Source: a virus (taxonomy: Duplodnaviria > Caudoviricetes). From it: a DNA stretch of 64,000 nt. The position numbers were made by a program, and so were the translations under genes. The stretch lies in IMG/VR virus record IMGVR_UViG_3300047551_002158; one strand, given 5' to 3'. Below, one piece after another: positions 1 to 64,000 of the stretch. The notes below the pieces were generated by a model. That model was not told the origin of the DNA, ran no database searches, and saw nothing but the letters and a program-made list of their open reading frames with translations. The first letter of the stretch is position 1. Every line of letters begins with the position of its first letter.

Positions 1-645
1 CCCAATAAAGCAAATCAAATATCATTAAAGTATGATGCTCCACAATTTGCCCAATCCGTAGGACTTGAGTTTGAAAATTTTGGAAAAATATTTGATGCTC
101 TTGGATTGAACAATTATTTAAAATATAATCAGATGTTTTTATCTGAAGTTATGGATGTTTATCCTGATATTATGGGTAAGAAGTTTGATAGTAGAGATGC
201 TATAAAATCTTCTAATGAAGTTAAAGCATTAAAAAAGGTTGCAAAGGAAGTTTTTGCGACTATTGGAGATCAATTAGAAGATAAATTAACTGGGTCTGGA
301 AGAGAGCAGTTTAGAAGATCTTTGGCAGCATACTGTAAGGAAAGAGCTACAAAAAATGAAAGCGGAGTTGAATTGGTTAAATTTACTACAAGAGGTGGAT
401 CAGTAACCCAAACATTTGGTCAGTCATTTTTTGAAAATGTTGCAAATGCTGATTTAAAAGTTCATAAGGATCTGGGTGGGAGTGATCCAAAAATATTAAT
501 ATATTCCGGAACATCTGCGACAAAAACAAATACTTTAATACAGTTTAGATATAGAACTGATGCAACAGCAAAAGATAAAAATGGTAAATATAAAATTTTA
601 ATGAGGTCTTATGTTGAATCTGGCGATCTTTTGTACAAATTATAA
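1..645 (+). CDS. hypothetical phage protein, 5'-truncated by the window edge
   Basis: The frame is open from base 1 (PNKANQISLKYDAPQF...) into the 106..645 ORF; no family recognised. Confidence 0.75.
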   Translation, partial: PNKANQISLKYDAPQFAQSVGLEFENFGKIFDALGLNNYLKYNQMFLSEVMDVYPDIMGKKFDSRDAIKSSNEVKALKKVAKEVFATIGDQLEDKLTGSGREQFRRSLAAYCKERATKNESGVELVKFTTRGGSVTQTFGQSFFENVANADLKVHKDLGGSDPKILIYSGTSATKTNTLIQFRYRTDATAKDKNGKYKILMRSYVESGDLLYKL

Positions 646-682
646 ATAACTAAAAGACACTTAAGTGCGATAAGATACATTA

Positions 683-1975
683 ATGAAAAGTTTTCTAAAT
701 TTTCTTACTGAAGCAACGCAGTCGCAAGCAGCAATGCAAGCGAAGAAACTTGGTTTAACTGGAGACGGTCATGGCGGATGGATTGACCGTTCTGGTAAAG
801 TTATTGCAAGAACAGAAAAAGGAAAACTTAAGTATATTGATGGTCGTCAATCAAAAGGTGCAGAGCAACCAGCAGCACAAGCACCTCAAGCAGCACCCGC
901 TCCTGCTCCTCAACCAGTTGCAACAGCACAAGCACCTATTCCACAACCCCAAGCAGCACCAGGACAAGCACCAGAGGAGCAACCCGCAGAAGAACTACCA
1001 CCACTCACTGTTGTCTTTGGTCGCTTCAATCCACCAACAGTAGGACACGAAAAACTTCTTAAGTCTGCAAAGAGAATTTCTGCTGGTGGAGATATTAAGA
1101 TTTATCCTTCAAGATCCCAAGATCCAAAGAAAAATCCTTTAGATCCTGATATTAAAGTTTCGTATATGAAAAAGATGTTTCCTGAATTTGAGGAAACTAT
1201 TATTAATGATAAAGATATGAAGACTATCTTTGATGTTCTTGTAACTGCTAATGAAGATGGATATACAAGTGTCAATATTGTAGTTGGTTCGGATCGTCAA
1301 GCAGAATTTGAAAATTTAGCACAAAAGTATAATGGAGATCTTTATTCGTTTGATCAAATTCGTGTAATATCTGCTGGAGTAAGAGATGCTGATGCTGAAG
1401 GTGTGGAAGGAATGTCTGCATCCAAGATGAGAAAAGCAGTTCTTGATGATGACTTTGCATCATTCCGTAGAGGAACTCCAAAGACACTTGATGATGGAGA
1501 AACTCAAGCACTCTTTAATGCAGTTCGCCAAGGAATGGGTGCAAAGAAGTCAAAAGTTAAAAAGGAAAGTTATTCCCTATGGGAGATTGCCCCAAAGTAT
1601 GATATGAGAAATCTTCGTGAGAATTATGTAAGAGGAAAAATTTTTAGAATGGGTGATAAAGTTCAAAATCTCAATACTGGATTGATTGGAGAAGTAATGC
1701 GTAGAGGAACTAATCATCTCATTTGTGTAACTGAAGAAGGTTATATGTTTAAGTCTTGGATTAAGGATTTGATGGAATATACTGAAGTTAAGATGGATAG
1801 TATGTATAGATCTCCAGGAAAACCAAATACTCTTGCGGGAACAACAGGGTATTTGAAGTATGCAATGAAACAAACTCCAGGATCTACTTTAGGAAAAGAA
1901 AATCTTCAAGCAGGTGGATCTTCATTTTTAGACAAATTTATAAATAAGTATAAGAAACAAAAAGTACGTGTTTAA
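683..1975 (+). CDS. cytidylyltransferase-like (HxGH nucleotidyltransferase) protein of cyanophages
   Basis: VVFGRFNPPTVGHEKL HxGH-type motif, VVGSDR and SASKMR motifs, Pro/Ala/Gln linker; late-promoter-like ATAAATA at about 643. Confidence 0.85.
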   Translation: MKSFLNFLTEATQSQAAMQAKKLGLTGDGHGGWIDRSGKVIARTEKGKLKYIDGRQSKGAEQPAAQAPQAAPAPAPQPVATAQAPIPQPQAAPGQAPEEQPAEELPPLTVVFGRFNPPTVGHEKLLKSAKRISAGGDIKIYPSRSQDPKKNPLDPDIKVSYMKKMFPEFEETIINDKDMKTIFDVLVTANEDGYTSVNIVVGSDRQAEFENLAQKYNGDLYSFDQIRVISAGVRDADAEGVEGMSASKMRKAVLDDDFASFRRGTPKTLDDGETQALFNAVRQGMGAKKSKVKKESYSLWEIAPKYDMRNLRENYVRGKIFRMGDKVQNLNTGLIGEVMRRGTNHLICVTEEGYMFKSWIKDLMEYTEVKMDSMYRSPGKPNTLAGTTGYLKYAMKQTPGSTLGKENLQAGGSSFLDKFINKYKKQKVRV

Positions 1976-1980
1976 TTAAG

Positions 1981-3702
1981 ATGTCTATCAATCCTCTAAA
2001 TGATATTTCCAGAGTATATCTGGAGCAGGTTGTCGAATCTTCTCATCTTGAGACTGATATGAAAACGCGTCGTAAGAATAATGAAAAAGCAGTTAAAGAT
2101 ATGAAAAAAACAAAAGCATATCAAGATATGGTTGATGCTGCCAGAAAGAAGTTTGATGAGGCATTAGATCCAGTAGGGCAAGAAGATGCTGATGTTGATA
2201 ATGATGGTAAGAAAAATACAAAGTCCGATAAGTATCTCCTAAAGCGTAGAGCAGCAATATCAAAAGCAATTACTCATAAAGAGGCATTAGATCCTGTTGG
2301 TAAGGAAGATGATGATATTGATAATGATGGAATTCCAAATACTAAATCTGATAAGTATCTAAAGCATCGTAGAAAAGTTCGCGGAAAAGTTATTGCTAAA
2401 GAAGGTTTCTCAAACTGGAGAGAGGATCTGATTGAAGTTACCAGCAAACTTGAAGGAAAGGATGGTAAGGAACCAAAAATTGTAGAAAAATCTGTTGATA
2501 ACAAAATAAATATCAATCCAAATCTTGATCTTGGTGAAGCAGTAGAAAATCTTGGTGGAACTCTGCTTGAAATGGTTGAGATTGAAAACTTTGAAGGAGT
2601 TCTTGATGAATTTACTGAATCTGAAATCTTCTTACTTTCTGATCAATTAATTGAACAAGTAGTGGAAGAATTTTTCTATGAGTGTATTGAAGAAGGTTAT
2701 GATATTTTAGAAGTAGAAAATAGACTTATAGAGTCCCTTGAAATTTCTTGTTCTATTCTGACAGAAGAAGAAAGTATTAAAGAAAGTAGACTTGAAAAAA
2801 TTAAAGGTGCTGTAAAGAGAGTTGGTAAAGCACTTGCTCATGGAGTTGGATATGCTGCTGGTGCTGCTGTAAGAGGTATAAAAGCAGCAGGTAGAGAGGT
2901 GAAATCTGGATATGAGAGAGGTAGAAGTGGTTCTTCTCAGGGCAGAACTCAAACTTCATCTTCATCCACATCTGATGGTGGAGATTCTGGTGAAAAGAAA
3001 CCTGGACTTCTTTCTAGAATTGGATCTAAGTTAAAGAGAGGTCTTGCAAAGACTGCAAGAGCAGTTTCCAGAGGAGCAAGAAATGTTGCACGCAGAGTTG
3101 AAGGTGGCGAGAAAAAAGCAACTCCCAAAGTAGCACCTAAAAAAGCAGAAAAACCAGAAGATCCTTGGTCAGGTAGTGCAACAACTCCACCAAAAGCAAA
3201 AGCAAAAACCAAAAAGGCAGCAGCACCAAAAGCAAAATCACCTACCGCAGCAAAACCAAAAGCAAAAAGAAAGTCTAAGTTAGATGATTTACTTGCTAGT
3301 GTAAGAAGCGAAGAAGCACAACTTGATGAAATTGCTCCATTAGTTGCTGGTGGTCTTGCTATAGGTGGAGCAGCTCTTGCTGGAAAGGCTATTGCAGATA
3401 AAATGGAGCAGAGTAGACAGAAAGTAACTTCACCATCTACTGCTAAACCAACTCCATCTTCATCATTATCAGATAAAATGAGAGCAAGAAATCAGCAAAT
3501 GAGAGAATTGATGAATTCTTATGAATTGGAAGGAAATCAAATTGATGAAAAAACACTAAGTGATGCTGAAACGAAAAAGAAGGAAGAAATTGTAAAGTCA
3601 ATGAAAGATAAAGCATCAGACTTTGAAAAGAGATATCCTGGTCGTGGTAAAGAAGTAATGTATGCTACTGCCACTAAGATGGCTAAAAAAATTGCAAAAT
3701 AA
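1981..3702 (+). CDS. modular low-complexity phage protein, possibly an internal head protein
   Basis: Two LDPVGxEDxDxDNDG repeats, acidic middle region, Lys/Ala/Pro-rich basic segment; lies among late genes. Confidence 0.7.
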   Translation: MSINPLNDISRVYLEQVVESSHLETDMKTRRKNNEKAVKDMKKTKAYQDMVDAARKKFDEALDPVGQEDADVDNDGKKNTKSDKYLLKRRAAISKAITHKEALDPVGKEDDDIDNDGIPNTKSDKYLKHRRKVRGKVIAKEGFSNWREDLIEVTSKLEGKDGKEPKIVEKSVDNKININPNLDLGEAVENLGGTLLEMVEIENFEGVLDEFTESEIFLLSDQLIEQVVEEFFYECIEEGYDILEVENRLIESLEISCSILTEEESIKESRLEKIKGAVKRVGKALAHGVGYAAGAAVRGIKAAGREVKSGYERGRSGSSQGRTQTSSSSTSDGGDSGEKKPGLLSRIGSKLKRGLAKTARAVSRGARNVARRVEGGEKKATPKVAPKKAEKPEDPWSGSATTPPKAKAKTKKAAAPKAKSPTAAKPKAKRKSKLDDLLASVRSEEAQLDEIAPLVAGGLAIGGAALAGKAIADKMEQSRQKVTSPSTAKPTPSSSLSDKMRARNQQMRELMNSYELEGNQIDEKTLSDAETKKKEEIVKSMKDKASDFEKRYPGRGKEVMYATATKMAKKIAK

Positions 3703-3738
3703 AAAATCTAAATAGTTAAAATCATATAGGAGGTTATT

Positions 3739-3930
3739 ATGCTAACAGGTTCTCTATTATTTGCAGTTAAAAGCGGTGCTCTAAGTGCTGTTAATGTTCA
3801 ACTCATTCTTGGCATTCTTCTTGCTGTTTCTGAAGTTCTTGGTGCCGATCCAAGAGTTAAGGCAAATGGAATTATTTCATTTATCTTAGTCCAGGCACAA
3901 AATCTTCTGAAAGCAAAAAAAGAAGGTTGA
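3739..3930 (+). CDS. small membrane protein (holin-like, tentative)
   Basis: 63 aa, hydrophobic segments with basic C-terminus; GGAGG RBS; CTAAATA upstream. Confidence 0.65.
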   Translation: MLTGSLLFAVKSGALSAVNVQLILGILLAVSEVLGADPRVKANGIISFILVQAQNLLKAKKEG

Positions 3931-3950
3931 GATAAAATAAAATAAGTTTT

Positions 3951-3983
3951 ATAGAGACTGAGTTTTATCAGTCTCTATTTTTT
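3951..3983 (+). terminator. intrinsic terminator
   Basis: ATAGAGACTGA/TCAGTCTCTAT stem followed by a T run. Confidence 0.8.
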
Positions 3984-4024
3984 ATAAATAATTTTTAGCA
4001 AATAACTTTTACGGAAGAAAGAAC

Positions 4025-4777
4025 ATGGCACTCTGGGGAAATAATGATGCTAAAGGATCTGGCGGTACAGTATCTTTAAATTATGAGACTCTTGTTGTAA
4101 CTGGATCAGGAACTACCTTTGGTCAAGTTGGAGCAGCAGCAACTGGTGATGTAATTAGATTTGGCGCGGCATTCGGTGTGCATTATGGTGATGCCGTAAT
4201 TGTTGGAATTGCAAGTACTACAGTGCTCTCAATTGCATCGACTGCTGGACTAAGTGGAGATGCAATTTCTGGAGTTCAATTCCAGATTAGCGAATCTCCA
4301 AAATTTGCTGTTCTTGACAGCCATTGGAATCAGTCAACTGGTTCTGTAACAGAGACTTATAACTTCTTACAGACTACTGCAACTTACACTGCAGGTGTTG
4401 GAACAGATAAAATTTTGGTTGGAAGTGTTGTTGGAGTAAAAACTGGAGATACTCTAACCGGAGTTAATACGACTGGCGTTGTTGCTTCTATTGGAACAAC
4501 TTCTGTTTCTCTTGCATCCACTATTGGATCTGCTATTACTGCGGGAGATATTATTAAATTCTCAAGAGTAACTGGTGGACATGAATCCGTTGTGGTTGGA
4601 GTCAGTAGTATTTCTGTTGGAGCTGCTGCATCCACTAAGTTTGAATTAACTCACTCTGGGTGGGTTGGTATTATGACATACACAGATAGTGAAGGTAATC
4701 TGAGAGTTAAGAGTGAAGTTCTTGTTGCAATGTCTGGAATCACGACAGGAAATACTGATTATCCACCTGCACTATAA
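4025..4777 (+). CDS. virion structural protein (MALWG-type, Gly/Thr/Val-rich)
   Basis: Beta-rich composition typical of cyanophage structural proteins; TATAAATA late promoter at about 3983. Confidence 0.65.
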   Translation: MALWGNNDAKGSGGTVSLNYETLVVTGSGTTFGQVGAAATGDVIRFGAAFGVHYGDAVIVGIASTTVLSIASTAGLSGDAISGVQFQISESPKFAVLDSHWNQSTGSVTETYNFLQTTATYTAGVGTDKILVGSVVGVKTGDTLTGVNTTGVVASIGTTSVSLASTIGSAITAGDIIKFSRVTGGHESVVVGVSSISVGAAASTKFELTHSGWVGIMTYTDSEGNLRVKSEVLVAMSGITTGNTDYPPAL

Positions 4778-4780
4778 TGT

Positions 4781-5173
4781 ATGATCTTTAATGAATTGAA
4801 TGAGGATAATTTCCTCATGTTTGCTATTAAACATTATGAAAATCCTCAGGCAGTTACTAAAGAAGACTTTGAGAAGGATTTAAATCACTTTAAGTATATT
4901 AAAAGATTATTGAAAAGATATAAAAGAGAAGGTGAATTAAAAACTCATCTTCTCTTGAATCATTTTATTATTCTTTATAATATTTTTGGAGAAGCAACAA
5001 CTCCAATGTTATTTTTTAAAATTGAAAAAGATCTTTGGTCCTCTGTAAAATCATTTATAATATTTCTTGGTAGATTTCCAGAATATCCTAAAACATTAAT
5101 ACACGATATTCCTGTTGATATAAATTGCCTATCCGAACTCTATAAAATCTACAATGGAAAAGAAGAAGATTGA
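4781..5173 (+). CDS. conserved T4-like phage hypothetical protein
   Basis: MIFNELNEDNFLMFAIKHYENP...LKTHLLLNH pattern recalled from cyanomyoviruses. Confidence 0.75.
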   Translation: MIFNELNEDNFLMFAIKHYENPQAVTKEDFEKDLNHFKYIKRLLKRYKREGELKTHLLLNHFIILYNIFGEATTPMLFFKIEKDLWSSVKSFIIFLGRFPEYPKTLIHDIPVDINCLSELYKIYNGKEED

Positions 5174-5387
5174 TAAAGTCATTGAAGCATTTCGTAATTA
5201 TATTAATTTAAAAGAAGAGGGAATGGTCACGGGAAGTTCTTCTGGTTCTCCTGGGTTTAGTGGATCTTCTGATCCGAAAGGTCCAACCGCAGGATTTGAT
5301 CCTGTAATGGGATTGGGAAAAAGAAAAGGTCCGCAGATAAAACTTCCACCTGGTTCCCGTAGAAGGTGGATGAAACCAAAAAACTAA
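5154..5387 (+). CDS. small hypothetical protein
   Basis: Overlaps the upstream ORF; 77 aa, Gly/Ser-rich with basic tail. Confidence 0.65.
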   Translation: MEKKKIDKVIEAFRNYINLKEEGMVTGSSSGSPGFSGSSDPKGPTAGFDPVMGLGKRKGPQIKLPPGSRRRWMKPKN

Positions 5388-5452
5388 ATAATATTAAAAC
5401 TACTTGAGTTATTTGTTTCCAGTAGTGTAAGAAATAATAACTCACACGGAAA

Positions 5453-5857
5453 ATGTTTAATTCAAATACTTCTGCTGATACTAAAATTGCTGTATTAGAA
5501 GAGCGTCTATCTTCTTATGAACTTATGTTAAAAAAGATAGATGAAGCAATTCAAATTATGGGGAAGACGAGTCAAAATATTAGCAAGATGCTTGCCGTTC
5601 ACGAAGAAAGAATAGAGCAGTGTCACAAAGCTGATGATTATGTTAGCAGACTGATTGAAGAATTGAAAATTGAGAATAAAGATTCGCACGAAGCAGTGGC
5701 AGAAAGAATTGAAAAAGTTGAAAATAAATTGGAAGAATTTGTAAAATTTCGTTGGATAATAGTTGGAGTTTTTGCAGTTATATCTTTTGGACTATCGCAA
5801 TCACACGTAGTTGTTGATTTATTAACTCCAGATACTCAGCAACAAGTAATAAAATAA
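5453..5857 (+). CDS. coiled-coil protein with C-terminal transmembrane helix
   Basis: Heptad-rich region followed by WIIVGVFAVISFGL; CTAAATA upstream. Confidence 0.7.
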   Translation: MFNSNTSADTKIAVLEERLSSYELMLKKIDEAIQIMGKTSQNISKMLAVHEERIEQCHKADDYVSRLIEELKIENKDSHEAVAERIEKVENKLEEFVKFRWIIVGVFAVISFGLSQSHVVVDLLTPDTQQQVIK

Positions 5858-5884
5858 ATAATTGAGTGTTGGCACAGGATGCCA

Positions 5885-5992
5885 ATGAAAACTAAAAATC
5901 AAGCAACACTCTACTCTCTTCAGAGAATTACAAATTCGGTCGTAAAATGGACAGGGATTATGACCGCATTGTGTCTTGACAAAACGCGATAG
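5885..5992 (+). CDS. 35-aa hypothetical peptide (below the ORF-track cutoff)
   Basis: MKTKNQATLYSLQRITNSVVKWTGIMTALCLDKTR fills the intergenic gap. Confidence 0.4.
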   Translation: MKTKNQATLYSLQRITNSVVKWTGIMTALCLDKTR

Positions 5993-6027
5993 ACTGGTAG
6001 AATAAGTACACTCATTAAGGTTTGGTT

Positions 6028-7023
6028 ATGGATTTTGTTGATGTTAAATACATCAATTTGATTTCTGGAAGATTTCATAAGTTCAAAAAAATAAAACATA
6101 ATCTTTATAATTTTCGTTGCCCAATCTGTGGAGATTCGCAAAAGAATAAAAATAAGGCAAGGGGATATCTCTATCAAGTAAAAAACAATACAAACTTTAA
6201 GTGTCATAATTGTGGTATCAATATATCTTTTAATAACTTTTTAAAACAAATTGATATTACGATTCATAAGCAATATACCTTTGAAAAATTTAAAGAAGGT
6301 CATAGTGGTAAAAACTTTACTGCAGAAGAACCTCAGTTTAATTTTCAGAAACCAGACTTTTTCACAAAACGTGAAAATTCGGAAAATGTGAAAAAGTTGG
6401 GTTTACCGAAAGCGTTAACAAATCCTAACGCAAAAAAGTATCTGGAAAGTAGAAAATTAAATCCAGATAACTATTATTACACCGAAAAATTTAAAGAGTG
6501 GACTAATTCTCTTCGACCAACATTCGACAATACAAATCAAGATGAACCAAGGATTATTATTCCTTTGTTTTATCAAAATAAGTTAGTCGGATTTCAGGGA
6601 AGAGCACTTGGTCCCAGTAAGGTAAAGTACATTACTATAATGCTTGATGATGACGCACCAAAAATTTATGGTCTTGATGAAGTCAAAAAAAGTGAAACTG
6701 TCTACATCACAGAAGGTCCCTTTGACTCAACATTCATTCGCAACGCGATTGCTCTTTGTGGAGCTGATGGCGATCTTGATAAGTGGAATATTGGCAGGCG
6801 TGTTTGGATTTATGATAACGAACCACGTAATGCAGAAATCACCAACAGGATCGCAAAGCGTATTGATGAAGGAGAACAAGTTGTAATTTGGCCTTCTACA
6901 ATATCCGAAAAGGATATTAATGATATGGTTTTATCTGGACTGAATGTTCAAGATGTGATAGAATCAAATACTTACTCTGGTTTAGAAGCAAAACTTAAAT
7001 TTACTACCTGGAAGAAAATATGA
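6028..7023 (+). CDS. gp61: DNA primase (T4 gp61-like)
   Basis: Zn finger RCPICGDS...KCHNCG; TOPRIM motifs EGPFDS and YDNEPRN; TTGACA-N17-TAGAAT promoter at about 5975-6003. Confidence 0.95.
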   Translation: MDFVDVKYINLISGRFHKFKKIKHNLYNFRCPICGDSQKNKNKARGYLYQVKNNTNFKCHNCGINISFNNFLKQIDITIHKQYTFEKFKEGHSGKNFTAEEPQFNFQKPDFFTKRENSENVKKLGLPKALTNPNAKKYLESRKLNPDNYYYTEKFKEWTNSLRPTFDNTNQDEPRIIIPLFYQNKLVGFQGRALGPSKVKYITIMLDDDAPKIYGLDEVKKSETVYITEGPFDSTFIRNAIALCGADGDLDKWNIGRRVWIYDNEPRNAEITNRIAKRIDEGEQVVIWPSTISEKDINDMVLSGLNVQDVIESNTYSGLEAKLKFTTWKKI

Positions 7024-9317
7024 GCAACGGTACAAAAGTTAAAAAGCGTGATGGTCGAATTGAGTCTCTTGACCTGGAAAAGATGCACTTGATGGTTGAA
7101 GAGGCGTGTAAGGGTCTTGCAGGCGTCTCTGCGAGTCAAGTTGAGATGACATCTGGTATTCAGTTTTATGATGGTATCACCACTGCAGAGATTCAGGAGA
7201 TTCTGATTCGATCTGCTTCTGACCTGATCGATCTTGATCACCCTAATTATCAGTTTGTTGCTGCCCGTCTGCTTCTTTTTGCAGTTCGTAAGCAACTTTA
7301 TGGAAAGATGAAAGAACTTCCTCATCTTGAGCAGCACATTTATAACTGTGTTAATCAGGAAGTTTATGATAATGATATTTACAGCAAGTACTCAAAGGAA
7401 GAGATTGATAAGGCAAACTCTTTTATTGATCACGATAGAGATTATCTCTTTACTTACGCTGGACTTCGCCAGGTTGTTGATAAGTATTTGGTTCAGGATC
7501 GCAGTTCAGGTGGAGTATATGAAACTCCGCAGTTCATGTATATGATGATTGCTCTGACTATCTTTGCAGAGTATCCAAAAGAAACAAGAATGTCATATGT
7601 CAAGAGGTATTATGACGCAATCTCCAAACACAAAATCAACATCCCTACCCCCATTATGGCAGGCGTTAGGACACCACTTAGACAATTCGCTAGCTGTGTT
7701 CTTGTTGATGTTGATGACACCCTCGATAGCATCTTTAGTTCTGATATGGCTATTGGCAGATACGTTGCACAAAGGGCGGGAATCGGTATCAACGCAGGTC
7801 GCATCAGGGGTATCAACAGCAAAATCAGAGGTGGAGAAGTTCAACATACAGGTGTTGTCCCTTTCCTCAAAAAGTTTGAAGCAACTGTCCGATGCTGCAC
7901 TCAGAATGGCATCCGTGGTGGATCAGCAACTGTCCACTTCCCAATCTGGCACCAAGAAATAGAAGACATTCTTGTTCTTAAAAACAACAAGGGAACGGAA
8001 GATAATCGTGTCCGTAAACTTGATTATTCTATCCAAATTAGTAAGTTGTTTTATGAAAGATTTATTCAAGACGGTGAGATCACGCTTTTCTCTCCACATG
8101 ATGTACCTGGACTTTATGATTCTTTCGGACTCCCTGAGTTTGACGATCTCTATGTTTCGTATGAAAAAGATTCGTCCATTCCGAAAAAAACTATTAAAGC
8201 ACAAGAACTCATCCTTAACCTTCTTAAAGAACGTGCGGAAACAGGTCGTATCTACCTTATGAATATTGACCATTGCAATTCTCACTCTTCATTTAAGGAT
8301 AAAGTTAATATGAGCAATCTCTGTCAAGAGATTACTCTTCCTACTGATCCTATTCAGCATATTGATGATACTCATGGAGAAATTGCTCTGTGTATTCTTT
8401 CTGCCATTAACGTGGGCAAAGTTAAATCTGATGAAGAACTTGAGGATCTTTGTGATCTTTCTGTTCGTGGTTTGGATGAGTTGATCGACTATCAGAAATA
8501 CCCCGTAGAGGCGGCAGAAATCGCCACGAAGGCACGTCGTTCTCTTGGCATAGGATTTATTGGTCTTGCTCACTATTTGGCAAAACTTGGTTTTGATTAT
8601 GATTCTCAAGAGGCGTGGGATGCTGTTCATGGACTTTCAGAATCATTCCAATATTATCTTTTGAAAGCATCTAATCAACTTGCTAAAGAAAAGGGATATT
8701 GTGAATACTTTGGTCGTACCAAGTATGCTGATGGTATTCTTCCAATTGACACTTACAAAAAAGATGTAGACGAAATTTCATCTATCACACTTCAACATGA
8801 TTGGGAAAATCTTAGAGCATCCATCTTGGCTCACGGTCTCAGGCACTCAACATTGTCCGCACAGATGCCATCGGAGAGTAGTTCCGTTGTGTCAAATGCG
8901 ACAAATGGAATCGAACCTCCCCGTGGTTTCCTGTCCGTTAAGAAATCGAAGAAGGGCCCTCTCAAGCAGATTGTCCCTCAATATCAAACTCTTAAGAACA
9001 ACTATACGCTTCTTTGGGATATGGAGTCCAATCGTGGTTACATTAATATTGTTGCTTTGATGCAGAAGTTCTTTGATCAAGCGATTTCTGGAAACTGGTC
9101 TTATAATCCAGAAAATTATCAAGATAATGAAGTTCCTGTATCAGTAATGGCAAATGACTTTTTGACTACATACAAGTACGGGTGGAAAACTTCTTATTAC
9201 CAAAACACTTATGATATTAAGACTGATGAGGTAGTAGAAGAAAAACCCAATCTTCAAGATTTGTTAAGTGAGTTAAGTTCAGTAGAGGAGGGAGAGTGTG
9301 AATCCTGTGCAGTTTAA
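7020..9317 (+). CDS. nrdA: class Ia ribonucleotide reductase alpha subunit
   Basis: ATP cone (VKKRDG), ASCVL, SNLCQEIT, TSYYQN and C-terminal CESC all intact; no intein or intron. Confidence 0.98.
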   Translation: MSNGTKVKKRDGRIESLDLEKMHLMVEEACKGLAGVSASQVEMTSGIQFYDGITTAEIQEILIRSASDLIDLDHPNYQFVAARLLLFAVRKQLYGKMKELPHLEQHIYNCVNQEVYDNDIYSKYSKEEIDKANSFIDHDRDYLFTYAGLRQVVDKYLVQDRSSGGVYETPQFMYMMIALTIFAEYPKETRMSYVKRYYDAISKHKINIPTPIMAGVRTPLRQFASCVLVDVDDTLDSIFSSDMAIGRYVAQRAGIGINAGRIRGINSKIRGGEVQHTGVVPFLKKFEATVRCCTQNGIRGGSATVHFPIWHQEIEDILVLKNNKGTEDNRVRKLDYSIQISKLFYERFIQDGEITLFSPHDVPGLYDSFGLPEFDDLYVSYEKDSSIPKKTIKAQELILNLLKERAETGRIYLMNIDHCNSHSSFKDKVNMSNLCQEITLPTDPIQHIDDTHGEIALCILSAINVGKVKSDEELEDLCDLSVRGLDELIDYQKYPVEAAEIATKARRSLGIGFIGLAHYLAKLGFDYDSQEAWDAVHGLSESFQYYLLKASNQLAKEKGYCEYFGRTKYADGILPIDTYKKDVDEISSITLQHDWENLRASILAHGLRHSTLSAQMPSESSSVVSNATNGIEPPRGFLSVKKSKKGPLKQIVPQYQTLKNNYTLLWDMESNRGYINIVALMQKFFDQAISGNWSYNPENYQDNEVPVSVMANDFLTTYKYGWKTSYYQNTYDIKTDEVVEEKPNLQDLLSELSSVEEGECESCAV

Positions 9318-10488
9318 GATTTCTTCAACGGAAGAACCCCAAACAAATATTAAAGGAATGACCGTTTTTAACACTGAAAAAGTTGATACCAAAAAACAAC
9401 CAATGTTTTTTGGAAAACCTCTTGGAGTTCAAAGGTATGATTCATACAAATATCCAATCTTCGACAAACTGACTACTCAACAACTTGGATACTTCTGGAG
9501 ACCCGAAGAGGTGTCTCTCCAGAAGGATCGTGGCGATTATCAGACACTTCGCCCAGAGCAAAAGCATATCTATACTTCTAATCTGAAGTATCAGATTATG
9601 CTTGATTCTGTTCAGGGTCGTGGTCCTGGCATGGCATTTATTCCATACTGTTCACTTCCTGAACTGGAAGCGTGTATGGAAGTGTGGGGATTTATGGAAA
9701 TGATTCACTCACGCTCATACACATACATCATCAAAAACGTTTATTCAGATCCATCTGAGGTGTTTGATACTATCATTGGAGATGAGCGTATTCTGGAACG
9801 TGCTAAGAGTGTTACAGAGTCTTATGATGACTTTATTCAATCAGCACAACAATATGGTGTGTCCGATACTTGGATGCATAGACTTGAGGGAGTATCATAC
9901 GCAAAGGAATCACTCAACGATGTCAAACGAAAACTGTACAGAGCAGTCGCAAACGTTAATATTCTTGAAGGTATTCGCTTCTACGTTAGTTTTGCTTGTA
10001 GTTTCGCCTTTGGTGAACTTAAGCTTATGGAAGGATCCGCTAAAATCATTAGTCTCATCGCAAGAGACGAAAACCAACACTTAGCACTTACTCAGAACAT
10101 TCTGAATAAGTGGAAAGAAGGTGATGATCCTGAAATGAAGCAGATTGCAAAAGAAGAAGAAGAGTGGGTCTATAAAATGTTTGATCGTGCTGTAAACGAA
10201 GAGAAGAAATGGGCAGATTACCTGTTCAAAGATGGCAGCATGATTGGACTGAATGATAAACTTCTTCAGCAATATGTTGAATGGATTGCTAACCGTAGAC
10301 TGAAAGCAATAGGACTAAAACCACAGTATGATATTTCAGCAAACAATAATCCACTTCCTTGGACACAACACTGGATTTCTTCCAAAGGTCTTCAGGTTGC
10401 TCCGCAGCAAACTCAAGTGCAGTCTTATGTGGTTGGTGGAATAAAACAAGATGTCAAAAAAGACACATTTAGTGGTTTTAAACTTTAA
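9298..10488 (+). CDS. nrdB: class Ia ribonucleotide reductase beta subunit with an atypical Gln-rich tail
   Basis: FWRPEEV, EMIHSRSY, EGIRFY and DENQH motifs present; the tail reads VAPQQTQVQSY. Confidence 0.97.
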   Translation: MNPVQFKISSTEEPQTNIKGMTVFNTEKVDTKKQPMFFGKPLGVQRYDSYKYPIFDKLTTQQLGYFWRPEEVSLQKDRGDYQTLRPEQKHIYTSNLKYQIMLDSVQGRGPGMAFIPYCSLPELEACMEVWGFMEMIHSRSYTYIIKNVYSDPSEVFDTIIGDERILERAKSVTESYDDFIQSAQQYGVSDTWMHRLEGVSYAKESLNDVKRKLYRAVANVNILEGIRFYVSFACSFAFGELKLMEGSAKIISLIARDENQHLALTQNILNKWKEGDDPEMKQIAKEEEEWVYKMFDRAVNEEKKWADYLFKDGSMIGLNDKLLQQYVEWIANRRLKAIGLKPQYDISANNNPLPWTQHWISSKGLQVAPQQTQVQSYVVGGIKQDVKKDTFSGFKL

Positions 10489-10493
10489 TTGAC

Positions 10494-10548
10494 TTTAAGA
10501 CTGAAATAGTGTATTATATAAATAATAATAGGTAAGTTCAGTCTTAAA
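10494..10548 (+). promoter_or_regulatory. inverted repeat enclosing a T4-type late promoter, abutting the endonuclease start codon
   Basis: TTTAAGACTGAA (10494-10505) and TTCAGTCTTAAA (10537-10548) flank TATAAATA (10517-10524). Confidence 0.8.
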
Positions 10549-11163
10549 ATGAATAATTATATTCTTTACTATTACTTAAGGGAGGACTTTAGTTCTCCCT
10601 TTTATGTTGGTTATGGAAGACCAAGAAGAATTAATTCCAGACACTCCAGGAGAAATGGTGCTGAAATATTACCACCAAGAGAAAGAAGATGGATTGTAAA
10701 ATCTGGATTAACTAAAGAAGAAGCAATAGAACTTGAGATAAAACATATAGCACTCTGGAAAAGAGAATGTGATGGTGGGGTTTTGTTAAATCAAAATCTT
10801 GGTGGTGAAGGAAAACCTGGAGGACAGAGAACTAAAGGATTTAGTGGAAGGAAACATAGTGAAGAAGCAAAGAAAAGAATAAGTGAAAAAGCTGCTGGCA
10901 AGAATAATCCAAGATATGGTGTTAAATTATCACAAGAGACAAGAAATAAGATAAGTCAAAACAGAACACCAAAGTTTGGTAAAGATAATCCAAACTCTAA
11001 AACTTGGAAGATTGTTTCTCCAGAAAATAAAGAGTACATTATTACTGGAGCATTAAAAGAGTTTTGTAAGTCTCAAAATATTTCATATGCAACGATGCAC
11101 GCAGCAATTCTTTACGATAGAAAAGGGCCAAGAAGAAATGGATGGAGTATTGAGAAAGTTTAG
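10549..11163 (+). CDS. free-standing GIY-YIG (Seg-like) homing endonuclease with NUMOD3 repeats
   Basis: YILYYY...FYVGYG, LLNQNLGGEG, GRKHSEEAKKRISE, GKNNPRYG. Confidence 0.88.
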   Translation: MNNYILYYYLREDFSSPFYVGYGRPRRINSRHSRRNGAEILPPRERRWIVKSGLTKEEAIELEIKHIALWKRECDGGVLLNQNLGGEGKPGGQRTKGFSGRKHSEEAKKRISEKAAGKNNPRYGVKLSQETRNKISQNRTPKFGKDNPNSKTWKIVSPENKEYIITGALKEFCKSQNISYATMHAAILYDRKGPRRNGWSIEKV

Positions 11164-11551
11164 AATATCACTACCAGAAGATGAGTGTGTGATAAAACTT
11201 CAGGAGTATTGTAAGTTCTCTCATACTTTGTTAAAAGTTCCTGTAGTTTCTAAACCTTTATGTGCCGACGCAAACTGCCACAATAATGTTAATCATTATG
11301 TGAATACTTATGGTGGAGAAAAGATAAGTGGATATTATCTAATCACCGATGTTGATGATGAAACTTATGGATGTGCGATATATCATAGTATTTGGAAAAA
11401 TACTTACGGAGATTTGATAGATATAACTCCATTTGATGATGGTAGAGAATATAATATGTTCTCTGTGCTAGATGCTATAGATTATTACTCTGGAGTTGCT
11501 TATGATGGAAAAGTTTATAGAATATTAGAACCAGGACTTAATGTTGTTTAA
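11138..11551 (+). CDS. putative papain/transglutaminase-like Cys-His-Asp enzyme (candidate Gln deamidase)
   Basis: NCHNNV (C47), IYHSIW (H83), LIDITP (D95); the likely ATG overlaps the last codons of the endonuclease. The fold is inferred by eye. Confidence 0.5.
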   Translation: MDGVLRKFRISLPEDECVIKLQEYCKFSHTLLKVPVVSKPLCADANCHNNVNHYVNTYGGEKISGYYLITDVDDETYGCAIYHSIWKNTYGDLIDITPFDDGREYNMFSVLDAIDYYSGVAYDGKVYRILEPGLNVV

Positions 11552-11580
11552 ATTATAAATAACTAAAAAGTATTTGTAAA

Positions 11581-12123
11581 ATGAACGCACAAGATTTTCG
11601 TAGTCTTCAAGAAGCATATTTGGAAGTTTATAATGACTTGGATGAAGGTGCTTCGGAAGACGTTGCTGCTAGATCCGAAAAACTTGCAAAACAAAGAAAG
11701 GGGCAAACACCTCAAAGAAAAGCAATGTATCAGGGACTTGCACTTAAAGCAAGAATTCGTGCTTCTGGAGGAAATCCTGGAGATAAATCACAGGGACATC
11801 CTTTAAGGAGAGCATCTAATAGACCTATTCACCCCCACGATAGTAAGTATGGTAGATCTGGTTTAACTCAATCTAAAAGAGATGAAAGAAGAGATATAGA
11901 TGCCGCAACTCATGGTGAGTATAGTGATGGTCCTGGAACTGTAACAAAAAATCCAAAAAAACTTCGTAAGCAAAAAGCACTTGGAGAACTTGGAGAACAA
12001 GCAGACCTCTACGACATCATTCTCTCACACCTTCTTGATGAAGGATATGCCGAAACACCAGAAGCAGCAGAAGTCATTATGGTTAATATGAGTGAGGAGT
12101 GGAGAAACTCCATTCTTGGTTAA
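11581..12123 (+). CDS. cyanophage modular hypothetical protein (MNAQDFRSLQEAY family)
   Basis: Characteristic N-terminus and C-terminal DLYDIILSHLLDEGYA module; TATAAATA upstream. Confidence 0.7.
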   Translation: MNAQDFRSLQEAYLEVYNDLDEGASEDVAARSEKLAKQRKGQTPQRKAMYQGLALKARIRASGGNPGDKSQGHPLRRASNRPIHPHDSKYGRSGLTQSKRDERRDIDAATHGEYSDGPGTVTKNPKKLRKQKALGELGEQADLYDIILSHLLDEGYAETPEAAEVIMVNMSEEWRNSILG

Positions 12124-12142
12124 TTTACTTTTTTGATTTATT

Positions 12143-12292
12143 ATGTTACCAAAAATACTTTCTCAGGATTCAAACTATGATGAGTGGTGTGAACAAGAAA
12201 TTCTGAATGCTTATAAAGAAGCAGCAGAATGTGATGAATTTATGTTTGGAGATTATGACTTTTGTAGAGAATGGTTAGGTACAAATAACTAA
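12143..12292 (+). CDS. 49-aa acidic hypothetical protein
   Basis: MLPKILSQDSNYDEWCEQEIL..., read manually. Confidence 0.6.
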   Translation: MLPKILSQDSNYDEWCEQEILNAYKEAAECDEFMFGDYDFCREWLGTNN

Positions 12293-12330
12293 TTTCGTAT
12301 AGATAGAGGAGATCACACTCCTCTTTTTTA

Positions 12331-12492
12331 ATGTCTAAAAATCAGTTAACTAAAGATGAATTTAAAGTTCGTGTTTTAAAATTAAAAAATAATCTTTATA
12401 ACGAACACGTCAGACACGATATGGATATGAAAGGACTTGCCCATAAATATCTGAATGAAGTCCTTGATATTATTGATGAGTATAGATATTGA
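12331..12492 (+). CDS. 53-aa hypothetical protein
   Basis: MSKNQLTKDEFKVRVLKLK..., read manually; overlaps the next gene. Confidence 0.65.
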   Translation: MSKNQLTKDEFKVRVLKLKNNLYNEHVRHDMDMKGLAHKYLNEVLDIIDEYRY

Positions 12493-12919
12493 CTACGAAA
12501 ACCCTTGGATTTATAATGGAAGTCCCTTTATAAGTTCTGATATAGATGACCACTATGGATTTGTTTATTTGATAGAAAACAAACTAAATGGTCGAAAATA
12601 TATTGGAAGAAAATACTTTTGGCAGTTTAGAACACCTAAAGGTAAAAAAAGAAAGGTAAAATCAGAATCTAATTGGAAGGATTACTATGGGTCTTGTCCG
12701 GAACTTAAAGAAGACATTGATAAATTGGGCAGAGAGAATTTTAGTCGAACTATCCTATCATTACATAAAACAAAGGGCAAAACAAACTTTGAGGAGACCA
12801 GACGACTCTTTCTCAATGATGTCCTCACCGAATCTCTTGACAACGGAGGACCAGCCTGGTACAATAGTAACATCCTCAACAGGTACTTCCGAAAAGATTA
12901 TTATGGAAACAACGACTGA
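12476..12919 (+). CDS. conserved GIY-YIG-like nuclease family protein
   Basis: YGFVYLIEN...RKYIGRK and YYGS motifs; lacks NUMOD repeats. Confidence 0.75.
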   Translation: MSIDIDYENPWIYNGSPFISSDIDDHYGFVYLIENKLNGRKYIGRKYFWQFRTPKGKKRKVKSESNWKDYYGSCPELKEDIDKLGRENFSRTILSLHKTKGKTNFEETRRLFLNDVLTESLDNGGPAWYNSNILNRYFRKDYYGNND

Positions 12920-13076
12920 AGATATTGTCGCACATGTGAGGAGTTGGTCTCTTGATCGTGCTGCTGATATGAGTATCGATAAAGAGGATGCTCGTGCTAT
13001 TCTTGCAGAGTTTTATGAGTGGATTGAACCAGAAGATGACGAATTGGAGATCGTTTCTCTGGAACCACAAGATTGA
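12903..13076 (+). CDS. conserved hypothetical protein
   Basis: METTTEDIVAHVRSW...; the likely start is the ATG at 12903. Confidence 0.65.
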   Translation: METTTEDIVAHVRSWSLDRAADMSIDKEDARAILAEFYEWIEPEDDELEIVSLEPQD

Positions 13077-13101
13077 CAAAAACTAAATAAAAACTTATAA
13101 T
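13073..13101 (+). promoter_or_regulatory. consensus sigma70 promoter with embedded CTAAATA late element
   Basis: TTGACA (13073) - N17 - TATAAT (13096). Confidence 0.8.
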
Positions 13102-13153
13102 GTTAAAATCCCTGTTATGAGCAGGGTTTTTTATTATGAGACTTTGAGGATTG

Positions 13154-13228
13154 ATTTAGAGCCGTGGAGATTGCCCCTTGAGAGAGGGGAAGTGCGCTTT
13201 CTCTATACGGATGTAGAGTTCTATTAAA
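13154..13228 (+). ncRNA. candidate structured 5' leader (three-way junction), unassigned
   Basis: TAGAGC/GTTCTA closing stem, CCCCTT-GAGA-GAGGGG hairpin and CTCTAT/GTAGAG hairpin directly before the ATG at 13233. Confidence 0.45.
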
Positions 13229-13232
13229 TTTA

Positions 13233-13859
13233 ATGCGAAACTGCTTTACTGTAGCCCTCTTGCCTCTTCTGGCAACGGTTACAACCACAACGGCAACACT
13301 GCCATCATCTGCTACTGCTCCCCAATATTCTATTATTAAGGAGTTTGAAACAGAGAAGACAGCAATCCGCGAGGTTGCTCCCGAAAAGCCAAAAGAGAAA
13401 AGGCTAATTTGTAAAGGGTGTAATGAACATGAAAATGCTGCCCTGGCATACTTTCAGGGAATTGGTATTAAAGACAGAAACGCCCTTGCTACCATCATGG
13501 GTAATATTCGTCAGGAATCAACTTTTATTCCTAACATTTGTGAAGGTGGTAGTAGAACCTCATACTATAATTGTGGAAGAGGTTATGGTTTGATACAATT
13601 TACTTCTGCTTCTCGTTATTATGGACTGGGTGCTTTTGCTAAAAAAATAGGAGGCAATCCTTCTACTGCTGATACTCAACTTCGGTATATTACTACTGAA
13701 CCACAATGGAAGAGTATTGAAAACAGAATGAGAGTTTCTGGAAAATCTATTGATAGGTATATGAATTATGCCTACGAATGGATTGGATGGGGACACCATG
13801 GAGCAAGAACACAATATGCTTATGACTATGCTAAACGATTGGTTCTTGCTGATGTCTAA
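13233..13859 (+). CDS. phage tail-lysozyme-family cell wall hydrolase with N-terminal signal/TM segment
   Basis: ALATIMGNIRQES and GYGLIQFT motifs; hydrophobic N-terminus. Confidence 0.8.
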   Translation: MRNCFTVALLPLLATVTTTTATLPSSATAPQYSIIKEFETEKTAIREVAPEKPKEKRLICKGCNEHENAALAYFQGIGIKDRNALATIMGNIRQESTFIPNICEGGSRTSYYNCGRGYGLIQFTSASRYYGLGAFAKKIGGNPSTADTQLRYITTEPQWKSIENRMRVSGKSIDRYMNYAYEWIGWGHHGARTQYAYDYAKRLVLADV

Positions 13860-13870
13860 ATAACTTTACC

Positions 13871-13949
13871 TGACTTGCTGACACTTTTCAGGTGAGATTG
13901 GAGTGCTTCGGCACTCCTTTCTTGTATAAATAGTAATGTCAGCAAGTTA
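13871..13949 (+). promoter_or_regulatory. inverted repeat enclosing a terminator hairpin and late promoter upstream of a homing endonuclease
   Basis: TGACTTGCTGACA/TGTCAGCAAGTTA arms; GGAGTGC-TTCG-GCACTCC-TTTT at 13900-13921; TATAAATA at 13925. Confidence 0.75.
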
Positions 13950-13956
13950 GAGTAGT

Positions 13957-14607
13957 ATGAAACACTTTTATGTGTATTATTCCTATGAGGAATATGGAAG
14001 GGGATATATTGGAAAAAGAGAATGTAAATGTCTTCCAGAAGAAGATGTAAGTTATTTTGGAAGTTTCAAAGATAAAACTTTCAATCCAACTCAAAAAATA
14101 ATATTAGAAACTTTTGATAGTGTGGAGAAAGCCCTGGCAGCAGAATGTGCTCTCCACGACTTTTATGAGGTAGATAAAAATCCACACTTTGCTAATAGAG
14201 CAAAACAAACTTCTACTGGATTTTATTGTAATAAAGGTGCTGGTGAAGAAGCAAATAAGAAAAGAAGTGAGTTGATGAAAACAGAATACAATCCTATGAG
14301 TAATCTAAAACTCAAAGAGAAAGCAAGAAAAAACTTGATTAGAACTTTGAGTAATCCAGAAATGAGAAAACTAAAAAGTAGAGTTGGAAAGAAAGCACAC
14401 AATCGTCCAGAAGTAGTTGAGAACCATAGACAGGCAGCACTCAAATCTCATCAAAATCCAGAAACAAAAAGAAAACATATTGAGGCAAAACTTGGTGAGA
14501 AAAATCCTTGTTATGGTAAAAAGTGGATTACAAATGGAAATGAAAACAAATACATAAATTCTATTGATGAAGTTCCAAGTGGTTTTTGGTATGGTAGAGT
14601 TGTTTGA
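13957..14607 (+). CDS. GIY-YIG-like free-standing homing endonuclease
   Basis: FYVYYSY...GYIGKR, YFGSF, NPHFAN, C-terminal GEKNPCYGKKWITNG. Confidence 0.85.
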   Translation: MKHFYVYYSYEEYGRGYIGKRECKCLPEEDVSYFGSFKDKTFNPTQKIILETFDSVEKALAAECALHDFYEVDKNPHFANRAKQTSTGFYCNKGAGEEANKKRSELMKTEYNPMSNLKLKEKARKNLIRTLSNPEMRKLKSRVGKKAHNRPEVVENHRQAALKSHQNPETKRKHIEAKLGEKNPCYGKKWITNGNENKYINSIDEVPSGFWYGRVV

Positions 14608-14692
14608 GGACACTTGACGAACTGGCACAGGGACACTCCAAATGCCCCTGTGATGCCTTATAATACTCTCATACGCAACCAAACCGATGACT
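14603..14692 (+). repeat. early-promoter cassette repeat, copy 1
   Basis: About 90 bp nearly identical to 17134-17222; CACAGGG/CCCTGTG stem, TATAAT, GCAACCAAACCG-ATG. Confidence 0.85.
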
Positions 14693-14905
14693 ACTCCCAA
14701 AGAAACCTACGAATACTGCGAACAACTCATTCAAAAAGAGATTGATGAAGTATTTGTGACTATTAGTAAATGGGGCAAAGAATGTGCTGACCACAATGAA
14801 GAGTTTATTTCTTTTAAAGAGAGAAAGAGTAGTGAACTCAAAAAACTCTATAAACACTTGGAGAACATCCAAGTAATGAAAACCTCTTATCTTTCTGGAC
14901 GATGA
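14687..14905 (+). CDS. hypothetical protein
   Basis: First gene after the promoter cassette; overlapping stop/start junctions continue downstream. Confidence 0.7.
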   Translation: MTTPKETYEYCEQLIQKEIDEVFVTISKWGKECADHNEEFISFKERKSSELKKLYKHLENIQVMKTSYLSGR

Positions 14906-15141
14906 CTGACCTTTCCCCTCAAGCACAAGCAATCATAGATGCTGCTGATGAAGTATTTTCTCACGGAGGAACAATTAGAGAGGGCTTTGCTGCTGCTCTT
15001 CGTGTTCTTGCTGATAATGTTGCCCCTGAAAATTATGCCTGTTTTTCGGGGCATAGAGAGTGGGATGAAGCACTTGAAACAAGAAATGAAAGTATTCGTG
15101 AGGCAATTTTAGATATTGCTACTGAACTGGAGGCACTATGA
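14902..15141 (+). CDS. hypothetical protein (paralog of 15138..15347)
   Basis: AQAI..A N-terminus and ILDIATELEAL C-terminus. Confidence 0.7.
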   Translation: MTDLSPQAQAIIDAADEVFSHGGTIREGFAAALRVLADNVAPENYACFSGHREWDEALETRNESIREAILDIATELEAL

Positions 15142-15347
15142 CTGACCAAGCACAACAAATCTGGGATGCTTTTTATTTTACTTTCGCAGATAAAAGAGTA
15201 GATTTTACCATTCAAGAACTTAATAATAATGCTCTTGCTAATGTTCTCCGTGCTCTTGTGAGTAATAATGAGGAGTGGGTAGATGGAACTTATATGGTAA
15301 AATCAGAAGACATTCTCAACATCGCAACTGAACTTGAAGCATTATGA
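15138..15347 (+). CDS. hypothetical protein (paralog of 14902..15141)
   Basis: AQQIWDA N-terminus and ILNIATELEAL C-terminus. Confidence 0.7.
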   Translation: MTDQAQQIWDAFYFTFADKRVDFTIQELNNNALANVLRALVSNNEEWVDGTYMVKSEDILNIATELEAL

Positions 15348-15532
15348 CTAAACTCACGGCACTTGATTTGATGGTAATTTCAGATACTTTGTATAGAACT
15401 CTTTCTATCGCAGGATTTGGGGGAACTCTTGGTGGATATACAAAAGAAGCAAGAGAAAATGTTGCGAATAAAGTTCAAATAATTTTGAGTAATATGGAAG
15501 TAGAACTACCTGTGGGGAAAACTGATGCCTAA
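15344..15532 (+). CDS. hypothetical protein
   Basis: ATGA-coupled to the upstream gene. Confidence 0.65.
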   Translation: MTKLTALDLMVISDTLYRTLSIAGFGGTLGGYTKEARENVANKVQIILSNMEVELPVGKTDA

Positions 15533-15692
15533 GATGACTTATGAAGAATGGAGTGAAAAAAACCCAATTGATTGGGATGAGATTGAAAAAAATGATAATC
15601 CAGATATGTTAATTACTAAAACAGGTGTAGAAATGATGCATTACCAACTCTATTTGTGGGAATGTAAAAAAGAAGAGGAGAACCAAAAATGA
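15525..15692 (+). CDS. 55-aa hypothetical protein
   Basis: MPKMTYEEWSEKNPIDW..., read manually; fills the gap with coupled overlaps. Confidence 0.6.
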   Translation: MPKMTYEEWSEKNPIDWDEIEKNDNPDMLITKTGVEMMHYQLYLWECKKEEENQK

Positions 15693-16282
15693 CTGAAAGA
15701 TTAAATCATAAACTTAATGTAGATACAATCAAAACAGTTAAAGATGTGAAGAATGTCTTTTATACTATGGAGTTGGTTGCTTCTATTGATGTAGATAATC
15801 CAATATATGAAGTCGCAAAGGAATACTTTACCATTCCTTATGTTCATCCTGAACTAACATTCCCAACACCACGCAAGAGTATTGAAGAAATCACACAAGA
15901 ACTTGATGAGAAGATTGATGCTCTTATGAAGACAACAAAAGAAAAGTTTGAGTGTTCTAACTATTTTGCTGGAAAAAGATATAACGAAAAGTTTGATAGG
16001 ATTATTCAGGACTTTGAGTATGCGAAGAAACACGGAAGTTTTCCACTAACTCAAACACTTACTCTTGATTACTCCAATTTTGATTACTCCAATTTTGTTG
16101 TGACTGGTAGTTCTTTGGAAAGTTCTTTTGTAATCAAACAGGGGAAAACACACGAAGGTTATTATACGAATGGAAACCGTAAATATTTGAAGTATTATAT
16201 GCCCGATAAACCTAATCGTTTGGTGAGGTTCTTTATGAGAACTTGTCTTGGATTTTATTGGGTAGATGAGAAGGACGGATGA
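15689..16282 (+). CDS. hypothetical protein
   Basis: 197 aa; contains a tandem 15-bp duplication encoding DYSNF-DYSNF. Confidence 0.7.
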   Translation: MTERLNHKLNVDTIKTVKDVKNVFYTMELVASIDVDNPIYEVAKEYFTIPYVHPELTFPTPRKSIEEITQELDEKIDALMKTTKEKFECSNYFAGKRYNEKFDRIIQDFEYAKKHGSFPLTQTLTLDYSNFDYSNFVVTGSSLESSFVIKQGKTHEGYYTNGNRKYLKYYMPDKPNRLVRFFMRTCLGFYWVDEKDG

Positions 16283-16464
16283 GATACTACGAAACCAGAA
16301 CTTATGAGCACCAGTGTGACTTTGATGCTAAAAACAGAGCAGAAAAAGCATCACAAGATTACTACAAAAAGTGGATAAATCTTCGTAAAGAAGTAAGAGA
16401 ACTGGTAAAAACTCAAAACATTTCTATTACACCCGAATTTGCTAAACTGATTGGAATGAAATGA
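16279..16464 (+). CDS. hypothetical protein
   Basis: Coupled overlaps at both ends. Confidence 0.6.
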   Translation: MRYYETRTYEHQCDFDAKNRAEKASQDYYKKWINLRKEVRELVKTQNISITPEFAKLIGMK

Positions 16465-16742
16465 CTAATCCACTCCTACAAAAATACGAAGAACTCTACG
16501 GAAAGAAAGAAGAACCAAAACCACAAAAGACACACACAGAAAAACTGAAAGAACTTCGGGATACTTCTACTATTCCAATCACAAAATTCACAACTCACGA
16601 TATTGATAGTATTAACGATAGTTTCTTACAGATTGCCGAAAAGATAAAAAACAAAGAGGCACAAGTAACTTCTATGAATATGGATTATGAACATCATACT
16701 CACACACAAAGAATTACTTTTGAGGTTTTGACCAATTTTTGA
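16461..16742 (+). CDS. hypothetical protein
   Basis: Coupled overlap with the upstream gene. Confidence 0.65.
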   Translation: MTNPLLQKYEELYGKKEEPKPQKTHTEKLKELRDTSTIPITKFTTHDIDSINDSFLQIAEKIKNKEAQVTSMNMDYEHHTHTQRITFEVLTNF

Positions 16743-16811
16743 ACTGGCACAGGGAGACCCCACAAGGTCTCCTATTGGTCTATAATACTCTCATAAGCAA
16801 CCAAACCGATG
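16728..16811 (+). repeat. early-promoter cassette repeat, diverged copy 2
   Basis: GAACTGGCACAGGG...GGAGACC/GGTCTCC stem...TATAATACTCTCATAAGCAACCAAACCG-ATG. Confidence 0.8.
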
Positions 16812-17138
16812 ATTGACCTCTCGCAACTGACCGAAGACCAAATCAACGAACTTGAACTTCAAATCCAAAAACATAAGGAAGAACAAAAACACAAAGATAA
16901 TCTAAAAAATCTAAAAGGTTATAAAGTGACCTTTTATATTAGGTTTGACCCTGAAAAGCATAAGGATGATGATATGCTTACAGATGAGGGAGAACTTGAC
17001 CCTAACATTTTTGCTGATTATCTGTGTGATAATCTTGTTACAGACCTGATTAGGGGTTTTGAATTGTATGGTTATGAGGATGTGAGTTATCCTAATGTGG
17101 AAGTAGCAACACAACAAGATATTGAAGAGAAGTTTTGA
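16809..17138 (+). CDS. hypothetical protein
   Basis: MIDLSQLTEDQINELE..., follows cassette copy 2. Confidence 0.7.
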   Translation: MIDLSQLTEDQINELELQIQKHKEEQKHKDNLKNLKGYKVTFYIRFDPEKHKDDDMLTDEGELDPNIFADYLCDNLVTDLIRGFELYGYEDVSYPNVEVATQQDIEEKF

Positions 17139-17222
17139 GGACACTTGAAGAACTGGCACAGGGACACTCCAAATGCCCCTGTGATGCCTTATAATAACCT
17201 CATAAGCAACCAACCGATGACT
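17134..17222 (+). repeat. early-promoter cassette repeat, copy 3
   Basis: Near-identical to 14603-14692. Confidence 0.85.
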
Positions 17223-17417
17223 GAAGAACAAATCCTTGAAATTGCTGAAAATCACCTAACTCTTGAAAAGTGGGAGGACATTTGTTGGAGGGCAGATACT
17301 TTACAACTCTTGAAGTTTGCCCGAGAACTTTATGATGAGGGTTATACAAAAGGTTTCAAAGTAGGACACGATGCTGGTTGGGAACTAAACGATGAAGTAT
17401 CACGCAGAGGATTATGA
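17217..17417 (+). CDS. hypothetical protein
   Basis: MTEEQILEIAENHL...; the likely start follows the cassette. Confidence 0.65.
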   Translation: MTEEQILEIAENHLTLEKWEDICWRADTLQLLKFARELYDEGYTKGFKVGHDAGWELNDEVSRRGL

Positions 17418-17680
17418 CTTTACTTGAAACTCTTGAATACTTTCTCACAGAAACCGCAGCAGATATGGATGGTTTGTCTTGGGAAATCCGTGAGGAAACT
17501 AACTTTGAGGACAACAACATAGAACATTTGACTGAATGTTATGATTTCAATAAACAACTTTATGATAATCTCAAACAAATCAAATCTATTATTGAGAATA
17601 TTGAAGCACTAAAATGGGCAGATAAAATTTTAGATGGTGTTGATTTGAATGAGGAACTACCTGATGAAGAAACTACCTGA
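17414..17680 (+). CDS. hypothetical protein
   Basis: Coupled to the upstream gene. Confidence 0.65.
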   Translation: MTLLETLEYFLTETAADMDGLSWEIREETNFEDNNIEHLTECYDFNKQLYDNLKQIKSIIENIEALKWADKILDGVDLNEELPDEETT

Positions 17681-17819
17681 TAAACTACAACTTGATATTA
17701 TGTGGAGTGTTGCTACAAGTTCAGCAATAGAAACAAGACAGAAACCACATCTTATTTTTGCTAAACTTCTTTATGACGAACTAAACGACATCAAATTGCC
17801 AGTAGAACTTGGTAAATAA
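17664..17819 (+). CDS. 51-aa hypothetical protein
   Basis: MKKLPDKLQLDIMWSVATSSAIE..., read manually. Confidence 0.55.
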   Translation: MKKLPDKLQLDIMWSVATSSAIETRQKPHLIFAKLLYDELNDIKLPVELGK

Positions 17820-17821
17820 AA

Positions 17822-18088
17822 TTGGAATGGACATCTGCCGATCGTTATTATGGATTGGGTGATTTTGCTAGAAAGACTGGTGGTAATCCATCGTCTATTC
17901 ACACGCAACTTAATTATCTAACGACTGAGGTTCAATGGAAACGAATTGTAGATAGGATGAAAACTCCTGGTAAGTCTATCGATCGTTACATGAACTATGC
18001 GTATAGTTGGATTGGTTGGGGGCATCATGGTGCCCGCACTTCGTATGCCTATGATTATGCCAACCGACTGATCACGGTAGAAGTTTGA
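17822..18088 (+). pseudogene. orphan 3' fragment of the tail-lysozyme gene
   Basis: 62 of 87 aa identical by manual alignment to the C-terminus of 13233..13859; begins within the GYGLIQWT motif; no catalytic N-terminal half. Confidence 0.85.
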
Positions 18089-18137
18089 TACAATAGAATA
18101 ATAAATAGTGGGGAGTAACAACTACTCCCCCTTTTTT

Positions 18138-18437
18138 ATGTCTATAGAAAATCTTCCAGACGACGAAAAGGATATTATAAATCTTGCCTCAAAGGCGGGA
18201 TATTTAAAAGTTTCTACTGATATAGGGGAAATCAAACTCAACTCATATAATCAAGTAGAAATTCAACCAAAAGGAACACCATTTGGGGCAAAGATAAAGG
18301 TTGAAGAGAATGGTAATGTAACTCCAACATTAACTTTCGATACTAAAAAACTGAGAGAACCAAAAAAGAATATAGATACAAAACAACTATTGGACGATGC
18401 TCTAGAGGATTTTTGGAATGAGCAAGACCAAGTTTAA
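18138..18437 (+). CDS. hypothetical protein
   Basis: MSIENLPDDE... after a terminator-like hairpin at 18107-18136. Confidence 0.65.
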   Translation: MSIENLPDDEKDIINLASKAGYLKVSTDIGEIKLNSYNQVEIQPKGTPFGAKIKVEENGNVTPTLTFDTKKLREPKKNIDTKQLLDDALEDFWNEQDQV

Positions 18438-18708
18438 TATCTTTGAGTTTAAGTATGGAAGGGAAAAGAAATCTCTAAAAGAATTGATAAAAATAGGAGC
18501 CGTATTGCACGGTTCATTGGATATAATTTCTTTAATACCAGGAATAGAAAAAAAGAAAGTTTTTAATTTAATTGATATTATTCAATTAAAAATGGGAACG
18601 ATTAGTATTATTAACGATTATATTATTCGGGATGAAGAATTGCTCTCTTATCGTATAGATAGGGTGGTTACTAAAGCAATCTCAGAGTACGAAAAGGATA
18701 ATGTTTAA
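18418..18708 (+). CDS. hypothetical protein
   Basis: Overlaps both neighbours. Confidence 0.6.
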   Translation: MSKTKFNIFEFKYGREKKSLKELIKIGAVLHGSLDIISLIPGIEKKKVFNLIDIIQLKMGTISIINDYIIRDEELLSYRIDRVVTKAISEYEKDNV

Positions 18709-19126
18709 ACTTTTTGAGATTAGAAGCGGAAAATTTACTGCTCTTCCGGATATAAGTCCAAAGAACATTAAGAGATCAATTATTGCTGTTGTTATTGTGG
18801 CAGTAGTTGTTTTCTTATCTGGATGGTTGAAGATTGAAGAGAAGGAACTTTGGAAGTTTTATAACTCTATTATACAGCATTTTGGATTAAAAGAAAACCT
18901 ACCAGACATAAAGAATAATAAAAAACTTGAAGCAAATATAGAGTCTGAAGTTGATAGGGCAATAGAAGAATATAAACGCTTGACAGGGTATTCAAATGAA
19001 CCTATAATACCTTTGCCAAGGTTGATTGAAGTAGCTCCTGATAATTCTATATGTTACTCTGAAGAATGTAAGAAACTTGGTGGAGAAATGAGATTATGTG
19101 CTCCTTGGAGAGAAGATTGCGTTTAA
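18701..19126 (+). CDS. membrane-anchored hypothetical protein
   Basis: TM segment SIIAVVIVAVVVFLSGWL; Cys-rich C-terminus. Confidence 0.7.
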   Translation: MFKLFEIRSGKFTALPDISPKNIKRSIIAVVIVAVVVFLSGWLKIEEKELWKFYNSIIQHFGLKENLPDIKNNKKLEANIESEVDRAIEEYKRLTGYSNEPIIPLPRLIEVAPDNSICYSEECKKLGGEMRLCAPWREDCV

Positions 19127-19166
19127 AGCGTCTAAATAACATATCCTTATTATATTAGAGGTTATT

Positions 19167-19361
19167 ATGTCATCATCACAACAACTACTTGATGCTGTTG
19201 AAGCGTGGAAAGTAGAAGACGAAAAGTTTACTAATGGTAATGCATCTGCAGGTACTCGTGCTCGTAAAGCACTTCAGGAAATTGCTAAACTTGTAAAAGC
19301 ACGTAGATCAGAAATCACTGAAGAAAAGACCGCACGTAAGGAAGCAAAAGCATCTGGTTGA
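19167..19361 (+). CDS. histone H1-like (Hc1-family) small basic protein
   Basis: KFTNGNASAGTRARKALQEIAKL motif; CTAAATA upstream. Confidence 0.7.
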   Translation: MSSSQQLLDAVEAWKVEDEKFTNGNASAGTRARKALQEIAKLVKARRSEITEEKTARKEAKASG

Positions 19362-19472
19362 CATTTGAGCACCAGTCCCTTATAATACTCTCATAGGCAG
19401 CGGGGGTCCAAACTCCGCATAAATCCTTCACCCCCCAAGCCTCTTTATAATGCTCAAACAGGGGGGTCTCTT

Positions 19473-19546
19473 GTCTCAGTAGCTCAGTTGGATAGAGCAT
19501 CTGCCTTCTAAGCAGTTGGTCGGGGGTTCAAGTCCCTCCTGAGACG
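19473..19546 (+). tRNA. trnR: tRNA-Arg(TCT)
   Basis: Cloverleaf; anticodon loop CT-TCT-AA. Confidence 0.92.
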
Positions 19547-19642
19547 TTACCACTTGCGCTGGAAAGATAAACCAGAATGCCGTGGTAAGATAGAGGGTAA
19601 GCCTCTGTTATATCCTTGAGGTATATTACGTTTACTCCATCT

Positions 19643-19725
19643 GCTTCAGTGGTGGAACGGTAGACACAGCGGACTTAGAATCCGCCGCCTTAAAAAGCGT
19701 GGAAGTTCAAATCTTCTCTGGAGCA
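19643..19725 (+). tRNA. trnL: tRNA-Leu(TAG)
   Basis: GCGGA-CT-TAG-AA-TCCGC; long variable arm. Confidence 0.92.
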
Positions 19726-19765
19726 CTTGACAATCAAACTTAAATAGTTTATGATTGTCTTATAA

Positions 19766-19836
19766 GCGGGTATGGTGTAGCGGTAACACGCCATCCTTCC
19801 AAGTTGGAATCACCGGTTCGAACCCGGTTACCCGCT
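19766..19836 (+). tRNA. trnG: tRNA-Gly(TCC)
   Basis: GCGGGTA acceptor stem; CT-TCC-AA loop. Confidence 0.92.
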
Positions 19837-19838
19837 TT

Positions 19839-19911
19839 CCTCTGCGTAGTCTATTGGTAAGGACGGGTGGACAACACACATGGAAACTGGGTTCGATTCC
19901 CAGCCAGAGGT
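19839..19911 (+). ncRNA. atypical tRNA-like RNA (non-canonical anticodon loop)
   Basis: Canonical T arm CTGGG-TTCGATT-CCCAG and D arm GTC/GAC; acceptor stem bulged; loop GACAACA lacks U33. Confidence 0.6.
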
Positions 19912-19928
19912 ACACTTACTTTTTTCTT

Positions 19929-20108
19929 ATGGAAGTTGAAATTAATTCTATAAATATCGCAAGACTTCTAAGTGAATTAGAAGGTTGCTATATCTTCACC
20001 AAGTATATGGGTTTTGAAGATGATATGAATACAATTGATGAAATGAAGAAACGTTATTATAAACTTTACTTCAAACTTTATAAGGAAGAAAAAAGTAATC
20101 CACAATAG
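19929..20108 (+). CDS. hypothetical protein within the tRNA cluster
   Basis: MEVEINSINIARLLSELEG...; its stop codon lies inside tRNA-Asn. Confidence 0.65.
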   Translation: MEVEINSINIARLLSELEGCYIFTKYMGFEDDMNTIDEMKKRYYKLYFKLYKEEKSNPQ

Positions 20109-20170
20109 CTCAGCGGTAGAGTCGGTGACTGTTAATCACTTGGTCCCTGGTTCGAATCCAGGTTGTGGAG
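20099..20170 (+). tRNA. trnN: tRNA-Asn(GTT)
   Basis: TCCACAA/TTGTGGA acceptor stem; CT-GTT-AA loop. Confidence 0.92.
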
Positions 20171-20237
20171 TTGGGTGGTCGCGGTTGACGGTTAATTACC
20201 TTCTCAACATGCGAGTGGGAATACCTACCACCCTTAA

Positions 20238-20310
20238 GGGCGATTAACTCAGCGGTCAGAGTGTCTGCTTTACACGCAGAAAGTCCACGGTTCAAATCCG
20301 TGATTGCCCA
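20238..20310 (+). tRNA. trnV: tRNA-Val(TAC)
   Basis: TCTGC-TT-TAC-AC-GCAGA. Confidence 0.92.
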
Positions 20311-20337
20311 CTTGATAAATAAAAATAAAAGAGTATA

Positions 20338-20772
20338 ATGGAAAAACTGTATAAATTACTCAGTGATGCTCAGTCATCACTTTTTGTTTTATTCCATAAA
20401 ACTTGGGCATTTCATTGGAATGTTGTTGGTGAAGATTTCACTCAACTTCATCAACTCTTTGGTGGTCAGTATGAAACTATGTTTGAAGAGATTGACCGTC
20501 TCTCAGAACATATGAGATACTTAAATGTAAAACCTCTCAGTTCTCTCTCCAGAATGCTTGAGGTAACTCAAATTAAAGAGGCAGCAAGTTCGACAGGAGC
20601 AAAGGAAATGCTTCAAGAACTTCTTGAAAACAACGAAAAGTTTTGTGAGTTGATGGTAGAAATCTCAGAAGAAGCAGAAGAACAAAAGTCATATGCTACT
20701 GCTAATTTAGTTCAAGATTTAATGGAATCGCACGGTAAATTTATTTGGATGTTAAGATCACACCTACAATGA
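20338..20772 (+). CDS. dps: Dps ferritin-like DNA-protection protein
   Basis: FHWNVVG, FTQLHQLF, IDRLSEH and HGKFIWML motifs. Confidence 0.92.
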   Translation: MEKLYKLLSDAQSSLFVLFHKTWAFHWNVVGEDFTQLHQLFGGQYETMFEEIDRLSEHMRYLNVKPLSSLSRMLEVTQIKEAASSTGAKEMLQELLENNEKFCELMVEISEEAEEQKSYATANLVQDLMESHGKFIWMLRSHLQ

Positions 20773-20787
20773 ATAGGATGAAGAACA

Positions 20788-21039
20788 ATGTTATCAATAA
20801 GATGCAAAGACTGTAATAGAGAATTAACAGGACATCATTCAAAAACAGTAAGTTGTGGATGTCCAAATATGGCAACAATTCGCGGAGATAAGATTTCAGC
20901 ACTTGACTTATCCCGTATTGTTATGTTAAACTCTTTAAAAGAAAATTCAAAAACAAACATACTGACCTCTCAAGATATTGCTTGGCAGGAAGCACGTAGA
21001 CAACGTAAAGTTCGTCGTTTGGATTTTGAGGTTCGCTGA
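20788..21039 (+). CDS. conserved Cys-rich (zinc-ribbon-like) hypothetical protein
   Basis: CKDC...SCGCPN motifs. Confidence 0.7.
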   Translation: MLSIRCKDCNRELTGHHSKTVSCGCPNMATIRGDKISALDLSRIVMLNSLKENSKTNILTSQDIAWQEARRQRKVRRLDFEVR

Positions 21040-21049
21040 ACCTCTCATT

Positions 21050-21134
21050 GGAAAGGTGGCCGAGTGGTTTAAGGCAACTGTCTTGAAAACAGTCGATGTG
21101 AGAGCATCCGGAGGTTCGAATCCTCTCCTTTCCG
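21050..21134 (+). tRNA. trnS: tRNA-Ser(TGA)
   Basis: ACTGT-CT-TGA-AA-ACAGT; long variable arm; G73. Confidence 0.93.
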
Positions 21135-21249
21135 TTTTAAGTTAAGTTACAAATTTAACAATCTCTTCAGCAGTGTTAAGAATTCAACACCAAATGTTGA
21201 CGATGAAAGTTCTGTGGATAGTATATAGTAGTACTATCATTCAAAACTT

Positions 21250-21399
21250 ATGGACCAACATACCTATAATAATTGGGTCCGTATAAAGGAAACATTTGAA
21301 AAGTCTGGTAATACAGATAATATGTTCTATAAAAGAGCAATTGAAATTGTAAAAACAAGAGTTGATCCTCTTGCTAAATTTCTTGGAGATGAAAAGTGA
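21250..21399 (+). CDS. 49-aa conserved hypothetical protein
   Basis: MDQHTYNNWVRIKETFEKSGNTDNMFYKRA..., read manually. Confidence 0.65.
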   Translation: MDQHTYNNWVRIKETFEKSGNTDNMFYKRAIEIVKTRVDPLAKFLGDEK

Positions 21400-21599
21400 T
21401 GGAACCTCAAGACGAATTTATTACACGTTCTGAAGTTCAGGAGATGATCGATGCAGCAATACGACGACACAACCGTAATGCTTCTATCATTAGCATGTGC
21501 GTCGGTTGGGTGGTTCTTGCTTTATTTGCTGAAGGACTATTAAGACTGATTGGAGTTATTCCTCCACTACTTCCTTTTCTTAAAATTACTTTAAATTAA
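21399..21599 (+). CDS. small membrane protein
   Basis: EVQEMIDAAIRRHNRNA followed by a TM helix. Confidence 0.7.
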   Translation: MEPQDEFITRSEVQEMIDAAIRRHNRNASIISMCVGWVVLALFAEGLLRLIGVIPPLLPFLKITLN

Positions 21600-21604
21600 A
21601 GAAG

Positions 21605-21694
21605 ATGAGTAATACCATATATACTGCAATAACAATCTTTGGAGTTATTGGTTATTTAATTATTTGGGCCTTGACACACGCTTATCCATCATGA
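21605..21694 (+). CDS. 29-aa membrane peptide
   Basis: MSNTIYTAITIFGVIGYLIIWALTHAYPS; ATGA-coupled to the next ORF. Confidence 0.55.
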   Translation: MSNTIYTAITIFGVIGYLIIWALTHAYPS

Positions 21695-21810
21695 TAAAAT
21701 TTGTAGAGTTCCTTCTGACCAACCAAGTGTCTTTATTCGTCATTGGTTGCCTCTTGACAATCGCTCCAGCAATGGGTATAATGATTGTACATTCAACGAA
21801 GGAAAAGTAA
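21691..21810 (+). CDS. 39-aa membrane peptide
   Basis: MIKFVEFLLTNQVSLFVIGCLLTIAPAMGIMIVH...; ends immediately before tRNA-Pro. Confidence 0.55.
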   Translation: MIKFVEFLLTNQVSLFVIGCLLTIAPAMGIMIVHSTKEK

Positions 21811-21886
21811 CGGAGTATCGCCTAACTTGGTCATGGCACCTGCTTTGGGAGCAGGAATAATTTCGGTTCAAATCCGAATACTCCGA
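21811..21886 (+). tRNA. trnP: tRNA-Pro(TGG)
   Basis: CCTGC-TT-TGG-GA-GCAGG; C1 start typical of Pro. Confidence 0.9.
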
Positions 21887-21903
21887 CTCATAAATCTCAC
21901 TTT

Positions 21904-22134
21904 ATGAAAATGAATCAGGAAATTGACGATCTTACAACGTTTACAATTGAAGAATTTCAGGCAGATTTTGACAATCTTATGAATAGAGTTGAAAGTGGAG
22001 AATCATTTATCATAAAAAGTGAGCATGGAAATGCAGTAATAGTACCATATAACGAAGTGGTGCAAGTATTTCAAGAATCTGGTATGAGTGACGAACTCAT
22101 ACGAATACACACAGACCACGAAGAAGGTTCTTGA
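21904..22134 (+). CDS. Phd/YefM-like antitoxin-fold protein
   Basis: FTIEEFQADFDNLMNRVESGESFII...AVIVPY pattern. Confidence 0.65.
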   Translation: MKMNQEIDDLTTFTIEEFQADFDNLMNRVESGESFIIKSEHGNAVIVPYNEVVQVFQESGMSDELIRIHTDHEEGS

Positions 22135-22173
22135 CAAAGGGTTCCAGGTCCTCTACAATAGATCTGGTTTTAA

Positions 22174-22261
22174 GCGAGTGAGACTTGGTAGTCAGAGAGG
22201 TCTTATAAACCTTTTCCGCCAGATTAGCGGCTTTGAGATGGTTCGAATCCATCCACTCGTA
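22174..22261 (+). tRNA. atypical tRNA with TAT anticodon and long variable arm
   Basis: GCGAGTG/CACTCGT acceptor, GAGGT-CT-TAT-AA-ACCTT, CCGC/GCGG variable arm, canonical T arm, shortened D region, A73. Confidence 0.75.
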
Positions 22262-22265
22262 CCTT

Positions 22266-22338
22266 GCTCCTTTAGCAATCTGGTGAATGCAGCGAACTCA
22301 TAATTCGCCTGAGGCGTGTTCGATCCACGCAAGGAGCA
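22266..22338 (+). tRNA. tRNA with CAT anticodon (elongator Met or Ile2)
   Basis: GCGAA-CT-CAT-AA-TTCGC; paired G1-C72, so not an initiator tRNA. Confidence 0.88.
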
Positions 22339-22414
22339 CTGGACGCTTACTAAAGCGTCCTACTTGACTTTCAAACATCACTTCTCTATAATACTAAGGT
22401 CAACAATCAAAACA

Positions 22415-22630
22415 ATGACTCTCACTTCTAAATTCAAGAAAGACGTTCAAACCCTTCGTGGTGCAGCAAATGGCGAATTCTACCTTGATGTAAAGAATCC
22501 GAAACTCTACAAAAAGGTTCGTCGTTACTATGAAAACGAAGGTGTGGTATTTTCTGGTGATCCTCTGGATGATTATGAAATGCTTATGGAATATGTCGCT
22601 GCTGATCTTGAGTCTGTTGAGGTTGCATGA
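22415..22630 (+). CDS. conserved cyanophage hypothetical protein
   Basis: MTLTSKFKKDVQTLRGAANG...; TTGACT-N17-TATAAT promoter upstream. Confidence 0.75.
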   Translation: MTLTSKFKKDVQTLRGAANGEFYLDVKNPKLYKKVRRYYENEGVVFSGDPLDDYEMLMEYVAADLESVEVA

Positions 22631-22860
22631 AGACTAAAGTTCTTCTTGAACGAGAAGGATATCGCTTTATAGAAGCAGGTATTCTTGAGATAAATGGTAA
22701 ACCAGATTATCGTCTGCAAAAGCAGAATTACTATACAAAACGCTGGTACGACATTTATTTGTTTGATAATCAAATGCAGTGTTTAACTGCTATGGAAGAT
22801 CATCAATATTGTCGTTGGTTAGATCCAGATCGTGTTCCTTGTTATGTAAAAGATGATTAA
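22627..22860 (+). CDS. conserved cyanophage hypothetical protein
   Basis: GILEINGKPDYRLQKQ motif; coupled overlap. Confidence 0.75.
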   Translation: MKTKVLLEREGYRFIEAGILEINGKPDYRLQKQNYYTKRWYDIYLFDNQMQCLTAMEDHQYCRWLDPDRVPCYVKDD

Positions 22861-22907
22861 ATAGTCACGGAGAGACTTTAAAAGTACTGGTCGGGAGCAA
22901 ACCCCTT

Positions 22908-23135
22908 ATGTCCAAGACAAGTATCTTAAGATATCTTGGAAACCTTCTCCTCATAATTGGTTATCAAACTATGTTATGGGGAGATTTTAAATACGGTTTA
23001 ATGTTAAAAGTTGTTGGGGGATTACTCACAGTACCTTTTGCTATTAAACTTAAACTTTGGGATGTATTATTCCTGTGTGCTTTCTTTGGTATTTCCGAGA
23101 TATCAAAAGTAGTACAACTTTTCTCAGTTAGTTAA
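22908..23135 (+). CDS. small multi-pass membrane protein
   Basis: Three hydrophobic segments. Confidence 0.7.
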   Translation: MSKTSILRYLGNLLLIIGYQTMLWGDFKYGLMLKVVGGLLTVPFAIKLKLWDVLFLCAFFGISEISKVVQLFSVS

Positions 23136-23169
23136 AACTGAGTGGTGGAGTCAAAAATGACCCTATTAT

Positions 23170-23265
23170 GAGTTTCTTGCTTCTCTCAAGAGCAAGTGGT
23201 GCGGATGGGGAATTCTTTCTCCGCCTGGTTTCCAATTTCCAGTCAAAGAATTGGTGGCGAGCCTG
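23170..23265 (+). ncRNA. wcaG/manA-type cyanophage RNA motif
   Basis: Two tandem H-type pseudoknots (CTTGC/GCAAG; CCAATT/AATTGG), each followed by UGGYG; located upstream of a WcaG-family epimerase. Family assignment is from memory. Confidence 0.65.
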
Positions 23266-23272
23266 AGCACAT

Positions 23273-23301
23273 AGGGTGGGTTGCATAAACCCACCCTTTT
23301 T
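23273..23301 (+). terminator. intrinsic terminator overlapping a sigma70 promoter
   Basis: AGGGTGGGT/ACCCACCCT stem plus T run; TTGCAT-N17-TATAAT at 23281-23309. Confidence 0.75.
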
Positions 23302-23335
23302 AGTATAATATATACTAAGAGTAAATTATTCATCT

Positions 23336-24385
23336 ATGAGTGATTATAAGAAAACAGCACTTGTTCTTGGTGCTGGTGGTTTTATTGGAAACCATATGGT
23401 AAAAAGACTGAGAGCAGAAGGTTACTGGGTTCGTGGTGTAGATCTTAAGCGTCCAGAGTTCTCTGAAACTGAAGCAAATGAGTTCATTCAGGGAGACCTG
23501 AGAGACATGAACTTTGTTGAAAGGGTGATTCGGTTTAAGGGGTATCTTGGAAACTTCTACCATTTTGTAGCATCACAGTATCTCCAACCCTTTGATGAAA
23601 TCTATCAGTTCGCTGCAGATATGGGTGGTGCTGGTTTTGTTTTTACCGGCGAAAATGATGCCGATATTATGCATAATTCTGTTACTATCAATCTTAATGT
23701 CCTTGAAGCACAAAGACAACTTAACGATCTCAAAGGTGTAAATAAAACCAAAATTTTCTATTCTGGATCAGCGTGTATGTATCCAGAGCATAATCAATTA
23801 GATCCAGACAATCCAGATTGTCGTGAAGAGTCTGCTTATCCTGCTAATCCAGATTCTGAATATGGTTGGGAAAAACTCTTCTCAGAACGTCTCTATTTTG
23901 CCTATCATAGGAATTATGGTATTTCTGTTAGGGTTGCTCGCTATCACAATATCTTTGGACCAGAAGGAACTTGGGAAGGTGGAAGAGAGAAGGCACCTGC
24001 GGCAATTTGCCGTAAAGTTGCTTACCTTCCAGAGGAAGGTGGAACCATCGAGGTGTGGGGAGATGGTCTACAAACTCGTTCCTTCTTGTATATTGATGAA
24101 TGTATCGAAGCAACCCGCAGAATGATGGAATCCAACTTTATTGGACCCGTGAATATTGGTTCAGAAGAAATGGTTAGTATCAATCAACTTGTAGATACTG
24201 CCGCAAGAGTTGCTGGTAAAATAGTAGAGAAGCAACATATTCTTGATGCTCCTCTTGGCGTTCGTGGTCGTAATTCTAATAACGATTTAATTCGTGAAAA
24301 ACTTGGATGGGATTATTCACAAACTCTTGAAGAAGGAATTCGTAAGACTTACAATTGGATTTCTGAACAAATTAAAAAGAAATGA
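23336..24385 (+). CDS. NAD-dependent epimerase, GDP-mannose 3',5'-epimerase-like
   Basis: GAGGFIG, QFAADMGGAGF, YGWEKLFSE, REKAPAAICRKVA, WGDGLQTRSF. Confidence 0.85.
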   Translation: MSDYKKTALVLGAGGFIGNHMVKRLRAEGYWVRGVDLKRPEFSETEANEFIQGDLRDMNFVERVIRFKGYLGNFYHFVASQYLQPFDEIYQFAADMGGAGFVFTGENDADIMHNSVTINLNVLEAQRQLNDLKGVNKTKIFYSGSACMYPEHNQLDPDNPDCREESAYPANPDSEYGWEKLFSERLYFAYHRNYGISVRVARYHNIFGPEGTWEGGREKAPAAICRKVAYLPEEGGTIEVWGDGLQTRSFLYIDECIEATRRMMESNFIGPVNIGSEEMVSINQLVDTAARVAGKIVEKQHILDAPLGVRGRNSNNDLIREKLGWDYSQTLEEGIRKTYNWISEQIKKK

Positions 24386-25242
24386 AAATAACTATTCTTG
24401 GATCTGGTGGTCAGATTGGTGCTTATCTCACAGACTACCTAAAAACTAAAGGTCACGATGTAATTGAGTTTGATGTTGTAAATGGAGAAGAACAGGATCT
24501 CAGAAAGATTCCTAACTATAAACTTGAAGATGACATCAAGGCATCTGACTTCGTTTTCTTTCTTGCATTTGATGTAGGTGGTTCTCGTTATCTCAAGAAG
24601 TATCAACACACTTTTGATTTCATTGATAACAACACCAGAATTATGGCGAATGTGTTTGGATACTTGAAAGAATATCGCAAACCATTTATCTTTGCCTCAT
24701 CACAGATGAGTAATATGAGTTACTCTCCATATGGTGTTATGAAAAGAGTTGGTGAGATGTACACCCAAAATCTTGGTGGGTTGATTGTTAAGTTTTGGAA
24801 TGTTTATGGTATAGAAAAAGACCACGAAAAATCTCACGTAATTACAGACTTCATTCGTAAAGGATTTGAAGAAGGTGAGTTTGAAATGATGACAGATGGT
24901 ACTGAAGAGAGACAATTCTTATATGCTCAAGATTGTTGCGAAGGACTAGAAACTATAATGAATTATTATGGAGATTTTAAGTCAACAGACCCACTTCATA
25001 TCACTTCATTTAGATCCGAATCTATTAAGACGGTTGCTCAAATTATTCAAGGACAATTTAATTTGATAGGTAAGTATGATGTGAAAATTAAACCAGGTAT
25101 CGCAAAAGATAGCGTACAGATGGATAAAAGAAATGAAGCAGATAATTACATTCAAGGTTGGTGGCTACCAAAAACAAATTTAGAAACTGGTATTGGAAAA
25201 GTATTTGTGGAAATGAAAAAGGAGTATGGTTACAATGACTGA
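24382..25242 (+). CDS. NAD-dependent epimerase/dehydratase
   Basis: GSGGQIG and YGVMK motifs. Confidence 0.85.
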   Translation: MKITILGSGGQIGAYLTDYLKTKGHDVIEFDVVNGEEQDLRKIPNYKLEDDIKASDFVFFLAFDVGGSRYLKKYQHTFDFIDNNTRIMANVFGYLKEYRKPFIFASSQMSNMSYSPYGVMKRVGEMYTQNLGGLIVKFWNVYGIEKDHEKSHVITDFIRKGFEEGEFEMMTDGTEERQFLYAQDCCEGLETIMNYYGDFKSTDPLHITSFRSESIKTVAQIIQGQFNLIGKYDVKIKPGIAKDSVQMDKRNEADNYIQGWWLPKTNLETGIGKVFVEMKKEYGYND

Positions 25243-25993
25243 TATGAAAGCACTGAAAAATTTTATTGATGAACCCCACTGTGATTTGGGTTCTAATGCA
25301 TGGATTCTTGCTGAACTTGTTAAGAAGTATAAGAATGCAAGGTTTATTGATCTCGGGGTAAGACTTGGAGCTTCTTCGGCAATACTATCCATTGATGCGG
25401 AAAAGAATAACAATCAGGTTTGTGGTTGTGATTTGATGTTCACTGGGTTTCAAAATTATGGAGCAAAGTTTGTAAATGAAAATTATATCTGCTATATGGC
25501 AGATAGTGTGACTCTTGGAAAGAATTGGGACGAAGATCCTTTTGATATTATTTTTGTAGATACTATTCATACTAGAGAACAAGTTCTAGCAGAACTTTAT
25601 TTCTGGAGTAATCATATCAAGGAAGGTGGATATTTTATTTTCCACGATTCGCATTGGGAAGGTCCTGGTGATGTTATTGGCGGAAAGCAGTGGGAACGTA
25701 TTGATGTTGCCGTCACCGATTTCTTTGGTCTTCCCAAGAGTGTCCGTGAAATGGATCAGTATGAAGATGAAAACATTCGTCTTGAGCACTATACTCCAAG
25801 TTATGGAATGACTTTTGTTCAAATCAAATCTCTTGATGCTATTAAAAAATTCAAGAGCAACGTAGATTGGAAAAAGGTTTTTGAAATTCGTAATTGGTTG
25901 AATGACCTTCACTTCAATAGAAGCAATTTAAACTTTGTTGATTGGAATCAGGATATTGAAAACATTGAGAACGAATTAGTAATTGAACCATGA
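25226..25993 (+). CDS. class I SAM-dependent methyltransferase
   Basis: IDLGVRLGAS, IFVDTIH, GGYFIFHDS. Confidence 0.8.
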   Translation: MVTMTDMKALKNFIDEPHCDLGSNAWILAELVKKYKNARFIDLGVRLGASSAILSIDAEKNNNQVCGCDLMFTGFQNYGAKFVNENYICYMADSVTLGKNWDEDPFDIIFVDTIHTREQVLAELYFWSNHIKEGGYFIFHDSHWEGPGDVIGGKQWERIDVAVTDFFGLPKSVREMDQYEDENIRLEHYTPSYGMTFVQIKSLDAIKKFKSNVDWKKVFEIRNWLNDLHFNRSNLNFVDWNQDIENIENELVIEP

Positions 25994-26811
25994 CTTGTTC
26001 AGTATCGCATTGGAGTGGAAGACTTGGGAATAATATTCAGCAAGTCGCTAATTGTATAATGAGAGCAGAACTCACTGGTGATGCTTTCTATCAAAAATTA
26101 AGTCACGAAGTTATCAAAAAGTTTGTTCTTAATTTTGGTAGAGAAGAATCTTCAGAAGAGTATGAAGGTAGATTTTATTCTTGGGAACCACTTGTGCATT
26201 GTGAAAGGGGAATATATGAAGGTGGAAATGAAATTGGTGTAGATAAGAAATACGTCTACGAAAATATGAGACGTGTCTGTAGAAATTACATTATTCCTCA
26301 TTTAGATGTTGTTGAACGGGATGTGATTGGAGACGATACTATTGTTATGCATCTCAGGAGTGGTGATAACTATCATCGAGTATTTGATCCTCCCACCAAT
26401 TACATTCCCAATCCTCTAATTTATTATCTTAACTTGATTGATTCTTTTGATAAGTGTATTCTGGTGACAGAACCTGATAGGGAGAATCCAATAGTTCACG
26501 AGTTAATGAAGAATGATAAAGTCCAGATTCAATCTTTGGATGTAAAGTCCGACTTCTCAACGCTTCTATCTGCAAAGAATCTTGCTTTATCTGGTGTTGG
26601 AACTTTCGCTATGGCAGCAGCATTGTGCTCAAAAAATATTCAAAATCTTTTTACTACAGATTTGCTATTGACTGAGCACCTAAATTATAGTATGCTATTC
26701 AATACAGATGTCAATGTGCATGTGATGGAATTGGAAAACTATCTTTCCGTTTTTCCGTGCAGTTGGAAAAATACAGAAGAGCAAAGAAAGTTTATTTTAG
26801 AGTATAGATGA
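25990..26811 (+). CDS. GT11-like glycosyltransferase (diverged)
   Basis: GRLGNNIQQ and MHLRSGD motifs. Confidence 0.65.
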   Translation: MTCSVSHWSGRLGNNIQQVANCIMRAELTGDAFYQKLSHEVIKKFVLNFGREESSEEYEGRFYSWEPLVHCERGIYEGGNEIGVDKKYVYENMRRVCRNYIIPHLDVVERDVIGDDTIVMHLRSGDNYHRVFDPPTNYIPNPLIYYLNLIDSFDKCILVTEPDRENPIVHELMKNDKVQIQSLDVKSDFSTLLSAKNLALSGVGTFAMAAALCSKNIQNLFTTDLLLTEHLNYSMLFNTDVNVHVMELENYLSVFPCSWKNTEEQRKFILEYR

Positions 26812-27797
26812 AAATTTTTGTAACCGGATGTGCTGGCTTGTTGGGTGCAAACTACACTAGACACTTACTTTCTAATGGTCATCAAGTAATTGGAATTGAT
26901 GATTTATCTGGCGGATATAAAGCCTTTGTACCAAAAGCAGAAAACTTTATCTTTGTCAAATTTGATTTGGAAAGGAGAAAAAAAGTAGTAGAACTTTTTG
27001 AAGAACATAAACCCGATGTTCTTCTTCATTTTGCTGCTTATGCTGCAGAAGGACTCTCTCCTTTTATTCGTAACTTTAACTATAGAAATAATCTCATTTG
27101 TTCAGCAAATCTGATTAATGAATGTATCACTCACGATACTAAGTTTATTTTTACATCAAGTATGGCAGTCTATGGGGAGCAAGAACCTCCCTTCACTGAG
27201 GACAAGCGACCTCAACCAATTGATCCATATGGTATTGCTAAGTATGCTGTTGAGTGTGATCTAAAACTTGCTAATGATCAATTTGGTCTGAGATATAATA
27301 TTGTTAGACCTCACAATGTTCTTGGAATTTATCAAAATATTTGGGATAAGTATAGAAACGTTATCGGTATTTTCATTCGTAAGACTTTGAATGGTGAACC
27401 AATTTTAGTTTATGGTGATGGTGAGCAAACTCGTGCTTTCTCAGATATCAAATATTATATGAAACCGTTTGATAAACTCTTAACTGATTATGATGGAGAG
27501 ACATTTAATATTGGAGCTGACAAATATTTTACTTTGAATGAAGTTGCGGAAGCAGTTCAAAGAATTGGTAAAAAATATGGTTATGATGTTCCAATTCAAC
27601 ACAGTGAACCAAGGCACGAAGTTAAACACGCATATTGCGATCATACAAAAGCAAAAACTATGATAGACTTTAAAGATGAAACTAATCTTGAAGAGTTAAT
27701 TGACAGTATGTTTGTTTGGGCAATGAAGCAGCCAAACAGAAAAGTAAAGAAAATGGAATATGAAGTTACAAAAGACATCTACGATTATTGGAGGTAA
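26808..27797 (+). CDS. NAD-dependent epimerase (UDP-glucose 4-epimerase-like)
   Basis: GCAGLLG, TSSMAVYG, YGIAK, GDGEQTRAF. Confidence 0.88.
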   Translation: MKIFVTGCAGLLGANYTRHLLSNGHQVIGIDDLSGGYKAFVPKAENFIFVKFDLERRKKVVELFEEHKPDVLLHFAAYAAEGLSPFIRNFNYRNNLICSANLINECITHDTKFIFTSSMAVYGEQEPPFTEDKRPQPIDPYGIAKYAVECDLKLANDQFGLRYNIVRPHNVLGIYQNIWDKYRNVIGIFIRKTLNGEPILVYGDGEQTRAFSDIKYYMKPFDKLLTDYDGETFNIGADKYFTLNEVAEAVQRIGKKYGYDVPIQHSEPRHEVKHAYCDHTKAKTMIDFKDETNLEELIDSMFVWAMKQPNRKVKKMEYEVTKDIYDYWR

Positions 27798-27939
27798 TTT
27801 ATGAATTTATTAGAAAAAAGGGCAATTGTTGATGAAATGATCCGATGTCAGGAAAAACCTTGTCCTGATGGTATGTGCCAAGTGCTGTCTATTGGAAAAA
27901 AACCAAATAAAAAATTTTAAAATATATTGGACTTGACAT

Positions 27940-28566
27940 ATGCTATTAAGTTTTAATTCTTTAATCAAACAGTATCATATAAACATCACTGGAGTTATTC
28001 ATGTTGGTGGGCATATTGGAGATGAACTTCATGAGTATAAAATAAATGGGGTAGAAAATATTATTATTTTTGAACCTCAATCTCATTGTTTTGAAAAACT
28101 TTCTATAAAGGCAAGGGAAGTTGACTTACCTGCCAAACTTGTTAATAAAGCACTTGGTAACAAAAATGGTAGGATTGATATGACTTCAGATCCTACTGGT
28201 TTATGTGGTTCCATTCTTAAACCTAAACTTCATTTGGAGTTATCTCCAGATGTTCTTTTTTCCGAAACTTTAAATGTAGAAATATCTAAACTTGATGATG
28301 AAATTCCAGAGAATCATACTTATAATTTTCTGAATATGGATACTCAGGGATATGAATTGGAAGTTTTAAAAGGAGGAGTAAAAACTTTAGAAAAAATTGA
28401 TTACATTTATACCGAAGTTAATCAAGCAGAAGTTTATGAAAATAATGCTATGATTGGGGAACTTGATGAATTTTTAAATGATTATGATATGGAAAGAGTT
28501 GCTACTGGTTGGCATGGATCTCAAACTTGGGGAGATGCTCTTTATATTAAAAGAGGTTTAGTTTGA
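27940..28566 (+). CDS. FkbM-family methyltransferase
   Basis: IHVGGHIG, IFEPQ, NMDTQGYELEVLKG. Confidence 0.88.
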   Translation: MLLSFNSLIKQYHINITGVIHVGGHIGDELHEYKINGVENIIIFEPQSHCFEKLSIKAREVDLPAKLVNKALGNKNGRIDMTSDPTGLCGSILKPKLHLELSPDVLFSETLNVEISKLDDEIPENHTYNFLNMDTQGYELEVLKGGVKTLEKIDYIYTEVNQAEVYENNAMIGELDEFLNDYDMERVATGWHGSQTWGDALYIKRGLV

Positions 28567-29423
28567 TGAGAGTATTTGATTCTTTTATTTTTTTCAATGA
28601 ACTCGAACTGTTAGAGATGAGACTCAACATTCTTAATGATGTTGTGGATTATTTTGTTTTAACAGAATCTCCTTTTACAGTTAGTGGAAATGAAAAACCA
28701 TTATATTATCAAGAAAACAAAGATAGATTTTCTAAATGGAATGATAAAATAGTTCATTACGTGACTGAAGAAATTCCTAATGATTTTAGTCATATGTTGG
28801 ATAAAACCAAGTATCACGTTGCATATAGTGATGTTGATCCCTATGGGACTAAGTTCATAGATCTTCCAATACGTTTCCAGAGGGCTTTGTACAATAGGAA
28901 CAACAGTGCTTTTGGAATAGAAAAGGCAGGAGCAACTGATGAGGATTTAATTATCACAAGTGATGCCGATGAAATTATCAATCCATATGTTATAGAAGAT
29001 CTTTCTTGGTTTGATTTAAATAATCATTATCTTGCAGTTTGTAATGCCTATTATTATAAACTAAATTTTCTATATCAAGATGATTGGATGGGTTCAAGAC
29101 TTTGTACTTGGAAGCATTTAAAAAACACTACAATTGATCAACTTCGACAAGATCATTCCAATGCATATAGAATTGAGAATGCTGGGTGGCACTTTAGTTT
29201 CCTTGGCAATGCTGAGAATTTTAAACTAAAACTAGCGTCTTATGAGCACACTGAAAATAACACAGCAGAAGTTTTGTCTAATGTTGAGGAAAAAGTTGAG
29301 AATGGTCTTGACCCCCTTAATAGAGGAATGACTTACAGAGCAGTTCCTATTGATGATACCTATCCAGAATACATTCAAAATAATCAAGAAAAATACTCAG
29401 AGTTTATTAAAAAATGGAATTGA
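28566..29423 (+). CDS. GT17-like glycosyltransferase
   Basis: FFNELELLEMRL, SDADEI, GWHFSF. Confidence 0.82.
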   Translation: MRVFDSFIFFNELELLEMRLNILNDVVDYFVLTESPFTVSGNEKPLYYQENKDRFSKWNDKIVHYVTEEIPNDFSHMLDKTKYHVAYSDVDPYGTKFIDLPIRFQRALYNRNNSAFGIEKAGATDEDLIITSDADEIINPYVIEDLSWFDLNNHYLAVCNAYYYKLNFLYQDDWMGSRLCTWKHLKNTTIDQLRQDHSNAYRIENAGWHFSFLGNAENFKLKLASYEHTENNTAEVLSNVEEKVENGLDPLNRGMTYRAVPIDDTYPEYIQNNQEKYSEFIKKWN

Positions 29424-30343
29424 TTGAAGGAGTGGCATTATCTAAGTTGTGTGATTATTCTTTTGGTGATCAATCTGGGAAGTGGGGTAATATCTACACT
29501 TCCTTTATGAAAGAAGCGAATTTAACTAATACTGAGTTTGTGAGCAAGTTATTTGATATAAAGAAAAGTCGTAATTATATGACTTTGTTTATTGATAATA
29601 TTCGTTTATATAAAAGAACTATTGTTGAAGTAAGTGAAAATGATAAAGAGTATATAAACTCCCTTCACCGAAAAAATGATTTACTACACCTCTGTTCTTG
29701 TTTCCCAGATATGAAGTTTATTATCTTCACCAATCTTGAGGATACACCTATAGATGATTATATTTTTGATTTGATCCCTGATAATGTAGTTTGCATATCT
29801 GCTGTTAATGCTGTTTCTTTTGGTGGAAAGGTAACTCCTGCTCCTTATGGAGTGCAGAGAAGAATGTCTTCATCGGATAAAAGAATTGAAGATTTGAAAT
29901 CCTATATGAAAAATCTTCTACAAAATCCTTCGGGACTTTTGTATGTAAGTCATAACGAAAGTTCTCATTCTGAGAGAATGGGAATAAAAGATTTTTTCAA
30001 TGGAAAGGATTGGGTTGAGGTTCACGATAAGAGAGTTACTTACTCAGTATTTCTTTACAATCTAAGTCAATCTAAGTTTATGATTTGTCCTAGAGGAAAT
30101 GCTATAGATTGCCACCGAAACTGGGAAGTTCTTTATATGAGAAGAGTTCCCATTATGAAAAATCATCCATACCTACTTGAGTTGTACAAAGACTATCCTG
30201 TTCTATTTGTTGATGAATATTCTGAAGTTACCAAAGAACTTTTAATTGAGAGTGATTATCTGTTTCAACAAGCTCAGACTATGGATTTAAGTGGACTTGA
30301 TTTGAACACCTTTTTCGACAAAACATTGGAGAGTTGTTTATGA
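29414..30343 (+). CDS. exostosin/GT47-like glycosyltransferase
   Basis: FMICPRGNAIDCHRNWEVLY...PI motif. Confidence 0.72.
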   Translation: MELIEGVALSKLCDYSFGDQSGKWGNIYTSFMKEANLTNTEFVSKLFDIKKSRNYMTLFIDNIRLYKRTIVEVSENDKEYINSLHRKNDLLHLCSCFPDMKFIIFTNLEDTPIDDYIFDLIPDNVVCISAVNAVSFGGKVTPAPYGVQRRMSSSDKRIEDLKSYMKNLLQNPSGLLYVSHNESSHSERMGIKDFFNGKDWVEVHDKRVTYSVFLYNLSQSKFMICPRGNAIDCHRNWEVLYMRRVPIMKNHPYLLELYKDYPVLFVDEYSEVTKELLIESDYLFQQAQTMDLSGLDLNTFFDKTLESCL

Positions 30344-31074
30344 ATTTTTTATGCATTTCCAATTACAATAATGATTTAAGTTGGTTATCTGATTATCCAA
30401 ACCCACATTTAATATATGATAAGACTTGGGCAGGTGGAGTAACTGATAATGATAACTCTGGTCTTATTCCACCTTCCAATTTAAAAGAAAGATATCCAAA
30501 TTATAACATCACTAATGGTGATCCTAATGGATATAATATTAGTGATTATATGACTTTTATTATTGACCATTATGATAATCTTCCCGACGTAGTTTGTTTT
30601 GTCAAAGGAAACACTATTGGCAGACACGTAAGTAAAGAAGTCTTTGATAGATTAATCAACAATAAATGCTTTACTCCTATTGAGGATTGGAAGTCTCACG
30701 ATCCAAATCAGCAGGCATTATTGAATGGATATGCAATGATATCTTGTGATGGTGGTTGGATGGAAACAAATGATAGTTGGTATTTGAATCATCCCAAACA
30801 TCCAACAAAGTATTTTCAAAACTATAACGACTTTCTTAGATTTTGTTTTAAAGATCCTGTACTTCCAAAGTATGTAAGATTTCCACCTGGTGGAAATTTT
30901 GTTGTGCCAAAAGAATATATCTTAAAGTATGATAAAATTTTTTATCAAAATCTAAGAACATTTACTAGACACACAAGAGTTTCTGGTGAGGGTCAGATGA
31001 TAGAAAGAGCATTGTTTACGATTTGGATTGCCAATTTTGAAGTGGCAGATACTATGAGGGAATTGGTATGCTAG
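30340..31074 (+). CDS. DUF3431-like putative glycosyltransferase
   Basis: YMTFIIDHYDNLPD, GGNFVVPKE and ERALFTIW motifs. Confidence 0.7.
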   Translation: MNFLCISNYNNDLSWLSDYPNPHLIYDKTWAGGVTDNDNSGLIPPSNLKERYPNYNITNGDPNGYNISDYMTFIIDHYDNLPDVVCFVKGNTIGRHVSKEVFDRLINNKCFTPIEDWKSHDPNQQALLNGYAMISCDGGWMETNDSWYLNHPKHPTKYFQNYNDFLRFCFKDPVLPKYVRFPPGGNFVVPKEYILKYDKIFYQNLRTFTRHTRVSGEGQMIERALFTIWIANFEVADTMRELVC

Positions 31075-31958
31075 CAACTGAATTTATTCACGGTCAAGGA
31101 TTGGGAAACCAATTATTTTGTTATGTAACAATTAGAATGTTGGCACATAAACTTGGATATGATTTTGGTATTGGTGGACTTAGAAATGCTGGAGATTCTA
31201 GAGTAAACAAAAAAGGTTTTTACTTTATGAATCTGGATTATGGTAAAGAAGTTCCTGATGGGTTAACAAGGTACGATGAATATCGTCACGGTGCTTTTAC
31301 TGATTCTTGGATTAGAACTGATATAAGACTCACTGATAGAAATCTTTTTTCTATATCAGATAATACTATTATCTATGGAAACCTTCAATCTGAAGAATAT
31401 TTTTGCAACAGACTTGATCTTGTTAAGGACTGGTTGAAAGTTGGGCAAGAGTATGAGCATATGGATACCAACGGAAAAAATATCTGTATTATGAATTTCC
31501 GTGGCGGTGATATGGTTGGAAATGCTGGTGGATTTGTTCCACGATCATATTGGTTAAAGGCAATTGATAATATGCTTCAGTACAATCCAAATATGGAGTT
31601 TTGTATTGTAACTGATGATGTTAAAACAGCAAATGTAATGCTTCCCGAATATCCAGCCTATCACGAAGATGTTGCTTGGGATTATGTTGCGATTAAAAAT
31701 GCTAGAAATGTAATTTGCTCAACTTCAACCTTTGCTTGTTTTCCTCTTTGGACTAGTGAAACATTGGAGTATTGTATTGCTCCTAAGTATTGGTTTCATC
31801 ATAACTTATCTCCGGGATGGTGGAGTCTTGGATGTAGCATATATAGTTTTCCCACTCACTATATGGATAGAGATGGGAAACTATTTACACCTGAAGAATG
31901 TGTGATAGAATGGGAAGAGTATAAAAAAACTTCAAACATATATGAAGGCGATTTATGA
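31068..31958 (+). CDS. GT11-like glycosyltransferase
   Basis: GQGLGNQLF, GNLQSEEYF, NFRGGD, STFA. Confidence 0.78.
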   Translation: MLATEFIHGQGLGNQLFCYVTIRMLAHKLGYDFGIGGLRNAGDSRVNKKGFYFMNLDYGKEVPDGLTRYDEYRHGAFTDSWIRTDIRLTDRNLFSISDNTIIYGNLQSEEYFCNRLDLVKDWLKVGQEYEHMDTNGKNICIMNFRGGDMVGNAGGFVPRSYWLKAIDNMLQYNPNMEFCIVTDDVKTANVMLPEYPAYHEDVAWDYVAIKNARNVICSTSTFACFPLWTSETLEYCIAPKYWFHHNLSPGWWSLGCSIYSFPTHYMDRDGKLFTPEECVIEWEEYKKTSNIYEGDL

Positions 31959-32659
31959 TAGAATTACCTGATGTAACATTAGTTTCTATTGATACTACTT
32001 CAAAGTTGGATGGCACTCTTCGTGCTTTATATACTAGTATGAGTGGTATTAAATATGGATCTGTTAAATTAATAACAACCGAAGAGCAGATTGAAAGATA
32101 TCAATCTCAATTAGAAGATGAAGGAATAGTTATAGAAGTTCCTGTATCAGAAATTAAAGACTACAACGATTACAATCATTATGTAATCTACAATCTTGGA
32201 AATCATATAGAAACATCCCACTGTCTACTAGTGCAGCCAGATGGATTTGTTCTCTTTCCAGAAAAGTGGGATAATACTTGGTTGGAATATGATTATATTG
32301 GAGCACCTTGGGCATATGTAGAGGATGCTTATGTTGATCCTTTTGGTAATCATCATCGGGTTGGTAATGGTGGTTTTTCTCTAAGGAGTAAAAAGTTTCT
32401 TGATGTTCCAACAAAGGTAGAAGTTCCTTGGGAGACTAATAATAGTGACTTCTATTGGATGCCAGAAGGTGTTGTGAATTATCACGAAGATGGAAATGTG
32501 TGCGTTCATAATAGACATATTTTTATTGAACAAGGATGTAAATATGCTCCAGTAGAAGTTGCTGTTAGATTTTCACAAGAGACAAGAGTTCCTGAATGTG
32601 AGGGAATAACCCCATTTGGATTTCATTATCGTTTACCCCCAGGACTTGAATTAGAATGA
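31955..32659 (+). CDS. DUF5672-like putative glycosyltransferase
   Basis: LLVQPDG, YDYIGAPW, GNGGFSLRS, FGFH. Confidence 0.75.
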   Translation: MIELPDVTLVSIDTTSKLDGTLRALYTSMSGIKYGSVKLITTEEQIERYQSQLEDEGIVIEVPVSEIKDYNDYNHYVIYNLGNHIETSHCLLVQPDGFVLFPEKWDNTWLEYDYIGAPWAYVEDAYVDPFGNHHRVGNGGFSLRSKKFLDVPTKVEVPWETNNSDFYWMPEGVVNYHEDGNVCVHNRHIFIEQGCKYAPVEVAVRFSQETRVPECEGITPFGFHYRLPPGLELE

Positions 32660-33459
32660 TTGGACATAATCACATAGGAAAAAATGGAAGGTTTGGTAAT
32701 CAAATGTTCCAATATGCGGCAACTAGAGGTATTGCTGCTGCTCGCGGATATGACTTTACTATTCCCGATGGTCCTAGAATTGATGAAGAGTTTTATGATG
32801 AAGAGAAGCAACATAAACTCTTTATGGCATTTAAGATGACTGGTCTTAAAAATATTGGTATGTTAGATGCGGGATATAAACAAGAAAGTTCTTTTAGGTA
32901 TGATGATGAACTGGTGAATACTTGTCCCAACAATGTAAATCTATATGGATATTTTCAGTCGGAAAAGTATTTCGCCCATATAGAAGATGAAATTCGTCAA
33001 GACTTTACTTGGCGTGATGGTGTTAGGAATATGTGCAACGAAATTTTTGATAATATTATCCCAGAAGGCAATGCTATTTCACTACACGTTCGTAGAACAG
33101 ACCATCTTGTAAAGTCTTCTTTCCACCCAGTTCTTCCTTTGAGTTATTATGGGGAAGCATTATCTAAATTTGATAAGTCTCTTCCTGTTCTTGTTTTTTC
33201 TGATGATCCAAAATGGTGTAATGAGCAAGAGTTCTTTGGTGATGATAGATTTCTAATTTCTGAGGGTGGCGATAATATTACTGATATGTGTATGATGAGT
33301 ATGTGCCAGTATCAGATTATTGCAAATTCTACTTTCTCTTGGTGGGGTGCTTGGTTATCTAAGTCTGAAAATGTCATTGCCCCAAAACTATGGTTTGGTC
33401 CTGATGGAGAAGATCCAACTGATATCTATGTTGATCGTTGGGAGTATCTAGATGTCTGA
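32656..33459 (+). CDS. GT11 alpha-1,2-fucosyltransferase-like
   Basis: GRFGNQMFQYA, GYFQSEKYF, LHVRRTD, IANSTFSWWGAWL. Confidence 0.88.
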   Translation: MIGHNHIGKNGRFGNQMFQYAATRGIAAARGYDFTIPDGPRIDEEFYDEEKQHKLFMAFKMTGLKNIGMLDAGYKQESSFRYDDELVNTCPNNVNLYGYFQSEKYFAHIEDEIRQDFTWRDGVRNMCNEIFDNIIPEGNAISLHVRRTDHLVKSSFHPVLPLSYYGEALSKFDKSLPVLVFSDDPKWCNEQEFFGDDRFLISEGGDNITDMCMMSMCQYQIIANSTFSWWGAWLSKSENVIAPKLWFGPDGEDPTDIYVDRWEYLDV

Positions 33460-34216
33460 AATTTCTTTATGTATACCCACCTATGAATACAAAGGTGAAG
33501 GTGTAAAATATCTTGACGAATTATTTAAGTCTCTATCAACACAAACCTTTCAGGATTTTGATATTGTGATATCGGATCATAGTCAAGATCAGTCAATTAT
33601 GAATTACTGTAGAGACACTGAGTATGACTTTGAGATTACTTATATTCAAAACCCAAGTGGTAGAGGATATCAATCAACAAATACCAATTGTGCTTTAGAA
33701 AATGCTGAAAGTAAAATTTTAAAAATCATCTATCAAGATGATGTATTTGTAGATGACCAAGCTTTAGAAAAAATAAAGAATACCTTTGATGAAACAAATT
33801 GTAAGTGGATGTTTCACGGATTTACGCATACAACTGATGGAATAGAAACTCATAGAGATTGTGTTCCCAGATGGACTGATATGATGCTTGAAGGTAGAAA
33901 TTTATTGGGAAGTCCATCTTGTGTTGCGATGCTAAATGAATGTAAACTGTATATGGATGAAAATATAAAACTCCTAATTGATACCGAGTTGTATCATAGA
34001 ATGCGGATGGAGCACGGAGCACCTGAAATAATTTCTGATATCTTAATCGCAAATAGAGAGCATTCTGGAAGAACAAGTTCCAGCGGTATTAACTATGACG
34101 CTCAAATAGATCATCCTGAAGGTGGGTGGTTAGTTAATAGATCTGAACTGGAATATATTGAAGCAAAACATAAAACCTTTTGTAAGGGTGGGAGAAAATA
34201 TCCAGATGAAAATTGA
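33452..34216 (+). CDS. GT2-family glycosyltransferase
   Basis: CIPTY, VISDHS, YQDDVF. Confidence 0.82.
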   Translation: MSEISLCIPTYEYKGEGVKYLDELFKSLSTQTFQDFDIVISDHSQDQSIMNYCRDTEYDFEITYIQNPSGRGYQSTNTNCALENAESKILKIIYQDDVFVDDQALEKIKNTFDETNCKWMFHGFTHTTDGIETHRDCVPRWTDMMLEGRNLLGSPSCVAMLNECKLYMDENIKLLIDTELYHRMRMEHGAPEIISDILIANREHSGRTSSSGINYDAQIDHPEGGWLVNRSELEYIEAKHKTFCKGGRKYPDEN

Positions 34217-35018
34217 TTTATCAGAAGCAACTTTTATTATTCCAATTCGTATTGAATCGCAAGATAGACTGCGTAATGTAATTACTACAACAGCATTTCT
34301 TTTAGAAAATTTTGATACCAATATTATTATTAAAGAGGTAGATTATGAGTCTATCTTTATTAGAGATGTTGTTCCTGTTCTAAAAGATTTCTTTGATGTT
34401 GATACTCATATCTATCATATCTTTGAAAAAAGTGATGAGACTCTCTTTCATCGACAAAGAGTTTTAAATGAAATGCTTGCGGAAACAAAAACTGAAGTTG
34501 TAGTCAATTATGATTGTGATGTTCTTCTTCCTTTAGACTCTTATCACGAAGCATATCAATCAGTTTTACTTCATACTCAAGATGTGATTTATCCTTATGG
34601 TCAAGGGATGTATCAGCAACAAGTACAAGCAACTGATGAAATAGTCTCTCATTTTCTACAAACAGGAGACTTTGATTATCTTGAGAAGCATTCAAAACTT
34701 CATACTTCAGATTTTGGATGGGTTCAATTCTTCAATAAAAAAGTTTATATTGAAGGTGGTATGGAGAATGAAAATTTCAAAGCTTATGCTCCCGAAGATA
34801 AAGAAAGGTTTTACAGATTCACTACATTGGGTTATAATGTAGGACGTATCAATGATTATGTTTATCATCTAGAACATTCAAGAGGACAGAATTCTTGGTT
34901 CAGTAATCCATATATGAAAAGTAATATGGAGGAATGGGAAAAGATTCGGAAGATGAATAAAGAAAAATTATTAGAATATTATTCAAATCAAAATTATCTT
35001 AAAAAGTATTTACTATGA
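34206..35018 (+). CDS. GT2/GT7-like (galactosyltransferase C-terminal) glycosyltransferase
   Basis: NYDCDV, GGMENENF..YAPED, YHLEH. Confidence 0.78.
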   Translation: MKIDLSEATFIIPIRIESQDRLRNVITTTAFLLENFDTNIIIKEVDYESIFIRDVVPVLKDFFDVDTHIYHIFEKSDETLFHRQRVLNEMLAETKTEVVVNYDCDVLLPLDSYHEAYQSVLLHTQDVIYPYGQGMYQQQVQATDEIVSHFLQTGDFDYLEKHSKLHTSDFGWVQFFNKKVYIEGGMENENFKAYAPEDKERFYRFTTLGYNVGRINDYVYHLEHSRGQNSWFSNPYMKSNMEEWEKIRKMNKEKLLEYYSNQNYLKKYLL

Positions 35019-35608
35019 CTAAGAAAAAAATTATCATCGATAAGAATTTTCTACTATCATCTGCCTATGAAGAGTATGAATATCTTCTTGAATTTATGAA
35101 TTGTAAAGGAAATTACAATAAACCGGGAATTAGTGATTATCCTTTTTATGCATATTTTTCGACATTAGTTGATAATACTACTATTTTAGAAATAGGAACC
35201 TCCGAAGGTGGATCTGCAATTATGATGTCCCATAACCAAAAAAATAAAATTATTAGTTATGATGTTGTTAAGCAAGATACAGTTCCTGATGGTAATTTGA
35301 GAGGAATCGATTTTCGTATTGGTAATTTCATGTCTGATAAAATTGATTATAGTCAAATTGACTTAATTACTATCGATGCTGCTCATAATGGAGTGGAAGA
35401 AATAGAGATGGTAAAACATCTCCAAAAAAATTGGAGAGGTGGTCTTTTATTTTTGGATGACATTAATTTGAGTCAAATGCGTGTATTTTGGGAAAGCATT
35501 GATAAAGATCGGCATGAAGTTTTTGATATTTCAGATATTGCTCACGGGCATCATGGAAGTGGATTAGTTAATTTTAATAGGTACTTTGATTTGACCATTA
35601 AAGAGTAA
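35015..35608 (+). CDS. class I SAM-dependent methyltransferase
   Basis: LEIGTSEGGS, IDAAH, GGLLFLDDI. Confidence 0.8.
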   Translation: MTKKKIIIDKNFLLSSAYEEYEYLLEFMNCKGNYNKPGISDYPFYAYFSTLVDNTTILEIGTSEGGSAIMMSHNQKNKIISYDVVKQDTVPDGNLRGIDFRIGNFMSDKIDYSQIDLITIDAAHNGVEEIEMVKHLQKNWRGGLLFLDDINLSQMRVFWESIDKDRHEVFDISDIAHGHHGSGLVNFNRYFDLTIKE

Positions 35609-35612
35609 ATTT

Positions 35613-36470
35613 ATGTTGGCATTTAATCAAATTGGAAATCTTGGTAGACTCGGAAATCAAATGTTCGAGTATGCTGCTTTGCGAGGAATTGCTTTCTATC
35701 ACGGATACGATTGGTGTATTCCTCCTTATAGTAAAAAGGGTATTGAAAATTACAGTCTTCATTACTGTTTTAAGTTAGAATCTGTGCAGGAAGATAATCT
35801 AAATTATCTTGATCATTATCAGTATGTACAAGAAAGGTTTTTTCATTTTGATGAAGAACTTTTTGAAAACTGTCCAGACAATGTAAGTCTTCATGGATTC
35901 TTTCAATCGGAAAAATACTTCAAACATATTTCTGATGAAATTCGTAAAGACTTTACCTTTCACGATGAGCATTTGGGACCGTGTAAAGAGATGATGGATA
36001 CCATAGAAGGACAAGAACCAATTATGCTTCACGTTCGTCGTGGTGATCCAAATCTAGTTGACCCTCGTGGATTTAAATGGAGTTATACTCAATGCGGAGA
36101 TCAACATCCAGTTCAACCTCTTGAATATTATGAAAAGGCTTTATCTGAGTTTGATGATAGTCAACCAGTAGTTGTATTTTCAGATTCTCCTGAGTGGGTT
36201 AAAGAACAAGAATTCTTTTCTAGCGATAGGTTCTTAATTTCAGAACCACAAGAAAAATATGATGATGGATCATATACTCCATATTCAGATTTGTGCTTGA
36301 TGTCTTTATGCTCTCATGCTATTATTGCTAATAGTAGTTTAAGTTGGTGGGGTGCTTGGTTGATTTCAAATCCAAACAAAAAAGTCATTGCTCCCAAAAT
36401 GTGGTTTGGTCCTGCATATGCTGATAAAGATACAAAAGACCTTTATTGTTCAGATTGGAAAGTGTTATGA
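35613..36470 (+). CDS. GT11 alpha-1,2-fucosyltransferase-like
   Basis: GRLGNQMFEYA, GFFQSEKYF, HVRRGD, IANSSLSWWGAWL. Confidence 0.88.
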   Translation: MLAFNQIGNLGRLGNQMFEYAALRGIAFYHGYDWCIPPYSKKGIENYSLHYCFKLESVQEDNLNYLDHYQYVQERFFHFDEELFENCPDNVSLHGFFQSEKYFKHISDEIRKDFTFHDEHLGPCKEMMDTIEGQEPIMLHVRRGDPNLVDPRGFKWSYTQCGDQHPVQPLEYYEKALSEFDDSQPVVVFSDSPEWVKEQEFFSSDRFLISEPQEKYDDGSYTPYSDLCLMSLCSHAIIANSSLSWWGAWLISNPNKKVIAPKMWFGPAYADKDTKDLYCSDWKVL

Positions 36471-37294
36471 ATAGAATTACAAATTACGAAGAGTTAAAAA
36501 ATAAAATTACTGGTTGGATTGGGGATTACATTTTACAGAATCCAAGTATTAAATCTCTAGTTGTTGGTGTTTCTGGTGGTATTGATTCTGCAGTAGTTTC
36601 TACTCTTTGTGCAGAGACTGGACTACCTACTTATGTTTTATCTATGCCTCTTCATTCTATTTCTAAGAATGATGCTCTGTCCGATGATTATACGGATTAC
36701 CTTGAGAAAAAGTATGATAATGTAACAAAGATTAGAATTGATCTGACCTCAGTTTATGATCAACTAATCAGTTCTTTTGATTACTGGACTGGTAGTGGAA
36801 AATTAACTTTAAACAATCTAGCAAATGCCAATACAAAGTCACGTATTCGTATGGTAACTTTGTATCAGGTTGCTGGTAATGTTAGTGGTATCGTTGTAGG
36901 TACTGGTAATAAAGTTGAAGATTACGGTGTAGGATTTTATACTAAATATGGTGATGGTGGAGTTGATATTGCTCCTATCGCAGATCTCTATAAAACTGAA
37001 GTATGGGAACTTGGAAAACATCTTGGGGTAGATCAACGTATTATTGACGCACCTCCCACAGATGGACTATGGGAAGATAGCCGAACTGATGAAGATCAGA
37101 TTGGTGCTTCTTATGAACTTCTTGAATGGGTTATGGAATCGAGAATTATTGATTCTTCTTATGATTCTGAAGCATTGACTATGTGGATGGACAAAGAATT
37201 AACAGAAGAACAGAAGTCTGCGATTAAGCAATACAAAAAATTCAACACACAAAACAAACATAAAATGATATCTATTCCTACATTTAAACTATGA
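36467..37294 (+). CDS. nadE: NH3-dependent NAD+ synthetase
   Basis: GVSGGIDSAV, GTGNKVE..GFYTKYGDGGVD, IADLYKTEV, PTDGLW...DEDQIG. Confidence 0.92.
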   Translation: MNRITNYEELKNKITGWIGDYILQNPSIKSLVVGVSGGIDSAVVSTLCAETGLPTYVLSMPLHSISKNDALSDDYTDYLEKKYDNVTKIRIDLTSVYDQLISSFDYWTGSGKLTLNNLANANTKSRIRMVTLYQVAGNVSGIVVGTGNKVEDYGVGFYTKYGDGGVDIAPIADLYKTEVWELGKHLGVDQRIIDAPPTDGLWEDSRTDEDQIGASYELLEWVMESRIIDSSYDSEALTMWMDKELTEEQKSAIKQYKKFNTQNKHKMISIPTFKL

Positions 37295-38433
37295 AAATTG
37301 GAGTAATCGGAGCTGGGAGACTTGGAATTTGTTTTGCTCTCCTTTGCGAACAAGCGGGTTATGATGTAGTTGTATCTGATATTAGAGAAGACTATATTCA
37401 AGATCTCAAAAATAAAAAGATTTCTACTAATGAACCTGAGGTTCAAGAACTTCTTTCTAAGAGTACAAAACTAAAAGCAACTATAAGTAATCTAGATGTA
37501 ATTGATGAGTGTGATCTAATTTATACTTTAGTTGCCACTCCATCTCTACCATCTGGAGATTATGATGTAAGTGCTGTTTGGAAAGTTGTAAATGATGTAC
37601 AATCAGCACCAAATGTTAAAGGTAAAACCTTTGTTGTTGGATGTACTACCAATCCTGGAGACTGTGAGTTATTCCAAAAACAATTAGAACCTTATGGAGT
37701 TGATGTGTTTTATAATCCAGAGTTTATCGCACAGGGATCCATCATCCGAGATTTGAGACGTGCTGATATGGTCTTGATAGGTGGAAAGAGAAATGAAGTT
37801 TATTATCAACTTTGTGAACTTTATAATAAAATTCAAGAAACTCCACCGAGTATTAATATTATGTCTACCACTGCTGCTGAACTTGTGAAGTTGGCAGTGA
37901 ACTGTTTCCTCACAACTAAAATTAGTTATGCTAATATGGTCGGTGAAGTTATGACTTTGGCAGGTCTAGAGGATGAAATCTCCACTGTTCTTGGAGCAAT
38001 TGGTGATGATAGTAGAGTTGGTAGAAAATATCTTAATTATGGATATGGGTTTGGTGGTCCGTGCTTACCAAGAGACAATCGTTCTTTTGCTGCTTATGCA
38101 AAAAAACTTGGATTAGAATATAATCTTGGAAAAACAACAGATGATTTTAATAATGAACACGCTAAGTTTTTGAAAGATTATTTCATTAAAAAGAATGATA
38201 GAAAACTTCCTTTTGCTTTTCATTACATTTCTTATAAGGAAGGGACAGACATTCTCGCAGAAAGTCAACAATATCGCCTTTGTTTAGATTTTCTTAATGA
38301 AGGGTATAAAGTTTATATCTTAGATAATCTTGCTATTCTTGAGCAAGTAAGAGACTACTTAGAAAAAAAATATGAAGATTTAGTAATTGTTAATGGAATT
38401 CCTAATGAAGAAGTTTATTGGATTGAATTATGA
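37291..38433 (+). CDS. UDP-glucose/GDP-mannose dehydrogenase family protein
   Basis: GAGRLG, YNPEFIAQG, AELVK, GYGFGGPCLPRD. Confidence 0.9.
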   Translation: MKIGVIGAGRLGICFALLCEQAGYDVVVSDIREDYIQDLKNKKISTNEPEVQELLSKSTKLKATISNLDVIDECDLIYTLVATPSLPSGDYDVSAVWKVVNDVQSAPNVKGKTFVVGCTTNPGDCELFQKQLEPYGVDVFYNPEFIAQGSIIRDLRRADMVLIGGKRNEVYYQLCELYNKIQETPPSINIMSTTAAELVKLAVNCFLTTKISYANMVGEVMTLAGLEDEISTVLGAIGDDSRVGRKYLNYGYGFGGPCLPRDNRSFAAYAKKLGLEYNLGKTTDDFNNEHAKFLKDYFIKKNDRKLPFAFHYISYKEGTDILAESQQYRLCLDFLNEGYKVYILDNLAILEQVRDYLEKKYEDLVIVNGIPNEEVYWIEL

Positions 38434-39236
38434 ACGAATTAATAGACAAAAATAAATCTACATATAAACTTAAAAATATTGGTCCAATATATTATTTGAA
38501 TCTTGATGGTCAACCAGAGAGACGAAAATATATGGAAGACCAATTTAAATATTGGGAAATTGAAAATTATACTCGCATATCTGCATATGATGGTCGTGAA
38601 GATGACTTGAGTGATATTATTGTTGGTCGTTATCCCGAAATGATGACTTCCGGAGAAGTTGGTTGTATTACTTCTCACTTAAAGGCAATTAAACATTGGT
38701 ATGAAACTTCTAATAGTCCATATGTGATTATTATGGAAGATGATTGCAATCTTGATCTTGTAAAGTATTGGAACTTTACCTGGTCAGATTTTTATGCACA
38801 TATTCCATATGATTGGGACGTAGTTCAAATTGCAATTATTTGTACTGGAGATATTCACGTTAAATTGCATAAGAGATTTGTTAATGATTTTTCAACTGCT
38901 TGTTATTTAATTAATAGACATCACGCAGAAAAACTTTTAAAATTTCACGTTCGTGGTGATAAGTATAAACTTGATAATGGTGTCAAACCTCGTCCAGTTG
39001 CAGATGATTTAATTTATAATTCTGGCAATACTTATTCAATCCCTCTTCTTTTGTATAGGATTGAACTTGGATCGTCTATCCATCCAGAACACGTTGACAT
39101 TTATCATAAGGCAAATTTCAATGCGTTGAGTGAGTTTTGGCAGCAAAATGGTGCTCAGATTGATATTAAAGAGTATATGGACTATGATCCTTACCTTGGT
39201 AGAATAACTGAACCATCAAATCAACAAACCTCTTGA
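38430..39236 (+). CDS. GT25-family glycosyltransferase
   Basis: YYLNLD..PERR, EVGCITSH, IMEDD. Confidence 0.82.
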   Translation: MNELIDKNKSTYKLKNIGPIYYLNLDGQPERRKYMEDQFKYWEIENYTRISAYDGREDDLSDIIVGRYPEMMTSGEVGCITSHLKAIKHWYETSNSPYVIIMEDDCNLDLVKYWNFTWSDFYAHIPYDWDVVQIAIICTGDIHVKLHKRFVNDFSTACYLINRHHAEKLLKFHVRGDKYKLDNGVKPRPVADDLIYNSGNTYSIPLLLYRIELGSSIHPEHVDIYHKANFNALSEFWQQNGAQIDIKEYMDYDPYLGRITEPSNQQTS

Positions 39237-39329
39237 CAACCTTTCAAGTCTCCTCTATACTAAATAAGTACTTAAGAATTCAGTTGTAATTCTTAACATT
39301 TGTCCTATAGTACAAAATAAAACAAACTT

Positions 39330-40802
39330 ATGAAACTCAAACAACTGATGCTTGCACCTGTTGCTCTGGGAATGGTTGCTCCTGTTGCTGCGAATGCGGC
39401 AGATCTTAATATTGCAGCAGTCAACCAGTATTCTTCTGAACAGGTCACAAGTGTCTCTCAGTTCTCTGATGTAAAGCCCACTGACTGGGCATATCAAGCA
39501 CTCAGCAATCTCGTAGAGCGTTATGGTTGCGTTGCTGGTTATCCTAATGGAACCTATGGTGGTGGCAAGGCAATGACCCGCTATGAAGCAGCAGCACTAC
39601 TGAATGCCTGTCTTGATCGTGTAACAGAAGTTACCGATGAACTGAAGCGTCTCCAAGCAGAATTTGCTCAGGAACTTGCTGTTCTTCGTGGTCGTGTTGA
39701 TGCTGCTGAGGCACGCATCGGTCAACTGGAAGCAACTCAATTCTCCACCACTACCAAACTGCGTGGTGAAACGACTTTCGTTCTGGGTGGTGTTCCTGGT
39801 TATGATACCAAGGATGATGTAAGCACTCGTACTGCTTTCAACTACGATGTTCGTCTGAACTTCGATACTTCGTTTACTGGTTCGGATCTGCTTCGTACCC
39901 GTCTTCGTTCCTCTAACTTCAGTGCTGATCCTTTCGGTTCTTCTTCTTCCCTGTTCAAACTGGACAAGGCAGACAACTTCTCCAGTGCTAATGGTGATAA
40001 TGTAGTCCTTGACCGTCTGTACTATCAGTTCCCTGCATTCAATAACCGTGCAACCCTGACTGCTGGTGCTAAGGTTCGTAACACCGAAATGGCATGGATT
40101 CCTTCTGCATACAAGTCTGAGGTTCTGGACTTCTTTGCTGTTGCTGGTGCTCCTGGTGTTTATAACAAGGCAACTGGTGCTGGTTTCGGTGCTCTCTGGA
40201 GTCAAGGTAAGACTGGTCTCGTTGCTGGTGTAAACTATGTGGCACAGTCTGGTTCCGATTCCTCCAAAGGTGAGTTTGATGAGACTGGTGCTCTGAACAC
40301 TCTGGCACAAATCGGTTATCGTGGTACTAACTACGGTATTGCATTCGGTTATCGTTATGGTACTGAAGGCACCCGTGTTCGCACCTACAACGGTCTGAAC
40401 GGTGCTTCTGGTACTCTGGTTCCTGGTCAAACCTCCAACGGTTATGCTATCAACGCATACTGGCAACCCAAGCAATCTGGTTGGGTTCCTTCGGTCTCTG
40501 CTGCCTATGGTTGGAACACCGTAAGTGGTACTGAGAGTGCTGCTACCGATAGTCAATCCTGGTTCGCTGGTCTCCAGTGGGCAGATGTGTTTGCTAAAGG
40601 TAATTCTGCTGGTATTGCTGTGGGTCAGGCACCTACGGGTCAAGATCTGGAGTCTGCAACGATGCTTGAAATCTTCTACAAGTATCAAGTTTCGGACAAT
40701 ATCAGCATCACTCCTGCAATCTTCTATGCAAGTGATAATCAGCGCCTGATCGGTGATGCCTCCAAGTGGGGTGGTGTTATCCAGACTAAGTTTACTTTCT
40801 GA
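39330..40802 (+). CDS. cyanobacterial outer-membrane porin (Som type, SLH domain plus beta-barrel)
   Basis: Signal peptide, FSDVKPTDWAYQALSNLVERYGC, TRYEAAA, QFSTTTKL, terminal TKFTF; host-like codon usage. Confidence 0.92.
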   Translation: MKLKQLMLAPVALGMVAPVAANAADLNIAAVNQYSSEQVTSVSQFSDVKPTDWAYQALSNLVERYGCVAGYPNGTYGGGKAMTRYEAAALLNACLDRVTEVTDELKRLQAEFAQELAVLRGRVDAAEARIGQLEATQFSTTTKLRGETTFVLGGVPGYDTKDDVSTRTAFNYDVRLNFDTSFTGSDLLRTRLRSSNFSADPFGSSSSLFKLDKADNFSSANGDNVVLDRLYYQFPAFNNRATLTAGAKVRNTEMAWIPSAYKSEVLDFFAVAGAPGVYNKATGAGFGALWSQGKTGLVAGVNYVAQSGSDSSKGEFDETGALNTLAQIGYRGTNYGIAFGYRYGTEGTRVRTYNGLNGASGTLVPGQTSNGYAINAYWQPKQSGWVPSVSAAYGWNTVSGTESAATDSQSWFAGLQWADVFAKGNSAGIAVGQAPTGQDLESATMLEIFYKYQVSDNISITPAIFYASDNQRLIGDASKWGGVIQTKFTF

Positions 40803-40825
40803 TAATCTGAAAGTGTGGTAAACTT

Positions 40826-40850
40826 GGAGGGGATAAAACCCCTCCTTTTT
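40826..40850 (+). terminator. intrinsic terminator
   Basis: GGAGGGG/CCCCTCC stem plus T run. Confidence 0.8.
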
Positions 40851-40866
40851 AATGTGGAGAAATTAA

Positions 40867-41142
40867 ATGTATGATTATTGGGTTGTAACAGAAAGGTCTA
40901 CTGGGAGAGTAATTGCTCATTGTGGTGAAGAAAGAGATGCAATTATGATGTATGAATTTGATACTAATAATAGAAGTTATAGAAAACAGAAGTTCATTAT
41001 GGATCAAGTAATTGATATTACTTCTACTTACGATAAACAACTTCCAGGACAAATTGGGCTTCCTGAAGGTGAAGTAAATCAACTTCAAGAGTTCAAGGTC
41101 AAACTTCCTGAAGGTGAAGGACAACCTGTTAATATCAGGTAA
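40867..41142 (+). CDS. conserved cyanophage hypothetical protein
   Basis: TGRVIAHCGEERDA motif. Confidence 0.7.
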   Translation: MYDYWVVTERSTGRVIAHCGEERDAIMMYEFDTNNRSYRKQKFIMDQVIDITSTYDKQLPGQIGLPEGEVNQLQEFKVKLPEGEGQPVNIR

Positions 41143-41149
41143 TTAAAAC

Positions 41150-41179
41150 CTTAACCTTCTCTTAGTTGATTTTTACTTT
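41150..41179 (+). promoter_or_regulatory. pho box (SphR/PhoB-type) upstream of pstS
   Basis: CTTAACCT-tct-CTTAGTTG-att-TTTACTTT; 11-bp periodicity; first repeat is the cyanobacterial consensus. Confidence 0.7.
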
Positions 41180-41217
41180 TATCTCTTTTAGAATTTCTTT
41201 GTAGTTATTCACTTTTT

Positions 41218-42183
41218 ATGAAACTCAAATACATTTTTGCTATTGGTCTGCTTGCTGCTCCTGTTGCTGCTATTGCTGGACCTGCTCTAAATGGTACAGG
41301 TGCCACCTTCCCTGCACCTCTTTATCAACGTTGGTTCCAAGATTATGCACGAACTTCTGGGAGTAGGGTTAATTATCAGTCCGTTGGTTCTGGTGCTGGT
41401 GTTCGTCAATTCCTTGCGGGCACGGTTGACTTCGGAGCAACCGACGAAGCAATCAAACCATCAGAAGCAGCAAAGGTGAAACGTGGTGTCGTTCAAATTC
41501 CTATGATTGGTGGAACGATTGCTGTTGCTTATAACAAACCTGGATGCTCCCTGAAACTCACTCAGAAGCAAACTGTAGACATCTTTGCTGGTCGTATTAA
41601 AGATTGGAGCAAACTACCGAACTGTGGTAATGGTCCTATTCGGGTTGTTCATCGGTCTGATGGTTCTGGAACTACCTTTGCATTCACTAACTCTCTGGAA
41701 GCATTTGGTGGTTGGACTTATGGTGTGAATAAGGCAGTTAAGTGGCCTGTTGGTGTTGGTGGTAAGGGCAATGAAGGTGTTTCTGGAACCATCCGTAACA
41801 CTCCTGGTTCTATCGGTTATGTGAATACTGGATTTATCAAAGCAAACAAACTCCAGGCAGCAGCAATCCAAAATAAGGCAGGCAAGTTCGTTCTTCCTTC
41901 TGCTACCTCTGGTGCTGCTGCTCTGAATAGTATTGCACTTGATAGTAACCTTGCTGGCGAAAATCCCAATCCTTCTGGTGCTGGTGCATATCCTATTTCC
42001 ACTCTGACTTGGGTTCTTGCTTATAAGACTGGTAATGGTGCTAAGGCAGATGATATTCGCAAGGCACTTAACTATGCTCTGAGTTCCAAGGCACAAATGA
42101 TTGCTGATGATTTGGGTTATGTTCCTCTTGCAGGAAGCATTCTCAACAAGGCACGTATCGCTGTGAACCGTATTGGTCAGTAA
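41218..42183 (+). CDS. pstS: phosphate ABC transporter substrate-binding protein
   Basis: GTGATFPAPLY, YQSVGSGAG, DFGATD, HRSDGSGTT, YPISTLTW. Confidence 0.95.
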   Translation: MKLKYIFAIGLLAAPVAAIAGPALNGTGATFPAPLYQRWFQDYARTSGSRVNYQSVGSGAGVRQFLAGTVDFGATDEAIKPSEAAKVKRGVVQIPMIGGTIAVAYNKPGCSLKLTQKQTVDIFAGRIKDWSKLPNCGNGPIRVVHRSDGSGTTFAFTNSLEAFGGWTYGVNKAVKWPVGVGGKGNEGVSGTIRNTPGSIGYVNTGFIKANKLQAAAIQNKAGKFVLPSATSGAAALNSIALDSNLAGENPNPSGAGAYPISTLTWVLAYKTGNGAKADDIRKALNYALSSKAQMIADDLGYVPLAGSILNKARIAVNRIGQ

Positions 42184-42288
42184 ACTGTAAGCATTTATAC
42201 TTAGAAAGTTAAGGAATTCTGACAAAAGGGGCTTGACGCCCCTTTCTTTTTGCTATATAATTGTGTAACAAATCTTAATGAATTTCAA

Positions 42289-42498
42289 ATGACTGTAACG
42301 AAAAACGAATTCGGACAAATGAATATGTGGGCAAAAGAACCCTCTATGTATATGACCAAAGAAGACCTTGAGCGTTACGGCATTGAACCTTATGCAGTAA
42401 AAGCAGAGAAAGCAAATGGGCGCTGGGCAATGGTCGGTTTTATTGTTGGTGTTATTTCTTATTCTATCACTGGCAACTTCTTCTTCGGGATCTTCTGA
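42289..42498 (+). CDS. hli: high-light-inducible protein
   Basis: AEKANGRWAMVG chlorophyll-binding helix. Confidence 0.9.
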   Translation: MTVTKNEFGQMNMWAKEPSMYMTKEDLERYGIEPYAVKAEKANGRWAMVGFIVGVISYSITGNFFFGIF

Positions 42499-42584
42499 TG
42501 ACTGAAGTAATCTTTACCCTCACAGGGGTTGCATTTTTGGTACTTCTCAGTTATTCTGTGGAGAAACTCTGCGAGACTTACTGA
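42498..42584 (+). CDS. 28-aa membrane peptide
   Basis: MTEVIFTLTGVAFLVLLSYSVEKLCETY; coupled at both ends. Confidence 0.55.
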   Translation: MTEVIFTLTGVAFLVLLSYSVEKLCETY

Positions 42585-42856
42585 TGAGTGCTGATATGCT
42601 TGGGCAATTTGCAATTGCTCTTGAAAAACTTGAATGGTCTAATGATGATGAAATCGTAGTTGAAATTGGTGGTGTAGCGGTCACAGGAACTGCAACTCAT
42701 CCAGATGCAAATCCAAAATGGGCAAAACCCTGCGGAACTGTAACTTATCAAAATGATGCTTTCATCATTATTAAAAATAAATCAAGGAACCCTGTAGTTC
42801 CTTCTCAACCTAATCCTGAACTTAAACAACAACATTCTTATAAAGGAGAAAACTAA
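42584..42856 (+). CDS. conserved cyanophage hypothetical protein
   Basis: Coupled overlaps at both ends. Confidence 0.65.
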   Translation: MSADMLGQFAIALEKLEWSNDDEIVVEIGGVAVTGTATHPDANPKWAKPCGTVTYQNDAFIIIKNKSRNPVVPSQPNPELKQQHSYKGEN

Positions 42857-42975
42857 TGGAAAAACTCTTTACTGAAAAAGCTGAGCGTATTAACGGTTGG
42901 GCTGCGATGATTGGTTTCGTTGCTGCTACTGGTTCTTACCTGATTACTGGTCAAATCATTCCTGGTGTGTTCTGA
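42856..42975 (+). CDS. hli: high-light-inducible protein (short, 39 aa)
   Basis: MEKLFTEKAERINGWAAMIGFVAATGSYLITGQIIPGVF; AAGGAG RBS; missing from the ORF track. Confidence 0.9.
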   Translation: MEKLFTEKAERINGWAAMIGFVAATGSYLITGQIIPGVF

Positions 42976-42986
42976 TGGAGGTTACT

Positions 42987-43514
42987 ATGCGTAAAGAAGG
43001 ATACGAAATTCCCAACGTTGAGTTTGTGTTCCGTGAGGGTGGTGAGTTTGTAACTCGTACTTCCTCTGAAATGTTTAAGGGTAAGCGAGTTGTAATTTTC
43101 TCTCTTCCTGGTGCATTCACTCCTACTTGTAGTGCCTATCAACTGCCTGGTTTTGAAGAAAAGTATGATGACTTCAAGAACCTTGGAATTGATGAAATCT
43201 ATTGCATCTCTGTGAATGATGGTTTTGTAATGAATGCTTGGGCACAAGACCAAAATATTCAAAACGTAAAACTGATCCCTGATGGAAATGCTTACTTCAC
43301 ACGTTCAATGGGTATGCTCGTCAATAAGTCGAACCTTGGGTTCGGTGAGCGCAGTTGGCGTTACGCTGTTGTGGTAAAGGACGGCATTATTGAAAAACTG
43401 TTTGTTGAAGCAGGACAACGCGATAATGCTGATACGGATCCTTATGAGGCAACAACTCCAGATAATGTTCTGAGTTATGTGCGATCTAACGTTCTTGAAC
43501 TAGAACTTGTTTGA
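42987..43514 (+). CDS. peroxiredoxin (type II/Prx5-like)
   Basis: SLPGAFTPTCS, CISVNDGFVM, RSWRYA; GGAGG RBS. Confidence 0.92.
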   Translation: MRKEGYEIPNVEFVFREGGEFVTRTSSEMFKGKRVVIFSLPGAFTPTCSAYQLPGFEEKYDDFKNLGIDEIYCISVNDGFVMNAWAQDQNIQNVKLIPDGNAYFTRSMGMLVNKSNLGFGERSWRYAVVVKDGIIEKLFVEAGQRDNADTDPYEATTPDNVLSYVRSNVLELELV

Positions 43515-43517
43515 TTT

Positions 43518-43543
43518 GGGGAGGGGTAAAACCCTCCTTTTTT
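43518..43543 (+). terminator. intrinsic terminator
   Basis: GGAGGG/CCCTCC stem plus T run. Confidence 0.7.
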
Positions 43544-43574
43544 AATAAATAAATTTACTGTATGGTTGGAAACG

Positions 43575-44273
43575 ATGCGAGTAGATTTACATAACTTTTT
43601 TAAACATTATGATGAGAACAATCCGAAACACGTTGCTGCTGTAGAGCAACTTGAGGTTGATCTTGCAATTAAGAACCCAGATTTAATTGATGATACTGCC
43701 AACTGGGTTAAGATTTATAGAACAAAACCATCAGTTCCTGGAGTTCTTCCTGTTCCTTTTTATCCTCAAACTGATAATTATAGAGACGCACAAAGAACTT
43801 GTAACTCATCTGCCTGTGCGATGTGTATAGAGTATTTTAAACCAGGCACACTACAAGGAGCAAAAGGCGATGATGCCTACGTTCAAAAAGTATTTGCAAT
43901 CGGGGATTCGGTTGATCACACCGTTCAGACAAAAGTTCTGGATGGTTATGGTGTTAAGTCACACTTTAGTTACAATCTTGGGTTTGCTGATCTTGATCGT
44001 GAGCTTGCCGCTGGGAGACCTGTTGTTATCGGGATCTATCATAGGGGCACTCTATCTGCACCTACTGGTGGGCACATGGTTGTAGTTATTGGTAAGAAAG
44101 GAGAAGACTATGTTGTTAATGATCCTTATGGTTCTCTTAACGATGGTTATACTGGACCTGTAACAAATGGTAGGGGTGCTCTTTACAAAAAATCCGATCT
44201 TACTTATCGTTGGTTAGAGAAAGGAAAAGATAAGACTGGATGGGGTAGAACATTTGATGTAAAAAAGTCTTGA
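43575..44273 (+). CDS. C39-like cysteine peptidase
   Basis: YPQTDN...TCNSSACAM, GGHMVVVIG, VNDPYG. Confidence 0.78.
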   Translation: MRVDLHNFFKHYDENNPKHVAAVEQLEVDLAIKNPDLIDDTANWVKIYRTKPSVPGVLPVPFYPQTDNYRDAQRTCNSSACAMCIEYFKPGTLQGAKGDDAYVQKVFAIGDSVDHTVQTKVLDGYGVKSHFSYNLGFADLDRELAAGRPVVIGIYHRGTLSAPTGGHMVVVIGKKGEDYVVNDPYGSLNDGYTGPVTNGRGALYKKSDLTYRWLEKGKDKTGWGRTFDVKKS

Positions 44274-44749
44274 ATTCTATTCCTTTATCTGCAGGAATAG
44301 AATTGATTAAAGAATTTGAAGATTGTATATTAACTGCATATAAAGATCCTCATACTGGAAATCTTCCGATTACAATAGGATGGGGAAGCACTAAAGATTT
44401 TGATGGGAAACCATTCAAAATGGGAAGAAAGATTACTCAACAATATGCCGATGATCTATTCATACATCAAATTGAAAATCAATTTCTTCCAACTCTCAAA
44501 AAAATCCCCTACTGGAGTGAGATGAATGAAAATCAACAAGGCGCAATTCTTAGCTTTGCTTATAATCTTGGTGCTAATTTTTATGGAAGCCCTGACTTTA
44601 GCACGATAACTAAAGTTCTTAAGAATAAGGAATGGGATAAAGTTCCTTATACTCTTTATCTTTATCGCAATCCAGGAACTAAGGTAGAAGCAGGTTTAGT
44701 AAGAAGAAGAAAAGCAGAAGGAGACCTTTGGAAAAAACAATGGAAATAG
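44270..44749 (+). CDS. GH24 lysozyme (endolysin)
   Basis: LIKEFE, AYKDP, TIGWG, SFAYNLG, GLVRRRKAE. Confidence 0.9.
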   Translation: MNSIPLSAGIELIKEFEDCILTAYKDPHTGNLPITIGWGSTKDFDGKPFKMGRKITQQYADDLFIHQIENQFLPTLKKIPYWSEMNENQQGAILSFAYNLGANFYGSPDFSTITKVLKNKEWDKVPYTLYLYRNPGTKVEAGLVRRRKAEGDLWKKQWK

Positions 44750-45060
44750 ACAGAAGTTTAAGAACAGTAGTGGATCAATATCATTTCACTAAAGTTACTT
44801 TTTCGGTTGATGGCGAACCAAAAGTAATTGGAAGACTTTTAGATATTAGTGATTATGGATTTTGTATTACAATAAAGCAAATGATATCTAAATTTGAAGT
44901 TGAGGATAGGGGTCTTTTGAGTTTAGAAAAGGATGGAAAAGTAATCAAAATACCTGTAACCTTAAAGTGGATAGATCCAACAGATGCCACTCTAAGGTGT
45001 ATAGGTTTTCAGAGTAAATATAATCTAACCTTTTCGGAATTAGGTTCTTATATTAAATAA
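44740..45060 (+). CDS. PilZ-domain-like protein
   Basis: N-terminal DRSLR, LLDISDYG (D-x-S-x-x-G), V.W...IGFQ beta-barrel pattern. Confidence 0.6.
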   Translation: MEIDRSLRTVVDQYHFTKVTFSVDGEPKVIGRLLDISDYGFCITIKQMISKFEVEDRGLLSLEKDGKVIKIPVTLKWIDPTDATLRCIGFQSKYNLTFSELGSYIK

Positions 45061-45389
45061 GGTTCAGCAATACCCTCATTCAACATTCTTTCGTTGACTG
45101 TGACTGGATCGCCAACAAGATAAAGAACTCCAAGTATTCTTCCATACTTGTCTTCTTTAAATGTTTCAATAATCCACTCTCCTTCACGGGAGAGTTCTTT
45201 TTCTAACCATAATCTTGCTTCAATTCCTTTTTTCTTTTCCTCTATATTTAAAGTTCTTGTTTCTGCAGCATTAATATCTTTCAGACGAACTCTGTGAGAA
45301 ACAGTCATCCAAAAACCTAAATCAATATCAAGATCAACAGTGTCGCCATCAATTACTCTATTGATCTTTTTTATTTTGTACTGGTACAT
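45048..45389 (-). CDS. thermonuclease (SNase-like)
   Basis: RVIDGDT, RVRLKDINAAE, DKYGRIL, NERMLNEG. Confidence 0.88.
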   Translation of the reverse strand: MYQYKIKKINRVIDGDTVDLDIDLGFWMTVSHRVRLKDINAAETRTLNIEEKKKGIEARLWLEKELSREGEWIIETFKEDKYGRILGVLYLVGDPVTVNERMLNEGIAEPYLI

Positions 45390-45586
45390 TGAGTTTCCTT
45401 TAGTGTTCTTTTCTTTGTAACTGTTTTATATATTTCTATTCGGTCTCCAACTTGCCAATCAGAAAATCCATTACACCGAACACCACATTCAAATCCTGCT
45501 GATACTTCTTTTACATCTTTATCGCCACGACGAAGGGAATCTAAATTTCCTTCAAAAACAATTTCTTCCTTTTTATTTTTCTTCAT
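45371..45586 (-). CDS. stand-alone fragment of the translation initiation factor IF2 C-terminal (C2) domain
   Basis: VFEGNLDSLRRGDKDVKEVSAGFECGVRCNGFSDWQVGDRIEIYKTVTKKRTL matches the recalled cyanobacterial InfB C-terminus. Confidence 0.8.
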   Translation of the reverse strand: MKKNKKEEIVFEGNLDSLRRGDKDVKEVSAGFECGVRCNGFSDWQVGDRIEIYKTVTKKRTLKETQCTSTK

Positions 45587-45692
45587 TTTGCACCTCATCG
45601 AAGGATAACTTAAGTATGTAGTAAATGACCCAAGCAACTCCAACAAGTCCAATACCTAATAATATATTTACACTCCAAACTACATTATTCAT
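45573..45692 (-). CDS. 39-aa membrane peptide
   Basis: MNNVVWSVNILLGIGLVGVAWVIYYILKLSFDEVQNEEK; ATGA-coupled; read manually. Confidence 0.6.
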   Translation of the reverse strand: MNNVVWSVNILLGIGLVGVAWVIYYILKLSFDEVQNEEK

Positions 45693-45889
45693 TTTTTCTC
45701 TACAGCGTCAAGAATTCTATCCAGTTTTCTTTCTTGTTCTTCTTTAACTTCTTGTAAAGTTTTTTCTATCTGGATAATTTTTTGTTCTTGAATGGTAGTC
45801 TTCTGCTGTAATCCCCAGAAGCTAGTGAAACCACCAATGATGGCAGCACCAAGTAATGAAGTTGCTATAGTTCCCATATTAAGTTCCAT
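45689..45889 (-). CDS. small membrane-anchored coiled-coil protein
   Basis: N-terminal TM segment followed by heptads. Confidence 0.65.
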   Translation of the reverse strand: MELNMGTIATSLLGAAIIGGFTSFWGLQQKTTIQEQKIIQIEKTLQEVKEEQERKLDRILDAVEKK

Positions 45890-45896
45890 TTTAATT

Positions 45897-46091
45897 TTAG
45901 TATCTACCCTCTTGTTTATGTATCCAAGTTTTGAGTTCGTGGAGATAGTTTCTCAACATATCTGCTTTTTGTAGATGCCAAACATCACCACTCTTGAAGT
46001 ATTCTTGAGTGTGGTTATCTATTGCTTTGAGAATGTTATGTATCGGTGCGTTCCAAGGTTCACGCTTGGGTGTGTTCCATTCTCTTGGCAT
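45897..46091 (-). CDS. conserved cyanophage hypothetical protein
   Basis: MPREWNTPKREPWNAPIH...LKTWI. Confidence 0.75.
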   Translation of the reverse strand: MPREWNTPKREPWNAPIHNILKAIDNHTQEYFKSGDVWHLQKADMLRNYLHELKTWIHKQEGRY

Positions 46092-46094
46092 ATA

Positions 46095-46196
46095 TCACTT
46101 TTTCTTACCTCCGTTCTTTGCCTTTTTCGCAGTCGCATTACCTTGATTTTGTTTTGAAGGTCCTTTCTTACCCTTCTTGTTTGGCGACTTAGACAT
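46095..46196 (-). CDS. 33-aa highly basic peptide
   Basis: MSKSPNKKGKKGPSKQNQGNATAKKAKNGGKKK; AAGGA RBS; read manually. Confidence 0.65.
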   Translation of the reverse strand: MSKSPNKKGKKGPSKQNQGNATAKKAKNGGKKK

Positions 46197-46267
46197 TGGT
46201 AGTCCTTATTTGTTATCAATATATTTAGTTTGGTAGTTAAATAAATACTTTAAAATGTAAATAAAAA

Positions 46268-46600
46268 ATGGCAGTTCCTGCAGTTAATATAACAATTCAA
46301 AAAGGTACTGACTTTCAAAACGTCTACACGATTAGTAATCCGGATGGAAGTCCATTAGATTTAACTGGATATAGTGGCGTTGCTAAGATTAAAAAGTTTC
46401 CGGAATCAACAACTTCATCTTCATTTACTGTAGGAATTGTTTCTACTGCTGGCCAAGTAGTATTATCAATGGCAAGTACTGTAACAAGTCAATTGGGATC
46501 AGGAAGACATTATTATGATATTTTATTAACATCACCTTCAAGTAAAAAGGATAGAACTTTTGAGGGAATGGCTTTAGTAACTTCAACAGTATCGGTATAA
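46268..46600 (+). CDS. virion structural protein
   Basis: IQKGTDF, DLTGYS..AKIKK, GRHYYDI; ATAAATA upstream. Confidence 0.72.
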   Translation: MAVPAVNITIQKGTDFQNVYTISNPDGSPLDLTGYSGVAKIKKFPESTTSSSFTVGIVSTAGQVVLSMASTVTSQLGSGRHYYDILLTSPSSKKDRTFEGMALVTSTVSV

Positions 46601-46607
46601 GAATACA

Positions 46608-49600
46608 ATGCCTAATGTATCAATAGGAAGTACAAATTATAACGTAACTGTTGGTTATAGTCCTTCAGTAAAGGTTGTAAGAGAAGCAACAGGACTTACT
46701 GGATCTCAGGGACTTCAAGGACTTCAGGGTTCTGGTGGATCGCAAGGAACTGCTGGATATATTGGATTGGATGGTGCTCAAGGAGCAATTGGATCTCAAG
46801 GAACTCAAGGAATAATAGGATCTCAGGGAATACAAGGTCTTCAAGGAGTTCAGGGTCTTGATGGTGCTTTTGTTGCTCAAGGTATCCAAGGTTCTATTGG
46901 TTCTCAAGGTACTCAAGGAATTACAGGTTCTCAAGGACTTCAGGGAACTCAGGGTATTTCTGTTCAAGGTTCTACTGGTCCCCAAGGACTTCAAGGAACT
47001 CAAGGTATTATAGGGTCTCAGGGTGTTACTGGAATTCAAGGACTTCAGGGAATTCAAGGTATTTCCGTTCAAGGATCCATAGGTTCTCAAGGAATTCAGG
47101 GATCTATTGGATCTCAGGGTATTCAAGGTTTTGTAGGTTCTCAGGGTACTCAAGGAACTACAGGTTCTCAAGGTACTCAAGGAATTTCTGTTCAAGGCAC
47201 TCAAGGAACTACAGGGTCTCAAGGAACTCAAGGTATTTCAATTCAGGGAACTCAAGGCACTATAGGTTCTCAAGGCATTCAAGGTTTTGTGGGTTCTCAA
47301 GGACTTCAAGGAACTCAAGGTATATCTGTCCAAGGTTCTATTGGTCCTCAAGGTATCCAGGGAATTACAGGGTCTCAAGGCACTCAAGGTATTTCTGTTC
47401 AAGGTACTCAAGGAACCCAAGGTATTTCTGTTCAGGGAACTACGGGTTCTCAAGGCATTCAAGGAACTACTGGCACTCAAGGAACTCAGGGTATTTCTAT
47501 TCAAGGAACTACGGGTTCTCAGGGCATTCAAGGAACTACGGGTTCTCAAGGAACCCAAGGTATTTCTGTTCAGGGAACTACTGGTTCTCAAGGTATCCAG
47601 GGAACTACTGGTACTCAAGGAACCCAAGGTATTTCTGTTCAGGGAACTACAGGATCTCAAGGTACTCAAGGAATTATAGGGTCTCAAGGTACTCAGGGAA
47701 CTACAGGTACTCAAGGAACTCAAGGTATTTCTGTTCAAGGTACTCAAGGAACTCAAGGTATTTCTGTTCAAGGAACTACGGGTACTCAAGGAACTCAAGG
47801 CATTTCTGTTCAAGGAACTACAGGGTCTCAAGGTACTCAAGGAATTACAGGTTCTCAAGGTATTCAAGGCATTTCCGTTCAAGGTACTCAAGGAACTCAA
47901 GGAATTTCTGTTCAAGGAACTACTGGCACTCAAGGTGCTCAAGGAACTACAGGTACTCAAGGAACTGGTGGTGTTCAAGGTTCTACTGGTTCAGGTTCTC
48001 AGGGTATTCAAGGTATTACTGGAACACAAGGAACTGATGGTATTCAGGGTACTACAGGTGCTGGTTCTCAAGGGCTTCAAGGAATTCAAGGAAATACTGG
48101 TATTGCCGGAGTTTCTGCATCTGGTCGTATTTGGTATTTCTCTCAAATCAATAGTGATATTTCTGGATATGAAAGTTTAATTCCTGATATTCTTGATGGA
48201 TCTCCTCAGGATGATATGGTTGGTATTTGTAGTGCTGCTTCTGGGGAAGTATTAATTGAAGAATTTGCTACAGAGGTGGGTGATCCTGGAATTACAGAAT
48301 TGCCTCCTGGAGAATATGAAATTCGTTTCTGGGGATATGTAAGCGAATCAGTCGGAGTTACCTCACTTAGATTTAAGAACTATGCTTATAATAATGGAAA
48401 CGAAACTTTATTATTCCAATTAACAACAGGAGATATTAATGCTCTTGTTCCAACTTATTATACTCAACTTGGAATTTTAACTGGACCTGTTGCAATTGCT
48501 GCAAGTGACCGTATTGTTACCAAAGTTTATTGTTTAACTGATAATGTAGGAGTTATAACTGCACACTTTGTACATTCTGGAGCAACTCCGTCAAATTGGA
48601 GAACTGCAATTACACAGGGTTATGTTGGTCCTCAAGGATTAACAGGTGCTCAGGGTATCCAAGGAATTACTGGAACCCAAGGTGCTATAGGAATTCAAGG
48701 TTTTGATGGTGTTCAAGGTATTCAGGGGATCACTGGAGCAGGTACTCAAGGTATAACAGGATCTCAAGGTACTCAAGGAATTTCTATTCAGGGTACACAA
48801 GGTATTACAGGTTCTCAAGGTACTCAAGGAATTTCTGTTCAGGGTACTCAAGGTATAACAGGATCACAAGGTACTCAGGGAACTACAGGTTCTCAAGGTA
48901 TTCAAGGAATTTCTGTTCAGGGTACTCAAGGTATAACAGGATCACAAGGTACTCAGGGAACTACAGGTTCTCAAGGTATTCAAGGAATTTCTGTTCAGGG
49001 TACTCAAGGTATAACAGGATCACAAGGTACTCAGGGAACTACAGGTTCTCAAGGTACTCAAGGAATTTCTGTTCAGGGTACTCAAGGTATAACAGGATCT
49101 CAAGGTACTCAAGGAATTTCTATTCAGGGTACTCAAGGTATAACAGGATCACAAGGTACTCAGGGAACTACAGGTTCTCAAGGTACTCAAGGAATTTCTG
49201 TTCAGGGTACTCAAGGTATCACTGGATCTCAAGGTACACAAGGAATTTCTGTTCAAGGTACTCAGGGAACTACAGGTACTCAAGGTACTCAAGGTATTTC
49301 TGTTCAGGGTACTCAAGGTATCACTGGATCTCAAGGTACACAAGGAATTTCTATTCAGGGTACACAAGGTATTACAGGTTCTCAAGGTACACAAGGTATT
49401 TCTGTTCAGGGAACTCAAGGTATCACTGGATCTCAAGGTACACAAGGTATCACAGGTTCAGGATCTCAAGGTACTCAAGGTATCACAGGTTCAGGATCTC
49501 AAGGTACTCAAGGAACTGAAGGTTCTCAAGGCACTCAAGGAATTTCAGTTCAGGGTACACAAGGTATCACTGGATCTCAAGGAGCATCTGGTGGCGGCGG

Positions 49601-50492
49601 AGGTCCTGGTGGCTCACTATCAGTCAATGATGATACTGCATCAACCACACCAATTTATGTTGCATTATCAACTGCAACTTCAGGACCAGTAGGATTTTTA
49701 ACAGTATCCTCAACCAAATTTACATTCATTCCATCATCTGGAAATCTTGGTATAGGAACAACTAATCCACTTTATAAACTTACTGTTACAAACAGCACAA
49801 CTCCAACACCTTCATTACCAAATGCAATAGCAGACTTTACAAGTAATGTTGCTGGATATTCTCAAATTAATATTAGAAATACTTCTAATAATGCTAATGC
49901 TTCAAGTGATGTTGTAGTTACTGCAGATACTGGAACAGATACAATTAACTATATTGACCTTGGAATTAATAACAGTAATTATTCTTCTGGAACTTGGACA
50001 ATTAATGGTCCATTAGATGGATACTTATATTCTATTGATACTAATCTTTCTATTGGTGTTGCTGGACCAACAAAATATCTTTCACTGTTTGCTGGCGGAA
50101 CGTTATCAAATAATGAGATTGTAAGAGTAAATTCTACTGGAGTTGGTATAGGAACTACAAATGTATTATCAACATTAACTGTAAAACCAATATCAACAAC
50201 TTCTATTGTTGGTTTATTTACTGGAACAACTTCAACTGACCTTGTTAGAATTACTCAAGATGGAGTTGGAAATGCACTAAGAGTTGATGACCAGGCAGGA
50301 GGAACCACTCCATTTATTGTTGATAATGTAGGAAGAGTTGGTATCAATACTATTACTGCAACATCAAATCTTACTGTTCACGGAAGTGCGACTGTAACCG
50401 GAATCACAACATCTCAATATTTGGATGGAATTGCAATTCAAACTTTAAGAGGTTCTATTCTTGCTATTTCTTATAATATGTCTATGCCTTAA
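46608..50492 (+). CDS. collagen-like fibre protein
   Basis: Two long Gly-X-Y blocks (GTQ/GSQ/GIT) separated by a globular insert; C-terminal GIGTT tail-fibre repeats. Confidence 0.85.
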   Translation: MPNVSIGSTNYNVTVGYSPSVKVVREATGLTGSQGLQGLQGSGGSQGTAGYIGLDGAQGAIGSQGTQGIIGSQGIQGLQGVQGLDGAFVAQGIQGSIGSQGTQGITGSQGLQGTQGISVQGSTGPQGLQGTQGIIGSQGVTGIQGLQGIQGISVQGSIGSQGIQGSIGSQGIQGFVGSQGTQGTTGSQGTQGISVQGTQGTTGSQGTQGISIQGTQGTIGSQGIQGFVGSQGLQGTQGISVQGSIGPQGIQGITGSQGTQGISVQGTQGTQGISVQGTTGSQGIQGTTGTQGTQGISIQGTTGSQGIQGTTGSQGTQGISVQGTTGSQGIQGTTGTQGTQGISVQGTTGSQGTQGIIGSQGTQGTTGTQGTQGISVQGTQGTQGISVQGTTGTQGTQGISVQGTTGSQGTQGITGSQGIQGISVQGTQGTQGISVQGTTGTQGAQGTTGTQGTGGVQGSTGSGSQGIQGITGTQGTDGIQGTTGAGSQGLQGIQGNTGIAGVSASGRIWYFSQINSDISGYESLIPDILDGSPQDDMVGICSAASGEVLIEEFATEVGDPGITELPPGEYEIRFWGYVSESVGVTSLRFKNYAYNNGNETLLFQLTTGDINALVPTYYTQLGILTGPVAIAASDRIVTKVYCLTDNVGVITAHFVHSGATPSNWRTAITQGYVGPQGLTGAQGIQGITGTQGAIGIQGFDGVQGIQGITGAGTQGITGSQGTQGISIQGTQGITGSQGTQGISVQGTQGITGSQGTQGTTGSQGIQGISVQGTQGITGSQGTQGTTGSQGIQGISVQGTQGITGSQGTQGTTGSQGTQGISVQGTQGITGSQGTQGISIQGTQGITGSQGTQGTTGSQGTQGISVQGTQGITGSQGTQGISVQGTQGTTGTQGTQGISVQGTQGITGSQGTQGISIQGTQGITGSQGTQGISVQGTQGITGSQGTQGITGSGSQGTQGITGSGSQGTQGTEGSQGTQGISVQGTQGITGSQGASGGGGGPGGSLSVNDDTASTTPIYVALSTATSGPVGFLTVSSTKFTFIPSSGNLGIGTTNPLYKLTVTNSTTPTPSLPNAIADFTSNVAGYSQINIRNTSNNANASSDVVVTADTGTDTINYIDLGINNSNYSSGTWTINGPLDGYLYSIDTNLSIGVAGPTKYLSLFAGGTLSNNEIVRVNSTGVGIGTTNVLSTLTVKPISTTSIVGLFTGTTSTDLVRITQDGVGNALRVDDQAGGTTPFIVDNVGRVGINTITATSNLTVHGSATVTGITTSQYLDGIAIQTLRGSILAISYNMSMP

Positions 50493-50531
50493 TACATAAC
50501 ATATATAAAATAAAAAAGAAGGATTTAATAA

Positions 50532-50996
50532 ATGGCGATCACTACTTTAAATACTGCACCAATTTTTACAGGAACACCTGATGTTAATTTTACAAGAATA
50601 ACTGCAGCACAGAACAACTCACAAGGTAATGGAACAGTTGGAACTGATATTTTCCTTGCATTCAGTGCAGGAGCAAGTGGAAGTTATTTGCAAAAAGTTA
50701 GATTTACTTTAACTGGTGCGACGGCAAACACTGCATCTACTGCTGCAGTATTGAGAATTTATTTGTCTACTGTAAACACAGGTTCTACTACGTCTTCTAA
50801 TACGTTTTTAATTCAAGAAGTGACTGCAGCTGCACAAACACCTAACGTAGTTACTACATTAACTGGCGCAACATATCCAATTGATGTCCCACTTAACTTT
50901 GCAATCCCTAGTGGATATTATCTTTTAGTTGGTATAAGTGCTGTTGCTGGTGCTAACTCTGTTTGGGTTGCATCTGTATATGGAGGAGATTACTGA
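50532..50996 (+). CDS. putative virion structural protein
   Basis: Thr/Ala-rich beta-type composition in the fibre locus. Confidence 0.65.
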   Translation: MAITTLNTAPIFTGTPDVNFTRITAAQNNSQGNGTVGTDIFLAFSAGASGSYLQKVRFTLTGATANTASTAAVLRIYLSTVNTGSTTSSNTFLIQEVTAAAQTPNVVTTLTGATYPIDVPLNFAIPSGYYLLVGISAVAGANSVWVASVYGGDY

Positions 50997-51148
50997 TGGA
51001 AACTATTGTAAAAATTAACTTTAATGAAGGTCCGATTGCAACTGGATTTATTCATCTAAATGAAAATCACGAAATTACACTATTCACTGATGAGAATGGA
51101 AATGAACTTACAGAGTATGCATCTTGGTATGTTCCAGAGGAAGTATAA
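50996..51148 (+). CDS. small acidic hypothetical protein
   Basis: METIVKINFNEG...; GGAGG RBS; coupled at both ends. Confidence 0.6.
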   Translation: METIVKINFNEGPIATGFIHLNENHEITLFTDENGNELTEYASWYVPEEV

Positions 51149-52074
51149 TGCTTGATCTACTACATTTACCAAAACCACAAAATGGTTATATTGATTATTA
51201 CATAGGAAAATCTGGATCTTTAGGTGGTACTTGGGAAATCTGGGAAAAACCTAGAGGTATTAATATGATCCGAATTACCACTATTGGTGGTGGATCTGGT
51301 GGGGGGAGGGGTTTTGGTGGTTCGAATACTACTGCAAGAGGCGGTGGAGCTGGCGGAAGTTGTGGAGGTTATACTTCAGTTCTTCTTGCAGCATTTCATC
51401 TACCAGATCGTCTTTATGTTTCTGCTGGTAGGGGTGGTGCTGGAGGTAATGTCAGTGTCAGTAGTGGTACTCCGGGTATTGGTTCTTATGTTGCGATTGC
51501 ACCTTATACTACATTAACAGGTATCTATACAGTCTGTTATGCACTTTCTGGTGGAGCTGGATCTGGTGGCGGCAACGCTGCAACTGCTACTGGAGGTTCG
51601 GCACCTCTCGCTGCCACTATTGCCAACACCCTTGTTGCAGGATTGGGAGTATTCACTGCTATTGCTGGACAAGCAGGGGTTAATGGTGGTGTAATTGGTG
51701 GCGGTGCTGGACAATCTGTAACTTATCCAACATCAGGACTTCTACTTTCTGGTGGTGCTGGAGGTGGTGGTGGTGCTGGATTTGCTGGAGGAAACGTAAC
51801 TGCTCCAACTCAAGCAACACTTTCATTATTTACTACAAGAAATGGTGGTGCAGGAACTGGTGTTCCTGGAGATGCTGGAGTTCAATTATATCAACCTTTA
51901 CTTTCTACTGGTGGTGCTGGAGGTGGTACTTCTGCTGATGGAACCGCCTTAGGTGGTGAAGGTGGGGGAGGTGGATTTGGTTCTGGCGGCGGCGGTGGTG
52001 GTGCTGGAGGTACTACTGGTGGGGGTGATGGTGGTGCTGGTGGTGCTGGATTAGTAATCATTCATTCCTGGTAA
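51148..52074 (+). CDS. glycine-rich fibre/adhesin-like protein, paralog 1
   Basis: WEIWEKPRGI...GGGSGG; ends GLVIIHSW. Confidence 0.75.
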   Translation: MLDLLHLPKPQNGYIDYYIGKSGSLGGTWEIWEKPRGINMIRITTIGGGSGGGRGFGGSNTTARGGGAGGSCGGYTSVLLAAFHLPDRLYVSAGRGGAGGNVSVSSGTPGIGSYVAIAPYTTLTGIYTVCYALSGGAGSGGGNAATATGGSAPLAATIANTLVAGLGVFTAIAGQAGVNGGVIGGGAGQSVTYPTSGLLLSGGAGGGGGAGFAGGNVTAPTQATLSLFTTRNGGAGTGVPGDAGVQLYQPLLSTGGAGGGTSADGTALGGEGGGGGFGSGGGGGGAGGTTGGGDGGAGGAGLVIIHSW

Positions 52075-52146
52075 TTATGTTAGACTTAAATCAATACTTC
52101 TATATAATAATAAAATTAAATTTCTGGTTAATAATGGAGAAATATA

Positions 52147-53082
52147 GTGCTTGATTTACTACATTTACCAAAACCACAAAATGGTTATATTGATTATTAC
52201 ATAGGAAAATCTGGATCTTTAGGTGGTACTTGGGAAATCTGGGAGAAACCCAGAGGTATCAATATGATCCGAATTATCACTATCGGTGGAGGTGGTGGAG
52301 GAGCAAGTGGATTTCCTTCAGCAACCACCAACGCAAGAGGTGGTGGCGGCGGAGGTGGTTCTGGAGGATATACCTCAGTCATTATTCCTGCAATTTATCT
52401 TCCCGACCGTCTTTATGTTTCTGCTGGTAGGGGTGGAACAGGTGGTGCAACATCAACCACAGTAGGTAATGCTGGTGGTTTGGGATTTGGTTCTTATGTT
52501 GCTATTGCACCTTATACTACATTAACAGGTATATATACTGTTTGTTATGCAAACGCAAGTACAACTGCACCCACTGCACCAACTGCTGCTGTCGTTGGTG
52601 GTGCTGGTGCTGGTGCTGCTGTTGCTACTATTGCTAACACCCTTGTTGCTGGATTAGGGTTATTTACTGCTTATGGTGGTGTTAATGGAGCCGGCGGTGG
52701 TGCTGTTGCTAACGGTACTGGTGGTTCTATTAACTACCCAACATCAGGACTTCTACTTTCTGGTGGTGCTGGTGGTGGAGGAGGTATTGGTGCTGGAGGA
52801 AACGTTACTGCACCAGCTCAAGCATCTTATGTTTATTTCACTACAAGAAATGGTGGTGCAGCAACCAGTGTTCCTGGAGATGCTGGAGTTGAATTGCAAC
52901 AACCTTTACTTTCTACTGGTGGTGCTGGTGGTGGTTCATCTTCAGGAAATACTTTAGGTGGCGAAGGTGGTGAAGGTGGATTTGGTTCTGGTGGTGGAGG
53001 AGGTGGTGCTGGTGGTACTACTGGCGGTGGTGGTGCTGGTGGTGATGGTGGTCCCGGATTAGTAATCATTCACTGCTGGTAA
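52147..53082 (+). CDS. glycine-rich fibre/adhesin-like protein, paralog 2
   Basis: N-terminus nearly identical to paralog 1; GTG start; ends GLVIIHCW. Confidence 0.75.
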   Translation: MLDLLHLPKPQNGYIDYYIGKSGSLGGTWEIWEKPRGINMIRIITIGGGGGGASGFPSATTNARGGGGGGGSGGYTSVIIPAIYLPDRLYVSAGRGGTGGATSTTVGNAGGLGFGSYVAIAPYTTLTGIYTVCYANASTTAPTAPTAAVVGGAGAGAAVATIANTLVAGLGLFTAYGGVNGAGGGAVANGTGGSINYPTSGLLLSGGAGGGGGIGAGGNVTAPAQASYVYFTTRNGGAATSVPGDAGVELQQPLLSTGGAGGGSSSGNTLGGEGGEGGFGSGGGGGGAGGTTGGGGAGGDGGPGLVIIHCW

Positions 53083-53084
53083 TT

Positions 53085-54017
53085 ATGTTAGACCTAAATC
53101 ATCTTACTTTACCAACAACTGGAAGAACTGATTACTTTTATGGTAAGTCATCAACTCTAGGTGGAACTTGGGAAATCTGGGAGAAACCCAGAGGTATCAA
53201 TATGGTTCACATCACTTGTATTGGTGATGGTGGTGGAGGTGGAGGTGGAGCATCAAACAACTCAACTACTGCTAGAGGTGGTGGTGCTGGTGGAAGTTCT
53301 GGAGGATTTACTTCTCTTTCAATTCCTGCAATATTTCTTCCTGATGTTCTTTATGTCTCAGTTGGTTCTGGTGGAAGAGGTGGTGCTCCAGGAAACCCAG
53401 CATCACTTGGAACTGCTGGCGTTGGTTCTTATGTTACGATTGCACCTTATACCGCATTAACTGGTATCTATACTGTTTGTTATGCAAATGGTGGAACTGT
53501 TTCTGCAGTTCAAGCAAGTAGCACTGCAACTTCTACTGCTCCTGGTGCCGTTGCTGCTGCGACAATTGCGAATATGTTAATTGCTGGACTTGGAAACTTT
53601 TCTGCTCTTGCTGGACAAGTTGGTGGTGCTGGTGGTGCGTTTAATAATGGTGTTGGTGGCGTAGTCAATTATCCAACGACAGGACTTTTACTTTGTGGTG
53701 GTGGAGGTGGTGGAGGAGGTTCTTCTGCTGGGAGTGGTAATACTGTACCTACTCAAGCAACTTATGTTTATTTTACGGCAATAGCAGGAGGAGCGGCAGG
53801 AAACCCAGCACTTGATGGTAGAAGTGGATATCAAATTCAACAACCATTATTATCTTTAGGTGGTACTGGCGGTGGTGCTGGATCTAACAATAATGCTGTT
53901 GCTGGAAATGGAAGACCTGGAGCAATTGGATGTGGTGGTGGAGGAGGTGGTGGTGGTGCTACTGGAGGAACTGGTGGTGATGGTGGACCTGGATTGGTAA
54001 TTATTCAGTCTTGGTGA
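53085..54017 (+). CDS. glycine-rich fibre/adhesin-like protein, paralog 3
   Basis: Same architecture as paralogs 1 and 2; ends GLVIIQSW. Confidence 0.75.
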   Translation: MLDLNHLTLPTTGRTDYFYGKSSTLGGTWEIWEKPRGINMVHITCIGDGGGGGGGASNNSTTARGGGAGGSSGGFTSLSIPAIFLPDVLYVSVGSGGRGGAPGNPASLGTAGVGSYVTIAPYTALTGIYTVCYANGGTVSAVQASSTATSTAPGAVAAATIANMLIAGLGNFSALAGQVGGAGGAFNNGVGGVVNYPTTGLLLCGGGGGGGGSSAGSGNTVPTQATYVYFTAIAGGAAGNPALDGRSGYQIQQPLLSLGGTGGGAGSNNNAVAGNGRPGAIGCGGGGGGGGATGGTGGDGGPGLVIIQSW

Positions 54018-54071
54018 TTTTGACTTTATTGTAATCATCAAGTAAAATAAATATTAGAAAAATCCATAAGA

Positions 54072-55730
54072 ATGAATAGATATTCAAAGATTTTACATCA
54101 TATTGGTTCTAACAAAACTAAAACTCCCAAAAGTTCTTCAGGTAAGAAAAGAACTTTTGAGGAGTATGAAGCAGAGCAGAAAAAAACTGATGTTGATAGA
54201 TTAAAAGAACAAACACAAGAACTCACTGAGAACATCGAGTTCCTACAAAATCTTGTCGTCAATCAGCACGATGAGGTTTATGAACTTCGTCAGCAACTGA
54301 AGAATACTCCAATTCCTCAACCAAAAAAGCAACTAACTGAAGGTTTATTGAATGAACCTCCAAGTATGAAGAACAGTGACCCACTCACGCCACTGGATCA
54401 AAAGTATGTAACTTTTCAACAGTTAAGTGATCACTATCGTCTCTTTACTAATCGTGTGCTGGAGCAAATGGCAACGGTTGGTGGTGGTGGTGAAACGCAA
54501 TTTAAGTTTCTTGATGATGTTAGAAACTTTATTTTTGTTGGAACAAAGAATGATTTACCTCCAGCAGTGAATGGAGTAATCACTCTTAAAGATAACTATA
54601 CTTATTTCTTTACTACTACTGTTGATCTGGAGGGAGACTGTTTAGTTGCTGGGGATAATACTACAATTCTTGGTGGTTCATCCGAGAACTGTAGAATTAA
54701 ATCCACAGGTATCAGTACAACTACCGCACTCTTAAGTAGTGCTTATTCTCTTCCACTTCGCAATATTACTCTTGAAGCACCATTTGCGATTAATCTTGTA
54801 GCATCAAATCCTGCTGTACACGCACTGGATTGGTTCGGTGTAAACTTTACTAATTGTGCAAGGGTTGGAATTATTTCAAGTTACAATAACTTTATTATGC
54901 TTGATGGTGCTTTCATCGGTGCTCAAGATTTAACCTTTGATGGAACAACGGGTACTGTTGGATTTAACCAGTGTTTATTCACAGGACAATTTCCTCCAGG
55001 CAATCCTTCTGGTAAATCTATTTTGAAGTTCCCAAGTACTTTTAATTGTACCAGAAGAATTCGTGTTACTGTTTGTTCGTTTATTGTTCCTCCAGGTTAT
55101 ACAGGAATTACTGTCCAGGATGGAGCTGTATTTTCACAATCAGAAAGTTTTATTCTACAAACCTGTAACTTCTCTGGACCAGGAACTAAAGTTGGCGTAA
55201 GCACTCATACGGATATTAATGGTAGAGATACCTTTTTTGAAGGAAATCGTGGTATTGATAATACATATCCTTCTGGACAATATTATATGTCTAATAATTC
55301 CACAGTAACATCTGTGGGAGGAACTGATGTTTGGACAAAAGTTGCTGGAATAACAACTACTGATGGTTCTATTAATTCCAAATTCACAGCAACTGATAAC
55401 AGACTGACTTATGATGTTGCAATTGATAGAAGATTTTTATCTCAAGCAACTGTTACCTTCACTCAAGATGCTCCTGCTTCAGGTCCATTTGTTGACTTTG
55501 ATGTAGAAGTGGGAATTCTTGATTATGATGTAGCAGCAGGAATAGGTACAGTTCTTAAGTCATCGAGAACTTTAGTTAAGAATACTACCTATGGACAATA
55601 TTATACTCTTCATTTAACTGATATTCATAACCACAAACAAAATGATTATGTTGAGATTTATATTCGTAATAAGAACACTGATACTGGTATCTTAGTTACT
55701 GATATGAGTATGCTTGTAACTTCTATCTAA
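54072..55730 (+). CDS. putative virion structural protein
   Basis: N-terminal coiled coil, GGGGET linker, long beta-rich C-terminal region. Confidence 0.65.
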   Translation: MNRYSKILHHIGSNKTKTPKSSSGKKRTFEEYEAEQKKTDVDRLKEQTQELTENIEFLQNLVVNQHDEVYELRQQLKNTPIPQPKKQLTEGLLNEPPSMKNSDPLTPLDQKYVTFQQLSDHYRLFTNRVLEQMATVGGGGETQFKFLDDVRNFIFVGTKNDLPPAVNGVITLKDNYTYFFTTTVDLEGDCLVAGDNTTILGGSSENCRIKSTGISTTTALLSSAYSLPLRNITLEAPFAINLVASNPAVHALDWFGVNFTNCARVGIISSYNNFIMLDGAFIGAQDLTFDGTTGTVGFNQCLFTGQFPPGNPSGKSILKFPSTFNCTRRIRVTVCSFIVPPGYTGITVQDGAVFSQSESFILQTCNFSGPGTKVGVSTHTDINGRDTFFEGNRGIDNTYPSGQYYMSNNSTVTSVGGTDVWTKVAGITTTDGSINSKFTATDNRLTYDVAIDRRFLSQATVTFTQDAPASGPFVDFDVEVGILDYDVAAGIGTVLKSSRTLVKNTTYGQYYTLHLTDIHNHKQNDYVEIYIRNKNTDTGILVTDMSMLVTSI

Positions 55731-55771
55731 TTGATATAGAATAAATACCATTAAGAAAACATAATGTCTTT

Positions 55772-56746
55772 ATGAACTTCGTTAAACTTGCTTTGGAGAA
55801 TGGTGGTAGCATTAAACCATTACTTATACATCCTGAAGATTTGTCTGGACCATCCCTTACAAATCCATCAGTTCTTGTAATTAATGATAAGATTTTAGTT
55901 AATATTAGAAACGTCAATTATACTCTTTATCATTCAGAGCTCAACAAATTTGAGCATATGTGGGGTCCTCTTTCATACATTCATCCAGAGAATGATATGC
56001 ACTTGAGGACTGTAAATTATATTGCAGAGTTGGACGATAATTTAGATGTTGTTCATTATGCAAAGATTGATACTTCTCAATTTGATACATATCCTCCTCA
56101 ATGGGAATTTGTTGGACTTGAGGATGTCCGTCTCATTCAATGGGAAGGTAAGATTTATGGAATTGGTGTAAGAAGAGATTTGGATACAATTGGAACTGGA
56201 AGAATGGAACTTTCAGAATTTGACTTCACTGATACTGAAGTTAAAGAAGTTTCAAGATATCGTATTCCAGGACCTCCTCCTGATAATGAGTACTGTATGA
56301 AAAACTGTACTCCAATTGAAGGCAAATCATTTCATCTATTGAAGTGGACAAATCCTACTGCACTGATGAAGTTTGATCCAAATGGAGGGGAAACAGAAGT
56401 TTTTGAGACCACGGAATATAATTCAAAACTTAAAGATATGAGAGGTGGTTCTCAAGTTATTAAATATGATGGTGGATATTTAACACTCATTCACGAAACA
56501 GAATTGTATAACAGTGAGCAAGGAAGAAAGAATGCAACATATCGTCATCGGTTTATTGTTTGGGATAAAGATTTTAAAAATCAAAAAGTTTCTCCTTTGT
56601 TCTCATTTATGAATATGAAAATTGAGTTTTCTTGTGGTCTTGCACAATACAAAGATGATTTACTGATTACCTTTGGAGCACAAGATAACGCTGCTTATAT
56701 TCTCAAAATTTCTAAATCTTTTGTGGAGGATTTTATCAATGAATAA
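55772..56746 (+). CDS. beta-propeller glycosidase/glycoside-phosphorylase-like protein
   Basis: TNPSV, GLEDVRL, MKNCTP, RGGSQ, FGAQD motifs. Confidence 0.65.
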   Translation: MNFVKLALENGGSIKPLLIHPEDLSGPSLTNPSVLVINDKILVNIRNVNYTLYHSELNKFEHMWGPLSYIHPENDMHLRTVNYIAELDDNLDVVHYAKIDTSQFDTYPPQWEFVGLEDVRLIQWEGKIYGIGVRRDLDTIGTGRMELSEFDFTDTEVKEVSRYRIPGPPPDNEYCMKNCTPIEGKSFHLLKWTNPTALMKFDPNGGETEVFETTEYNSKLKDMRGGSQVIKYDGGYLTLIHETELYNSEQGRKNATYRHRFIVWDKDFKNQKVSPLFSFMNMKIEFSCGLAQYKDDLLITFGAQDNAAYILKISKSFVEDFINE

Positions 56747-58787
56747 GTTAGAAGGTCTTCCAAGAATTCATTATATTAGTTTAGAGGAAAGTATAGAAAG
56801 AAGAACTAATTTAGAAAATTGGTTTAAAAAATACAACATTATGGATTATGTTCCTCATCTATTCAAAAGATTTGAAGAATATGATTATAAACTTGTTGGA
56901 CCTTATGTTAATTCTTTAGCACCACATTCTAAAGGACCAATTACTTCCCATTTTACTTTACTGAAACATTGGTATGAAACCACAGATGAATCTTATACTC
57001 TTATTGTTGAGGATGATTTATCTTTAGCACCTGTCGATTATTGGAATTTTACTTGGAAAGATTTTTTTGAAAGTCTTCCAGAAGATTGGAATTGTGTACA
57101 ATTAGTTCTTGTGAGGGAACACTTATGTGAAAATTATTCTTTTGAAAAAAGAAGAGAAAGAGATTGGTGTGCAGCAGCCTTTTTAATTAAGAGGGAATAT
57201 GTCAAACTTCTTTTAGACTCTTATTATTTTGATGATTATTTTAACTTAGATATCAAAGGTCTTGAATACCCACCAGTTATTGAACATCTTTTGTTTACAA
57301 ATAAACCAGGTGTTTACTGTTTTCCTCTTTTTGCGGAGGATTGTTATAATACTCAGTCGAGTTTACTGCCAGAAAATGCTCACGCAGAATTAATAAATGG
57401 TCAGGGACCAATGCATCATTTTTCATATGACTGTGTGATGAATTGGTGGAAAACTAAAGGAAAGTCTTTGAATATTAATCAAATATTTGAAGAAGATTTG
57501 CCTTTTAATTATAAAAATTTAAAGAAAAAATATAATTTAAACATCAACGGAATCATACACGTTGGTGCTCATTATGGAGAAGAAGTCTCCGATTACATTG
57601 AAAGTGGGGTACAGGATATAATTTTATTTGAACCATTGCAAGATAATTTCAATGTTCTTTCGAATAGAATGAAAAATTTAAATGCAAATATTTTATTGCA
57701 TAATGTTGCATTGGGATCTATTCTTCAAAAATCTATAATGTATGTAAGTGATAATGAAGCACAAAGTAGTTCTATTTTAGTACCAAATGTTCATTTAACT
57801 CATCATCCAAATGTAAACTTTCCGGATATTGAAGAAGTTTCTGTAGATGTTTTAGATAATTTTGATTGTGGCAATTCCAATTATCTTCATATGGATGTTC
57901 AAGGATATGAACTGGAAGTGTTAAAAGGTGCAACAGAAACTCTAAAGCACATTGATTATGTTTTATGCGAAGTAAATCGGGATGAACTTTATGAAGGAAA
58001 TGCGTATGTTGAAGAAATAGATGAATTTCTAAAACAATATGGTATGGAGAGAGTTGAAACCTATTGGATGGGGGATATTTGGGGAGATGCTTTGTATATA
58101 AAAAAGAATGCATATGATGTCTCCAAAACTTGTCAAATTCAAAATTTAAGTTCAATCTATCAAAAATATTTTGGATATCCATATAACGGATTTTTTATTG
58201 AGGTTGGTGCTTATGATGGAGAAAGTTTTTCAAATACTTCGTGCCTTGCCGATTGTGGGTGGAAAGGAATTTATGTAGAGCCAATATCTAAATTTTATTC
58301 TCAATGTTTAGAGAGGCACAAAAATAATGATGTTTTAGTTGTTCAATGTTCGATTGGTAGCGAAGAAAAAGAATCTGATATTTATGTGTGTGAAGGACTT
58401 ACTACATCAAATGAAAAATTGGTGGAAATGTATTCTGAAATAGACTGGTCTAAAGATTATGTTTTTTATAAAGACAAATGTAATCAGATAAGATTAGAAA
58501 CTCTTCTTCAAAATCAACAAGTAAATCCAGAATTTGATTTACTTGTTGTTGATGTTGAAGGCAATGAAGAAAGTGTTTTCAATTCTTTTGATTTGGAATA
58601 CTGGTCTCCAAAAATGTTGATAGTTGAATTGATTGATGAGCATCATTCCTTTCAAAAATATTCTGATCACATTGAAAGTAATAAAAATTTGAGAAGTAAA
58701 ATATTGAGTTATAATTATATTGAAGTTTACAAAGATGAGATTAATACTATCTTTGTAAAAAAAGATCTATATAATAAAAATAATTAG
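56739..58787 (+). CDS. GT25-like glycosyltransferase fused to two FkbM methyltransferase domains
   Basis: YISLEE..ERR and IVEDD; IHVGAHYG...DVQGYE; IEVGAYDG...DVEGNE. Confidence 0.8.
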   Translation: MNKLEGLPRIHYISLEESIERRTNLENWFKKYNIMDYVPHLFKRFEEYDYKLVGPYVNSLAPHSKGPITSHFTLLKHWYETTDESYTLIVEDDLSLAPVDYWNFTWKDFFESLPEDWNCVQLVLVREHLCENYSFEKRRERDWCAAAFLIKREYVKLLLDSYYFDDYFNLDIKGLEYPPVIEHLLFTNKPGVYCFPLFAEDCYNTQSSLLPENAHAELINGQGPMHHFSYDCVMNWWKTKGKSLNINQIFEEDLPFNYKNLKKKYNLNINGIIHVGAHYGEEVSDYIESGVQDIILFEPLQDNFNVLSNRMKNLNANILLHNVALGSILQKSIMYVSDNEAQSSSILVPNVHLTHHPNVNFPDIEEVSVDVLDNFDCGNSNYLHMDVQGYELEVLKGATETLKHIDYVLCEVNRDELYEGNAYVEEIDEFLKQYGMERVETYWMGDIWGDALYIKKNAYDVSKTCQIQNLSSIYQKYFGYPYNGFFIEVGAYDGESFSNTSCLADCGWKGIYVEPISKFYSQCLERHKNNDVLVVQCSIGSEEKESDIYVCEGLTTSNEKLVEMYSEIDWSKDYVFYKDKCNQIRLETLLQNQQVNPEFDLLVVDVEGNEESVFNSFDLEYWSPKMLIVELIDEHHSFQKYSDHIESNKNLRSKILSYNYIEVYKDEINTIFVKKDLYNKNN

Positions 58788-58792
58788 ATGCG

Positions 58793-59587
58793 ATGATATC
58801 AATGAATTGTATGGGTTCCATCGGCAGATTGGGGAACCAGATGTTTCAATATGCTGCATTAAGGAGCATATCAAAGAAGTTTAATTATGAGTATTGTCTT
58901 CCTGTGGTTAATTTCAAATGTTTTGATGCTCTTGGAAATCCAGAGGATTTAAATTTATTTGAATGTTTCGAACTAAATGATGAAGAAAGAAAAAATACGG
59001 ATTTATATCCTATTAAATTAGAAACCTTTGGATTTGATGATAATGTTTTTTATAAATGTCCAGATAATGTTGATCTGCACGGATATTTTCAAGACGTAAA
59101 ATACTTTGAAAATAATGCAGAAGATATTAGAAAATCTTTTGTCTTTAAAAAGAATCATTCAGATGTTGCTCATCAACAGTTTTATTCATCATTTCCAAAC
59201 CAAGAGGTAATTTCTCTTCATATTAGAAGAGGTGATTATTCTCATCAGTCTCATCATCCAGTTCAATCACTTGAATATTATGCGAAGGCATTAAAATTTT
59301 TTAATAAAGATTTAAAGGTATTAATATTCAGTGATGATGTTGATTGGGCAGAAAGGCAAGAAATTTTTCAATCGGAAAGATTTTTGTTTTCAAGAAATAA
59401 TAACTCTGCAGTTGATCTTTGTATGCAAACTTTTTGCAAGTATCATATTATTGCAAATAGCACTTTTAGTTGGTGGGGTGCTTGGTTGGCCAATAGTAAA
59501 AAAGTAGTAAAACCAAAATTATGGTTTGGTCCACCATTAGATAACTATAAAAATTTTTTAGATGTAAAGGGTTGGATAGCATTATAA
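58793..59587 (+). CDS. GT11 alpha-1,2-fucosyltransferase-like
   Basis: GRLGNQMFQYA, HIRRGDY, IANSTFSWWGAWL. Confidence 0.88.
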   Translation: MISMNCMGSIGRLGNQMFQYAALRSISKKFNYEYCLPVVNFKCFDALGNPEDLNLFECFELNDEERKNTDLYPIKLETFGFDDNVFYKCPDNVDLHGYFQDVKYFENNAEDIRKSFVFKKNHSDVAHQQFYSSFPNQEVISLHIRRGDYSHQSHHPVQSLEYYAKALKFFNKDLKVLIFSDDVDWAERQEIFQSERFLFSRNNNSAVDLCMQTFCKYHIIANSTFSWWGAWLANSKKVVKPKLWFGPPLDNYKNFLDVKGWIAL

Positions 59588-59623
59588 TAATTTAAATACA
59601 TACTACAAAGGATGAAATGACTT

Positions 59624-60868
59624 ATGAATGAACTGAATGAATTTAGTTTAGATACTGAAAACGGAGAAAAGAATTATAATCTCGCAGTTTGGTATGAAAA
59701 TCAAGGACATACTGCACCAGCACATACTTATTACTTAAGAGCAGCAGAGAGAACAGAAGATAATCTCCTTTCTTATCGAGCATTAATTCGTGCTTCTTTT
59801 TGTTATAAGTCCCAAGGTTCAAGAGATGGGACTGAAAAGGTTCTTCTTGAAAATGCATTGATGCTTATTCCAGAAAGACCAGAAGCTTATTATTTTCTTT
59901 CTCTCCTCTACGAAAAGAAAAGTGAGTGGCAAAATTCTTACATTTATGCAACGATAGGACTTCATTGTTACAAACAAAATGTTGAAGTCATTGATCTACC
60001 GGAGTATCAAGGAAAGCATTTACTGATCTTTCAAAAAGCAATTTCTGCTTGGTGGTGGGGTAAAAGTCAAGAAAGTAGAGGTTTATTTCAATTACTTGCA
60101 ACTGATTATTGGAATGTTTTGGATAAAAAGCATCAGCAATCTGTTGAAGATAACATTAGCCGTTTAGGATTAACATCACAATCGCAGGGAGAAATTGTCT
60201 ATACGAAAGAAAGTCACAACTCCTTGAGATTTAAGTTTGATGGGTCTGAGAAGATTGAAAGAAGTTACTCTCAAATTCTTCAAGATATTTTTATTCTTTC
60301 TGTTCTGAATGGAAAGAAAGAAGGTAAGTTCTTAGAAGTTGGTGGAGCAAGACCTTTTGAGAGAAACAATACTGCTTTGTTAGAACAATCTTTTGGTTGG
60401 ACTGGAGTTTCAATCGAACTCAATCCAGATTTTGCAAATGAATATATCAATGCAAGAAAGAATACAAAAGTTTTTTGCACCGATGCATTAAATGTTGATT
60501 ATAATAAGATATTGAATGAAGAATTTGATACTCAGGTTATTGATTATCTTCAGTTAGATATTGAACCAGCAAAGAATACTTTTGAAGTTCTATTATCCAT
60601 ACCTTTTGAGAAGTATAAGTTTGCAGTCATAACTTATGAACACGATTATTATGTTGACATAAGTAAGTCATATCGTGACAAGTCAAGACGATATTTGCAA
60701 GTAATGGGTTATGAACTTCTGGTAAGTGACTTATCTCCAGATGGTGTAAGTAATTTTGAGGATTGGTGGGTTCATCCGGATCTTATTGACGAACAAATTA
60801 AAAATACTATGAGAGACGCATCCTCTAAGATTAAAAATGTAAAAGATTATATGTTTACTAACAAATGA
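59624..60868 (+). CDS. TPR-repeat protein fused to an FkbM-like methyltransferase domain
   Basis: Helical N-terminus with PERPEAYY; SQILQD, FLEVGG, DYLQLDIE, FEDWWV. Confidence 0.75.
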   Translation: MNELNEFSLDTENGEKNYNLAVWYENQGHTAPAHTYYLRAAERTEDNLLSYRALIRASFCYKSQGSRDGTEKVLLENALMLIPERPEAYYFLSLLYEKKSEWQNSYIYATIGLHCYKQNVEVIDLPEYQGKHLLIFQKAISAWWWGKSQESRGLFQLLATDYWNVLDKKHQQSVEDNISRLGLTSQSQGEIVYTKESHNSLRFKFDGSEKIERSYSQILQDIFILSVLNGKKEGKFLEVGGARPFERNNTALLEQSFGWTGVSIELNPDFANEYINARKNTKVFCTDALNVDYNKILNEEFDTQVIDYLQLDIEPAKNTFEVLLSIPFEKYKFAVITYEHDYYVDISKSYRDKSRRYLQVMGYELLVSDLSPDGVSNFEDWWVHPDLIDEQIKNTMRDASSKIKNVKDYMFTNK

Positions 60869-61557
60869 GTACTTTTAGTTTTTCTACTATGAATGATAGT
60901 GGATACACCAAACAAACTGACTTGGGATATAACCAAGTGTATGTAAAGAATAAATCTGAAAATACTTTTAATGTCAATAGAAACTCTAAATCAACATCTT
61001 GGATTGTAGATAGTTTTTATGAAGATCCAGATGCTGTAAGAGAGTTTGCATTGCAGCAAGACTATCTTGAAGGTGGAATTGGTAGAGGATTTATTGGAAG
61101 AAGAACTCATCAACAATTTTTATTCCCAGGTCTCAAAGAAAGATTTGAAGAGATTATGGGAAGAAAGATTACGAAATGGGAAGAACACGGAATGAATGGA
61201 CGTTTCCAAATCTCTTGGTCTGGAGAACCATTGGTGTATCATTGTGATAGTCAAAAGTGGGGTGGAATGTTATATCTTACTCCTAATGCACCTTATCAGT
61301 GCGGAACTACTTTATATGCAAATAAAAAGACCAGAGCAAGAACTTATTATGATAAAGGTTGGGACGCTGCTTGGGTAGATGTTCCTGGTGATTGTCACTT
61401 GGATGGAACACCATTTGAACCAGTGGATGTTCTTGGAAATGTCTATAATCGTCTGGTAATTTTTGATGCAAGTGCTATTCATTCTGCATCAGAATATTTT
61501 GGGACAGTCAAAGAGAATGCGAGAATGTGGCAGATGTTTTTCTTTGATACCGACTGA
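60865..61557 (+). CDS. 2OG-Fe(II) oxygenase-like protein
   Basis: VYHCD (HxD), GGMLYLTP, YNRLVIF, IHSA, R..QMFFF. Confidence 0.75.
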   Translation: MSTFSFSTMNDSGYTKQTDLGYNQVYVKNKSENTFNVNRNSKSTSWIVDSFYEDPDAVREFALQQDYLEGGIGRGFIGRRTHQQFLFPGLKERFEEIMGRKITKWEEHGMNGRFQISWSGEPLVYHCDSQKWGGMLYLTPNAPYQCGTTLYANKKTRARTYYDKGWDAAWVDVPGDCHLDGTPFEPVDVLGNVYNRLVIFDASAIHSASEYFGTVKENARMWQMFFFDTD

Positions 61558-61635
61558 GGGGCTTGACAAGCAGGTAAAGAACTGTTATGATAAATACATC
61601 AACGGGTTAAGAAATGTAACGGTTCTTAATCTTTG

Positions 61636-61715
61636 TCCTCTTCCTAACCGAGACCTATGGGGAGGTTAAACACAGTCTCTCATACCCACAGTGGAGGGTG
61701 CTGTGGGGGTATACT
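61636..61715 (+). ncRNA. PhotoRC-II-like RNA motif in the psbA leader
   Basis: GAGAC/GTCTC stem, CATACCC and CACAG/CTGTG stems around GAGGGTG; position upstream of psbA. Family assignment is from memory. Confidence 0.65.
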
Positions 61716-61759
61716 CGTAACGGTTCGTCCCCCCGAACTTTTATCTAACTCTCTTAAAA

Positions 61760-62839
61760 ATGACTGCTACAATTTCACAACAACGACAACTTAATACTTG
61801 GGATCAATTCTGCGACTGGATTACTTCAACCAACAATCGTCTTTATGTTGGTTGGTTTGGAACTCTGATGATTCCTACCCTGCTTGCGGCAACTATTTGC
61901 TTCATCGTTGCCTTCATCGCTGCTCCTCCTGTGGACATCGATGGTATTCGTGAACCAGTTGCTGGTTCTCTGATGTACGGAAACAACATCATCTCTGGTG
62001 CTGTTATTCCTTCTTCTAATGCAATCGGTCTTCACTTCTATCCTATTTGGGAAGCTGCTTCTCTTGATGAGTGGCTATATAATGGTGGTCCTTACCAACT
62101 GGTAGTCTTCCACTTCCTGATTGGTGTCTTCTCTTATATGGGTCGTGAATGGGAACTTAGTTACCGACTGGGTATGCGTCCTTGGATTTGTGTTGCTTAC
62201 TCAGCCCCTGTTGCCGCTGCTACTGCTGTTTTCCTGGTCTACCCCTTCGGACAGGGTTCATTCTCTGATGGTATGCCGCTTGGGATTTCTGGCACTTTTA
62301 ACTACATGCTTGTATTCCAGGCAGAACACAACATTCTTATGCATCCTTTCCACATGCTGGGAGTTGCTGGGGTCTTCGGTGGTTCTCTTTTCTCTGCTAT
62401 GCACGGATCTCTTGTCACCTCTTCTCTTGTCCGTGAGACTACAGAGAATGAGTCACAGAACTATGGATACAAGTTCGGACAAGAAGAAGAAACATACAAC
62501 ATCGTAGCTGCACACGGTTACTTTGGTCGCCTTATTTTCCAATACGCTTCCTTCAATAACTCACGTTCACTGCACTTCTTCCTTGCTGCTTGGCCTGTTG
62601 TAGGCATCTGGTTCACTGCTCTTGGTGTTTCTACGATGGCCTTCAATTTGAATGGATTCAACTTTAATCAATCTATCGTTGACTCTCAGGGTCGTGTGCT
62701 CAATACTTGGGCAGACGTTCTGAACCGTGCTGGACTGGGAATGGAAGTTATGCATGAACGTAATGCTCACAATTTTCCGTTAGACCTGGCTGCTGCCGAG
62801 TCAACCCCTGTTGCTCTGACTGCACCTGCTATCGGTTGA
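61760..62839 (+). CDS. psbA: photosystem II D1 protein
   Basis: Full-length, 359 aa, no intron; Q130; [14 protein letters not shown]-terminus. Confidence 0.99.
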
Positions 62840-62858
62840 TAAAAACTCAATAGTTTTT

Positions 62859-62888
62859 AAGACCTCCTTCGGGAGGTCTTTTTTTTTA
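62859..62888 (+). terminator. intrinsic terminator
   Basis: AAGACCTCC-TTCG-GGAGGTCTT plus T run. Confidence 0.9.
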
Positions 62889-62927
62889 TGCTATAATGCA
62901 TAAATAATAATGCACGAAGAATGAACA

Positions 62928-63365
62928 ATGCCCAGACCTATACAAACAACAGGGACAAAAATCTGCACCACTTGCGGAATAGAAAAGGATATTAATGATT
63001 TTTATTTTAGGGGTGGGAAGTATTCTCCTAATAGTCGCAAATCAAAATGTAAAGAATGTGACAAAAAAAGACTTGCAGAAAATCACGACCCTATTAAATA
63101 TCGTGAACAACATCTTAAAAGAATGTATGGCATCACTCAACAAGATTATGATATAATGCTCACAGAACAAAATAACCAGTGTGCTATTTGTGAGACAATT
63201 GAGCCTGGTGGTAGGCATACGAGTAATTATTTTGTTGTAGACCACTGCCATACAACTGGTAAAGTAAGAAAACTTTTATGCCATCACTGCAACACTGCAC
63301 TTGGGCTTGTAGGAGACAATATCAGCACTCTTCAAAAAATGATAGAATACTTGCAGACCAGTTGA
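62928..63365 (+). CDS. endonuclease VII-family homing endonuclease (F-CphI-like position)
   Basis: CTTC...CKEC, YGITQQDY, CAIC, VVDHCH, LLCHHCN. Confidence 0.88.
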   Translation: MPRPIQTTGTKICTTCGIEKDINDFYFRGGKYSPNSRKSKCKECDKKRLAENHDPIKYREQHLKRMYGITQQDYDIMLTEQNNQCAICETIEPGGRHTSNYFVVDHCHTTGKVRKLLCHHCNTALGLVGDNISTLQKMIEYLQTS

Positions 63366-63412
63366 GAAACTGTCTACCTTATGAACCACTCCACACAAAT
63401 CTGCTCTATAAT
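63355..63412 (+). promoter_or_regulatory. palindrome-plus-TATAAT promoter, same geometry as the 14.6-17.2 kb cassettes
   Basis: GACCAGTT-GAGA-AACTGTCT; TATAAT starts 39 bp after the start of the right half-site. Confidence 0.65.
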
Positions 63413-63434
63413 GTTCTTGTAATCAATCAACGTT

Positions 63435-64000
63435 ATGACTAAACCAATTCTTACTCCAACTGAATATGATGCTCTCTGTAATATTTTAGAATGGGCGTGG
63501 GAAGTAGTTCGTTGTGAACCAGAACTTTGTTTGAAAGACGTTAATTATTCGTCTGCTTCCAAAGTTGTTTCTGAAACCAGAAGTGAAACTGGACTTTCGG
63601 TTGAATATGAACCGACTGGTGTAGATCCAATTAAAACTGGAGAATGTGGTCTTGGTCTTGCAGAAGCATTTGAATACACACTTGATGAACCAAATGCGGA
63701 AAATATTCATACTATGATTACTAATTTGATGTATAAGTTGAATTGTAATCCAATTCTTGCAAATGGTCTTGGTAATAGTTGGGAAACCCTTTCACCTCTT
63801 GTAGATAATAAAGAGCGTGATCGTTTGGAAGATAGTAATGACGACCAAGATGCTACAACTCAAACACTTGAAGGATATGTTATTGAGCATATTAGTTTGA
63901 AAAACAAAGTTGCCAGACTTCAAGAACATTATGATAATGTTAATGAAATTGGATATATTCAAGTGGATGATAATCTTTGGATTGATGGTGGAAATTCTGA
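63435..64000 (+). CDS. hypothetical protein, 3'-truncated by the window edge
   Basis: MTKPILTPTEYDALC...; the frame stays open to base 64000. Confidence 0.7.
   Translation, partial: MTKPILTPTEYDALCNILEWAWEVVRCEPELCLKDVNYSSASKVVSETRSETGLSVEYEPTGVDPIKTGECGLGLAEAFEYTLDEPNAENIHTMITNLMYKLNCNPILANGLGNSWETLSPLVDNKERDRLEDSNDDQDATTQTLEGYVIEHISLKNKVARLQEHYDNVNEIGYIQVDDNLWIDGGNS

What the first reader, a model, noticed from the sequence alone, without database searches (positions are those of the whole stretch)
10390..11551. Candidate protein-editing homing system: Gln-for-Glu NrdB tail, homing endonuclease and a putative glutamine deamidase
Seen: NrdB ends VAPQ-Q-T-Q-V-Q-SY (codons CAA, CAA, CAG at 10408-10422), where the recalled cyanophage consensus is VAPQETEVESY. 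Each change is a single G-to-C at codon position 1. Q371 lies six residues before Y377, so it is the E. coli E350/Y356 pair. All di-iron ligands and all NrdA catalytic residues are intact, so this does not look like decay. Known: E350 is conserved in class Ia beta and E350Q inactivates the E. coli enzyme; free-standing homing endonucleases cut conserved codons of the neighbouring gene and the carrier allele must be immune. Seen: right after nrdB come a GIY-YIG endonuclease and an overlapping ORF (11138..11551) with C47/H83/D95 in NCHNNV / YHSIW / IDITP context, resembling the Cys-His-Asp triad of papain/transglutaminase-fold protein-glutamine deamidases. Inference: the cassette recodes essential Glu codons to escape its own nuclease and restores Glu post-translationally; it could also work as an activation switch for RNR.
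Basis: partly seen in the sequence, partly recalled or inferred. Interest (0 to 1): 0.92.

Follow-up and report, generated by a model that had tools for sequence, protein, structure and literature searches.

The report
Gln-recoded RNR tail with linked thiol enzyme
In this phage the ribonucleotide reductase small subunit encodes glutamine where an essential glutamate should be, and across hundreds of environmental phage contigs that recoding occurs only, and always, next to a gene for an undescribed Cys-His-Asp enzyme (usually riding with a homing endonuclease), which most likely converts the glutamines back to glutamates after translation.

Summary
nrdB (9298-10488) ends VAPQ-Q-T-Q-V-Q-SY, with codons CAA, CAA and CAG at 10408-10422. 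Q371 aligns with E. coli E350 and Y377 with Y356.

Close relatives at 94-97% identity mostly carry ETEVE, so this is a population polymorphism. Independent contigs from other studies confirm the C bases.

- **Co-occurrence.** In 259 phage loci with enough downstream sequence, all 120 Gln-tail nrdB genes are followed by a homologue of ORF 11138-11551. None of 139 Glu-tail genes is. There are 12 well-supported independent contrasts on the NrdB tree (sign test p = 0.0005).
- **The ORF.** It belongs to an unannotated family whose only invariant residues are C47, H83 and D95. The AlphaFold2 model (pLDDT 93.5) puts Cys47 at a helix N-terminus. No significant match to any solved fold was found, so papain or transglutaminase membership is unproven.
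- **The endonuclease.** The enzyme is usually beside or fused to a GIY-YIG endonuclease. However, Gln tracks the enzyme: lineages without the endonuclease keep both Gln and the enzyme, and one Glu-tail locus has the endonuclease without the enzyme.

Best reading (about 0.55): a dedicated tail Gln-to-Glu amidohydrolase, with the pair mobilised by homing. Deamidation itself is inferred, not shown. I found no published precedent. Interest is high.

The parts
7020..9317 (+). nrdA, class Ia RNR alpha subunit (ATP-cone, all-alpha and barrel domains). K155 and S643, the partners of beta-E350 in E. coli, are retained.
   Evidence: Pfam hits. Alignment to E. coli NrdA, E = 1e-274.
9298..10488 (+). nrdB, class Ia RNR beta subunit. 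It is intact apart from the recoded C-terminal tail.
   Evidence: PF00268 E = 4e-58. Alignment to E. coli NrdB, E = 3e-125, with ligands and Tyr conserved.
10408..10422 (+). Recoded acidic motif: CAA-ACT-CAA-GTG-CAG, giving Q371, Q373 and Q375. These lie 6, 4 and 2 residues before Tyr377 (positions -6/-4/-2). Cassette-free relatives have GAA/GAG (Glu) at all three.
   Evidence: Contigs from independent runs.
10549..11163 (+). Free-standing homing endonuclease. The N-terminal domain is GIY-YIG-like, followed by NUMOD3 and a C-terminal DNA-binding region.
   Evidence: NUMOD3 E = 6e-13. phrog_314 homing endonuclease. TIGR01453 partial match. N-terminal motifs align with Pfam-positive GIY-YIG relatives.
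11138..11551 (+). ORF3, 137 aa. It belongs to an undescribed family with an invariant Cys47-His83-Asp95 triad and is the candidate NrdB-tail glutamine amidohydrolase. It overlaps the endonuclease gene by 26 nt.
   Evidence: Family conservation. AF2 model with pLDDT 93.5. Strict linkage to Gln-tail nrdB.
10400..11560 (+). Approximate extent of the mobile or co-converted unit: the nrdB 3' end from about the Gln codons, the endonuclease and ORF3.
   Evidence: Identity to L064 rises from about 77% in the backbone to 90-94% from about 10400. It is about 91% over ORF3 and falls to 50-60% after about 11500. Glu-type relatives lack 10489-11560.

Best explanation
The window carries a three-part cassette at the end of a T4-like phage class Ia RNR operon.

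1. nrdB encodes Gln at the conserved acidic positions just before the radical-transfer Tyr. One of these is the equivalent of E. coli E350.
2. ORF3 belongs to a small, undescribed protein family with an invariant Cys-His-Asp triad.
3. A GIY-YIG-type homing endonuclease lies between them.

Shown: the Gln tail and the triad protein are an obligate pair across many phage lineages.

Inferred: the triad protein is a thiol amidohydrolase. It would attack the side-chain amide of the tail glutamines through a Cys47 thioester, releasing ammonia and leaving glutamate. This would regenerate the carboxylate needed to dock the beta tail on alpha (K155/S643) and start radical transfer.

The endonuclease is the vehicle. 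It spreads the enzyme gene into Glu-type phages and co-converts the adjacent nrdB 3' end. After that the recipient cannot lose the enzyme without losing RNR.
For: Co-occurrence:
- All 120 nrdB genes with Gln at position -6, -4 or -2 have an ORF3-family domain just downstream. None of 139 Glu-tail nrdB genes has one (components).
- On an NrdB tree built without the tail there are at least 21 state changes. All 12 independent, well-supported contrasts agree (p = 0.0005).
- All nine ORF3 relatives looked up (about 40-55% identical to ORF3) lie immediately after nrdB. Their tails are QQTQIE (two relatives), QQSEIQ, QETQKQ, QQVELS, QQTEKE, QQTQIS and QQTEVQ, so Glu-to-Gln changes recur in different combinations.

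Independence from the nuclease:
- Endonuclease-free lineages keep both the Gln tail and the enzyme (L081-L084, L147, L151, L192).
- L247 has the endonuclease without the enzyme domain and has a Glu tail.

Enzyme signature:
- C47, H83 and D95 are the only invariant columns of 43 diverse members.
- The triad is intact in every complete nrdB-linked copy.
- The AF2 model (pLDDT 93.5) starts helix 47-58 at Cys47. His83 and Asp95 lie on adjacent strands.

Need for Glu:
- E350 is essential in E. coli and contacts K154 and S647 of alpha (PMC11482829, PMC8463856).
- Both partner residues are kept in this NrdA.
- The change is always Glu to Gln, the one residue an amidase can convert back.

Binding prediction: ORF3 with NrdB residues 352-396 scored 0.49 against a best control of 0.02, a 'weak support' verdict. 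That mark was reached by 58 of 80 solved complexes and 2 of 110 mismatched pairs, but a score of 0.60 or under by only 7 of those 80. The partner's pLDDT was 43-48.
Against: - No biochemical evidence exists, and deamidation is inferred only from the residue change.
- The fold has no significant match to any known deamidase, papain-like or transglutaminase-like structure. The best is Z = 3.2, and Foldseek found nothing. There is no profile hit either.
- The Gln tail and ORF3 lie within 100-700 bp of each other. Co-transfer by homing alone could produce much of the co-occurrence.
- The conserved Gln before the motif (Q370 = E. coli Q349) would have to be spared, or its conversion tolerated. That specificity is unexplained.
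- More distant family members (about 30% identity) are not next to nrdB, so the family is not restricted to this substrate.
- The inactivity of E350Q is known only for E. coli. I could not retrieve the primary paper.
Confidence: 0.55

Rival explanations
1. Linkage without chemistry. The Gln codons are only a co-converted marker, or a nuclease-resistant target allele, travelling with the homing cassette. Gln-tail NrdB works unmodified in these phages. ORF3 is an accessory of the endonuclease or an unrelated cargo enzyme.
For: - The three parts are physically adjacent.
- 100 of 104 Gln-tail loci carry a GIY-YIG gene, and 53 are ORF3-endonuclease fusions.
- Cassette identity exceeds backbone identity.
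- Distant family members occur away from nrdB.
- There is no fold match to known deamidases.
Against: - Endonuclease-free lineages retain an intact-triad ORF3 together with the Gln tail.
- L247 has the endonuclease with a Glu tail and no ORF3.
- Resistance to a nuclease could be gained by synonymous changes. Yet every change is Glu to Gln at protein-critical positions, and in varying combinations.
- E350 is essential in the close E. coli homologue, and its alpha partners are unchanged here (PMC11482829).
Confidence: 0.2
2. ORF3 acts on the tail glutamines by transamidation rather than hydrolysis. Like a transglutaminase, it would link Gln371 to a lysine (for example alpha K155) or to a polyamine. 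The result would be a tethered or otherwise regulated RNR.
For: - The same linkage and triad evidence applies as for the best explanation.
- A thioester on a Gln side chain can be resolved by an amine as well as by water.
- In E. coli E350 lies next to K154 of alpha (PMC11482829).
- The weak top structural neighbours include Cys-His-Asp acyl-transfer enzymes such as PeiW, PeiP and NAT1.
Against: - The recoded positions are exactly those where relatives need Glu, so restoring Glu is the simpler reading.
- A covalent alpha-beta link would block the tail release needed for turnover (PMC8463856).
- No lysine co-varies with the Gln state in the tails examined.
Confidence: 0.12
3. The Gln-tail NrdB is deliberately inactive or regulatory, for example a switch or a dominant-negative subunit. 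ORF3 would then be a protease or another regulator, not a restorer.
For: - E350 substitutions abolish radical transfer in E. coli (PMC11482829, ref. 42).
- Cys-His-Asp triads are common in proteases.
Against: - The rest of NrdB is under the same constraint as in Glu-type relatives (94-97% identity, all ligands kept).
- No second nrdB was seen in the ORF list of 6000-14000. The whole genome is not held, so a second copy elsewhere is not excluded.
- A permanently dead RNR beta subunit would be expected to decay.
Confidence: 0.06

Closest known systems
Pup/Dop in Actinobacteria (established knowledge, not tested here)
   Same: A protein is genetically encoded with Gln where Glu is required. A dedicated enzyme encoded nearby deamidates it before it can function.
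   Different: Dop is an ATP-dependent enzyme of the glutamine-synthetase fold that acts on a C-terminal Gln. Here the candidate is a 137-aa Cys-His-Asp protein acting on internal Gln of an RNR tail, and the pair is carried on a mobile endonuclease cassette.
CheD/CheB deamidation of chemoreceptor Gln to Glu (established knowledge, not tested here)
   Same: Functional Glu residues are encoded as Gln and matured by an amidohydrolase. CheD uses a Cys-His based site.
   Different: No sequence or significant structural similarity was found. The substrate, biology and genetic mobility all differ.
Free-standing homing endonucleases at phage nrd genes (T4 mobE and I-TevIII at nrdB; PMC2790892)
   Same: An endonuclease gene sits beside nrdB, is sporadically distributed, and spreads by gene conversion that drags flanking nrdB sequence with it.
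   Different: The known cases carry no protein-modifying enzyme, and their co-converted polymorphisms do not change an essential residue. Here the co-converted segment recodes Glu350, and a linked enzyme is always present.
Papain/transglutaminase-like Cys-His-Asp amidases, such as protein-glutaminase, N-terminal Gln amidase and PeiW/PeiP
   Same: The order Cys...His...Asp, Cys at a helix N-terminus, and His and Asp on following strands. There are also HSxW and DITP motifs that, from memory, resemble the transglutaminase core. PeiW, PeiP and NAT1 appear among the best, though weak, structural neighbours.
   Different: No significant structural or profile match (Z at most 3.2). Membership is not established. 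The protein is much smaller than characterised members.

Membership tests
Class Ia RNR beta subunit (NrdB) | Ribonuc_red_sm domain with the di-iron ligands, the radical Tyr, W48 and the tail Tyr356 | tested here: met
   PF00268 E = 4e-58. The alignment to E. coli NrdB shows D84, E115, H118, Y122, E204, E238, H241, W48 and Y356 equivalents all present.
Class Ia RNR beta subunit (NrdB) | Conserved Glu at the E350 position of the tail | tested here: not met
   The encoded residue is Gln371, codon CAA at 10408-10410. All 139 cassette-free relatives have Glu.
GIY-YIG homing endonucleases | GIY-YIG catalytic domain recognised by a profile | tested here: inconclusive
   The window copy has no Pfam GIY-YIG hit. 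Its N-terminus aligns with the YxY / YVGxG / R / E / N motifs of relatives that do hit PF22945.
GIY-YIG homing endonucleases | NUMOD3 and C-terminal DNA-binding modules, with a sporadic, mobile distribution | tested here: met
   NUMOD3 E = 6e-13 and phrog_314. The gene is present in about 1-12% of close relatives, with cassette identity above backbone identity.
GIY-YIG homing endonucleases | Site-specific cleavage of the cassette-free allele | not testable with these tools
   Needs a cleavage assay on Glu-type and Gln-type nrdB 3' ends.
Papain/transglutaminase-like thiol enzymes | Invariant Cys-His-Asp in that order, with Cys at a helix N-terminus and His and Asp on beta strands | tested here: met
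   Conservation. In the AF2 model helix 47-58 starts at C47, H83 is in strand 78-87 and D95 is in strand 93-95. The three-dimensional geometry of the triad could not be measured because no coordinates were given.
Papain/transglutaminase-like thiol enzymes | Significant sequence-profile or structural similarity to a known member | tested here: not met
   No Pfam, NCBIfam or PDB profile hit. Foldseek against PDB and Swiss-Prot found nothing. The best VIA-align scores are Z = 3.2 (TglA), 2.7 (PeiW), 2.3 (PeiP) and 2.0 (NAT1), all below significance.
Protein glutamine deamidases | Conversion of protein-bound Gln to Glu | not testable with these tools
   Inferred only from the Glu-to-Gln recoding and strict linkage. 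The predicted ORF3-tail complex gave weak support: 0.49 against a best control of 0.02.

The most novel reading that the evidence does not exclude
A selfish homing cassette makes itself irremovable by protein editing. When it homes, it co-converts the essential Glu350-equivalent codon or codons of RNR beta to Gln. It also supplies the only enzyme that turns them back into Glu, so any phage that deletes the cassette loses dNTP synthesis. This would be a protein-level analogue of RNA-editing dependency, used as an addiction module by a homing endonuclease. The enzyme family would be a new class of site-specific protein glutamine deamidase.
Probability: 0.35. Interest if true: 0.95.

Novelty: categorically new. 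Interest (0 to 1): 0.9.

Why it matters
- **RNR biology.** If the inference holds, a central enzyme of DNA precursor synthesis is made in an inactive, genetically recoded form in many environmental phages. It would need a dedicated post-translational Gln-to-Glu conversion.
- **A new enzyme family.** Close relatives alone form about 120 clusters at 90% identity, some with over 100 member sequences. The family would gain a defined substrate, and it offers a compact, possibly sequence-specific protein deamidase.
- **Mobile-element evolution.** It would show a new strategy for homing elements: hitch-hiking with, or enforcing dependence on, a protein-editing enzyme.
- **RNR mechanism.** It gives RNR enzymologists a natural E350Q system for studying tail gating.
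- **Value if deamidation is wrong.** The all-or-none association (120/0/0/139) between a recoded essential residue and an unknown enzyme would still demand an explanation.

Tried and rejected
- **Assembly error or single-genome oddity: rejected.** More than 100 independent contigs carry the recoding, and exact contigs come from other studies.
- **Zinc-binding or DNA-binding domain for ORF3: rejected.** The other cysteines (C17, C25, C42, C79) are not conserved across the family. Only C47, H83 and D95 are.
- **ORF3 as a frameshifted C-terminus of the endonuclease: rejected.** The endonuclease already has its NUMOD3 and C-terminal DNA-binding region. The 26-nt overlap is conserved in relatives, and ORF3 also occurs alone.
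- **tRNA-based recoding of CAA/CAG: no support.** The window's ten tRNAs include no Gln or Glu species. The conserved Gln before the motif uses the same codons.
- **A second nrdB elsewhere in the genome: could not be checked.** No genome is held.
- **Fold assignment: nothing significant.** Two models were searched against PDB (Foldseek and VIA-align 2). AFDB and Atlas returned only uncharacterised proteins.
- **Language-model look-alikes:** only weak YunG leads.
- **The search for related loci with the diverse alignment: failed.** There was no conserved stretch to search with.
- **Cultured phages: essentially absent.** tblastn of ORF3 against 50,697 phage records gave one weak hit.
- **The primary E350 mutagenesis paper: not held**.
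- **Complex prediction:** only 'weak support'. It is cited as such and not relied on.
Full report
**What is in the window.** The region lies in a T4-like cyanomyovirus-type genome. The nearest cultured relatives are Synechococcus phages at about 78% nucleotide identity in nrdB. Near-identical DNA is held by freshwater metagenomes from at least 11 studies.

The gene order on the + strand is as follows.

| Gene | Coordinates | Evidence |
|---|---|---|
| nrdA | 7020-9317 | ATP-cone, all-alpha and barrel domains |
| nrdB | 9298-10488 | PF00268 |
| Endonuclease ORF, 204 aa | 10549-11163 | NUMOD3, phrog_314 homing endonuclease, partial TIGR01453 |
| ORF3, 137 aa | 11138-11551 | No Pfam or NCBIfam hit; weak phrog_37148 hit of unknown function |

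ORF3 overlaps the endonuclease ORF by 26 nt.

**Checking the observation.**
- The nrdB tail reads VAPQ-Q-T-Q-V-Q-S-Y, with CAA, CAA and CAG at 10408-10422.
- HMMER alignment to E. coli NrdB places Q371 on E350, Q373 on E352, Q375 on S354 and Y377 on Y356. The iron ligands and the radical Tyr are intact.
- NrdA keeps all catalytic and pathway residues. It also keeps K155 and S643, the equivalents of the K154 and S647 that hydrogen-bond E350 in the E. coli holoenzyme (PMC11482829).
- E350 and Y356 are described as the two tail residues essential for turnover (PMC8463856). Substitution of E350 disrupts radical transfer (PMC11482829, citing Ravichandran et al. 2017, which I could not retrieve).

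**It is a polymorphism, not an error.**
- Among the 120 nearest NrdB proteins (94-97% identical), 103 carry Glu tails, 94 of them VAPQETEVESY. Fourteen carry QQTQVQ and one carries the hybrid QETQVQ.
- Contigs from two other studies reproduce the Gln codons exactly. Glu-type branches (CAG GAA ACC GAA GTA GAA) occur in the same samples.

**The key result: strict co-occurrence with ORF3.**
- Of 80 IMG/VR loci with close NrdB relatives, exactly the three Gln-tail loci carry the endonuclease and ORF3. The 77 Glu-tail loci do not. This was re-checked with a broad family HMM, whose only extra hit was spurious.
- A DNA pattern for A-P-Q-Q-T-Q-x3-Y returned 119 loci, of which 111 are NrdB tails. All 104 with enough downstream sequence have an ORF3-family domain just after nrdB.
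- A second, unbiased sample took the 80 closest relatives of a different NrdB clade. It gave 79 Glu-tail loci without the domain and one Gln-tail locus with it.
- Pooled, the counts are Gln with domain 120, Gln without 0, Glu with 0, Glu without 139.
- On an NrdB tree built without the tail, the state changes at least 21 times. All 12 well-supported independent contrasts agree (sign test p = 0.0005).

**Divergent lineages tell the same story.** I looked up nine ORF3 relatives about 40-55% identical to ORF3. All lie directly after nrdB, in different phage backbones. Their NrdB tails are:
- QQTQIE (two lineages)
- QQSEIQ
- QETQKQ
- QQVELS
- QQTEKE
- QQTQIS
- QQTEVQ

The Glu-to-Gln change therefore recurs in different combinations. 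Position -6 (E350) is Gln in eight of nine. The hybrid allele QETQVQ also carries the cassette.

**What ORF3 is.**
- Close relatives form about 120 clusters at 90% identity. An exhaustive search finds 187 clusters at 50% identity with E below 0.001.
- In 43 diverse members the only invariant columns are C47, H83 and D95. In 142 representatives they are conserved in 141, 141 and 139.
- The other cysteines are not conserved, which argues against a zinc site.
- Every complete nrdB-linked copy has the triad.
- With a deep alignment, AlphaFold2 gives pLDDT 93.5. Helix 47-58 begins at Cys47, and His83 and Asp95 lie on the following strands. That is the layout of papain-like and transglutaminase-like thiol enzymes.
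- No search finds a significant structural relative, however. Foldseek against PDB and Swiss-Prot is empty. The best VIA-align scores are Z = 3.2 (TglA), 2.7 (PeiW), 2.3 (PeiP) and 2.0 (NAT1).
- AFDB and the ESM Atlas return only uncharacterised proteins.

I therefore call ORF3 a Cys-His-Asp enzyme of an undescribed family. I do not call it a member of the transglutaminase superfamily.

**Relation to the endonuclease.** The 104 Gln-tail loci fall into four arrangements.

| Arrangement | Loci |
|---|---|
| ORF3 fused to a GIY-YIG endonuclease | 53 |
| Endonuclease between nrdB and ORF3 (as in this window) | 43 |
| ORF3 followed by the endonuclease | 4 |
| ORF3 alone | 4 |

- Fusions to GIY-YIG, or to DUF723/treble-clef modules, are confirmed by Pfam.
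- The window's own endonuclease lacks a Pfam GIY-YIG hit. Its N-terminus nevertheless aligns with the motifs of relatives that have one.
- Against carrier L064, identity rises from about 77% in nrdA and nrdB to 90-94% from about 10400. It is about 91% over ORF3 and drops to 50-60% downstream. This is expected if the cassette and the nrdB 3' end move together.

Two facts separate the Gln state from the nuclease.
- Endonuclease-free lineages keep an intact ORF3 and the Gln tail.
- L247 has a closely related endonuclease (E = 3e-83 to the endonuclease half of a fusion) right after a nrdB with ordinary GAA codons, and it has no ORF3 domain.

This is a single locus, but it argues against the idea that the Gln codons exist mainly to protect the carrier from its own nuclease.

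**Mechanism.**

Shown:
- The recoding is real.
- The pairing with ORF3 is strict.
- The triad is invariant.
- The alpha-subunit partner residues are unchanged.
- The cassette is mobile.

Inferred:
- ORF3 hydrolyses the tail Gln side-chain amide or amides to Glu, restoring a functional tail.
- The inference rests on the exclusive Glu-to-Gln nature of the changes. Synonymous changes would suffice for DNA-level purposes.
- It also rests on the essentiality of E350 in a close homologue and on the chemistry typical of Cys-His-Asp enzymes.
- A predicted ORF3-tail complex passed its controls only in the weak band: 0.49 against 0.02.

Open problems:
- How Q370 (E. coli Q349) would be spared.
- Physical linkage alone could create much of the association.

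The rivals are linkage without chemistry, transamidation instead of hydrolysis, and a deliberately inactive subunit. They are scored in the Rival explanations section.

**Comparison with what is known.** Proteins encoded with Gln and matured to Glu are known: Pup by Dop, and chemoreceptors by CheD or CheB (established knowledge, not tested here). Homing endonucleases beside nrdB are also known, as with T4 mobE (PMC2790892). I found no report of a recoded RNR tail, of this enzyme family, or of a homing cassette carrying a protein-modifying enzyme matched to a recoded neighbour.

**Verdict.** That idea is a linked enzyme that restores Glu. The nuclease-immunity rationale is not favoured, and fold membership and activity remain unproven.

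Noticed in passing
L247:1365-2157: A Glu-tail nrdB (QETEISSY, GAA codons) is followed 37 nt later by a 252-aa GIY-YIG endonuclease. That endonuclease is closely related to the endonuclease half of the ORF3 fusions, but there is no ORF3 domain. It is the only endonuclease-positive, ORF3-negative case seen.
   Followed up: partly
L294:30-2283 (protein P0038): A hybrid tail QETQVQSY (Glu at -6, Gln at -4 and -2) with the endonuclease and ORF3 downstream. It could be a recombination junction inside the tail or a reversion.
   Followed up: partly
window 12455-12919 and 13957-14607: Two further homing-endonuclease-like ORFs lie within 3 kb. One matches the SegE_GIY-YIG domain (E = 2e-53), although its PHROG is labelled 'NAD synthetase'. 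The other is a NUMOD3/phrog_314-like ORF. The region is rich in mobile endonucleases.
   Followed up: no
L091:3861-5477, L092:1128-2744 (P0244); P0243: Here the ORF3-like domain is fused to DUF723/treble-clef zinc-finger modules instead of GIY-YIG. It still lies directly after a Gln-tail nrdB (VSPQQTEVQSY). A second endonuclease type may therefore have captured the same enzyme.
   Followed up: partly
L212:537-1133, L213:1621-2265: Distant family members (about 30% identity, about 200 aa) sit among small unknown phage-like genes with no nrdB nearby. One lies next to a YunG-like gene. The wider family probably has other substrates.
   Followed up: no
window 10942-11201: A 262-nt contig from a freshwater RNA-Seq library (run X18, 3 mismatches) covers the endonuclease 3' end and the ORF3 start. 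It hints at transcription, but DNA carry-over is not excluded.
   Followed up: no
window 19472-22339: A cluster of ten tRNA genes (Arg, Leu x2, Gly, Asn, Val, Ser, Pro, Ile, Met). None is for Gln or Glu.
   Followed up: no
window 9298-9358: The listed nrdB ORF starts at a GTG that overlaps the end of nrdA. The alignment to E. coli NrdB begins at residue 21-22, where there is an ATG (9358), so the true start may be 20 codons later.
   Followed up: no
window 10300-11600 (runs X1-X17): Near-identical copies occur in freshwater and freshwater-sediment metagenomes, although the nearest cultured phages infect marine Synechococcus. Glu-type and Gln-type alleles co-occur in the same samples.
   Followed up: partly

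What the first reader, a model, noticed from the sequence alone, without database searches (positions are those of the whole stretch)
10390..11551. Candidate protein-editing homing system: Gln-for-Glu NrdB tail, homing endonuclease and a putative glutamine deamidase
Seen: NrdB ends VAPQ-Q-T-Q-V-Q-SY (codons CAA, CAA, CAG at 10408-10422), where the recalled cyanophage consensus is VAPQETEVESY. Each change is a single G-to-C at codon position 1. Q371 lies six residues before Y377, so it is the E. coli E350/Y356 pair. All di-iron ligands and all NrdA catalytic residues are intact, so this does not look like decay. Known: E350 is conserved in class Ia beta and E350Q inactivates the E. coli enzyme; free-standing homing endonucleases cut conserved codons of the neighbouring gene and the carrier allele must be immune. 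Seen: right after nrdB come a GIY-YIG endonuclease and an overlapping ORF (11138..11551) with C47/H83/D95 in NCHNNV / YHSIW / IDITP context, resembling the Cys-His-Asp triad of papain/transglutaminase-fold protein-glutamine deamidases. Inference: the cassette recodes essential Glu codons to escape its own nuclease and restores Glu post-translationally; it could also work as an activation switch for RNR.
Basis: partly seen in the sequence, partly recalled or inferred. Interest (0 to 1): 0.92.

Follow-up and report, generated by a model that had tools for sequence, protein, structure and literature searches.

The report
Gln-recoded RNR tail with dedicated enzyme
In many uncultured phages the essential acidic residues of the ribonucleotide reductase small-subunit tail are encoded as glutamine, and every such gene is followed by a small, previously undescribed Cys-His-Asp protein, usually next to or fused with a homing endonuclease, which suggests the protein is repaired after translation.

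Summary
NrdB (9298-10488) ends VAPQ-Q-T-Q-V-Q-S-Y, where close relatives have VAPQETEVESY. Q371 aligns with E. coli E350, which is essential for turnover, and Y377 aligns with Y356.

This is a recurrent allele, not an assembly error. It occurs in hundreds of independent metagenome contigs and in at least 26 NrdB clusters (42-78% identical to each other). Both CAA and CAG are used at the recoded sites.

- Among 199 distinct NrdB sequences, Q350 never occurs without a homolog of ORF 11138-11551 ("X") immediately downstream (73 with, 0 without).
- 107 E-type sequences lack X, and 19 carry X.
- The coupling holds whether a GIY-YIG endonuclease lies between nrdB and X, after X, is fused to X, or is absent.

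X defines a new family with invariant Cys47, His83 and Asp95. The models are confident (pLDDT 90-93). The best, but weak, fold matches are transglutaminase/papain-like thiol enzymes.

In the window the cassette (its own nrdB 3' end, endonuclease, X) was inserted 12 codons before the nrdB stop. The displaced E-type 3' end survives at 12143-12180.

The most likely reading is that X deamidates the tail Gln residues to Glu. This is inferred, not shown.

The parts
7020..9317 (+). nrdA, class Ia RNR alpha subunit, apparently intact
   Evidence: E 1e-274 to E. coli R1. The NLCQE...SCV......LCIL......YYQN... and C-terminal CxxC motifs are present. K155 and S643 are invariant in both Q-tail and E-tail loci. 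By motif and my recollection of E. coli numbering, these correspond to K154 and S647, the alpha residues that contact beta E350.
9298..10488 (+). nrdB, class Ia RNR beta subunit carrying the Gln-recoded tail
   Evidence: PF00268 match at E 4e-58 and E 3e-125 to E. coli R2, with metal-ligand and radical-Tyr motifs conserved. dN/dS is 0.047 among cassette-bearing loci.
10408..10428 (+). Recoded tail segment Q371-T-Q373-V-Q375-S-Y377, equivalent to E. coli 350-356
   Evidence: Within each phage lineage the Q-type and E-type tails differ only by Glu to Gln at these positions.
10451..10488 (+). The cassette's own copy of the last 12 nrdB codons plus stop (DVKKDTFSGFKL*). The left junction of the insertion is at about 10450/10451.
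   Evidence: similarity to E-type loci ends here, and the E-type version of this stretch reappears at 12143.
10549..11163 (+). Free-standing GIY-YIG/NUMOD3 homing endonuclease (204 aa)
   Evidence: It is absent from E-type loci at this position. dN/dS is 0.116.
11138..11551 (+). X: a 137-aa protein of a new family with invariant Cys47, His83 and Asp95; candidate NrdB-tail glutamine amidohydrolase
   Evidence: It always follows Q350-type nrdB. dN/dS is 0.142.
11581..12123 (+). 180-aa ORF of unknown function. It is an additional insertion present in this window but absent at this place in other cassette-bearing loci (L113, L120, L123).
12143..12180 (+). Displaced remnant of the original E-type nrdB 3' end (reads ..VTKNTFSGFKL* in the nrdB frame). 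It also forms the start of the small ORF 12143-12292.
   Evidence: It aligns base for base with the true nrdB 3' end of E-type locus L082 and with the sequence directly after X in L113.

Best explanation
Proposed mechanism. X is a thiol (Cys-His-Asp) amidohydrolase dedicated to the NrdB C-terminal tail. The gene encodes Gln at the positions that must be Glu (E. coli E350 and E352, and position 354 where the lineage has Glu). X converts these side-chain amides to carboxylates after translation, which restores the canonical acidic tail needed for radical transfer to NrdA.

Consequence. A Q-tail nrdB is then useless without X, which would explain why the two are never found apart. X is usually adjacent to or fused with a GIY-YIG homing endonuclease. 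In the window it arrived as one insertion that replaced the last 12 codons of nrdB. The whole unit therefore behaves as a mobile cassette whose loss is penalised: the dependence of NrdB on X keeps X in place even after the endonuclease has gone.

Shown:
- the recoding itself;
- its strict one-way coupling to X;
- the invariance of the Cys-His-Asp triad;
- the anatomy of the cassette;
- purifying selection on nrdB, the endonuclease and X.

Inferred:
- that X acts on the tail;
- that the reaction is deamidation;
- that unmodified Q-tail NrdB is inactive;
- what the endonuclease cuts.
For: 1. One-way coupling. A DNA-pattern scan for A-P-Q-Q-T-Q-[VI]-x-x-Y, made blind to X, returned 116 further loci. 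All are in or beside nrdB. Every locus with room downstream has an X-family ORF on the same strand. Among 199 distinct NrdB bodies the counts are Q350 with X 73, Q350 without X 0, E350 without X 107, E350 with X 19.

2. Replication. The Q state changes at least 22 times on the NrdB tree. On 8-9 independent pairs on supported branches, X goes the same way in 6.6-8.4 pairs and never the other way (sign test p about 0.016 and 0.008). In a second lineage, 70 E-tail relatives lack X and the 2 Q-tail relatives have it. In 185,579 prokaryote genomes the pattern hits nrdB only once, and X follows it there too.

3. Independence from the endonuclease. The observed orders are nrdB-HEG-X, nrdB-X-HEG, nrdB-X::HEG fusion, and nrdB-X alone followed by glutaredoxin. 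In L245, X is intact beside a 64-aa endonuclease remnant.

4. Precision of the recoding. Q-type and E-type tails are otherwise identical within each lineage. The only change ever seen at these sites is Glu to Gln, with both Gln codons in use.

5. No compensating change in NrdA. No NrdA column separates Q from E loci. The residues taken to contact E350 are invariant in both.

6. E350 is essential in the E. coli enzyme. It is described as essential for turnover, it contacts K154 and S647 of alpha, and its substitution disrupts radical transfer (PMC8463856; PMC11482829).

7. X looks like a thiol enzyme. C47, H83 and D95 are invariant. In models of pLDDT 90 and 93, Cys sits at a helix N-terminus and His and Asp on adjacent strands. 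The top fold rows are TglA (Z 4.3, 74 residues aligned, 2.9 A), PeiW (Z 4.0), staphopain C (3.5), PeiP (3.4), an arylamine N-acyltransferase (3.2) and LapG (3.0).

8. Complex prediction of X with NrdB residues 350-396 gave weak support. The score was 0.43 against a best control of 0.01. That mark was reached by 58 of 80 solved complexes and 2 of 110 mismatched pairs. At 0.60 or under, however, it was reached by only 7 of those 80 solved complexes and by both mismatches that passed. The runs agree in at least 55% of contacts, and the partner's pLDDT is at least 77.
Against: - No activity, modification or binding has been measured.
- Fold matches are weak (Z 4.3 or less). Foldseek finds nothing in the PDB. 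No Pfam, NCBI-style or PDB sequence relationship to any known deamidase was found.
- The tail codons and X lie within 0.1-0.8 kb of each other and move together. Co-occurrence is therefore partly what linkage and co-conversion would give anyway.
- Frequent fusion of X to a nuclease could mean its job concerns the nuclease rather than NrdB.
- Remote X relatives sit beside integrases with no nrdB nearby, so the family is not intrinsically tied to RNR.
- A deamidase would have to spare the conserved neighbouring Gln (E. coli Q349).
- E350 is reported not to be universal in other class I subclasses, so some RNRs manage without it.
Confidence: 0.45

Rival explanations
1. Linkage only. The Gln codons are the cleavage-resistant (immunity) allele of the endonuclease's target, or simply ride along with the cassette. 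Phage RNR tolerates Gln at these positions. X does something unrelated to NrdB, for example as an accessory domain of the nuclease or an enzyme aimed at a host target.
For: - The recoded codons lie 28-42 nt upstream of the insertion junction. From memory, that is within the range where GIY-YIG enzymes such as I-TevI cut relative to their insertion site.
- X is fused to GIY-YIG/NUMOD3 nucleases in many lineages.
- About 95% of Q-tail loci carry an endonuclease, against about 5% of E-tail loci.
- G to C at codon position 1 is the only single-base escape that keeps a near-isosteric residue.
Against: - Q-tail with X persists without any endonuclease in at least 5 lineages.
- An intact endonuclease coexists with an E tail and no X (L102).
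- Q without X is never seen, while X without Q is seen. That asymmetry is expected from dependence, not from symmetric linkage.
- Each lineage keeps its own tail context, so the tails were not imported from a single donor.
- E350 is essential in E. coli.
Confidence: 0.22
2. X uses the tail Gln residues as acyl donors for a reaction other than hydrolysis. One option is a transglutaminase-type isopeptide to a Lys of NrdA (E350 lies next to K154 of alpha) or to an amine. This would give a modified tail with new properties rather than a restored one.
For: - A Cys-His-Asp triad and the best fold matches to transglutaminase-like enzymes.
- Gln-rich segments are typical acyl donors (general knowledge).
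- Gln is kept under selection even where no endonuclease is present.
- E350 beta hydrogen-bonds K154 alpha.
Against: - The beta tail must leave alpha for product release (PMC8463856), so a covalent tether should block turnover.
- E-type and Q-type tails pair with indistinguishable NrdA proteins.
- Loci with X and an E-type position 350 are viable.
Confidence: 0.1
3. X is not a hydrolase but a metal-binding helper, using Cys47, His48, His83 and Asp95 as ligands. Like YfaE or NrdI in other RNR operons, it would support NrdB directly and make the acidic tail residues dispensable.
For: - His48 is nearly invariant next to Cys47.
- X sits inside the RNR operon, between nrdB and glutaredoxin, in L209 and L276.
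- Small accessory proteins downstream of nrdB are known in bacteria (general knowledge).
Against: - Three of the X copies beside nrdB have Glu at position 48.
- The Cys-helix, His-strand, Asp-strand arrangement is that of catalytic triads.
- This idea gives no reason why Glu would be replaced specifically and only by Gln.
Confidence: 0.08
4. Protein-level weapon and immunity. X cleaves or damages E-type NrdB tails of co-infecting phages, and the Gln tail makes the carrier's own NrdB resistant.
For: - Homing endonucleases already act in exclusion between phages (general knowledge).
- Glu-to-Gln changes would abolish recognition by an enzyme specific for acidic residues.
Against: - This predicts the opposite asymmetry from the one observed. 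Q without X should be harmless and common, but was seen 0 times.
- X with an all-Glu tail should be self-harming, yet L005 and L046 exist, and 19 distinct sequences have E350 together with X.
Confidence: 0.05

Closest known systems
Pup and Dop in actinobacteria; chemoreceptors with CheD or CheB
   Same: In both systems a gene encodes Gln where the working protein needs Glu, and a dedicated deamidase makes the conversion. For Pup, some species encode Glu directly and skip the step. That parallels the E-type and Q-type nrdB alleles seen here. (General knowledge.)
   Different: - The target here is a catalytic-pathway residue of an essential metabolic enzyme.
- The putative enzyme is unrelated in sequence to Dop, CheD or CheB.
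- The pair is carried on a mobile endonuclease cassette in phages.
- The activity is only inferred.
Papain/transglutaminase-fold protein-glutamine deamidases and relatives (protein-glutaminase, OspI, TecA, Cif, NTAQ1; PeiW/PeiP, LapG, NAT)
   Same: - A Cys-His-Asp triad, with Cys at a helix N-terminus and His and Asp on strands.
- The best structural matches fall in this group.
   Different: - There is no detectable sequence homology.
- Z scores are 4.3 or less.
- The core is very small, about 90 residues.
- Membership in this group is not established.
Collaborative homing: a free-standing endonuclease plus a group I intron (F-CphI and psbA in cyanophage S-PM2); T4 mobE and I-TevIII at nrdB
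   Same: A free-standing endonuclease sits beside a conserved phage gene and travels with a second element that keeps the host gene functional. The RNR locus is a known hot spot for such elements (PMC2790892, listed).
   Different: Here the partner is a protein-coding gene with an enzyme-like triad, not an intron. Any rescue would happen at the protein level.
Fungal mitochondrial GIY-YIG elements that insert near the 3' end of a gene and bring a replacement 3' end (Allomyces atp6)
   Same: The insertion replaces the last codons of the host gene with the element's own copy and leaves the displaced end behind, as at 10451-10488 and 12143-12180. (General knowledge for the fungal case.)
   Different: The fungal elements carry no accessory enzyme and do not recode essential residues.

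Membership tests
Class Ia RNR beta subunit (NrdB) | Ferritin-like fold with di-iron ligands and the radical tyrosine | tested here: met
   PF00268 match at E 4e-58. The alignment to E. coli R2 (E 3e-125) has the ligand and Tyr motifs conserved.
Class Ia RNR beta subunit (NrdB) | C-terminal tail with the pathway Tyr (Y356) and the essential Glu (E350) | tested here: not met
   Tyr is present (Y377), but the codon at the E350 position encodes Gln (Q371). The protein is otherwise a standard NrdB. This unmet feature is the finding itself.
GIY-YIG homing endonuclease | GIY-YIG catalytic domain plus DNA-binding modules | tested here: inconclusive
   NUMOD3 match at E 6e-13 and a phrog_314 homing endonuclease match. 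GIY and YIG motifs are visible by eye. Pfam's GIY-YIG models are not matched by the window copy, but they are matched by the fused and type-B relatives.
GIY-YIG homing endonuclease | Presence/absence polymorphism at a fixed site, with co-converted flanks | tested here: met
   E-type loci lack the block at exactly this site. A displaced nrdB 3' end marks the insertion.
GIY-YIG homing endonuclease | Site-specific cleavage of the allele that lacks the element | not testable with these tools
   This needs a cleavage assay on E-type and Q-type DNA.
Papain/transglutaminase-like thiol enzymes | Catalytic Cys at a helix N-terminus, with His and Asp (or Asn) on following strands | tested here: met
   C47, H83 and D95 are invariant. 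Their secondary-structure placement is seen in two models of pLDDT 90 and 93. Three-dimensional distances could not be read.
Papain/transglutaminase-like thiol enzymes | Significant structural or sequence similarity to members | tested here: inconclusive
   The best matches are TglA (Z 4.3), PeiW (4.0), staphopain C (3.5), PeiP (3.4), NAT (3.2) and LapG (3.0). Foldseek, Pfam and PDB profile searches give nothing significant.
Protein-glutamine deamidases | Conversion of protein Gln to Glu in a defined substrate | not testable with these tools
   The only evidence is genomic coupling to a Gln-recoded substrate, plus weak support from complex prediction (0.43 against a control of 0.01).

The most novel reading that the evidence does not exclude
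A selfish homing cassette enforces its own retention at the protein level. It installs Gln codons in place of essential Glu codons of the neighbouring RNR gene and carries the only enzyme able to turn them back into Glu. Losing the cassette would then inactivate an essential enzyme. This would be a form of genetic addiction based on post-translational editing. It may also make the carrier allele uncuttable by the cassette's nuclease.
Probability: 0.3. Interest if true: 0.95.

Novelty: categorically new. Interest (0 to 1): 0.88.

Why it matters
- **RNR mechanism.** E350 of the RNR beta tail is treated as indispensable for radical transfer. Thousands of natural phage genes encoding Gln there mean either that the residue is made after translation or that class Ia RNR can work without it. 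Either answer bears on a long-studied mechanism.
- **A new enzyme family.** The finding adds a widespread phage family with an invariant Cys-His-Asp triad and a clear candidate substrate.
- **Mobile-element biology.** If the addiction reading holds, it shows a new way for a mobile element to persist: by making a host protein depend on element-encoded editing.
- **Annotation.** NrdB genes of this type should not be assumed active on their own.

Tried and rejected
- **Assembly error.** Rejected, because the allele recurs in many independent assemblies.
- **Decay of nrdB.** Rejected. dN/dS is 0.047 and the catalytic motifs are intact.
- **A second E-type nrdB in the window.** None was found. The whole genome is not held, so the rest of the roughly 224-kb contig could not be checked.
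- **Compensating change in NrdA.** None was found.
- **Fold and family searches for X:**
  - Foldseek against the PDB with both models gave nothing at E 0.001 or better.
  - The second-look search gave only staphopain at Z 2.4.
  - In BFVD the best match is an X::GIY-YIG fusion, and the rest are uncharacterised phage proteins.
  - Pfam has no family for X.
  - PHROGs gives only phrog_37148, of unknown function.
  - tblastn against 50,697 cultured or deposited phage records gave no match.
  - The ESM Atlas offered only YunG-like clusters at 0.86, below the level worth trusting.
- **PDB profile search.** It gave one borderline hit (E 0.026) to a 32-residue stretch of a 173-residue chain named DNA polymerase (9hth_A). 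It resembles intein block B by my reading. I treated it as chance because the X model contains helices and does not look like a Hint fold.
- **Contexts of remote X relatives.** P0166 and P0184 lie beside integrases, P0171 lies on short contigs with no informative neighbours, and none has nrdB nearby. The link to NrdB is therefore a property of one subfamily.
- **Literature.** Searches found no description of a Gln-tail NrdB or of X. The E350 mutagenesis paper (PMC5689411) is not held.
Full report
**What is in the window.** The region belongs to an uncultured T4-like cyanophage. The nearest deposited genomes (Synechococcus phages S-SM2 and S-SCSM1) are about 78% identical in DNA over nrdA-nrdB and share nothing beyond the end of nrdB. 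The genes are:
- nrdA, 7020-9317;
- nrdB, 9298-10488;
- a 204-aa endonuclease, 10549-11163;
- an overlapping 137-aa ORF, 11138-11551, called X here;
- a 180-aa ORF, 11581-12123.

NrdB ends VAPQQTQVQSY followed by 19 residues. The Gln codons are at 10408, 10414 and 10420. Alignment to E. coli R2 is ungapped over this tail. It puts Q371 on E350, Q373 on E352, Q375 on S354 and Y377 on Y356, and the metal-ligand and radical-Tyr motifs are conserved. NrdA keeps its catalytic motifs.

**The Gln tail is a real, recurrent allele.** Among NrdB proteins 94-100% identical to this one, the usual tail is VAPQETEVESY. VAPQQTQVQSY and VAPQETQVQSY recur in assemblies from ENA, JGI, NCBI and Logan. Q-type and E-type proteins are equally similar to the window's NrdB over residues 1-360, so the tail state is uncoupled from the rest of the gene. 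At the DNA level the change is G to C at the first base of each Glu codon. Both CAA and CAG occur at each site, so Gln itself, or at least the first two codon bases, is maintained.

**Coupling to X.**
- Loci selected for X (80 loci): 72 of the 74 with a readable tail have Gln at position 352, and usually at 350 as well.
- Loci selected for an E-type NrdB: none has X, and the three Q-type loci in that set all do.
- A pattern scan of IMG/VR for DNA encoding A-P-Q-Q-T-Q-[VI]-x-x-Y, which knows nothing about X, gave 116 further loci. All are in or beside nrdB, and every one with room downstream has an X-family ORF on the same strand. The seven without X end 0-433 nt after nrdB.
- These NrdBs fall into at least 26 clusters at 80% identity, 42-78% identical between clusters.
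- In a second lineage, 70 E-tail relatives have neither X nor an endonuclease, and the two Q-tail relatives have both.
- Over 199 distinct NrdB bodies the counts are E350 without X 107, Q350 with X 73, E350 with X 19, Q350 without X 0. Q350 changes state at least 22 times on the tree. On 8-9 independent pairs on supported branches X changes the same way and never the opposite way (p about 0.016 and 0.008).
- In one genome per prokaryote species, the pattern hits nrdB once, in a Flavobacteriaceae MAG contig, and X follows it there as well.

**The endonuclease is common but not required.** Downstream of Q-type nrdB I found four arrangements:
- endonuclease then X, as in the window;
- X then endonuclease;
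- a single protein with X at the N-terminus fused to a LEM-3-like GIY-YIG domain and NUMOD3;
- X alone.

In L209 and L276, X is followed directly by glutaredoxin, giving nrdA-nrdB-X-grx. L245 keeps an intact X beside a 64-aa endonuclease remnant. Conversely, L102 has an intact GIY-YIG/NUMOD3 endonuclease after an E-type tail, with X precisely absent. At least three endonuclease types occupy the site. The tight link is therefore between the Gln tail and X, not between the Gln tail and a nuclease.

**The recoding is precise.** Within each lineage the E-type and Q-type tails are identical apart from Glu to Gln. Examples are ...QETEVESYVVGGIKQDVKKDTFSGFKL against the window's tail, and ...QETEISSY... 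against ...QQTQISSY... in the second lineage. No other replacement of these Glu residues was seen. The tails were therefore not copied from one donor. The same change has been made, or kept, in different sequence backgrounds.

**Anatomy of the cassette.** Compared with E-type loci, similarity stops at about 10460 and resumes at 12143, and the two matches overlap by about 12 nt on the E-type sequence. The reason is a duplication. The E-type nrdB 3' end, which reads DVTKNTFSGFKL-stop, is present at 12143-12180 in the window and directly after X in L113. The working nrdB uses a different copy at 10451-10488. The unit made of its own nrdB 3' end, the endonuclease and X was thus inserted 12 codons before the stop, and the Gln codons lie 28-42 nt upstream of that junction. 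The ORF at 11581-12123 is an extra insertion in this window. Among loci with this cassette type, dN/dS is 0.047 for nrdB, 0.116 for the endonuclease and 0.142 for X, so all three are under purifying selection.

**What X is.** A full HMMER search found 187 relatives at E 0.001 or better. In an alignment of 62 of them, the only invariant columns are C47, H83 and D95, and H48, N50 and several Gly are nearly invariant. All 101 complete distinct copies beside nrdB keep the three residues.

AlphaFold models of the whole protein (pLDDT 90.3) and of the core, residues 28-116 (pLDDT 93.0), place C47 at the start of a helix and H83 and D95 on the next two long strands. Foldseek finds no PDB match. The exhaustive aligner gives weak scores only. 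Its top rows over the core are nevertheless mostly thiol enzymes of the transglutaminase/papain kind:
- TglA, Z 4.3, 74 residues aligned, 2.9 A;
- PeiW, Z 4.0;
- staphopain C, Z 3.5;
- PeiP, Z 3.4;
- an arylamine N-acyltransferase, Z 3.2;
- LapG, Z 3.0.

By the tool's own calibration these values do not establish a shared fold. I record membership as inconclusive and the resemblance as a lead consistent with the triad. No library names the family, and no deposited phage genome carries it at tblastn sensitivity. More distant relatives occur beside integrases with no nrdB, so the wider family probably has other substrates.

**Why a functional link is the best reading.** E350 is described as one of two tail residues essential for turnover in the E. 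coli enzyme. It contacts K154 and S647 of alpha, and its substitution disrupts radical transfer. The phage NrdA proteins paired with Q and E tails show no distinguishing column, and the presumed contact residues are invariant. So the same alpha subunit must work with both tails.

A Cys-His-Asp enzyme attacks amides, and the only thing that distinguishes the Q-type tail is two or three extra side-chain amides. The asymmetry of the counts fits dependence of the Gln tail on X: Q never occurs without X, while X sometimes occurs without Q. It does not fit symmetric linkage, and it is the opposite of what a weapon-and-immunity model predicts.

Complex prediction of X with NrdB residues 350-396 gave weak support. 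The score was 0.43 against a best control of 0.01. That mark was reached by 58 of 80 solved complexes and 2 of 110 mismatched pairs, but at 0.60 or under by only 7 of those 80 and by both passing mismatches. The runs agree in at least 55% of contacts, and the partner's pLDDT is at least 77. Hydrolysis to Glu is favoured over cross-linking because the beta tail must dissociate for product release.

**What remains open.**
- Nothing here measures activity.
- The tail and X are physically close, so part of the association is what co-conversion would produce.
- The repeated fusion of X to nucleases is unexplained if X only serves NrdB. It makes sense if nuclease and X form one selfish unit.
- Whether the Gln codons protect against the cassette's own nuclease is untested. 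L102 shows this is not a general requirement.
- The EQQ alleles (Glu at 350, Gln at 352 and 354, always with X) may be partial revertants or intermediates.

**Comparison with known systems.** The logic resembles Pup/Dop and the chemoreceptor/CheD-CheB systems, where an encoded Gln is deamidated to a working Glu. The insertion mode resembles fungal mitochondrial GIY-YIG elements that bring a replacement 3' gene end. The partnership resembles collaborative homing of a free-standing endonuclease with an intron. None of these combines recoding of an essential enzyme residue with a cassette-borne candidate editing enzyme. Full-text searches found no description of the Gln-tail NrdB or of X.

**Verdict.** Interest is high.

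Noticed in passing
window 12455-12919 and 13957-14607: Two more homing-endonuclease-like genes lie within 3.5 kb of the cassette. One has a SegE-type GIY-YIG domain (Pfam E 2e-53). The other is a 216-aa ORF with a weak NUMOD3 match (Pfam E 0.0017, below the curated cut-off) and GIY-YIG-like motifs at its N-terminus by eye. With the cassette endonuclease that makes three in about 4 kb.
   Followed up: no
L084 3438-4166, L087 1009-1737, L102 3475-4203, L117 3735-4427, L113 4414-4986: In related phages the short nrdA-nrdB spacer (window about 9242-9268) holds 0.7-1.6 kb insertions. They encode GIY-YIG-like or HNH-like endonucleases plus a second small ORF, much like mobE in T4. The window lacks these insertions.
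   Followed up: partly
window 12143-12292: The 49-aa ORF starts inside the displaced nrdB 3' end. In E-type phages the same ORF overlaps the true end of nrdB. The need to keep this start may be why the remnant is preserved.
   Followed up: partly
window 11581-12123: This 180-aa ORF of unknown function is inserted between X and the nrdB remnant in this window. In other phages it occurs at other places. Only its last 54 residues match PHROG families, which are of unknown function.
   Followed up: no
window 19472-22339: A cluster of ten tRNA genes: Arg-TCT, Leu-TAG, Gly-TCC, Leu-CAA, Asn, Val-TAC, Ser-TGA, Pro-TGG, Ile-TAT and Met.
   Followed up: no
L367 4388-5879 (Flavobacteriaceae MAG contig): This is the only Q-tail nrdB found in the prokaryote genome collection. 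It reads in two frames (4388-5455 and 5308-5487), so it has a frameshift or a sequencing error. An X homolog follows it directly. It may be a prophage or a binned phage contig.
   Followed up: no
X residues 76-107 (window about 11363-11458): A profile of X gives a borderline match (E 0.026) to a 32-residue stretch of PDB chain 9hth_A, a 173-residue chain named DNA polymerase. By my reading it looks like intein block B (HSV..G..IDV.P). This is curious given the company X keeps, but the X model is not all-beta.
   Followed up: partly
window 13233-13859: This ORF matches the phage tail lysozyme family (PF18013, E 5e-14) and has a hydrophobic N-terminus.
   Followed up: no

What the first reader, a model, noticed from the sequence alone, without database searches (positions are those of the whole stretch)
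13233..18088. A ~4-kb endonuclease-plus-cargo cassette splits the lysozyme gene and supplies a replacement 3' end
Seen: the last 87 codons of the hydrolase occur twice (about 13596-13859 in frame; 17825-18088 orphaned), 62/87 aa identical. The orphan begins inside the GYGLIQ[W/F]T motif. Between them lie a GIY-YIG endonuclease and about 12 small genes under repeated promoters. The orphan's codon style (GCC, CGC, ACG, TCG) resembles the gene's 5' half more than the in-frame tail does. Inference: a homing element invaded the conserved motif, rebuilt the gene with a diverged cleavage-resistant tail, and carries cargo genes, behaving like an integrative island driven by a nuclease rather than an integrase.
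Basis: partly seen in the sequence, partly recalled or inferred. Interest (0 to 1): 0.72.

Follow-up and report, generated by a model that had tools for sequence, protein, structure and literature searches.

The report
Nuclease cassette that rebuilds phage lysozyme
A selfish nuclease-gene cassette sits inside the lysozyme gene of a T4-like cyanophage; it keeps the gene working with its own replacement end, strands the old end downstream and carries about a dozen small passenger genes between phages, a design known from yeast and fungal mitochondria but rarely resolved in phages.

Summary

- **Hybrid gene.** The lysozyme gene (13233-13859) is a hybrid. Up to 13559 it matches an uninterrupted environmental relative (L030) at 95-100% nt. 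From 13560 it matches a block (new tail, spacer, endonuclease gene) that is 97-100% identical in contigs whose 5' halves are only 68-94% alike.
- **Orphan.** The orphan (17826-18088) is 97% identical to L030's in-frame tail.
- **Shared junction.** Six different backbones share one right junction, ...AAAATT(G/A)G|AATGGAC. A second filled/empty pair (L163/L046) is 99.6% identical from exactly that point.
- **Phe/Trp codon.** All 21 nuclease-linked alleles have Phe (TTT) at the junction codon. Sixty of 68 alleles without it have Trp (TGG).
- **Coexistence.** Filled and empty alleles occur together in three metagenomes from separate studies.
- **Cargo.** Only the two right-end genes are shown to travel with the nuclease. 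The middle cargo is a variable mosaic bounded by repeated promoter motifs.
- **Untested.** Cleavage itself was not tested.

The mechanism matches WHO elements of yeast and fungal mitochondrial mobile ORFs. The scan has already noted the same layout in other phages (nadV, VRR-NUC and a tail-module gene). I rate it a new variant of a known kind, of moderate interest.

The parts
12455..12919 (+). Neighbouring SegE-like GIY-YIG gene. It is context, not part of the cassette.
   Evidence: PF19835, E 1.7e-53. It is present upstream of the lysozyme gene in most loci with or without the cassette, and its identity tracks the backbone.
13073..13126 (+). Promoter (12/12 sigma-70 match) and hairpin in the lysozyme leader.
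   Evidence: Nucleotide homology of most related loci starts at 13073.
13233..13559 (+). Native 5' part of the lysozyme gene (the recipient backbone).
   Evidence: 95-100% nt identical to the uninterrupted allele of L030, but only 68-94% identical to cassette-bearing contigs.
13560..13598 (+). Co-converted stretch just upstream of the insertion point (donor sequence).
   Evidence: 100% identical in L003, L004, L011, L007, L012 and L015, and unlike L030. The left border differs from contig to contig, and in one allele it lies exactly at CAA|TTT.
13599..13859 (+). Replacement 3' end of the lysozyme gene. Its first codon is TTT (Phe) in place of TGG (Trp).
   Evidence: 98.9-100% nt identical among cassette-bearing contigs. 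TTT is found in 21/21 nuclease-linked alleles.
13870..13950 (+). Regulatory spacer: an outer stem (13870-13883 / 13937-13950) encloses a terminator hairpin (13900-13917) and a T4-type late promoter TATAAATA (13925-13932). The right arm ends 6 nt before the ATG.
   Evidence: RNA fold -44.9 kcal/mol, z -6.4. Conserved with compensatory changes in 9 diverged loci. Terminator found. This layout is known for T4 homing endonuclease genes (PMC2988022).
13957..14607 (+). Free-standing homing endonuclease gene (216 aa): a GIY-YIG-like N-terminal domain plus NUMOD3 repeats.
   Evidence: phrog_314 'homing endonuclease', E 1.3e-11. NUMOD3 in 20/20 homologues, best E 3.5e-23. Invariant YVY..YIG.R..E..N. 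The top fold match is the I-TevI catalytic domain, Z 4.6, which is weak.
14603..14692 (+). Repeat 1 (stem-loop plus TATAAT; PeSL-like). It travels with the endonuclease gene in L003, L011, L015 and L087.
14687..17413 (+). Variable cargo: 10 small ORFs with no recognised family, in modules bounded by repeats 2 (16725-16812) and 3 (17134-17221).
   Evidence: No Pfam or PHROG match. Modules are 90-97% identical to S-SRM01 and S-PM2 at other genome positions. Cassette copies in L011, L015 and L087 differ in content. Repeat-to-repeat joints occur in metagenome contigs.
17414..17825 (+). Conserved right end of the cassette: two small genes (17414-17680 and 17649-17819) and the last 6 nt.
   Evidence: 98-99% nt identical in L015 and L087. 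The 56-aa product is 98-100% identical in L015, L087, L163, L188 and L205, and is always followed by an orphan tail; homologues at 90% identity or less lie in other contexts.
17826..18088 (+). Orphaned native 3' end of the lysozyme gene (Trp type); the proposed right homology arm.
   Evidence: 97% nt identical to the in-frame tail of L030. The junction is identical in six backbones whose orphans are only 67-89% alike. The TTG at 17822 is TTA in 4 of 6 copies.
18110..18130 (+). Native terminator of the lysozyme gene, now behind the orphan.
   Evidence: It also follows the in-frame tail in L030.

Best explanation
This is a homing-endonuclease cassette of the 'replace the 3' end' type, lodged in the tail-lysozyme gene of a freshwater T4-like cyanophage (Kyanoviridae).

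**Unit.** The cassette consists of: a replacement lysozyme tail (Phe instead of Trp at the junction codon) with its own terminator; a late-promoter and RBS-hairpin spacer; a GIY-YIG-like/NUMOD3 endonuclease gene; a variable set of small early-type genes; and a constant right end abutting the displaced native tail.

**Proposed cycle (inferred).**
- In a mixed infection the endonuclease cuts the Trp-type allele at or within a few bases of CAA|TGG in the GYGLIQWT motif. The Phe-type tail is not cut.
- The break is repaired from the cassette-bearing genome. The left end pairs in the conserved 5' half of the gene, which gives variable co-conversion borders.
- The right end, which begins with the native tail, pairs with the donor's orphan tail. 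Everything between is therefore copied: new tail, nuclease gene and whatever cargo lies there.
- The orphan makes homing independent of the hypervariable DNA downstream of the gene.

**Shown.** The chimeric gene; two near-isogenic filled/empty pairs; the same junction in six backbones; linkage of tail and nuclease gene; discordant trees for the two gene halves; coexistence of both alleles in the same samples.

**Inferred.** Nuclease activity, the cut site, immunity conferred by Trp->Phe, and the role of the orphan as a homology arm.
For: - **Empty allele.** L030 is 95-100% nt identical over 13233-13559, 97% over the orphan and 98% over the genes after 18108, but only 71% over the in-frame tail.
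- **Second pair.** L163 (filled) and L046 (empty) are 99.6% identical over 4638 nt, starting exactly at the junction.
- **Mobile block.** 13560-14607 is 97-100% identical in 7 distinct cassette-bearing sequences. Pairwise tail identity is 98.9-100%, while their 5' parts (13370-13559) are 78.9-95.9% identical.
- **Trees.** An AU test on the 5' half rejects one clade for the cassette-bearing alleles (p 0.0056). The tail does not reject it (p 0.60).
- **Right junction.** It is identical in the window, L015, L087, L163, L188 and L205. The cassette end is 92-100% identical, the orphans 67-89%, and the first differences appear 9-15 nt past the junction.
- **Junction codon.** TTT in 21/21 nuclease-linked alleles across nuclease lineages of 56-100% identity; TGG in 60/68 without it. 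The 8 exceptions are 2 contig ends, 3 loci with a different GIY-YIG-like gene in the same slot, and 3 mosaic tails.
- **Coexistence.** Empty-allele joints 13559->17826 (with 37 Trp-type letters between) or 13555->17826 occur in runs from three studies that also hold the cassette.
- **Regulation.** The spacer has the T4 homing-endonuclease layout: a late promoter inside an RBS-sequestering hairpin (PMC2988022).
- **Decay stages.** Orphans cut down to aa 12-88, 61-88 and 66-88 (L024, L090, L013) and an F/W mosaic tail without a nuclease gene (L020).
- **Precedent.** The same model was established experimentally for WHO elements at yeast FBA1 (PMC7282813).
Against: - No cleavage assay exists, and no characterised homologue. 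The nearest named relative is the uncharacterised S-PM2p178 (48% identity), not F-CphI.
- The catalytic domain is not recognised by Pfam or NCBIfam. The fold match is weak (model pLDDT 66; Z 4.6; Foldseek E above 1).
- Cassette-bearing contigs without an orphan exist (L007, L012, L026), so the orphan is not required for spread of the nuclease gene.
- The Trp/Phe association is not corrected for shared ancestry.
- The middle cargo differs between copies, so transfer of the whole 4.2 kb as one unit is not shown for this window.
- The orphans show no relaxed selection (dN/dS 0.13-0.39 against a median of 0.19 for functional pairs). This fits recent insertion but does not prove it.
Confidence: 0.8

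Rival explanations
1. Recombination without nuclease drive. The block spreads by ordinary homologous recombination between co-infecting cyanophages, perhaps selected for its cargo or for the Phe-type lysozyme. The endonuclease gene is a passenger or is inactive.
For: T4-like cyanophage genomes are highly mosaic. The cargo modules recur at 90-97% identity in S-SRM01 and S-PM2. L007 and L012 share 100% identity for more than 2.3 kb beyond the nuclease gene. No activity data exist.
Against: The recombination border sits at one codon in six backbones. The nuclease ORF is intact and 94-100% conserved in the near-identical (class A) copies. Its T4-type regulatory hairpin is conserved with compensatory changes. 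The TTT codon follows nuclease genes of several lineages, and even a different nuclease gene in the same slot.
Confidence: 0.1
2. The orphan is an accident. One illegitimate repair event produced the orphan-retaining layout, which is then carried along. The orphan has no role as a homology arm, and transfer uses homology further out.
For: Orphan-free layouts with the same nuclease gene exist (L007, L012, L026). One-sided illegitimate repair at microhomology is documented in T4 (PMC2988022).
Against: In L163/L046 and in window/L030, homology to the empty allele starts exactly at the junction. The orphans differ by 11-33% between backbones while the cassette end stays 92-100% identical, as expected if crossing-over occurs inside the orphan right at the break.
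Confidence: 0.07
3. Local tandem duplication of the gene end followed by divergence, with later insertions between the copies.
For: There are two copies in direct orientation on the same strand.
Against: The in-frame copy is 99-100% identical to copies in unrelated backbones. The orphan is 97% identical to the in-frame tail of the near-isogenic empty allele.
Confidence: 0.01
4. Assembly chimera of two co-occurring phage strains.
For: The window comes from, or matches, metagenomes in which both alleles occur. The stretch 13485-13559 is nearly identical in both allele types.
Against: The right junction shares only about 15 nt with empty alleles, yet recurs in five other independent contigs from different samples. 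The left block recurs in at least 7 contigs. A Logan contig in X1 covers 13523-17... in pieces with 0 differences across 13559/13560 (record 2).
Confidence: 0.02

Closest known systems
WHO elements at the FBA1 aldolase gene of Torulaspora/Lachancea yeasts (Coughlan et al. 2020, eLife; PMC7282813)
   Same: The endonuclease gene lies just downstream of a resistance-conferring replacement 3' end. The recipient's old 3' end is pushed downstream as a fragment that begins at the cut site and serves as the homology arm. The target gene is chimeric, its 5' and 3' trees disagree, and sensitive and resistant alleles coexist.
   Different: The nuclease family is different (GIY-YIG-like/NUMOD3 rather than intein-derived LAGLIDADG plus zinc fingers). 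The host is a phage genome and transfer happens in mixed infection rather than meiosis. Up to 3.2 kb of unrelated passenger genes lie between nuclease gene and fragment. Cleavage is not demonstrated here.
Mobile endonuclease ORFs (mORFs) that make gene hybrids in fungal mitochondria: Allomyces macrogynus atp6; Glomus atp6, atp9, cox2, nad3 (Beaudet et al. 2013, PMC3630166)
   Same: A foreign C-terminal segment lies in frame with the native gene, followed by the endonuclease ORF and then the native C-terminus. The native copy matches close relatives and the inserted copy is diverged (63.5% nt in Glomus atp6; 71% here).
   Different: Those are organellar, mostly LAGLIDADG, often fused in frame with the gene, and carry no cargo. 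Here the nuclease gene is separate, with its own terminator, late promoter and RBS hairpin.
Free-standing seg/mob homing endonucleases of T4-type phages ('intronless homing', marker exclusion; Edgell, Gibb & Belfort 2010, PMC2988022)
   Same: A GIY-YIG-type gene next to a conserved gene, polymorphic among relatives, with co-conversion of flanking markers and a late promoter inside an RBS-sequestering hairpin. The orphan-free layout in L007/L012 is exactly this type.
   Different: The classical cases sit between genes and rely on homology beyond the insertion. They keep no displaced copy of the target's end and no defined right junction inside the target gene.
'HEG islands' and gene fragments beside phage HEGs (Barth, Dunham & Seed 2023, PMC10448857 / PMC10055350)
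   Same: They report fragments of essential genes next to phage HEGs and suggest that these act as recombination substrates for later homing. They also report that HEGs in one slot are exchanged for unrelated ones, as seen here in L013/L023.
   Different: HEG islands are blocks of more than 10 kb of essential genes bracketed by two HEGs. Here there is one driving HEG and a single split accessory or structural gene. The upstream SegE-like gene follows the backbone, not the block.
PeSL promoter/stem-loop cassettes of T4-type hyperplastic regions (Arbiol et al. 2010, PMC2839356; Comeau et al. 2014, PMC4122927)
   Same: Repeated ~80-nt stem-loop plus TATAAT motifs sit at the borders of small-gene modules that differ between relatives. 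Repeat-to-repeat joints are seen in metagenome contigs.
   Different: There is no -35 box at 17 nt. The hairpins are not more stable than shuffled sequence (z -0.7 to -1.9). Cyanophage versions are not described in the papers read.

Membership tests
Free-standing homing endonuclease gene of T4-type phages | Endonuclease ORF outside any intron or intein, present in some related genomes and absent from others at the same locus | tested here: met
   Of 89 lysozyme loci, 21 carry a homologue within 400 nt of the stop codon and 63 have neither it nor a Phe-type tail of 95% or more. No Rfam intron was found in 12000-20200.
Free-standing homing endonuclease gene of T4-type phages | Co-conversion: flanking target sequence travels with the nuclease gene, with variable tract ends | tested here: met
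   The tail is 98.9-100% identical among carriers whose 5' parts are 78.9-95.9% identical. Left borders fall between about 13485 and 13599.
Free-standing homing endonuclease gene of T4-type phages | Site-specific cleavage of the allele lacking the gene, and immunity of the allele carrying it | not testable with these tools
   Indirect only: TGG versus TTT at the junction codon, 60/68 versus 21/21.
Free-standing homing endonuclease gene of T4-type phages | Late promoter placed inside an RNA structure that sequesters the RBS on read-through transcripts | tested here: met
   TATAAATA at 13925-13932 lies inside a -44.9 kcal/mol structure (z -6.4) whose right arm ends 6 nt before the ATG. It is conserved with compensatory pairs. 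Expression was not measured.
GIY-YIG nuclease superfamily | GIY...YIG strands followed by conserved Arg, Glu and Asn in a beta-beta-alpha-beta-alpha domain | tested here: inconclusive
   Invariant Y5-V6-Y7, Y17-I18-G19, R21, E63 and N80 in 20 homologues. The model shows strand-strand-helix-strand-helix. The top wide-search hit is I-TevI catalytic domain 1ln0, Z 4.6, with UvrC GIY-YIG at Z 4.4. It shares the phrog_314 region with the Pfam-confirmed SegE-like neighbour. There is no Pfam or NCBIfam GIY-YIG hit, and Foldseek E is above 1.
NUMOD3-bearing homing endonucleases | NUMOD3 DNA-binding repeats C-terminal to the nuclease domain | tested here: met
   PF07460 is found in 20/20 family members, best E 3.5e-23. 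The window protein itself scores 18.7 bits, just under the 20.4 cutoff.
WHO-type / mORF-type homing element (works-like comparison) | Chimeric target gene: recipient 5' part plus donor 3' part that differs at the presumed cut site | tested here: met
WHO-type / mORF-type homing element (works-like comparison) | Displaced native 3' fragment downstream of the nuclease gene, beginning at the insertion or cut point | tested here: met
   The orphan begins at AATGGAC in six backbones, and two isogenic empty alleles align from that base.
WHO-type / mORF-type homing element (works-like comparison) | Discordant phylogenies of the 5' and 3' parts of the target gene | tested here: met
   AU test p 0.0056 (5' part) against 0.60 (tail) for one clade of carriers.
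WHO protein family (membership by descent) | Intein-derived LAGLIDADG nuclease with zinc fingers | tested here: not met
   No such domains were found; the protein has a GIY-YIG-like domain and NUMOD3 repeats instead. The window element works like a WHO element but is not a member of that family.
Integrase-driven integrative island with a duplicated gene 3' end | Site-specific recombinase gene and fixed attL/attR repeats on both sides | tested here: not met
   None of the 13 ORFs matches a recombinase family. The left border is variable and only the right junction is fixed.
PeSL regulatory cassettes | Stem-loop plus sigma-70 early promoter, repeated at borders of variable modules | tested here: inconclusive
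   Repeats do sit at module borders and joints between them are seen. However, no -35 box was found and hairpin stability does not differ from shuffles.

The most novel reading that the evidence does not exclude
The cassette is a general, nuclease-driven vehicle for accessory genes in cyanophages. By keeping the displaced gene end as a built-in right homology arm, the element homes into any Trp-type lysozyme allele whatever lies downstream. Any small early gene that recombines in between the nuclease gene and the orphan (through the repeated promoter motifs) is then spread super-Mendelianly across diverged phage lineages. This would be a phage counterpart of an integrative island without an integrase, and a route by which host-takeover or anti-defence genes could sweep through phage populations.
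Probability: 0.35. Interest if true: 0.75.

Novelty: new variant of a known kind. Interest (0 to 1): 0.58.

Why it matters
Homing endonucleases are thought to shape phage genomes, but natural cases in which donor, recipient, junction and immunity change can all be read from sequence are rare. This one has several useful properties.

- **Filled and empty pairs.** There are two near-isogenic filled/empty pairs, six independent backbones with one junction, a single candidate immunity codon (Trp->Phe in a conserved catalytic-site motif), and both alleles coexisting in the same waters.
- **Convergence.** The 'replace the gene end and keep the old end as a homology arm' strategy, established for yeast WHO elements and fungal mitochondrial mORFs, has arisen again in T4-like cyanophages with an unrelated nuclease.
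- **Hitchhiking genes.** Unrelated genes placed inside such a cassette travel with it. That bears on how small accessory genes move between phages.
- **Testability.** The system can be tested directly with a cell-free nuclease assay and with phage crosses.

Tried and rejected
- **F-CphI homology rejected.** The tblastn hit in S-PM2 lies on the neighbouring uncharacterised gene p178, not on F-CphI.
- **Searches with no useful result for the endonuclease.** Pfam and NCBIfam gave no GIY-YIG hit. A PDB sequence search returned only spurious ribosomal hits. Foldseek against PDB gave nothing at E <= 0.001. hhalign of the family against the SegE-like neighbour aligned only a C-terminal stretch (probability 1%).
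- **Cargo genes.** No Pfam or PHROG family was found for any of the 12 small ORFs or the three genes after the orphan.
- **Relaxed selection on orphans.** Not detected.
- **Microhomology at the right junction.** Comparison with native contexts of the 56-aa gene (L166 and others) left 4-5 nt of unclear origin and no clean microhomology.
- **Whole-genome search.** The window's own genome is not held. Within the window there are no further copies of the nuclease gene or the lysozyme tail.
- **Read laying limits.** Logan contigs are short, so no single record spans the cassette, and the bridging of 17825/17826 in X4 has only 30 letters on one side. Depth figures were not used.
- **Rfam.** Nothing inside 13233-18088; only tRNAs and an abiF RNA further on.
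- **'Nuclease gene lost' in L013/L014/L023.** Rejected: a different GIY-YIG-like gene occupies the slot.

Full report
**What the window is.** The region belongs to a T4-like cyanophage (Kyanoviridae). The nearest named relatives for parts of it are the freshwater Synechococcus phages DSL-LC02, DSL-LC03 and S-SRM01, and the marine phage S-PM2. No whole genome is held for it. Public runs that hold the stretch are freshwater, estuarine and aquatic metagenomes from seven studies.

**The observation.**
- ORF 13233-13859 encodes a 208-aa protein of Pfam family PF18013, 'phage tail lysozyme' (E 5e-14).
- Its last 88 codons recur at 17822-18088 with 62/88 identical residues (E 4e-48) and 71% nucleotide identity without gaps. 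The offset is 4229 bp.
- Between the copies lie a 216-aa endonuclease gene (13957-14607), twelve small + strand ORFs (14687-17819) and three copies of an ~80-nt repeat ending in TATAAT.
GC3 is 0.32 in the 5' half and 0.35 in the orphan, against 0.20 in the in-frame tail and 0.19 in the endonuclease gene.

**Empty alleles.**
- DSL-LC02 and DSL-LC03 carry an uninterrupted gene. Its 5' part aligns with the window's 5' part and its 3' part is closer to the orphan than to the in-frame tail (80-82% against 67-69% aa).
- Among 80 IMG/VR loci found with the lysozyme protein, L030 is nearly isogenic with the window. It is 95-100% nt identical over 13233-13559, 97% over the orphan and 98% over the genes that follow 18108, but only 71% over the in-frame tail.
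- The window sequence switches at 13559/13560 from L030-like to a different sequence.
- A second pair is sharper still. L163 carries the cassette's right end followed by an orphan, and from the first base of that orphan it is 99.6% identical over 4638 nt to L046, which has an uninterrupted gene.
- Contigs in three metagenome runs from different studies contain the empty join: 13559->17826 with 37 Trp-type letters between, or 13555->17826. The same runs also hold the cassette. Filled and empty alleles therefore coexist in nature.

**A block that moves.**
- From 13560 through the tail, the spacer and the endonuclease gene, the window is 97-100% identical to L003, L004, L011, L007, L012, L015 and L087. 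Their 5' halves are only 68-94% identical to the window.
- Among seven distinct carrier sequences, pairwise tail identity is 98.9-100% while the conserved 5' part (13370-13559) is 78.9-95.9% identical. Among 46 non-carriers the tail is the more variable part (median 84.8%).
- An AU test on the 5' half rejects a single clade of carriers (p 0.0056). The tail does not reject it (p 0.60).
- The left limit of the shared block differs between contigs (about 13485 to 13560). In one diverged carrier it lies exactly at CAA|TTT. This is the signature of gene-conversion tracts, not of a recombinase site.

**A fixed right junction.**
- The last two cargo genes (17414-17819) are 98-99% identical in L015 and L087.
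- A search with the 56-aa product found three more contigs (L163, L188, L205) with 100% identical copies.
- In all six backbones the gene is followed, after the same few bases, by an 88-codon orphan starting at AATGGAC. The cassette end is 92-100% identical between them and the orphans only 67-89%. The first differences appear 9-15 nt past the junction.
- Homologues of the 56-aa gene at 90% identity or less lie in other contexts, without a lysozyme fragment.
- At least the right-end genes therefore move together with the nuclease gene into different genomes.

**The candidate immunity change.**
- The junction coincides with the codon after Gln in GYGLIQ(W/F)T. All 21 alleles followed by a homologue of the endonuclease gene have TTT there, including lineages whose nuclease is only 56-90% identical to the window's. 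Sixty of 68 alleles without it have TGG (Fisher p 3e-14, not corrected for relatedness).
- The eight exceptions are instructive. Two are contig ends. Three (L013, L014, L023) have a different GIY-YIG-like gene in the same slot behind the same regulatory spacer. Three have mosaic tails.
- L020 is Phe-type for about 65 codons and Trp-type at the end. This is what recombination between the two tail copies would leave after deleting the cassette.
- No other position separates the two classes universally.

**The endonuclease.**
- Pfam recognises only NUMOD3, just below threshold in the window protein but present in 20/20 homologues (best E 3.5e-23).
- PHROGs places it in phrog_314, 'homing endonuclease' (E 1.3e-11). 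It matches the same profile region as the neighbouring SegE-like protein, which is a Pfam-confirmed GIY-YIG.
- The N-terminal 90 residues are the most conserved part and carry YVY...YIG.R...E...N invariantly.
- An AlphaFold model (pLDDT 66) has the expected strand-strand-helix-strand-helix order. Foldseek finds nothing significant. In the exhaustive alignment the best match is the I-TevI catalytic domain (Z 4.6, 66 residues, rmsd 5.7), followed by UvrC's GIY-YIG domain (Z 4.4). These are weak scores.
- I therefore call the protein GIY-YIG-like, not proven.
- The nearest named homologue is S-PM2p178 (48% identity). It is an uncharacterised gene lying next to, but distinct from, the characterised F-CphI.

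**Regulation.**
- The 97-nt spacer folds at -44.9 kcal/mol (z -6.4). An outer stem (13870-13883 with 13937-13950) encloses the terminator of the new tail (13900-13917) and TATAAATA (13925-13932). Its right arm ends 6 nt before the ATG.
- The structure is kept in nine diverged loci, with two alternative, mutually compensating stem sequences.
- This is the arrangement described for I-TevI, segB and mobE: translation is blocked on read-through transcripts and permitted from the late promoter (PMC2988022).

**The cargo.**
- None of the twelve ORFs matches a Pfam or PHROG family.
- The DNA is a mosaic. Modules delimited by the three repeats are 90-97% identical to S-SRM01 and S-PM2, where they lie in small-gene regions far from the lysozyme gene.
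- Cassette copies in L011, L015 and L087 keep both ends but have shorter or different middles. Metagenome contigs show repeat-to-repeat joins such as 14629->17190.
- In one diverged lineage (L091) the orphan abuts the nuclease gene with no cargo at all.
- The minimal element is thus new tail plus nuclease gene plus orphan. Cargo accumulates between nuclease gene and orphan and turns over quickly, probably through the repeats. These resemble PeSL cassettes (PMC2839356, PMC4122927) but lack a -35 box and a significantly stable hairpin.

**Two architectures.**
- In L007, L012 and L026 the same nuclease gene and Phe-type tail are followed directly by DNA that in the non-carrier L061 follows the lysozyme stop codon. 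There is no orphan, so this is the classical free-standing layout.
- The orphan-retaining layout probably arose from it by a one-sided repair event; illegitimate one-sided repair is documented in T4.
- It has an evident advantage in a region whose downstream genes differ from phage to phage, because both homology arms are pieces of the target gene itself. This step is inference.

**Mechanism and comparison.** The data fit, point for point, the model established experimentally for WHO elements at yeast FBA1. In that model a nuclease cuts the sensitive allele. Repair copies a resistant 3' end plus the nuclease gene. The downstream fragment of the donor supplies the second homology arm, and the recipient's old 3' end becomes the new fragment (PMC7282813). 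The same layout occurs with mobile endonuclease ORFs in fungal mitochondria (PMC3630166). Barth and co-workers noted gene fragments beside phage HEGs and proposed that they are recombination substrates. Earlier agents of this scan reported the layout in other phages. What is added here is a T4-like cyanophage case with an unrelated nuclease family, population-level proof of mobility, a single-codon immunity candidate and hitchhiking passenger genes.

**Verdict.** I rate it a new variant of a known kind. Confidence in the homing reading is 0.8 and interest is 0.58. The untested link is the nuclease's activity and cut site.

Noticed in passing
L013:7774-8352 (also L014, L023): A different GIY-YIG-like gene (192 aa, IYYTYAYL...YYIGKGKG; phrog_15526, no Pfam hit) occupies the slot of the window's endonuclease gene. 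It sits behind the same late-promoter hairpin and the same Phe-type tail, and in L013 it is followed by an orphan fragment (aa 66-88). This looks like nuclease-gene swapping within one cassette frame.
   Followed up: partly
L020:3014-3724: The lysozyme tail is a mosaic: Phe-type for about 65 codons, then Trp-type for the last ~20, with no nuclease gene. This looks like loss of a cassette by recombination between the two tail copies, which would leave an immune allele.
   Followed up: partly
L007:7388-10700 and L012:7403-10715: Two large contigs (205 kb and 284 kb, from different samples) are 100% identical from the lysozyme tail through the nuclease gene and at least 2.3 kb beyond. They differ upstream: different 5' halves, and a different, inverted seg-like gene. 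A recombination border therefore sits in the lysozyme gene.
   Followed up: partly
window 13073-13232: A perfect sigma-70 promoter (TTGACA-17-TATAAT) is followed by a terminator-like hairpin (13110-13126) and a conserved leader before the lysozyme start. Nucleotide homology of many related loci begins exactly at 13073. No Rfam match.
   Followed up: no
window 19431-19467: An Rfam abiF RNA match (54 bits, gathering score 37) lies directly in front of a tRNA cluster (19473-20170).
   Followed up: no
L030:1240-2319: The empty-allele relative has a ~960-bp insertion absent from the window. It is flanked by two copies of the ~60-nt terminator region that follows the lysozyme gene (window 18101-18159). 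This is another cassette exchange at a repeated regulatory motif.
   Followed up: no
L026:8423-8911, L090:6674-7042, L024:4956-5090: In other cassette lineages the gene right after the endonuclease gene is a homologue (36-78% aa) of the window's 11581-12123 gene. Here it appears as cassette cargo.
   Followed up: no
L160:2501-3130 (S-PM2p178): The closest named homologue of the window's endonuclease (48% aa) is an unannotated gene immediately downstream of the characterised F-CphI, between psbA and psbD of S-PM2. That locus may therefore hold two homing endonuclease genes in tandem.
   Followed up: no
window 14619, 16741, 17150: The repeat core GAACTGGCACAGGGA occurs only three times in the 64-kb window, all inside the cassette. 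The associated TATAATACTCTCATA box recurs once more at 19381.
   Followed up: partly
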